Source: Waddliaceae bacterium (GTDB taxonomy: Bacteria; Chlamydiota; Chlamydiia; Chlamydiales; SLFE01). From it: 24,740 nucleotides of DNA. The stretch is taken from contig CAWAPJ010000002.1 in NCBI GenBank assembly GCA_963783885.1, positions 122,050 through 146,789 of the forward strand, given 5' to 3'. The number at the start of each line of letters is the position of its first letter. Position 1 is the stretch's first letter. Below are positions 1 through 24,740 of this stretch, one piece after another. The translations under genes and the position numbers were made by a program. The notes beneath the pieces are model-generated. The model saw only the letters and a list, made by a program, of their open reading frames with translations, was not told the DNA's origin and searched no databases.

Positions 1-1
1 T

Positions 2-373
2 AATCCCGGCCCTCCTCAACAGCACTGCTTAAACGAAATTGTGGCCGCAAGCTGCAAGTTGCATGATGGATCTGTCGTGATGATTGACGATTGCAACATT
101 CCCGGAGGAGGAAAGGGAAAACTGGCCATCGAGTGGCTTTTGGAGAGGGGGTGGGTGAAGCTGACCAACCGCCATCAAGTGATTCTTGTTAAGAATGTAA
201 GCATGCAGCGATCGACGTCCCGGGATAACTTGCGGGGGCTTTGGCCTGCGGCGTTGTCTTGCTTCAACAACCCCAGAAGGGGTTGTCTGCGTCGGACGCC
301 TTGCAGCCCTTTGCCCGCGCAGTGTTCTTCCGGGAAGTATTCCACCGAACACTTACAGAAAAATTCTCTATGA
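2..373 (+). CDS. 5'-truncated putative class I SAM-dependent methyltransferase-like protein, with a C-terminal extension read through a palindromic element
   Basis: Frame is open from base 2 (NPGPPQQHCLNEIVAASCKLHDGSVVMIDDCNIPGGGKGKLAIEWLLERGW...). 'LHDGSVVMIDD' resembles the L..GG.IVxDD strand of Methyltransf_24-like enzymes. The stop overlaps the next ATG (ATGA 370-373). Confidence 0.6.
   Translation, partial: NPGPPQQHCLNEIVAASCKLHDGSVVMIDDCNIPGGGKGKLAIEWLLERGWVKLTNRHQVILVKNVSMQRSTSRDNLRGLWPAALSCFNNPRRGCLRRTPCSPLPAQCSSGKYSTEHLQKNSL
218..336. repeat. ~120-bp imperfect palindromic (REP/MITE-like) element
   Basis: Central perfect hairpin ACAACCCC-AGAA-GGGGTTGT (267-286). Outer arms GCGGGGGCTTTGGCCTGCGGCGT and ACGCCTTGCAGCCCTTTGCCCGCGC are imperfectly complementary, and TCCCGG/CCGGGA closes the element. 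Confidence 0.7.
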
Positions 374-1383
374 TTGGACTAATTTCCATCCTTTTGGCTC
401 TTCATCACGCCGATTTTCGGGTGAATGAGTGGCAGCAAACAAACTTCATTTGGGATTTTGCCCTCATTTCCCTTTGCGATAAAGGAGTTCCTGAAAGTCC
501 GGTTCAATACTTTGAATCTGATCCGGATTTTGATCCATCTCTTTATCAGAACATTCAAAGCGGCGATATCGTCTGGATCAAATGCCGTCATATCCCTCGG
601 TTTTATGAGGAGGTTCTTCCTTATGTCAAGTATCCTTTCATCGCTCTTATAAGCGATGGCGACGAATCGTTTCCGACTGATATTCCGGATAGTTTTAATG
701 CCGTCGACTTTATTGAAAATGACATGGTCTTTCATATCTTTGCGCAAAATGCCGACGGTCCCAAAGAAAAAGCGAGCCCCATTCCCATTGGGATTGACTT
801 CCATACGATAGGTTATAAGAGCGCCAACGGGGGCTGGGGAGAAACCGGCACCCCTCGCCAGCAGGAAGATGCCCTCGTCTCTCTTTTAGAGAGGCTGCCT
901 CCTACCCGCCAGAGGAAAAAAAGAATTTTTGTCGATTTTCATCATTCGGATACGATGCATGGCGAATTTCAGAGATATTTGCAGTTCAAAGAGGATCGGA
1001 CGTCAATTTTTCACCGGCTGCTGGCGACCGGCCTTGTCGACCACTCGGAATTTATGAAGCGTACGCAATTGTGGGAGACAAAGGGGCAGTATGCCTTCTC
1101 TGTCAGCCCCCACGGGAACGGACTCGACTGCCACCGCACGTGGGAGGATCTGGCGCTTGGCTGCATTGTGATTGTGAAGACATCGCCGCTGGACCCTCTC
1201 TATGAAGGGCTGCCGGTGGTTATCGTAAATGACTGGTCGGAGATCAACGAAGCCAATTTGAACATCTGGCTTGAAAAATTTGGCGATGCCTCTGCCAACC
1301 CTTCTTATCGCGAGAAGTTAACGGTCCGTTACTGGTTCGGGAAAATCCTGGCAAAAAAAACAGAGTTGGAGAACGAGCGATGA
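370..1383 (+). CDS. Exostosin/GT47-like putative glycosyltransferase
   Basis: C-terminal motif YAFSVSPHGNGLDCHRTWEDLALGCIVIV is typical of exostosin-like GT47 domains. ATG at 370 (hydrophobic N-terminus MIGLISILLAL) is preferred over TTG at 241, which lies inside the palindrome and the upstream CDS. ATGA overlaps at both ends. Confidence 0.75.
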   Translation: MIGLISILLALHHADFRVNEWQQTNFIWDFALISLCDKGVPESPVQYFESDPDFDPSLYQNIQSGDIVWIKCRHIPRFYEEVLPYVKYPFIALISDGDESFPTDIPDSFNAVDFIENDMVFHIFAQNADGPKEKASPIPIGIDFHTIGYKSANGGWGETGTPRQQEDALVSLLERLPPTRQRKKRIFVDFHHSDTMHGEFQRYLQFKEDRTSIFHRLLATGLVDHSEFMKRTQLWETKGQYAFSVSPHGNGLDCHRTWEDLALGCIVIVKTSPLDPLYEGLPVVIVNDWSEINEANLNIWLEKFGDASANPSYREKLTVRYWFGKILAKKTELENER

Positions 1384-2417
1384 TCCGAAAATGGCTTTTC
1401 TTCCTGTTTATTGTTGCTGCTTCCTCTCATGCGGAAATACCGGAGAAGGTGCTTATCTTGGGCGTCTGCAAGGACGTAGAAGGCCAGCTTCCCCGAACCA
1501 TCAAGATCATGGAACATATCGGGTCTTTGTTTGAAGATTACCGGGTGATCGTCTATGAGAACAACTCTTCCGATAAGACACCGGCCCTGCTGAAGCGGTG
1601 GGCAAAAAGAAATTCCCGAGTTTCTTATCAGTCGGAAAAGCTTTCAAAAAAGGAATTGCAGGACATAGTTGTCAATGTCGATGAAAAGGGAAAATTTTTC
1701 CGCCCCGAGTTGATCGCGCGGGCGAGAAATATCGTTTTAGACAAAGCTTTGAGTGAAGACTACGAGGGTTTTGACTACCTCATTTGGATGGATATGGATT
1801 TTATCGTGCCTCCAAAATATGAGGGAATTGTCGAAGTTTTTCACGATGAAAGGGAGTGGGACGCGGTTTTCGCTTATGGAGTAGATTCTAAGGGATACTA
1901 TTGGGACTGGTATGCTTTTCGCGATGGTGTTTATCCTTTGGGCCCGGAAATTCTGGGCAATAGATGGTGGTATATGGATAAAAAATTTTTCCTTTCCCAA
2001 AAAGACGACTGGTATCCCGTCTACTCGGCATTCGGGGGATGCGGCATTTACAAAAAATCATCTGTCCTCGGCTGCAGATATTCGGCTCTTGTGAATGAAG
2101 AATTGGAAGTCATTGTTAAAAGAATCATAGATAGTCAGGATGAGAATCCGTTTGTGATCGAATATCTGGCCAGTTTACAAGATACAGACAAGCCGTTTTT
2201 GCTTGCTCCTCAGGCTCCCGGATTGCCGCGCTTTGAAAATCCAAACGACGGGTTTGTTTTGTTTGATGATCCAGAAGCCGTTGTTTGGAGAATGAGCACT
2301 TTTTTCTATCAGTACCCGACAGTCTGTGAACATGTCCCCTTTCATGCGGCTATGATAGCAAAAGGACATGACAAGATCTTCATCAATCCCAGAATGATTT
2401 TTCGTTATGGAAAGTGA
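1380..2417 (+). CDS. GT-A fold glycosyltransferase, CAP59/cryptococcal mannosyltransferase-like
   Basis: Motifs VYENNSSDKT, IARARNIVLD, DxD (WMDMD), PVYSAFGGCGIYK, CEHVPFH and IFINP. Signal-peptide-like N-terminus MIRKWLFFLFIVAASSHA. Confidence 0.75.
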   Translation: MIRKWLFFLFIVAASSHAEIPEKVLILGVCKDVEGQLPRTIKIMEHIGSLFEDYRVIVYENNSSDKTPALLKRWAKRNSRVSYQSEKLSKKELQDIVVNVDEKGKFFRPELIARARNIVLDKALSEDYEGFDYLIWMDMDFIVPPKYEGIVEVFHDEREWDAVFAYGVDSKGYYWDWYAFRDGVYPLGPEILGNRWWYMDKKFFLSQKDDWYPVYSAFGGCGIYKKSSVLGCRYSALVNEELEVIVKRIIDSQDENPFVIEYLASLQDTDKPFLLAPQAPGLPRFENPNDGFVLFDDPEAVVWRMSTFFYQYPTVCEHVPFHAAMIAKGHDKIFINPRMIFRYGK

Positions 2418-3009
2418 TCGGGAGGCAGGGCGGCAAGCACATTATTGGGGTATTCCCCTTCATCTCCTCCATCGACATATGTGATGATATAATAGGGATT
2501 GACTTCCAGAACTTTTTCTATAATATCGTCAAGCGTTAGGAAATCGAACAATAATGTTCCGCAACAATGCAAATCGTCGATGAGAATGATATGCGACTTG
2601 ATCGGATGCTCCTTAATCTGATCCAACTCTTCCATCAGTGGAGAATTTTTTACATCCACAGCTTCAGGATCGGGGAAGCCGTTATGCGCGTCTAACCAAA
2701 AAGTGATCGGCTCATGGATCGTTTCGATAATGTCGCGTAGCTGATAACTGGAATCTTTATAATAAACATGTACTCTTTTGTCTTTGGAAAAATCTTTTTT
2801 TGCGTCTTGAATGCAAATAGGATCAATATCGCATGAGTGAACCTCCTCAAAACCGGCTTCTAGCGCAAGACGGACTCCGGATCCTCCGAAATTCCAGTTT
2901 CGACAAACACGCGATTTTGATTGAAGGCGTGAAATCCTTGAGGGCCGATATTTCCCCAGCACATGAGAGGGATTGCCATATATAAGAAAAGTTGTATCAG
3001 TCTCATCAT
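2405..3009 (-). pseudogene. Frameshifted class I methyltransferase-like protein (1-bp deletion at ~2891-2892; true pseudogene or sequence error)
   Basis: From ATG 3009 the frame reads MMRLIQLFLYMAIPLMCWGNIGPQGFHAFNQNRVFVETG. After a 2-base codon it continues in the listed ORF frame FGGSGVRLALEAGFEEVHSCD...FWLDAH...ILIDDLH. Joining restores a VETGxFGGSG SAM-binding motif I and gives ~201 aa. Confidence 0.75.
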
Positions 3010-3049
3010 GATCTAAAAAATACATGAATCAAGTTAAATCTTAAAGAAA

Positions 3050-4885
3050 TTAATCGCCGCGTGAAAGATGAGATTGATAGGCATAGCGGGAATTGTAGTA
3101 TCTTTCCAGTTCGTGGGAAATTTTGGCGGAGGGTTCTTCGAAGCTCTCTTCTTTTTTGATAATCGCGATATCTTCTTTGATGAGGCGGTGGAAATTATTC
3201 TGCAAAAGCTCGAGCGTGGTTGTTTCCGGCTTTGACAGATCCATCTCGAGTTCTTTTTGAAAGGCAAGGACCTGCCTGAAACAACATGTTTGGACATTTT
3301 GCTCGAAATTCTTGAGCAGCGGCGGCGCAAAGCCGATTTTTTCGGAAAAATGCTGCAAATAAAGAGCGACTGCGGCTTCCCCAAGGACTTGCCCTTGAAG
3401 CAAAATGAATTTGAGGGTTGCCTTTTCAACTTTTGTTTGGGGCTGGCTAAGCTGCATGGTGATCTCGTCAAAAGCGTGGGAAAGCGCTCTTTGCAAAATG
3501 TCTGAGCTGGCTTGGTAGCGCTTTTTCGGCTCCCCCTGGTGCAAGTCGGGATTTTGTTTGTCCTGCCATTCCTGGTGCAGTTTTTCATAGGGAAATTCGA
3601 TAAAGAATTTGTTGATCAGGTGATGGGTTTGGGAGAGAAAATCAAACGGCGACGGGTGGTTTTCCAGATGACTGTAAAAGCTGCTCAGCCGTTTGGCAAC
3701 CTGTTTTTTATCAAGACCGCTATAGGGGGCGGCTGATATGATCTCAGAACTGAGCTGGTAGTGGAGATCGACAAGCTGTTCCCCCTGCTGCTCAAAGGCC
3801 CGTTTTTTTAATTTTAGCAGCTCTTTGGCTTTCAGGTTGAGTCTTTTCCCGGGAAGCAAATCCGAGGCGATCTGCTTTTTAATATTTTGAATTCCCTGAA
3901 AACGGGTAAGAAGATCCATTCGCAGCGGGTGGTCGGGAATCAGGGAATTAGAAAGGGCCCATCCTGTATATTGAGAGGAGTGGGGGAAGCCGGTTTGCGT
4001 GACGATTGTCGACACGCGGAAACTGCCCGGGTCGGGAACGCTGGAAACGGCCCTCTCGTCGCTTCTTTTAAACTGACCTTGAACAGTAATAACCTCTCCG
4101 GGAAAGGGAGTGAGCATCTGCACCATCGAGATTACCGATGTTGACGCGTCCCCTTCCGTTTCCATAGCGGTTATGGGAGCCTGCCGCATCAGTTCATTCA
4201 AGTCTTTGCCGAGTTCAGGAGGGAGCTTGGATTTTTCCGCAAGTGTAATTGCCCTCATATAAAAGATGTCTCGTTCGGTTTTGGAATATTCGACATTTTT
4301 TCCCTGTTTCAGGCTTGAGGCGATTTTATCGATTTTGATGTCGTCGGAAGATTCCGTAATGGAATCAAACCGCAGAAAGATTTCACTAGGTATGTCGATC
4401 AAATTGCCGCAGATTTCATCATCGATCAAGGAAATTCCGGAAGCGTCGTAGAGCAACTGAAGGAATCTTTGTCTAAAACCTTGGTGGCCATGTTTGATTT
4501 CGATCAGAATTTCGTTATAGCAATTGATAATATCGAGTGCATTTTTAGCCCATTGTTTCTTATCTTTGCCTCCTCTTTTCAGCTTTTGAATGATGCGATA
4601 GTGTTTTTTGATTGTTTCGATCGAGTTGATGAGTTCTTGCTTGATTCTCCGCTTCCTTTTCATGGCCTCTTGTCTAAACGAGGGGAGAAAAGACCGTGTC
4701 AGACAGAAAATCGTTTCCGCGGCAGGCGCCGGCCGAAAGACAAGGCCGCCGGTTTCGACAGAAATGTCAAATATATGCGGGGCAGTCTCTTTGGCTGCGT
4801 CGACGACAGCTTTTAAGTTGTCGACAGCCACGCTCAATACCGCCGTGAGATTGGTGTGATTGTTATTGGAGGGGGCATTACTCAC
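3050..4885 (-). CDS. Hypothetical protein, 611 aa
   Basis: Long ORF with a GTG start preceded by a GAGGA RBS. Co-oriented downstream of the pseudouridine synthase. No motif recognised. Confidence 0.8.
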   Translation of the reverse strand: MSNAPSNNNHTNLTAVLSVAVDNLKAVVDAAKETAPHIFDISVETGGLVFRPAPAAETIFCLTRSFLPSFRQEAMKRKRRIKQELINSIETIKKHYRIIQKLKRGGKDKKQWAKNALDIINCYNEILIEIKHGHQGFRQRFLQLLYDASGISLIDDEICGNLIDIPSEIFLRFDSITESSDDIKIDKIASSLKQGKNVEYSKTERDIFYMRAITLAEKSKLPPELGKDLNELMRQAPITAMETEGDASTSVISMVQMLTPFPGEVITVQGQFKRSDERAVSSVPDPGSFRVSTIVTQTGFPHSSQYTGWALSNSLIPDHPLRMDLLTRFQGIQNIKKQIASDLLPGKRLNLKAKELLKLKKRAFEQQGEQLVDLHYQLSSEIISAAPYSGLDKKQVAKRLSSFYSHLENHPSPFDFLSQTHHLINKFFIEFPYEKLHQEWQDKQNPDLHQGEPKKRYQASSDILQRALSHAFDEITMQLSQPQTKVEKATLKFILLQGQVLGEAAVALYLQHFSEKIGFAPPLLKNFEQNVQTCCFRQVLAFQKELEMDLSKPETTTLELLQNNFHRLIKEDIAIIKKEESFEEPSAKISHELERYYNSRYAYQSHLSRGD

Positions 4886-4932
4886 TTGTCATTCCTCTTC
4901 TTAAGGTCACAATACCTCGGGCAAGCGGTTTT

Positions 4933-5640
4933 CTACAAGAGGACTTCGTCGATTTCAGAAGGACTTAAAGGTCTATAAGATCCTAACGGCAAGTCTCCTA
5001 AGATAAAATGCCCAAGCCGTATCCGCTTCAGGTTCCTGACTCCTAGACCGGCATTTTCCATCAACTGCCTCACTTCATGCTTTTTCCCTTCCATGACCGT
5101 GATTCGTATCGTCCCTTTGCGCACCTTTTTGACTTTGACCGGTTTGACAAAGGTTCTTTCTACAACCGTTCCTGAAGAGAGGGCTTCAAGGTGCCCGGGG
5201 GTCACTTCCCGGTCGGTTTTCACGAGATACTCTTTCTGCACTTCATAGGAGGGATGGATGAGTTTTTGGGCAAAGAGACCGTCATTGGTGATGATAATCA
5301 AACCCTCGGTATCCTTGTCCAGACGTCCGACGGTGAAAAGGCGTCCATCCTTATTCTGGAACAGATCGACGACAAGTTTTGATCTGCCGGTCATTCGTTT
5401 ATTGGAACAAATATACCCTGCGGGTTTGTTGAGAAGGTAATAAACTTTTTTCTCCTCACCGCGGATTTTTTCACCGTCGACCTCGATGGTGTCATCCTGC
5501 CAGGATACCAGTGTTTGGGGGAGGAGAACCGTTTCGCCGTTGACCGAAACCCTTCCGTCGAAAATCATCTGTTCGCATCCTCGGCGGGAACCCACCCCTG
5601 CGGCGGACAAAGCTTTACTTAATCTTTTTTTTTCATTCAT
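4933..5640 (-). CDS. rluB: rRNA pseudouridine synthase, RsuA/RluB family
   Basis: N-terminal S4 domain (RLSKALSAAGVGSRRGCE...GRVSVNG), LNKPAG, catalytic VGRLDKDTEGL, and EGKKHEVR. Confidence 0.9.
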   Translation of the reverse strand: MNEKKRLSKALSAAGVGSRRGCEQMIFDGRVSVNGETVLLPQTLVSWQDDTIEVDGEKIRGEEKKVYYLLNKPAGYICSNKRMTGRSKLVVDLFQNKDGRLFTVGRLDKDTEGLIIITNDGLFAQKLIHPSYEVQKEYLVKTDREVTPGHLEALSSGTVVERTFVKPVKVKKVRKGTIRITVMEGKKHEVRQLMENAGLGVRNLKRIRLGHFILGDLPLGSYRPLSPSEIDEVLL

Positions 5641-5694
5641 ATAAAGTAAAAATATTATAGCTTGAATTCATTTAAAACTCAATCGGGGGAATCA

Positions 5695-6378
5695 ATGAAC
5701 CGTTTAATTTTAATCAGACACGGCCAATCGCTTTGGAATTTAAAAAATGTATTTACCGGCTGGGTGGATGTGCCCCTCTCATCCAAGGGGATCGAAGAGG
5801 CCCTTGAGGCGGGGGAGAGCATCAAGGATATTCCGATCGATGTCATCTATACCACTCCTCTCCATCGAGCCTCCAGCACCGCCATGCTGGCCATGAGCAA
5901 ACACCACAGTGGCAAGACGCCGGTGATTCTTCACCCCGGTGAAGGGAAAATGGAAGAGTGGGCAGCAATCAACAGTGAAGAAATGCGGAAAAATATCATT
6001 TACGTCCACATTGCCTGGCAGCTCAATGAGCGGATGTACGGGTCGCTGCAAGGGATGAACAAGGATGAAATGAGGAAAAAATTCGGCGCCGAACAGGTCC
6101 ATATTTGGCGGCGCAGCTTTGAAACCAAGCCGCCTGAAGGCGAAAGTTTAAAAATGACGACTGCAAGGGCCATCCCCTATTTTAAAGAAAAGATTATTCC
6201 CCACCTCGAGCGGGGGGAAAACGTGATGATCTCGGCGCACGGAAATTCCTTACGCTCAATCATTATGCACCTTGATCAATTATCGGGCGACGAGGTAGTA
6301 TCTTTAGAGATTCCGACAGGGCTTCCAATCATTTATGAATATCAAAAAGGCAAGTTTACTCGGAAAACCGATTTTTAA
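5695..6378 (+). CDS. gpmA: 2,3-bisphosphoglycerate-dependent phosphoglycerate mutase
   Basis: RHGQS phosphohistidine motif, FTGWVDVPL, LNERMYG and AHGNSLR. ATG 5695 is preceded by a GGGGGA RBS. Confidence 0.95.
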   Translation: MNRLILIRHGQSLWNLKNVFTGWVDVPLSSKGIEEALEAGESIKDIPIDVIYTTPLHRASSTAMLAMSKHHSGKTPVILHPGEGKMEEWAAINSEEMRKNIIYVHIAWQLNERMYGSLQGMNKDEMRKKFGAEQVHIWRRSFETKPPEGESLKMTTARAIPYFKEKIIPHLERGENVMISAHGNSLRSIIMHLDQLSGDEVVSLEIPTGLPIIYEYQKGKFTRKTDF

Positions 6379-7538
6379 TGATGGCTAAAACAATTTATTT
6401 TGATAACAGCACGGCCACCAAACCGTCTGACGAAGCGGTGGGCCGCATGATGACGTTTCTGACCCGGAAGTGGGGAACCCCTGCGGTTCCTCATGCTTGG
6501 GGAAACAGGCTTCTTGCTCCGATGGAAGAGAGCCTGCGCTCGATATACAGGATGCTTGGCGCCGGGGAAAACGACCACTTTGTTTTCACCTCTTCGGGAG
6601 CGGAAGCGGTCAACCACGTTCTGCATGCCGCCTACGCCGACATCACTTTGCCTACAGGGCGCAATCAATTTCTGACGTCGAACACCGACGAGGCGCCGCA
6701 GATTATGGCAATGAGCAATCTCGAGAAGCTCGGAGTTGCCAAGACTCTTGTTAAAGTCAGCGAAAACGGAGTTGTCACTGCCGAAGCGCTTGGAGATGCC
6801 CTGACTCCCCGGTCGGCTATTTTTTCCCTTTCATGGGCCTCGGGGCTTACCGGTGTCATCCATCCTGTGCAGGAGCTTGCCGAAGTTTGCAAAAAGCGGG
6901 GCGTTTTGTTCCATCTCGACGCTTCCCATGTTCTCGGCAAGCTTTACTTTGAGCCCGAAGAGGTCGGGGCCGATATCATCACATTCGAAGGAAGCCTCCT
7001 TCACGCTCCTCAAGGCACCGGCGGGCTTTGGTGGAGAGACGGACTGGATTTAAGTTCTTTCATTGCCGGGGGAACCGAGCAAGCCTCCAAACGGGCCGGC
7101 CCTCCGAACCCGGCAGGTCTTGCCGCACTTGCGGCGGCCTCCGAGCAGCTCCTTGACTCGCGGGACCTTCTTTCGATGGAAGGGGCAAGGCTTAAGGTCC
7201 GTTTGGAAGATAAAATCAAAGAGGGGTATCCCGAAGCTGTTGTTTTCTTTGCCGATCAGGAGAGGCTGCCCCATGTGACGGCTATCGGTTTTCCCGGAAT
7301 CTCCAACGAGGCGCTTCTGTTTTCCCTTTCGGAGCAGAATGTTTTCGCCAGCATAGGAGGGGGAAACTTTCAACAGATCGGCCTGATTTTAGAAGCCAGC
7401 GGCATCGATTCCCATCTGGCCCACACCGCGATTAGCTTCAGTTTGTCCCGCGAGACAACTGACGAACAGATTGACCTGGCGGCAAAAATCATTGTCGATG
7501 CAGCTGTTAAACTCCGCAAAACCTCCACTTTTATATGA
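6378..7538 (+). CDS. NifS/IscS-like class V aminotransferase-fold protein with a degenerate active site
   Basis: IYFDN, FTSSGAEA, LFHLDA and SFSLSRETT match the NifS fold. The PLP-lysine motif reads EGSLLHAPQG and the catalytic-Cys loop reads IGGGNF. Confidence 0.85.
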   Translation: MMAKTIYFDNSTATKPSDEAVGRMMTFLTRKWGTPAVPHAWGNRLLAPMEESLRSIYRMLGAGENDHFVFTSSGAEAVNHVLHAAYADITLPTGRNQFLTSNTDEAPQIMAMSNLEKLGVAKTLVKVSENGVVTAEALGDALTPRSAIFSLSWASGLTGVIHPVQELAEVCKKRGVLFHLDASHVLGKLYFEPEEVGADIITFEGSLLHAPQGTGGLWWRDGLDLSSFIAGGTEQASKRAGPPNPAGLAALAAASEQLLDSRDLLSMEGARLKVRLEDKIKEGYPEAVVFFADQERLPHVTAIGFPGISNEALLFSLSEQNVFASIGGGNFQQIGLILEASGIDSHLAHTAISFSLSRETTDEQIDLAAKIIVDAAVKLRKTSTFI

Positions 7539-8306
7539 GCCTTCAAGCATTGATACAGTCATTTCCCTGGGCCAGGTACAGCCAAAAACTCAAAGAGAAA
7601 ATTCTTAGGTTCCGAAATGCCGGCCGCTTCACTTCCGAGGATGCAGGCGAAAGGGGGATGCGCCTTGCGGTTGGTTTCGACGGTTCGATTGACGACGGCA
7701 ATGCTGTCACGCCTTTACTGGCTTGTGGATCCCGAAGACGGCGTTATCGTCGATGCCAAGTTTCAGGTATTCGGGCAGTCGGCTCTTATTGGAGCCGCCG
7801 AGGCTGCCTGCGAAGTTTTGATCGGAAAAAATTACGAGCAGGCCAAAAGAGTCGGCGAAGGCCTTATCGACCGCCGCCTTCGTGACAATCCCGACGAGCC
7901 GGCGTTTCCCTGGGAGACCGGCCCTCATATCAATCTTGTGCTCGGCGCGATCGACGAGGCCGCCGGCAAATGCCTCGATATTCCCGTTGCGGCAAGCTAC
8001 GAAGCTCCCCCTGCTCCAGAGCCCGGGAAAATCGCTTCGGAAGAGTTTCCCGGATGGAAAAACCTTTCGACAGAAGAGAAAGTGAAGATCATCAACGAAG
8101 TCCTCGACCACGAAATTCGGCCTTACATCGCTTTGGATGCAGGCGGTGTGGAAGTTGTCCGGCTGGAAGAGGATCAAAAGCTGTTCATCGCCTACCAGGG
8201 AGCCTGCACCTCCTGCATGTCGTCTGTCGGCGCCACCCTCTCCTACATACAGCAAACCCTTCGGAGCAAGCTTTCCGCCGACATCACAGTGATTCCGGAG
8301 ATGTGA
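7535..8306 (+). pseudogene. nifU: NifU-like protein (IscU-like N-domain + NifU-C/Nfu domain), split by a +1 frameshift at ~7709-7713
   Basis: ORF 7535 gives ...KILRFRNAG...GSIDDGNAVT, then the other frame continues LYWLVDPEDGVIVDAKFQVFG...IRPYIALDAGGVE...YQGACTSC. The span is 772 bp (3n+1); removing one base gives 256 aa. Confidence 0.8.
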
Positions 8307-8307
8307 T

Positions 8308-8904
8308 GTGAAAACTTATCTATCGAGTACTTTTCTGCCGCAGGAAATGATACGATACGTCCTTTCCAAGCTTTCTTTCTATGATCTTGTGAAACTCGGT
8401 CCTGTGTGCAAAGAAATTGAAAGTCTTAAACGTGATCTGTTAAAAAATATCCCTTTGGAGCAGCTAAAGCTTGCTTTAAGTTTCCACAAACTATCAAAAA
8501 TCGAAATCAAGGAAAGCTCTCAGTGTGTAGGCTGTTTAATTCCTGACGTTTTAGAAAAGTGTCAAATTCCCTGGAGAAAACAATCAATCAATGTGACCCA
8601 ATTTCCTAAAGAAATAACACAAGAAAATTTTCAAGAACTTCAATCTCCTGTATTCCGAGTTAAGGATCAAACCCGCAAGATATATTTCACACTATTTTCT
8701 AGTGACTGTGTAACTGAAGAATCCAAAATACTCACAATCTATCCCAGTACAAAAGACCGATGGATGGTTTATCCTCTTAGAACTTTTGGTAAGAATAATT
8801 GGATATGCGACCAGAAAATTGTTTGGCAGCTCTCTCAAATTTTTTTAAACAGACATCCAAGGTACAAACTTAGAGTTTTTCAAACTGATCATAAGCTTCT
8901 TTAG
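8308..8904 (+). CDS. Putative F-box-domain protein (eukaryote-like effector candidate)
   Basis: N-terminal FLPQEMIRYVLSKLSFYDLVKLGPVCKEI fits the F-box pattern LPxE...I..L...DL....VCK. Visibly more AT-rich than the upstream genes. Confidence 0.65.
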   Translation: MKTYLSSTFLPQEMIRYVLSKLSFYDLVKLGPVCKEIESLKRDLLKNIPLEQLKLALSFHKLSKIEIKESSQCVGCLIPDVLEKCQIPWRKQSINVTQFPKEITQENFQELQSPVFRVKDQTRKIYFTLFSSDCVTEESKILTIYPSTKDRWMVYPLRTFGKNNWICDQKIVWQLSQIFLNRHPRYKLRVFQTDHKLL

Positions 8905-17689: not shown

Positions 17690-20600
17690 ATGAGTAGAAG
17701 AAAGCGCCGTCACTCTCCCCGCCGCCTGCCGGTTATGGATATTCCAAGCAAAGCCAATAGGATCTTGAACATCGTTTTGATCGGGATGGTCCTGATACTG
17801 GTTCGTGTTTGGCACCTTGCAGTTATCCAATACGACGACAAAGCCGAGGAGGCGGCAAGGCCCCGCAAAAGGGTGGTCATCGTTCCGGCAAAGCGGGCGA
17901 CGATCCGCGACAGGTTCAACATTCCCCTTGCAGTGAATAAAGTCAAATACGAGGCTGCTGTCTATTATTCGCAGATCAAAGAGATTCCTTCGGTTAAGTG
18001 GGAGACCCTAGGCGGCGGAAAGAAGGTAAAGAAATTTAAACGGCGAGAATACATTGAAGAGCTTTCCGAGCTTTTAGGAACCGAATTGGGAATGGATCCC
18101 GAGCGGATCGAGGATCTGATCCATTCCAAGGCGGTTTTTTTCCACAATATCCCTTTTGTTTTGAAAGAAGATATTCCGGAGGCCACTTATTACCGGCTGA
18201 AAATGCTGGAAAAGGACTGGCCGGGAATTTGCGCGAGGCGGGTGCCCAAAAGAGAGTACCCCTTTGGTCCTGTCGCCTCGGATATCATCGGTTATATGGG
18301 ATCCATCAACCGGTCGGAATATGAGGCGATTATCGGAGAAATCAACAGCCTGCGGACAGCTCTCGAAGAATATGACGAGGGGGGAGAGCCAAAGTGGCCG
18401 GAAGGTTTTGAAACAGTTCAGCAAGTGAAGAATCGCCTGAGGAATCTGGAAGAGCATGCCTATTCCATCAACGATTATGTGGGCAAAAGCGGAATTGAAG
18501 GGAAGTGCGAAGACAACTTAAGGGGCTATTGGGGAAAAAAAGTCTTCTATTCGGATGCCAAAGGGCATTTTTTGCACGAGCTTCCAGGAGCGAGGCCTCC
18601 AAGGGCGGGCAACAGGCTTTTGCTGACCATTTCGGTGGAGCTTCAGGAGTATGCGGAAGAGCTTTTGATCAGAAATGAAAATATCCGAGGAGGTCCGTCG
18701 GATGAAGAGGTATCATTTCCCTGGATTCGGGGCGGAGCGGTTATCGCCATGGATCCCAAAAATGGCGAAGTTCTGGCGCTTGCCGGGTACCCCAGATTCG
18801 ATCCCAATGACTTTATCGCTTCGGGAAATTCCTCTTTGGATCTTAAGAAGCAAAAAAATATCGTCAAATGGTTTGAAGAAGACAATTATATCGGGCGTAT
18901 TTGGGATCAGCTTGTCCCCTTGGAAAAAGAGGAGTACGATTCCGAGACAGAGTCGATCGGAAAAAAATCTCTCTATCTCACATGGGAGGGCTATCTTGAT
19001 TTTATCCTTCCCGAAAAACATGAAGTGCGAGACTCCTTAAGAGCTGTGGGGAATCTTAGCGGAGCGGTTGAGCTTCAAAGAAATGTCGAGTCTATGCTCC
19101 GTCTGAGCGGACAGGAAAATCTTTATGCTGTTTTTGATGTCGTCTACAGGGATGTCAAGACAACTCCTTACAAAAAAGATTGGGATGAGGAATTTATCGC
19201 CACAGTCAAGGAGGCTGTGGATAGCCATCCTGCGGAATTTTTTGCCCTGAAAAGAAAACTCGAGCCCTACTTCGATACTGTCAAAGACAACTATAATAAA
19301 GTCTTTGTGGTCGATCTTTGCAGAATTTTGGTTCAGCACGAGTTCTTTTCTCCCTCGCTTCTCGATGTTGTCGGCAGGCAGTCATTTGCCGAATATCGCA
19401 GCCTGTCTTCGGCATACTCGGCTCTTTTTCGCGAAGTTAAGGAAATGGTCAGCATACTCTATCATGAGCATCATTTCAAACCGTGGAGATCCGAGCATCA
19501 AAAGGAGTTTCTCAGGCAAAAGAGAGAAGATGAGGTAGTAAGAGGAGTTTATGCCAAACCCTATCTCGATTATCTCGATCAGGTGGAGAGGGAGCATTTC
19601 ACCTCTTTTTGGGAAAGAAACCGCTTTGACATTCTTCACTGCTTCCTCACGGGAAGAGGGCTATCTTCTTCTCTGGAACTTAAGCCCTACAGGGATTACT
19701 TTTTGTCATGGCACAAGGAGATTACTCAAGGAGCTCATCAAGGGCTTCCCTGGTTTGGGCATTACTGCAAACTTGGGCGGCAATTGTCGGAAATGGAAGA
19801 GGCGCTTGCGAATCGCTACCTCAGGTCTATGCGGTCTTTCGATGAGCTCGACCGCCCTCTTTTGGGAAAGTATCGCAATTTACGCCGTAAAAATTACCGC
19901 TGCCTGGAAAAACACCTTGCCTCGGCCTTTTATCCGCGCTACGGCTATGGCTTCGCCCGGTCTCATGCTTACCGCCAGGCATCGATCCAGGGGTCGATTT
20001 TCAAGCTGGTGACCGCTTATGAAGCTCTTGTGCAGCGCTATTACAAGGGAGTTGGTCTTCATCGCATGAATCCCCTTGAAATAGTAGACAAAGTTGAAAA
20101 GGCCGGAAACATTTGGAAGATCGGATATTTTGCCGACGGCAGACCGATTCCTCGAGTCTATAAGGGAGGCAGAATGCCGAAAAGCCTTTCGAGGAATATC
20201 GGAAAAGCCGATCTTGTCACAGCTATCGAGCGCTCGTCCAATCCCTATTTTGCCTTGCTCGCCGGCGATTGCTTGGAATCTCCGGAAGATTTGTGCTCGG
20301 CGGCTAGGCTTTTCGGATATGGGAAGAGGACCGGGATCGATCTTCCAGGTGAAATCGCCGGAAAAGTTCCCGATGATTTGGATGTGGATCGAACAAATCT
20401 TTACGCAACAGCTATTGGGCAGGGGTCTTTGGTTGTGACTCCCCTGCAGACCTCCATAATGCTCTCCACATTTGCCAATGGCGGGGATGTGTTGAAACCA
20501 AAAATCATCAAATTGAGTGTTGGAGGAAGGGCTCAAGCGGATAAGCAGCAGTTCGAGTATCAGGAAAGCCTCTCTTATATCGGCGTTGATTTTCCTCTTT

Positions 20601-21043
20601 TCTCTTTGGAATCGGAGCTAAAGCGGGAAAGCGCGGTATTCGAAGTTCCCGTAGTGGTGGAAAGACAGATTGATATGCCTGAACCGTTAAGGGAAATGAT
20701 TTTTCAGGGGATGCGTCGCGTGGTGCAGGGGGCGGCCCCGAGTGGATTGGCCTATCTTTATGAAAGCGACCGGGAAGCCATTGATGCTTATAAAAGGATG
20801 AGGCCGTTTATGATCGGCAAGACAAGTTCATCCGAATCTATGGAGCAAATCAACTTGAGCAGAAAAGACGGAGTAAAAAAAACGACACATGGTTGGTTTG
20901 GCTGTGTTGCCTTGGATGAAAATGACCAGCCGGAGCTTGTCGTTGTCACATACCTTCGCTTTGCGGGAAGAGGAAAGGATGCCATTCCCCTGTCCGCTCA
21001 AATCATCGACAAATGGCGTCAGATCAAAAAAAACAAATCATAA
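17690..21043 (+). CDS. mrdA: Penicillin-binding protein 2 (class B), chlamydial long form
   Basis: N-terminal TM helix, AKRATIRDR, REYPFG, VGKSGIE and AMDPKNGEVLA. Transpeptidase motifs SIFK (SxxK), SSN (SxN) and GKTS. A large insertion lies between the AMDP segment and SxxK. Confidence 0.9.
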   Translation: MSRRKRRHSPRRLPVMDIPSKANRILNIVLIGMVLILVRVWHLAVIQYDDKAEEAARPRKRVVIVPAKRATIRDRFNIPLAVNKVKYEAAVYYSQIKEIPSVKWETLGGGKKVKKFKRREYIEELSELLGTELGMDPERIEDLIHSKAVFFHNIPFVLKEDIPEATYYRLKMLEKDWPGICARRVPKREYPFGPVASDIIGYMGSINRSEYEAIIGEINSLRTALEEYDEGGEPKWPEGFETVQQVKNRLRNLEEHAYSINDYVGKSGIEGKCEDNLRGYWGKKVFYSDAKGHFLHELPGARPPRAGNRLLLTISVELQEYAEELLIRNENIRGGPSDEEVSFPWIRGGAVIAMDPKNGEVLALAGYPRFDPNDFIASGNSSLDLKKQKNIVKWFEEDNYIGRIWDQLVPLEKEEYDSETESIGKKSLYLTWEGYLDFILPEKHEVRDSLRAVGNLSGAVELQRNVESMLRLSGQENLYAVFDVVYRDVKTTPYKKDWDEEFIATVKEAVDSHPAEFFALKRKLEPYFDTVKDNYNKVFVVDLCRILVQHEFFSPSLLDVVGRQSFAEYRSLSSAYSALFREVKEMVSILYHEHHFKPWRSEHQKEFLRQKREDEVVRGVYAKPYLDYLDQVEREHFTSFWERNRFDILHCFLTGRGLSSSLELKPYRDYFLSWHKEITQGAHQGLPWFGHYCKLGRQLSEMEEALANRYLRSMRSFDELDRPLLGKYRNLRRKNYRCLEKHLASAFYPRYGYGFARSHAYRQASIQGSIFKLVTAYEALVQRYYKGVGLHRMNPLEIVDKVEKAGNIWKIGYFADGRPIPRVYKGGRMPKSLSRNIGKADLVTAIERSSNPYFALLAGDCLESPEDLCSAARLFGYGKRTGIDLPGEIAGKVPDDLDVDRTNLYATAIGQGSLVVTPLQTSIMLSTFANGGDVLKPKIIKLSVGGRAQADKQQFEYQESLSYIGVDFPLFSLESELKRESAVFEVPVVVERQIDMPEPLREMIFQGMRRVVQGAAPSGLAYLYESDREAIDAYKRMRPFMIGKTSSSESMEQINLSRKDGVKKTTHGWFGCVALDENDQPELVVVTYLRFAGRGKDAIPLSAQIIDKWRQIKKNKS

Positions 21044-21176
21044 GCTCTCTATAATCAATATGATGTGCCTGTTTAAGAGGAATATTCCCATTTAAGTTAT
21101 AATGGGGATGTGAAGGCATTCTCAAGACTCCCATGAAATTCACGCCACCCCCTCACATTGACAAGGAGGTGTACTT

Positions 21177-22622
21177 ATGTCTTACCCCTTATCCTTTGAA
21201 TTTAAGCAAAAGCAGACGCAAAACTTAAAACAAAATCAACTGCTGATGATGATGCCTAAGATGCAGCAGGCAATCTCGCTTTTGCAGGCTCCTGTTTTGG
21301 AAATTTCCCAAATTATCGACGCTGAGATGGAAAAAAATCCCATGCTTGAAATGATTGAAGAGTATGGCGAAGAAACGAACAAAGAGGATGGCGACCCTAA
21401 AGAAGTGGAAGTCGATCATAATGATTTTGAAATTATGCAAAAACTCGATGATGAATATCGGGACTTTTTCGATCAAAGCGGCAGCTATCAGTCAAAATCT
21501 AGAAAGGAAGAACAAAAAAAGTTGTTTTTAGAGCACTCCATTATCGCCCCTGAAACCCTTTATGGTCATCTCATGAACCAGTCCCGGGAAACTTTCGAAA
21601 CAGAAAAAGAGTTGCAACTGGCTGAGTTGATCATAGGAAGCCTTGACCACCGAGGATTTTTGGTTACCGACATAGAAGAAATTGCCGCAATGGGAAACGT
21701 GGCGCCTTATGAAGTAGAAGATCTCCTCAAAGAGATTCAGACATTTGAACCCTTCGGTATCGGAGCTCGTTCAACGAAAGAGTGCCTTCTCATTCAGTTA
21801 AGAAATGGAGGGAAAAAAGCCTCCCTTGCTTATAAGATCATTGAGAAGTATTATGACGAACTCCTCCATAATAAAATTCCATACATTCAAAAAAAATTAA
21901 ATATTACCTATGAACAAATTTGCCAGATCATGGAAGAAGACATCGTGCGCCTTGACTTGCAGCCCGGCTCTTGGTTTTCTACGACTAATGAGAGCGTCAT
22001 AGTTCCCGATGCAAGAATACGCGAGGAGGAAGGAGAGCTTGTGCTCGATATTAATGACGATGTCATCCCTCCTTTGAGAGTAAATCGAAAGTATTTGAGA
22101 ATGCTAAGCCAACAAGATCTCGATCTTTCGACGAAAGAGTTTATCCATCAGCATTTGATTTCAGCCAAATGGCTGATGAAAAATATTCATCAAAGAAACG
22201 AAACTCTATCGCGCATTCTTCGTTTTATCATGAAAAGCCAAAAACAGTTTTTTATCGACCCTAAAGGGGAGCTTGTCCCTATGACAATGAAAGATATTGC
22301 CGAAGAGCTTGGCTTGCATGATTCGACGGTGGCCAGGGGCGTTGCGAATAAATATATCGATACGCCGCGGGGAGTTGTACCGCTTAGGTCATTGTTTTCA
22401 TTTTCTTATCAGAAACAAGACGGCTCCGAGCTGTCGGCTCAGACCGTACGGGAAAAAATGCAGAAATTGATTGATCAGGAAGACAAAAAGAAACCGCTAA
22501 CCGATGAGAGGATCTCTCAGGATCTGAAAGTTCTGGGCATTGAATGCGCGAGGAGGACTGTTGCCAAATATCGAAAAGATCTGAAATTAGGCAATGCTCA
22601 GCAAAGGCGGAAGTACGGATAA
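21177..22622 (+). CDS. rpoN: RNA polymerase sigma-54 factor
   Basis: Q/L-rich region I, GIGAR..ECLLIQL, HTH DIAEELGLHDSTVAR and RpoN box ARRTVAKYR. AGGAGG RBS. Confidence 0.97.
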   Translation: MSYPLSFEFKQKQTQNLKQNQLLMMMPKMQQAISLLQAPVLEISQIIDAEMEKNPMLEMIEEYGEETNKEDGDPKEVEVDHNDFEIMQKLDDEYRDFFDQSGSYQSKSRKEEQKKLFLEHSIIAPETLYGHLMNQSRETFETEKELQLAELIIGSLDHRGFLVTDIEEIAAMGNVAPYEVEDLLKEIQTFEPFGIGARSTKECLLIQLRNGGKKASLAYKIIEKYYDELLHNKIPYIQKKLNITYEQICQIMEEDIVRLDLQPGSWFSTTNESVIVPDARIREEEGELVLDINDDVIPPLRVNRKYLRMLSQQDLDLSTKEFIHQHLISAKWLMKNIHQRNETLSRILRFIMKSQKQFFIDPKGELVPMTMKDIAEELGLHDSTVARGVANKYIDTPRGVVPLRSLFSFSYQKQDGSELSAQTVREKMQKLIDQEDKKKPLTDERISQDLKVLGIECARRTVAKYRKDLKLGNAQQRRKYG

Positions 22623-23467
22623 ATTTGCTTCCATCTAAGTTCTTCGCCTTGCTTTTTTTCTGCGAAAGCGGCGATCTCCTCTGCAGGCATTTTGGAAAAC
22701 CTGGCAATCTCCTCATCCGTTAATCGGTAAATGACCGCATTTGGCTGGCGGGTTTTTCCCAAATTCTGCAAGCACCTTTCAAAGGTCTTTCGGCTTCTCC
22801 AAAGCCTGAGTAAAGCGTAGGCAATCATTCCAAGAGGAATGAGCCACAAAAGAGGCATTAAGAAATGGCCAAACCCCGAGGCGGCGGCCATGATATCGAC
22901 AGCAGCAATCATAAACACAGTGAGTAGAAAAATCATCGCTTCGATTGAGGAGCGGACGAGGGAGCTGAAAGTTTTTTGGAACCCCGAAGAGGCTGTCCGG
23001 TAGGCCAGCATTTCTTCAAACTCGGGCTCGTCGAACATCATCCTTCCCACATGGCAAAGCTCGTGTCCCACAAGTTCCTTTCGTTTGTAGATTCCCAAAT
23101 AGGACGTTTTGCGATGAAGGGCTTTCCGAAGTTGGAGAAAGGCGCCCATCGGTGTGTCGTCGTCTTTTTGGAAAATCCAGGCGCAACCCCCATGCCAGGG
23201 AGCGAGCTGATAATTGCTGAAAAAGCAGGGAACCCAGCCGGGGTTGATATCGTAGAGTTTCTTGGTGAGTTCAAAAGATTCCTCCAGGGCAGAACGAGAG
23301 AGATCAGTGTCTTCTGCGGCAAAAGGGACCTCTTTTGTAAACTCTTTGGGCAGGGTCTGCTTCAGCGAAAGGCAGTAATCGACTCGCTTTTGAAACTCCT
23401 CGGCAGACTCGCCGGGCCCGGCAATCAACCCCATCCGGTTTAATCGGCTCAACTCTTCTTCCAGCAT
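22598..23467 (-). CDS. Hypothetical membrane protein with an HExxH motif (putative metallopeptidase)
   Basis: GHELCHVGR followed by FEEMLAY. Two hydrophobic segments near the C-terminus. ATG 23467 is preferred, but the start is uncertain. Confidence 0.7.
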   Translation of the reverse strand: MLEEELSRLNRMGLIAGPGESAEEFQKRVDYCLSLKQTLPKEFTKEVPFAAEDTDLSRSALEESFELTKKLYDINPGWVPCFFSNYQLAPWHGGCAWIFQKDDDTPMGAFLQLRKALHRKTSYLGIYKRKELVGHELCHVGRMMFDEPEFEEMLAYRTASSGFQKTFSSLVRSSIEAMIFLLTVFMIAAVDIMAAASGFGHFLMPLLWLIPLGMIAYALLRLWRSRKTFERCLQNLGKTRQPNAVIYRLTDEEIARFSKMPAEEIAAFAEKKQGEELRWKQIYPYFRLC

Positions 23468-23627
23468 GCTGACCAGAATAGCCTTAATACACACTGAAGA
23501 ATCAACATTTTTCCTTCCGAGTGAGTTGCACAACTCACGCAGACCATTTTTTGCAAGTGTCTTTAAAGCAAGTGATATATTTTGATTCCTTACTTGATTC
23601 TAAGACCCTGATTGCTACCTAAACCTT

Positions 23628-23737
23628 AGCTAGAGCTTACACGAGTGCGCCAGATACAACTGTAGCGTCGACGGCAAGGGTAATCCCTTGCCGAGGCGCT
23701 ACAGGCAGTAGATGGTGTGCTCGTGTAAGCTCTAGCT
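23628..23737 (+). repeat. 110-nt subterminal hairpin of the IS, at the transposase 3' end
   Basis: Perfect 18-bp inverted repeat AGCTAGAGCTTACACGAG (23628-23645 / 23720-23737), inner stems, and apex CGGCAAGGG-TAAT-CCCTTGCCG (23672-23693). Confidence 0.9.
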
Positions 23738-24571
23738 GAGCTCCCCTTTGCATAAAAACGAAACACTATAGGCAAGAATTGCACAGAATACTTTTATCAA
23801 AAAGCCTTGTTCAGTGCAGAACTTAAAAGTTCTTTAGAAAAGGTTTGTTATGCAGCTAAATGTCGTCTCGACAATCTGTCGCTTGCTGCTAATTTCCCTC
23901 TCTTCAATTGGTGTTCGGACTCTATTCTTTGCTTTACATCCCCGTTTTGCAAGCAATGTAATTTGTTCTTCTTTCAAGATGTCTTCTAAATCAAAGCAAT
24001 TATACGCACCATCTGCATAAAGTTTAGAATCTGGTGGAATGTCCAGTTTCATTTCCCAGAGCACCTTTACATCGCTTACTGCTCCTGGCTTGAAAAGAAC
24101 TTCAACCGGCTTGCCTTCGCTCGTCACAATCATATGAACTTTTATGCCGCAAAAGTAACGCTTTTTAGAAGCTGCGAAACCTAAATACCTTCGTTCTAGA
24201 AAAACCTTCCGTTTATCGATTCTATTTTTCTGACAACATGAAACTGGAAAGCTGTCTATAGCAAAACCCTGATCTTTATTTATTTGCTTAAAAAATAGAG
24301 CTAAAAAACGGAAAATGGCGTTCCAACAAATCCAAGGAATTTTATGAATTCGGCGATTTAGCCGGCTATTGCTTAAAATAGCTCTGAATAATCGTAATCT
24401 TTTACATAAATATCTGGACATTTTATAGTTACAAGAAAAATATTTTGCTGATAAAATAGCAAAAGTTATCACTTCTGCGTTGGACATTTGAGATTGAGGA
24501 TCGTCTTTAATCCCCAAAATTCGAAGGATTTCTTCGCTGATGACATAAACTGTTGTTGCGTAAGTTTCCAT
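23732..24571 (-). pseudogene. IS982-family DDE transposase with an in-frame TAA at codon 246
   Basis: MSNAEVIT, SRLNRR, AIDSFP, YFCGIKVH, YADGAY and RQIVETTFS. After TAA (23834-23836) the same frame continues RTFKFCTEQGFLIKVFCAILAYS..., an IS982-like C-terminus, to TAG at 23732-23734. Confidence 0.85.
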
Positions 24572-24612
24572 GATGCCCCCTTTTTTTGGCTAAGGAAGTA
24601 TCATAGAGACTA

Positions 24613-24729
24613 TTGTCGTTAAAATCTTTCATTGAATTCATCTGCTAAGCCTCGATTATCGGCAAGGGATTACCCTTGCCTTCAAATCGAGTCTACGCAT
24701 CTGAATCCAACGAAAGACTTTAACAACAA
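24613..24729 (-). repeat. 117-nt subterminal hairpin of the IS, in the transposase 5' leader
   Basis: 33-bp arms (24613-24645 / 24697-24729) with 6 mismatches, inner stem CTCGATT/AATCGAG, and apex GGCAAGGG-TAAT-CCCTTGCC on the minus strand. Confidence 0.88.
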
Positions 24730-24740
24730 GTTTAGGTAGC

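Follow-up and report, generated by a model that had tools for sequence, protein, structure and literature searches.

Covarying, Strand-Biased Hairpins Adjoin Both Terminal Repeats in a Branch of IS982-Family Insertion Sequences

The ends of IS982 elements are described as simple short repeats, and ISfinder gives the family a size range of 962 to 1155 bp with target duplications of 3 to 9 bp. To our knowledge, the transposition pathway of these elements has never been worked out. For comparison with the locus presented here, we used a set of seven classical IS982 elements from plasmids of Pseudanabaena, Sphaerospermopsis, Chondrinema, Sulfurospirillum, Rhodothermus, Thermus, and Clostridium. 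Their terminal repeat pairs lie 861 to 1050 nt apart, leaving no room for hairpins, and none of the seven matched the covariance model introduced below (best score, 9.4 bits; E value, 0.39). The branch presented here shares with classical IS982 the transposase family (NCBIfam IS982 equivalog and Pfam DDE_Tnp_1_3), approximately the protein length, and a terminal-repeat signature (ACCC..GTTGCTACC in classical IS982 and ACCCTGATTGCTACC in the hairpin-bearing branch); however, it is ~235 bp longer, owing to two hairpin modules. In the portions of the published texts considered here, no such hairpin is described for the IS982-derived MITEs of Cardinium (PMC9769881), and subterminal IS982 hairpins are not mentioned in PMC2878342. 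A search of the full-text literature likewise returned no paper on subterminal hairpins in IS982 elements, and the module seems to be undescribed for IS982-type transposons.

The window, meaning the whole 24,740-nt stretch of Waddliaceae DNA that was analyzed, ends in what is almost certainly one copy of a 1147-bp IS982-family insertion sequence from a deep, hairpin-bearing branch of the family. Comparison of 11 copies for which both flanks were available gave the element length of 1147 bp, a single open reading frame of 279 amino acids, and perfect 21-bp terminal inverted repeats that are identical at both ends. All 11 copies are flanked by a duplicated CNNNG pentamer (5 bp, or the 3 bp NNN if the terminal G/C is owned by the element); the terminal G/C of the left repeat may alternatively be part of the 5-bp target duplication. 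In the window, the left repeat lies downstream of the transposase gene at positions 23604 to 23624 (plus strand), and the first 11 of the 21 bp of the right repeat lie at 24730 to 24740 (minus strand), the full repeat being seen in other copies. The element extends 10 nt beyond the window end, which is the contig end. The original prediction had every coordinate right, including the last base of the left repeat (23624) and the first of the right one (24730, plus-strand numbering), but its 11-nt terminal repeat fell short of the actual 21 bp. The repeats read (G)ACCCTGATTGCTACC... and so start with AC, as IS982 ends do (..ACCCAAGTTGCTACC in annotated IS982 elements). Size, single open reading frame, and short target duplication also agree with the family, 1147 bp lying at the upper edge of the ISfinder range. 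In the contigs of four public DNA sequencing runs, breaks fall exactly at the element ends, and alignment of these contigs to the full copy revealed no joints, circle junctions, or variants. Environmental chlamydiae commonly carry elements and MITEs of this type, which were found in 22 of the 150 genomes sampled. At the DNA level, a search of 40 relatives yielded only fragments in one same-genus genome, and homologues were therefore sought via the protein.

The transposase open reading frame of the window copy (23834 to 24571, minus strand) was taken from the list of open reading frames and assigned to the IS982-family DDE transposases by its Pfam and NCBIfam matches. It encodes 245 amino acids, as a premature TAA stop shortens the intact 279-amino-acid form; where the window copy has TTA (23834 to 23836), other copies have TTG. 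The 3' part of the frame that is cut off (23732 to 23833, minus strand) was delimited with the intact protein, whose stop codon, TAG (23732 to 23734), is situated inside the 3' arm of the down hairpin. The match to Pfam DDE_Tnp_1_3 has an E value of 7e-16 (59 bits against a cutoff of 27), and the intact 279-amino-acid form scores 151.9 bits against the cutoff of 130 for NCBIfam NF033520, the IS982 equivalog, which places it within IS982. Hairpin-free IS982 elements have transposases of the same length and domain content.

Each terminal repeat is directly adjoined, at zero distance and with twofold symmetry, by a long hairpin in which the folded strand reads inward. The down hairpin (116 nt; 23625 to 23740, plus strand) was delimited by fold, model match, and covariation, and the up hairpin (117 nt; 24613 to 24729, minus strand) was delimited by fold and model match. 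The down hairpin opens with a basal stem of 28 bp. Above it, a tandem G·A (AGAU/AGAU) leads into a 3-bp helix and an internal loop, and beyond these come a 10-bp helix, a purine-rich loop, and the apical stem, closed by a loop of 4 nt. The up hairpin has the same architecture with unrelated stem sequences. The apex is a perfect short palindrome, resembling a dimer operator. The landmarks listed in the original prediction were all recovered: CAGAT 27 nt from the repeat at both ends (23651, plus strand, and 24703, minus strand), 25-nt cores that differ at a single position (23670 to 23694, plus strand, and 24683 to 24659, minus strand), and a second AGATG 86 and 87 nt in (23710 and 24643). Folding and shuffling upheld the further proposal that both regions form one long hairpin with a tandem GA/GA internal loop.

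Folded as RNA, the down hairpin reaches -92.7 kcal/mol on the plus strand (z score, -15.3) versus -75.8 kcal/mol on the minus strand, while the up hairpin reaches -70.7 kcal/mol on the minus strand (z score, -12.4) versus -50.6 kcal/mol on the plus strand. In none of these four cases (two hairpins, two strands) did any of 200 shuffled sequences match the native fold energy; both hairpins are real and well beyond chance. DNA parameters favor the same strands (-49.0 versus -42.0 for the left hairpin and -37.7 versus -28.2 for the right). Against the covariance model, the down hairpin scores 147.3 bits and the up hairpin, cut by the contig end, 120.7 bits. The best Rfam match, MIR5534, is a long-hairpin artifact (35.5 bits against a gathering score of 79), and otherwise nothing fell below an E value of 1, so that Rfam holds no real match that would remove the novelty of the module. 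A promoter and terminator scan of the full copy called no intrinsic terminator at either hairpin, and the bases 3' of both stems are not U-runs. An intrinsic (Rho-independent) terminator was rejected as a reading of the hairpins since no U-tract follows either one.

To follow the module through homologous elements, the covariance model was seeded with 11 ends drawn from 6 elements; compensatory change was present in 40 of the 49 pairs of this seed. The model gave 97 strong matches (E value of ≤5e-14) in 62 of 92 homologous loci; by hand count from the tables, 33 loci had the transposase gene flanked by a match on either side. The module was thereby found in elements of Verrucomicrobia and in elements with transposases 36 to 43% identical. 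Across 86 distinct ends, 94.2% of cells are paired, and double changes occur in 48 of the 49 pairs, in line with the original claim that structure is kept where sequence is not and that a single-stranded fold is selected. The covariation score of these ends was 0.872, compared with 0.228 for shuffled controls (0 of 500 reached the observed value) and 0.09 to 0.14 for slid controls; the comparison with shuffled sequences makes the significance look greater than it is, both because the model shaped the alignment and because the ends share ancestry. Sequence is kept in the tandem G·A (AGAUG, both arms), the purine-rich loop, and the apical stem, while the stems covary freely. The tandem G·A is nearly invariant, and the apex sequence, though conserved, varies with transposase clade. 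The up and down types are each orthologous between elements. The module is almost certainly an old and integral component of the element rather than a nested insertion. Judging from sequence, its conserved boxes point to recognition by a protein, which would most simply be the element's own transposase.

The mismatches within the stems are distributed unevenly between the strands. Hand counts over the homologous ends gave 353 G·U versus 60 A·C oppositions on the inward-reading strand, extending to the whole branch the G·U compatibility that had been predicted for that strand, and 174 purine·purine versus 40 pyrimidine·pyrimidine oppositions. Within the six columns bordering the tandem G·A, wobble pairs make up approximately 40% of cells; a wobble-rich stretch in this position is stable in RNA and poor in DNA. 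In one copy, an arm has been converted to the perfect complement of the other, erasing its G·A and G·U pairs, which indicates that DNA-level homogenization occurs. Such homogenization notwithstanding, G·A and G·U mismatches are retained throughout the branch and are therefore selected. We are highly confident that the fold is selected in one strand only, the strand running 5' to 3' inward from each tip.

The genome also contains nine stand-alone MITEs of the form repeat-hairpin-repeat (five of the left type and four of the right type), as expected if the module seeds stand-alone palindromes, which the original prediction had proposed. At ~158 bp and almost perfectly palindromic, they have the makeup of a MITE, including terminal repeats and target duplications; by our own reading, identical CNNNG pentamers flank six of the nine. 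Every one of them scores 131 to 147 bits in one orientation and 84 to 97 bits in the other, a difference of 34 to 61 bits. Two further MITEs, of ~147 bp, are hybrids. The origin of this perfectly palindromic MITE class in chlamydia-like bacteria would be explained by snap-back of one end. Apex inversions are also seen among element-derived sequences. Some element copies are without the left hairpin; these copies have four or more distinct junctions, which display microhomology and remnants of the stem, and are therefore deletions and not the clean empty sites that independent MITE insertions would have left. Target duplications flank the two hybrid MITEs and the hairpin-deleted copies. Elements without long stems thus still moved, so an accessory or regulatory role fits the module better than a catalytic one. 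A genome-wide search for the core motif found 53 sites, all of them inside element copies or derivatives.

Between the up hairpin and the gene, 7 nt after the hairpin, lies a -10-like hexamer, TATGAT (24600 to 24605, minus strand), identified from the alignment of homologous ends. All 18 homologous ends agree in its T, A, and last T (TAnnnT, ~7 nt past the hairpin). This box was seen by alignment only and was not called by a generic two-hexamer promoter scan, which, run on the full copy, returned nothing at the hairpins or upstream of the gene. Scan and alignment together gave no conserved promoter in the terminal repeat or the first stem bases. The sequence that follows reads as a 5' untranslated region (24572 to 24598, minus strand), in which a putative anti-Shine-Dalgarno stretch (24592 to 24598) is complementary to a G-rich ribosome-binding site (24576 to 24582). 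Similar pairs were judged by eye to be present in most of the 18 aligned homologues, and RNAalifold returned zero consensus pairs on the gapped alignment of the promoter and 5' untranslated region. Because the conserved -10-like box sits downstream of the hairpin in all 18 ends, the native mRNA of the element probably does not have the up hairpin as its leader. Of the roles first put forward for the module (noncoding RNA or leader, insulator, and protein-binding scaffold), the leader is therefore weakened. We also considered a promoter formed at a junction of element ends. The inner TAAACT of the repeat at the upstream end is -10-like, but the -35 would lie outside the element, and abutted ends supply none; this candidate was rejected. 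All 20 sequencing data sets listed as carrying the element are DNA metagenome contigs, with no RNA run among them.

In the reading that we prefer, with a probability of roughly 40%, the module acts as RNA in transcripts that read into the element and uncouples the element from outside transcription. A polymerase entering from either flank would copy the inward-reading strand, and the 28-bp stem with its internal loops would give a very stable structure in the read-in RNA. Uncoupling could then proceed through processing (e.g., by RNase III), through blocking, or through capture by the transposase. The same pressure would account for the anti-Shine-Dalgarno pairing just after the -10-like box, which may silence read-in transcripts while sparing the native mRNA. 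The occurrence in 18 of 18 ends of a -10-like box followed by anti-Shine-Dalgarno and Shine-Dalgarno sequences suggests that read-in transcription is a pressure that the element answers. The fold, strand bias, conservation, and position of the module and the -10-like box were observed; from these we infer that the active molecule would be RNA, that it would be bound by protein, and that it would insulate the element. Several observations weigh against action as RNA. Neither repeat nor stem carries a promoter, so that RNA would arise only when a host promoter reads in, and no U-tract follows either hairpin. The terminal repeat lies outside the hairpin, which therefore cannot shield the repeat from transcription. 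Adjoining at zero distance and twofold symmetry suit a role in DNA transposition at least equally well. DNA hairpins, too, tolerate G·T and tandem G·A better than any other mismatches, and DNA parameters favor the same strand. Finally, that insulation at the 3' end of the gene would benefit the element is a matter of argument.

Action as folded single-stranded DNA, the chief competing explanation, is possible, albeit doubtful. The inward (nontransferred) strand would then be a strand-specific DNA signal, serving as the lagging-strand or displaced template as a replication fork enters, e.g., in replicative or copy-out transposition. It could be a recognition site for the transposase, as in IS200/IS605 ends, or a priming signal, for which parallels exist in the single-strand origins of rolling-circle plasmids and the paired opposite-strand ssi sites of RSF1010-type origins. 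The symmetric, gapless placement beside both repeats, the preference of DNA parameters for the same strand, and the lack of a promoter for an RNA in our scan agree with this explanation, and snap-back MITEs, apex inversions, and arm conversion show that the DNA folds in vivo. However, most of the wobble-rich stretch by the tandem G·A would melt in DNA, transposition also occurred in elements without long stems, and the transposase matches that of hairpin-free IS982 elements in length and domains. The fork geometry is hypothetical, given what is known of the IS982 pathway, and we know of no DDE insertion sequence that uses single-stranded hairpins.

A native RNA, made from an element-borne or junction promoter and acting as leader, antisense RNA, or guide cofactor like the IS110 bridge RNA, is unlikely. 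The G·U pairs, tandem G·A, and purine-rich internal loops do form an RNA-like signature, and a conserved apex that changes with transposase clade would suit such a molecule. Yet the -10-like box lies past the up hairpin in every one of the 18 ends, the terminal repeat and first stem bases are devoid of a conserved promoter, and the well-folding strand of the down hairpin is antisense to the gene. No target-complementary variable loop was seen, and the target is just CNNNG.

We consider it similarly improbable that the module is a feature of duplex DNA, its palindromic apex and two CAGATG boxes being subterminal sites for the transposase or a host protein. Double-stranded or cruciform DNA would be bound, and it would be arm conversion at the DNA level, not selection on a fold, that maintains the complementarity of the arms. 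DDE transposons often have subterminal binding sites, the perfect short palindrome at the apex resembles a dimer operator, and arm conversion has occurred in one copy. Duplex or cruciform DNA nevertheless predicts zero strand bias, as every G·T corresponds to an A·C on the complementary strand, whereas 353 versus 60 was observed and the two orientations of the MITEs differ by 34 to 61 bits; moreover, the nearly invariant tandem G·A would be lost through conversion. Independent nested insertions of MITEs or palindromes hitchhiking in the element ends, as the stand-alone copies and the copies without a left hairpin might suggest, are largely refuted and very improbable, since the module occupies the same place at both ends in two phyla without a terminal repeat or target duplication of its own, its up and down types are orthologous between elements, hairpin-less copies show at least four junctions with microhomology and stem remnants, and all 53 genomic core-motif sites lie within element copies or derivatives.

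The presence of the module at both ends means that, at some stage of its life cycle, this branch makes use of nucleic acid in single-stranded form, either RNA or DNA. We tentatively suggest, as an idea that may well prove wrong, that the end modules of this deep branch of a DDE family evolved to function solely in the folded, single-stranded state, one on each strand, and are read by the transposase. If true, this would be a mode of end recognition or control new for DDE insertion sequences. As DNA, action on a displaced or lagging strand would tie DDE transposition to replication, as in HUH elements and attC sites; as RNA, the module would be a transposase-bound cofactor or a sensor of read-in transcription. 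With more than 80 distinct examples, near-complete covariation, and at least two phyla, the module offers a handle on how a DDE element senses or resists polymerases arriving from the host genome, and the covariance model is ready for annotating such elements and MITEs.

Among known systems, IS200/IS605 elements such as IS608 resemble this branch in having hairpins just inside both ends, structure conserved more than sequence, noncanonical pairs, and recognition of one strand, as described in the portions of the cited reports considered here (PMC3201880 and PMC5027513). They differ in their small HUH/Y1 transposase, the absence of terminal inverted repeats, and short hairpins that are both on the top strand, whereas the hairpin branch of IS982 has a DDE enzyme, 21-bp repeats, and ~117-nt hairpins with the folded strands opposite at the two ends. 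Ends of the IS200/IS605 type were rejected as an identity for the module on the grounds of the DDE transposase, the 21-bp terminal repeats, and the opposite favored strands.

The Correia/NEMIS elements of Neisseria, ERIC, and RUP are palindromic MITEs whose transcripts fold into long hairpins that are cut by RNase III or RNase E. A host transcript across an IS982-derived MITE would likewise fold into a long hairpin. Here, however, the autonomous parent element is known and has a hairpin inside each end, and unlike in Correia/NEMIS, ERIC, and RUP, the fold involves the interior of the hairpin in addition to the terminal repeats. In IS10 and IS50, subterminal sequences of DDE elements act through RNA structure (fold-back inhibition and the RNA-OUT of IS10); read-in transcripts alone contain both pairing halves that hide the ribosome-binding site and are silenced. 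The anti-Shine-Dalgarno and Shine-Dalgarno pair after the -10-like box looks like the same design. The IS10 and IS50 structures are small, present at one end only, and overlap the gene start, whereas the modules of the IS982 branch are ~117 nt, present at both ends, off the ribosome-binding site, and endowed with features that resemble those recognized by proteins.

Single-strand origins of rolling-circle plasmids, RSF1010-type ssi sites, and integron attC sites are folded DNAs of roughly 60 to 150 nt that act in a strand- and orientation-specific manner. They share with the module a conserved structure, few conserved boxes, and mismatches that matter, but they serve replication priming or recombination by a tyrosine recombinase, and none is found in a DDE insertion sequence. 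Lastly, the IS110 bridge RNA and IS1111 seeker RNA, in the portions of their descriptions considered here, are also covarying, structured noncoding elements in an insertion-sequence end. A DEDD recombinase and a single RNA characterize those systems, in which loops are complementary to both target and donor; the IS982 branch instead combines a DDE enzyme with two modules that lack a promoter and show no evident guide loops.

The last 1,137 bases of the window (from 23604) comprise a single insertion-sequence copy whose final 10 nt are removed by the contig end. Judging from 11 other copies in the same genome for which both flanks are present, the element is 1,147 bp long with perfect 21-bp terminal inverted repeats. 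All 11 are flanked by a duplicated CNNNG pentamer (or by a duplication of 3 bp, should the terminal G/C be part of the element), and its exact ends are break points of public metagenome contigs. The sole gene, on the minus strand, encodes an IS982-family DDE transposase, which matches Pfam DDE_Tnp_1_3 and scores 151.9 bits against the NCBIfam IS982 equivalog (cut-off 130). The intact protein (P0001) has 279 aa; a premature TAA at 23834-23836 (plus-strand TTA, where other copies have TTG) leaves 245 aa in the window copy, which is therefore probably non-autonomous. In the host genome, that of a chlamydia-like bacterium, 15 places match nearly the whole query at 95 to 100% identity, in addition to many partial matches. 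Beside the element, window positions 21177-23533 carry rpoN (sigma-54, 481 aa, three Pfam domains) followed by an opposite-strand 311-aa ORF matching no Pfam family; the insertion point is ~70 nt past the start of this ORF.

The original prediction placed twin hairpins inside both element ends, and all of its coordinates proved correct when re-checked on the sequence. The left hairpin (23625-23740) lies at the 3' end of the transposase gene, where it covers the final codons and the stop of the intact form, and the right hairpin (24613-24729) lies 5' of the gene. Both fold far better than shuffled sequences (z scores of −8.7 to −15.3; 0 of 200 shuffles equally good), and at both ends the inward-reading strand, i.e., that read 5' to 3' from the element tip toward the interior, is the more stable as RNA (left, −92.7 versus −75.8 kcal/mol; right, −70.7 versus −50.6 kcal/mol). 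DNA parameters also favor this strand (left, −49.0 versus −42.0 kcal/mol; right, −37.7 versus −28.2 kcal/mol). The two hairpins are built alike. A basal stem of 28 bp begins at the first base past the terminal repeat and leads to a tandem G·A in which AGAU faces AGAU. A 3-bp helix, an asymmetric loop, and a helix of 7 to 10 bp follow, and beyond a purine-rich loop is an 8- to 9-bp apical stem closed by a 4-nt loop.

Relatives of the 279-aa transposase number in the hundreds in metagenomes. Inverted-repeat searches found both hairpins in four of five homologues examined, the fifth being a 1,043-bp contig that ends inside the upstream hairpin and shows the downstream hairpin alone. These hairpins, including those of an element from Verrucomicrobia whose protein is 54% identical, retain the core and the CAGATG boxes on different stems. 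Eleven ends, each spanning the terminal repeat and hairpin in the inward direction, were aligned with MAFFT. The resulting consensus has 49 pairs, of which 40 show compensatory change, and the alignment was used to build a covariance model. In the 92 loci obtained by scanning a 31-sequence protein alignment over genome and metagenome contigs, the model gave 198 matches at an E value of ≤0.01. By hand count, the best 97 (E ≤ 5e-14) are distributed over 62 loci, with weaker matches alone in another 15 and none in the remaining 15; the transposase gene is flanked by strong matches on both sides in 33. The matches read inward, plus-strand ones preceding the gene and minus-strand ones following it; the exceptions noticed (L077:622-766 and L119:918-1063) are neighboring or nested non-autonomous elements. 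The model's matches extend to elements with transposases 36 to 43% identical, in which the apical-stem sequence differs and the tandem G·A is kept. In one homologue (L112:148-430), an unrelated palindromic element of ~283 bp (59-nt and 28-nt inverted arms) separates the upstream hairpin from the transposase gene.

As had been predicted, structure is conserved while the stem sequence is not: among 86 distinct ends, both partners have changed at 48 of the 49 pairs. Standard pairs occupy 94.2% of 4,194 cells (61.1% shuffled, 36 to 44% slid) and the covariation score is 0.872 (0.228 shuffled, with 0 of 500 shuffles reaching 0.872; 0.09 to 0.14 slid), although these shuffle and slide controls are inflated, the alignment having been fitted to the model and its sequences being related. 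The separate 11-end MAFFT seed, which is independent of model fitting, agrees.

The deviations from standard pairing are strongly asymmetric. Hand counts from the pair-type table of 97 rows gave, on the inward strand, 353 G·U or U·G cells versus 60 A·C or C·A cells, the A·C cells being clustered in three columns, and 174 purine·purine versus 40 pyrimidine·pyrimidine cells. Across six columns beside the tandem G·A, wobble pairs make up ~40% of cells. Nine palindromic miniature elements (MITEs) with a terminal repeat on both sides score 131 to 147 bits in one orientation and 84 to 97 bits in the other. Given the G·U excess over A·C and this orientation gap, it is the inward-reading single strand that is under selection.

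The nine MITEs (five left type, four right type) are the "solo" hairpins of the genome and bear out the expectation that the module seeds stand-alone palindromes. Each consists of terminal repeat, hairpin, and inverted terminal repeat, and is palindromic over its whole length of ~158 bp; by inspection, identical CNNNG pentamers flank six of the nine. Snap-back copying of one element end is the simplest origin. Two hybrid MITEs of ~147 bp (L038, C5:72964-73110; L039, C1:93452-93597) combine the left hairpin's 5' arm, the core, and the outer arm of the right hairpin; their apical loops are oppositely oriented, and apex inversion has therefore occurred. In one copy of the element (L018, C2:83629-84669), ~33 nt of the upstream hairpin's inner arm now complements the outer arm perfectly, a conversion that erased the tandem G·A and the G·U pairs; the other hairpin is also lost. 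Five copies, L018 among them, lack the left hairpin wholly or partly. Sister copies with clean empty sites would have indicated independent insertion of the hairpins, but these five have at least four different junctions at short direct repeats such as GAGCT and CGAG, with varying lengths of the 5' arm retained, and represent deletions of an unstable palindrome. The 20-nt core occurs at 53 sites (control pattern, 0), all within element copies or derivatives, and nested independent insertion was rejected. Elsewhere in the genome, a left-type MITE (L042, C35:2682-2999) immediately follows the −10 box in a truncated element copy, at CTTAG; the family thus inserts into its own 5' region. The model also scores 72 bits at C35:5872-6022, a place that BLAST did not list as a copy; a second, divergent element of this branch may end there. 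Other genomes and metagenomes commonly contain short derivatives that keep both hairpins with the gene mostly or wholly deleted (L119:918-1262, L161, L144, G091, and G139); one is nested in another element's transposase gene.

Seven IS982 elements annotated on plasmids from seven phyla (26 to 36% protein identity) share the terminal-repeat signature, with repeats 861 to 1,050 nt apart, and gave no match to the hairpin model (best, 9.4 bits; E value, 0.39). The extra ~235 bp of the present element is the two hairpins. Of the 150 genomes scored in the host-phylum sample, 22 have matches at E ≤ 1e-10, as do 19 of the 90 genera; one large genus of small genomes, represented by 22, has none. No Rfam family matches the module, and no description of IS982 subterminal hairpins was found in the literature searched; ISfinder or TnCentral may already contain a named member whose ends are annotated. 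The element belongs to a known family, and its end module is a new variation on the way such elements are built.

A polymerase entering the element would yield or expose the inward-reading strand at either end: RNA polymerase would produce it as RNA, and a replication fork would expose it as lagging or displaced DNA. Since the conserved boxes change together with the transposase clade, comparison of the ends suggests the transposase as reader of the module in either form. We give a probability of roughly 40% to the module acting as RNA in read-in transcripts, as indicated by the abundance of wobble pairs in the helix, the purine-rich loops, evidence of read-in transcription as a pressure on the element, and the movement of derivatives without long stems. 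Folded single-stranded DNA is a somewhat weaker possibility. It would suit hairpins that adjoin the terminal repeat without a gap at both ends and the two-fold symmetry of those ends, a promoter scan of the full copy called none, and the snap-back MITEs, apex inversion, and arm conversion are clear evidence of DNA folding in vivo. A role as a native RNA of the element is unlikely; the native mRNA would begin after the upstream hairpin. A duplex-DNA site is equally improbable, since neither a duplex nor a cruciform role predicts the strand bias observed. That the hairpins are hitch-hiking palindromes is very doubtful.

The 5' region bears on the RNA reading in read-in transcripts. Approximately 7 nt past the upstream hairpin is a −10-like hexamer, TAnnnT; its three specified bases do not vary among the 18 aligned ends, and the start codon follows ~25 to 35 nt beyond it. 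Between the two, a stretch rich in C and U that can pair with the ribosome-binding site (an anti-Shine-Dalgarno, or anti-SD, stretch) was seen by eye in most elements, at the expected native transcript start; in the window, the hexamer and the two pairing partners together lie within 24572-24605 (minus strand). RNAalifold found no consensus pairing in the 5'-region alignment of upstream ends. Given this layout, only transcripts reading in would combine the hairpin with a complete anti-SD stretch, and anti-SD/SD pairing after the −10-like box would silence those transcripts only. In its anti-SD/SD design, the 5' region of the element resembles the fold-back inhibition of IS10 and IS50, in which read-in transcripts alone are silenced by a hidden ribosome-binding site.
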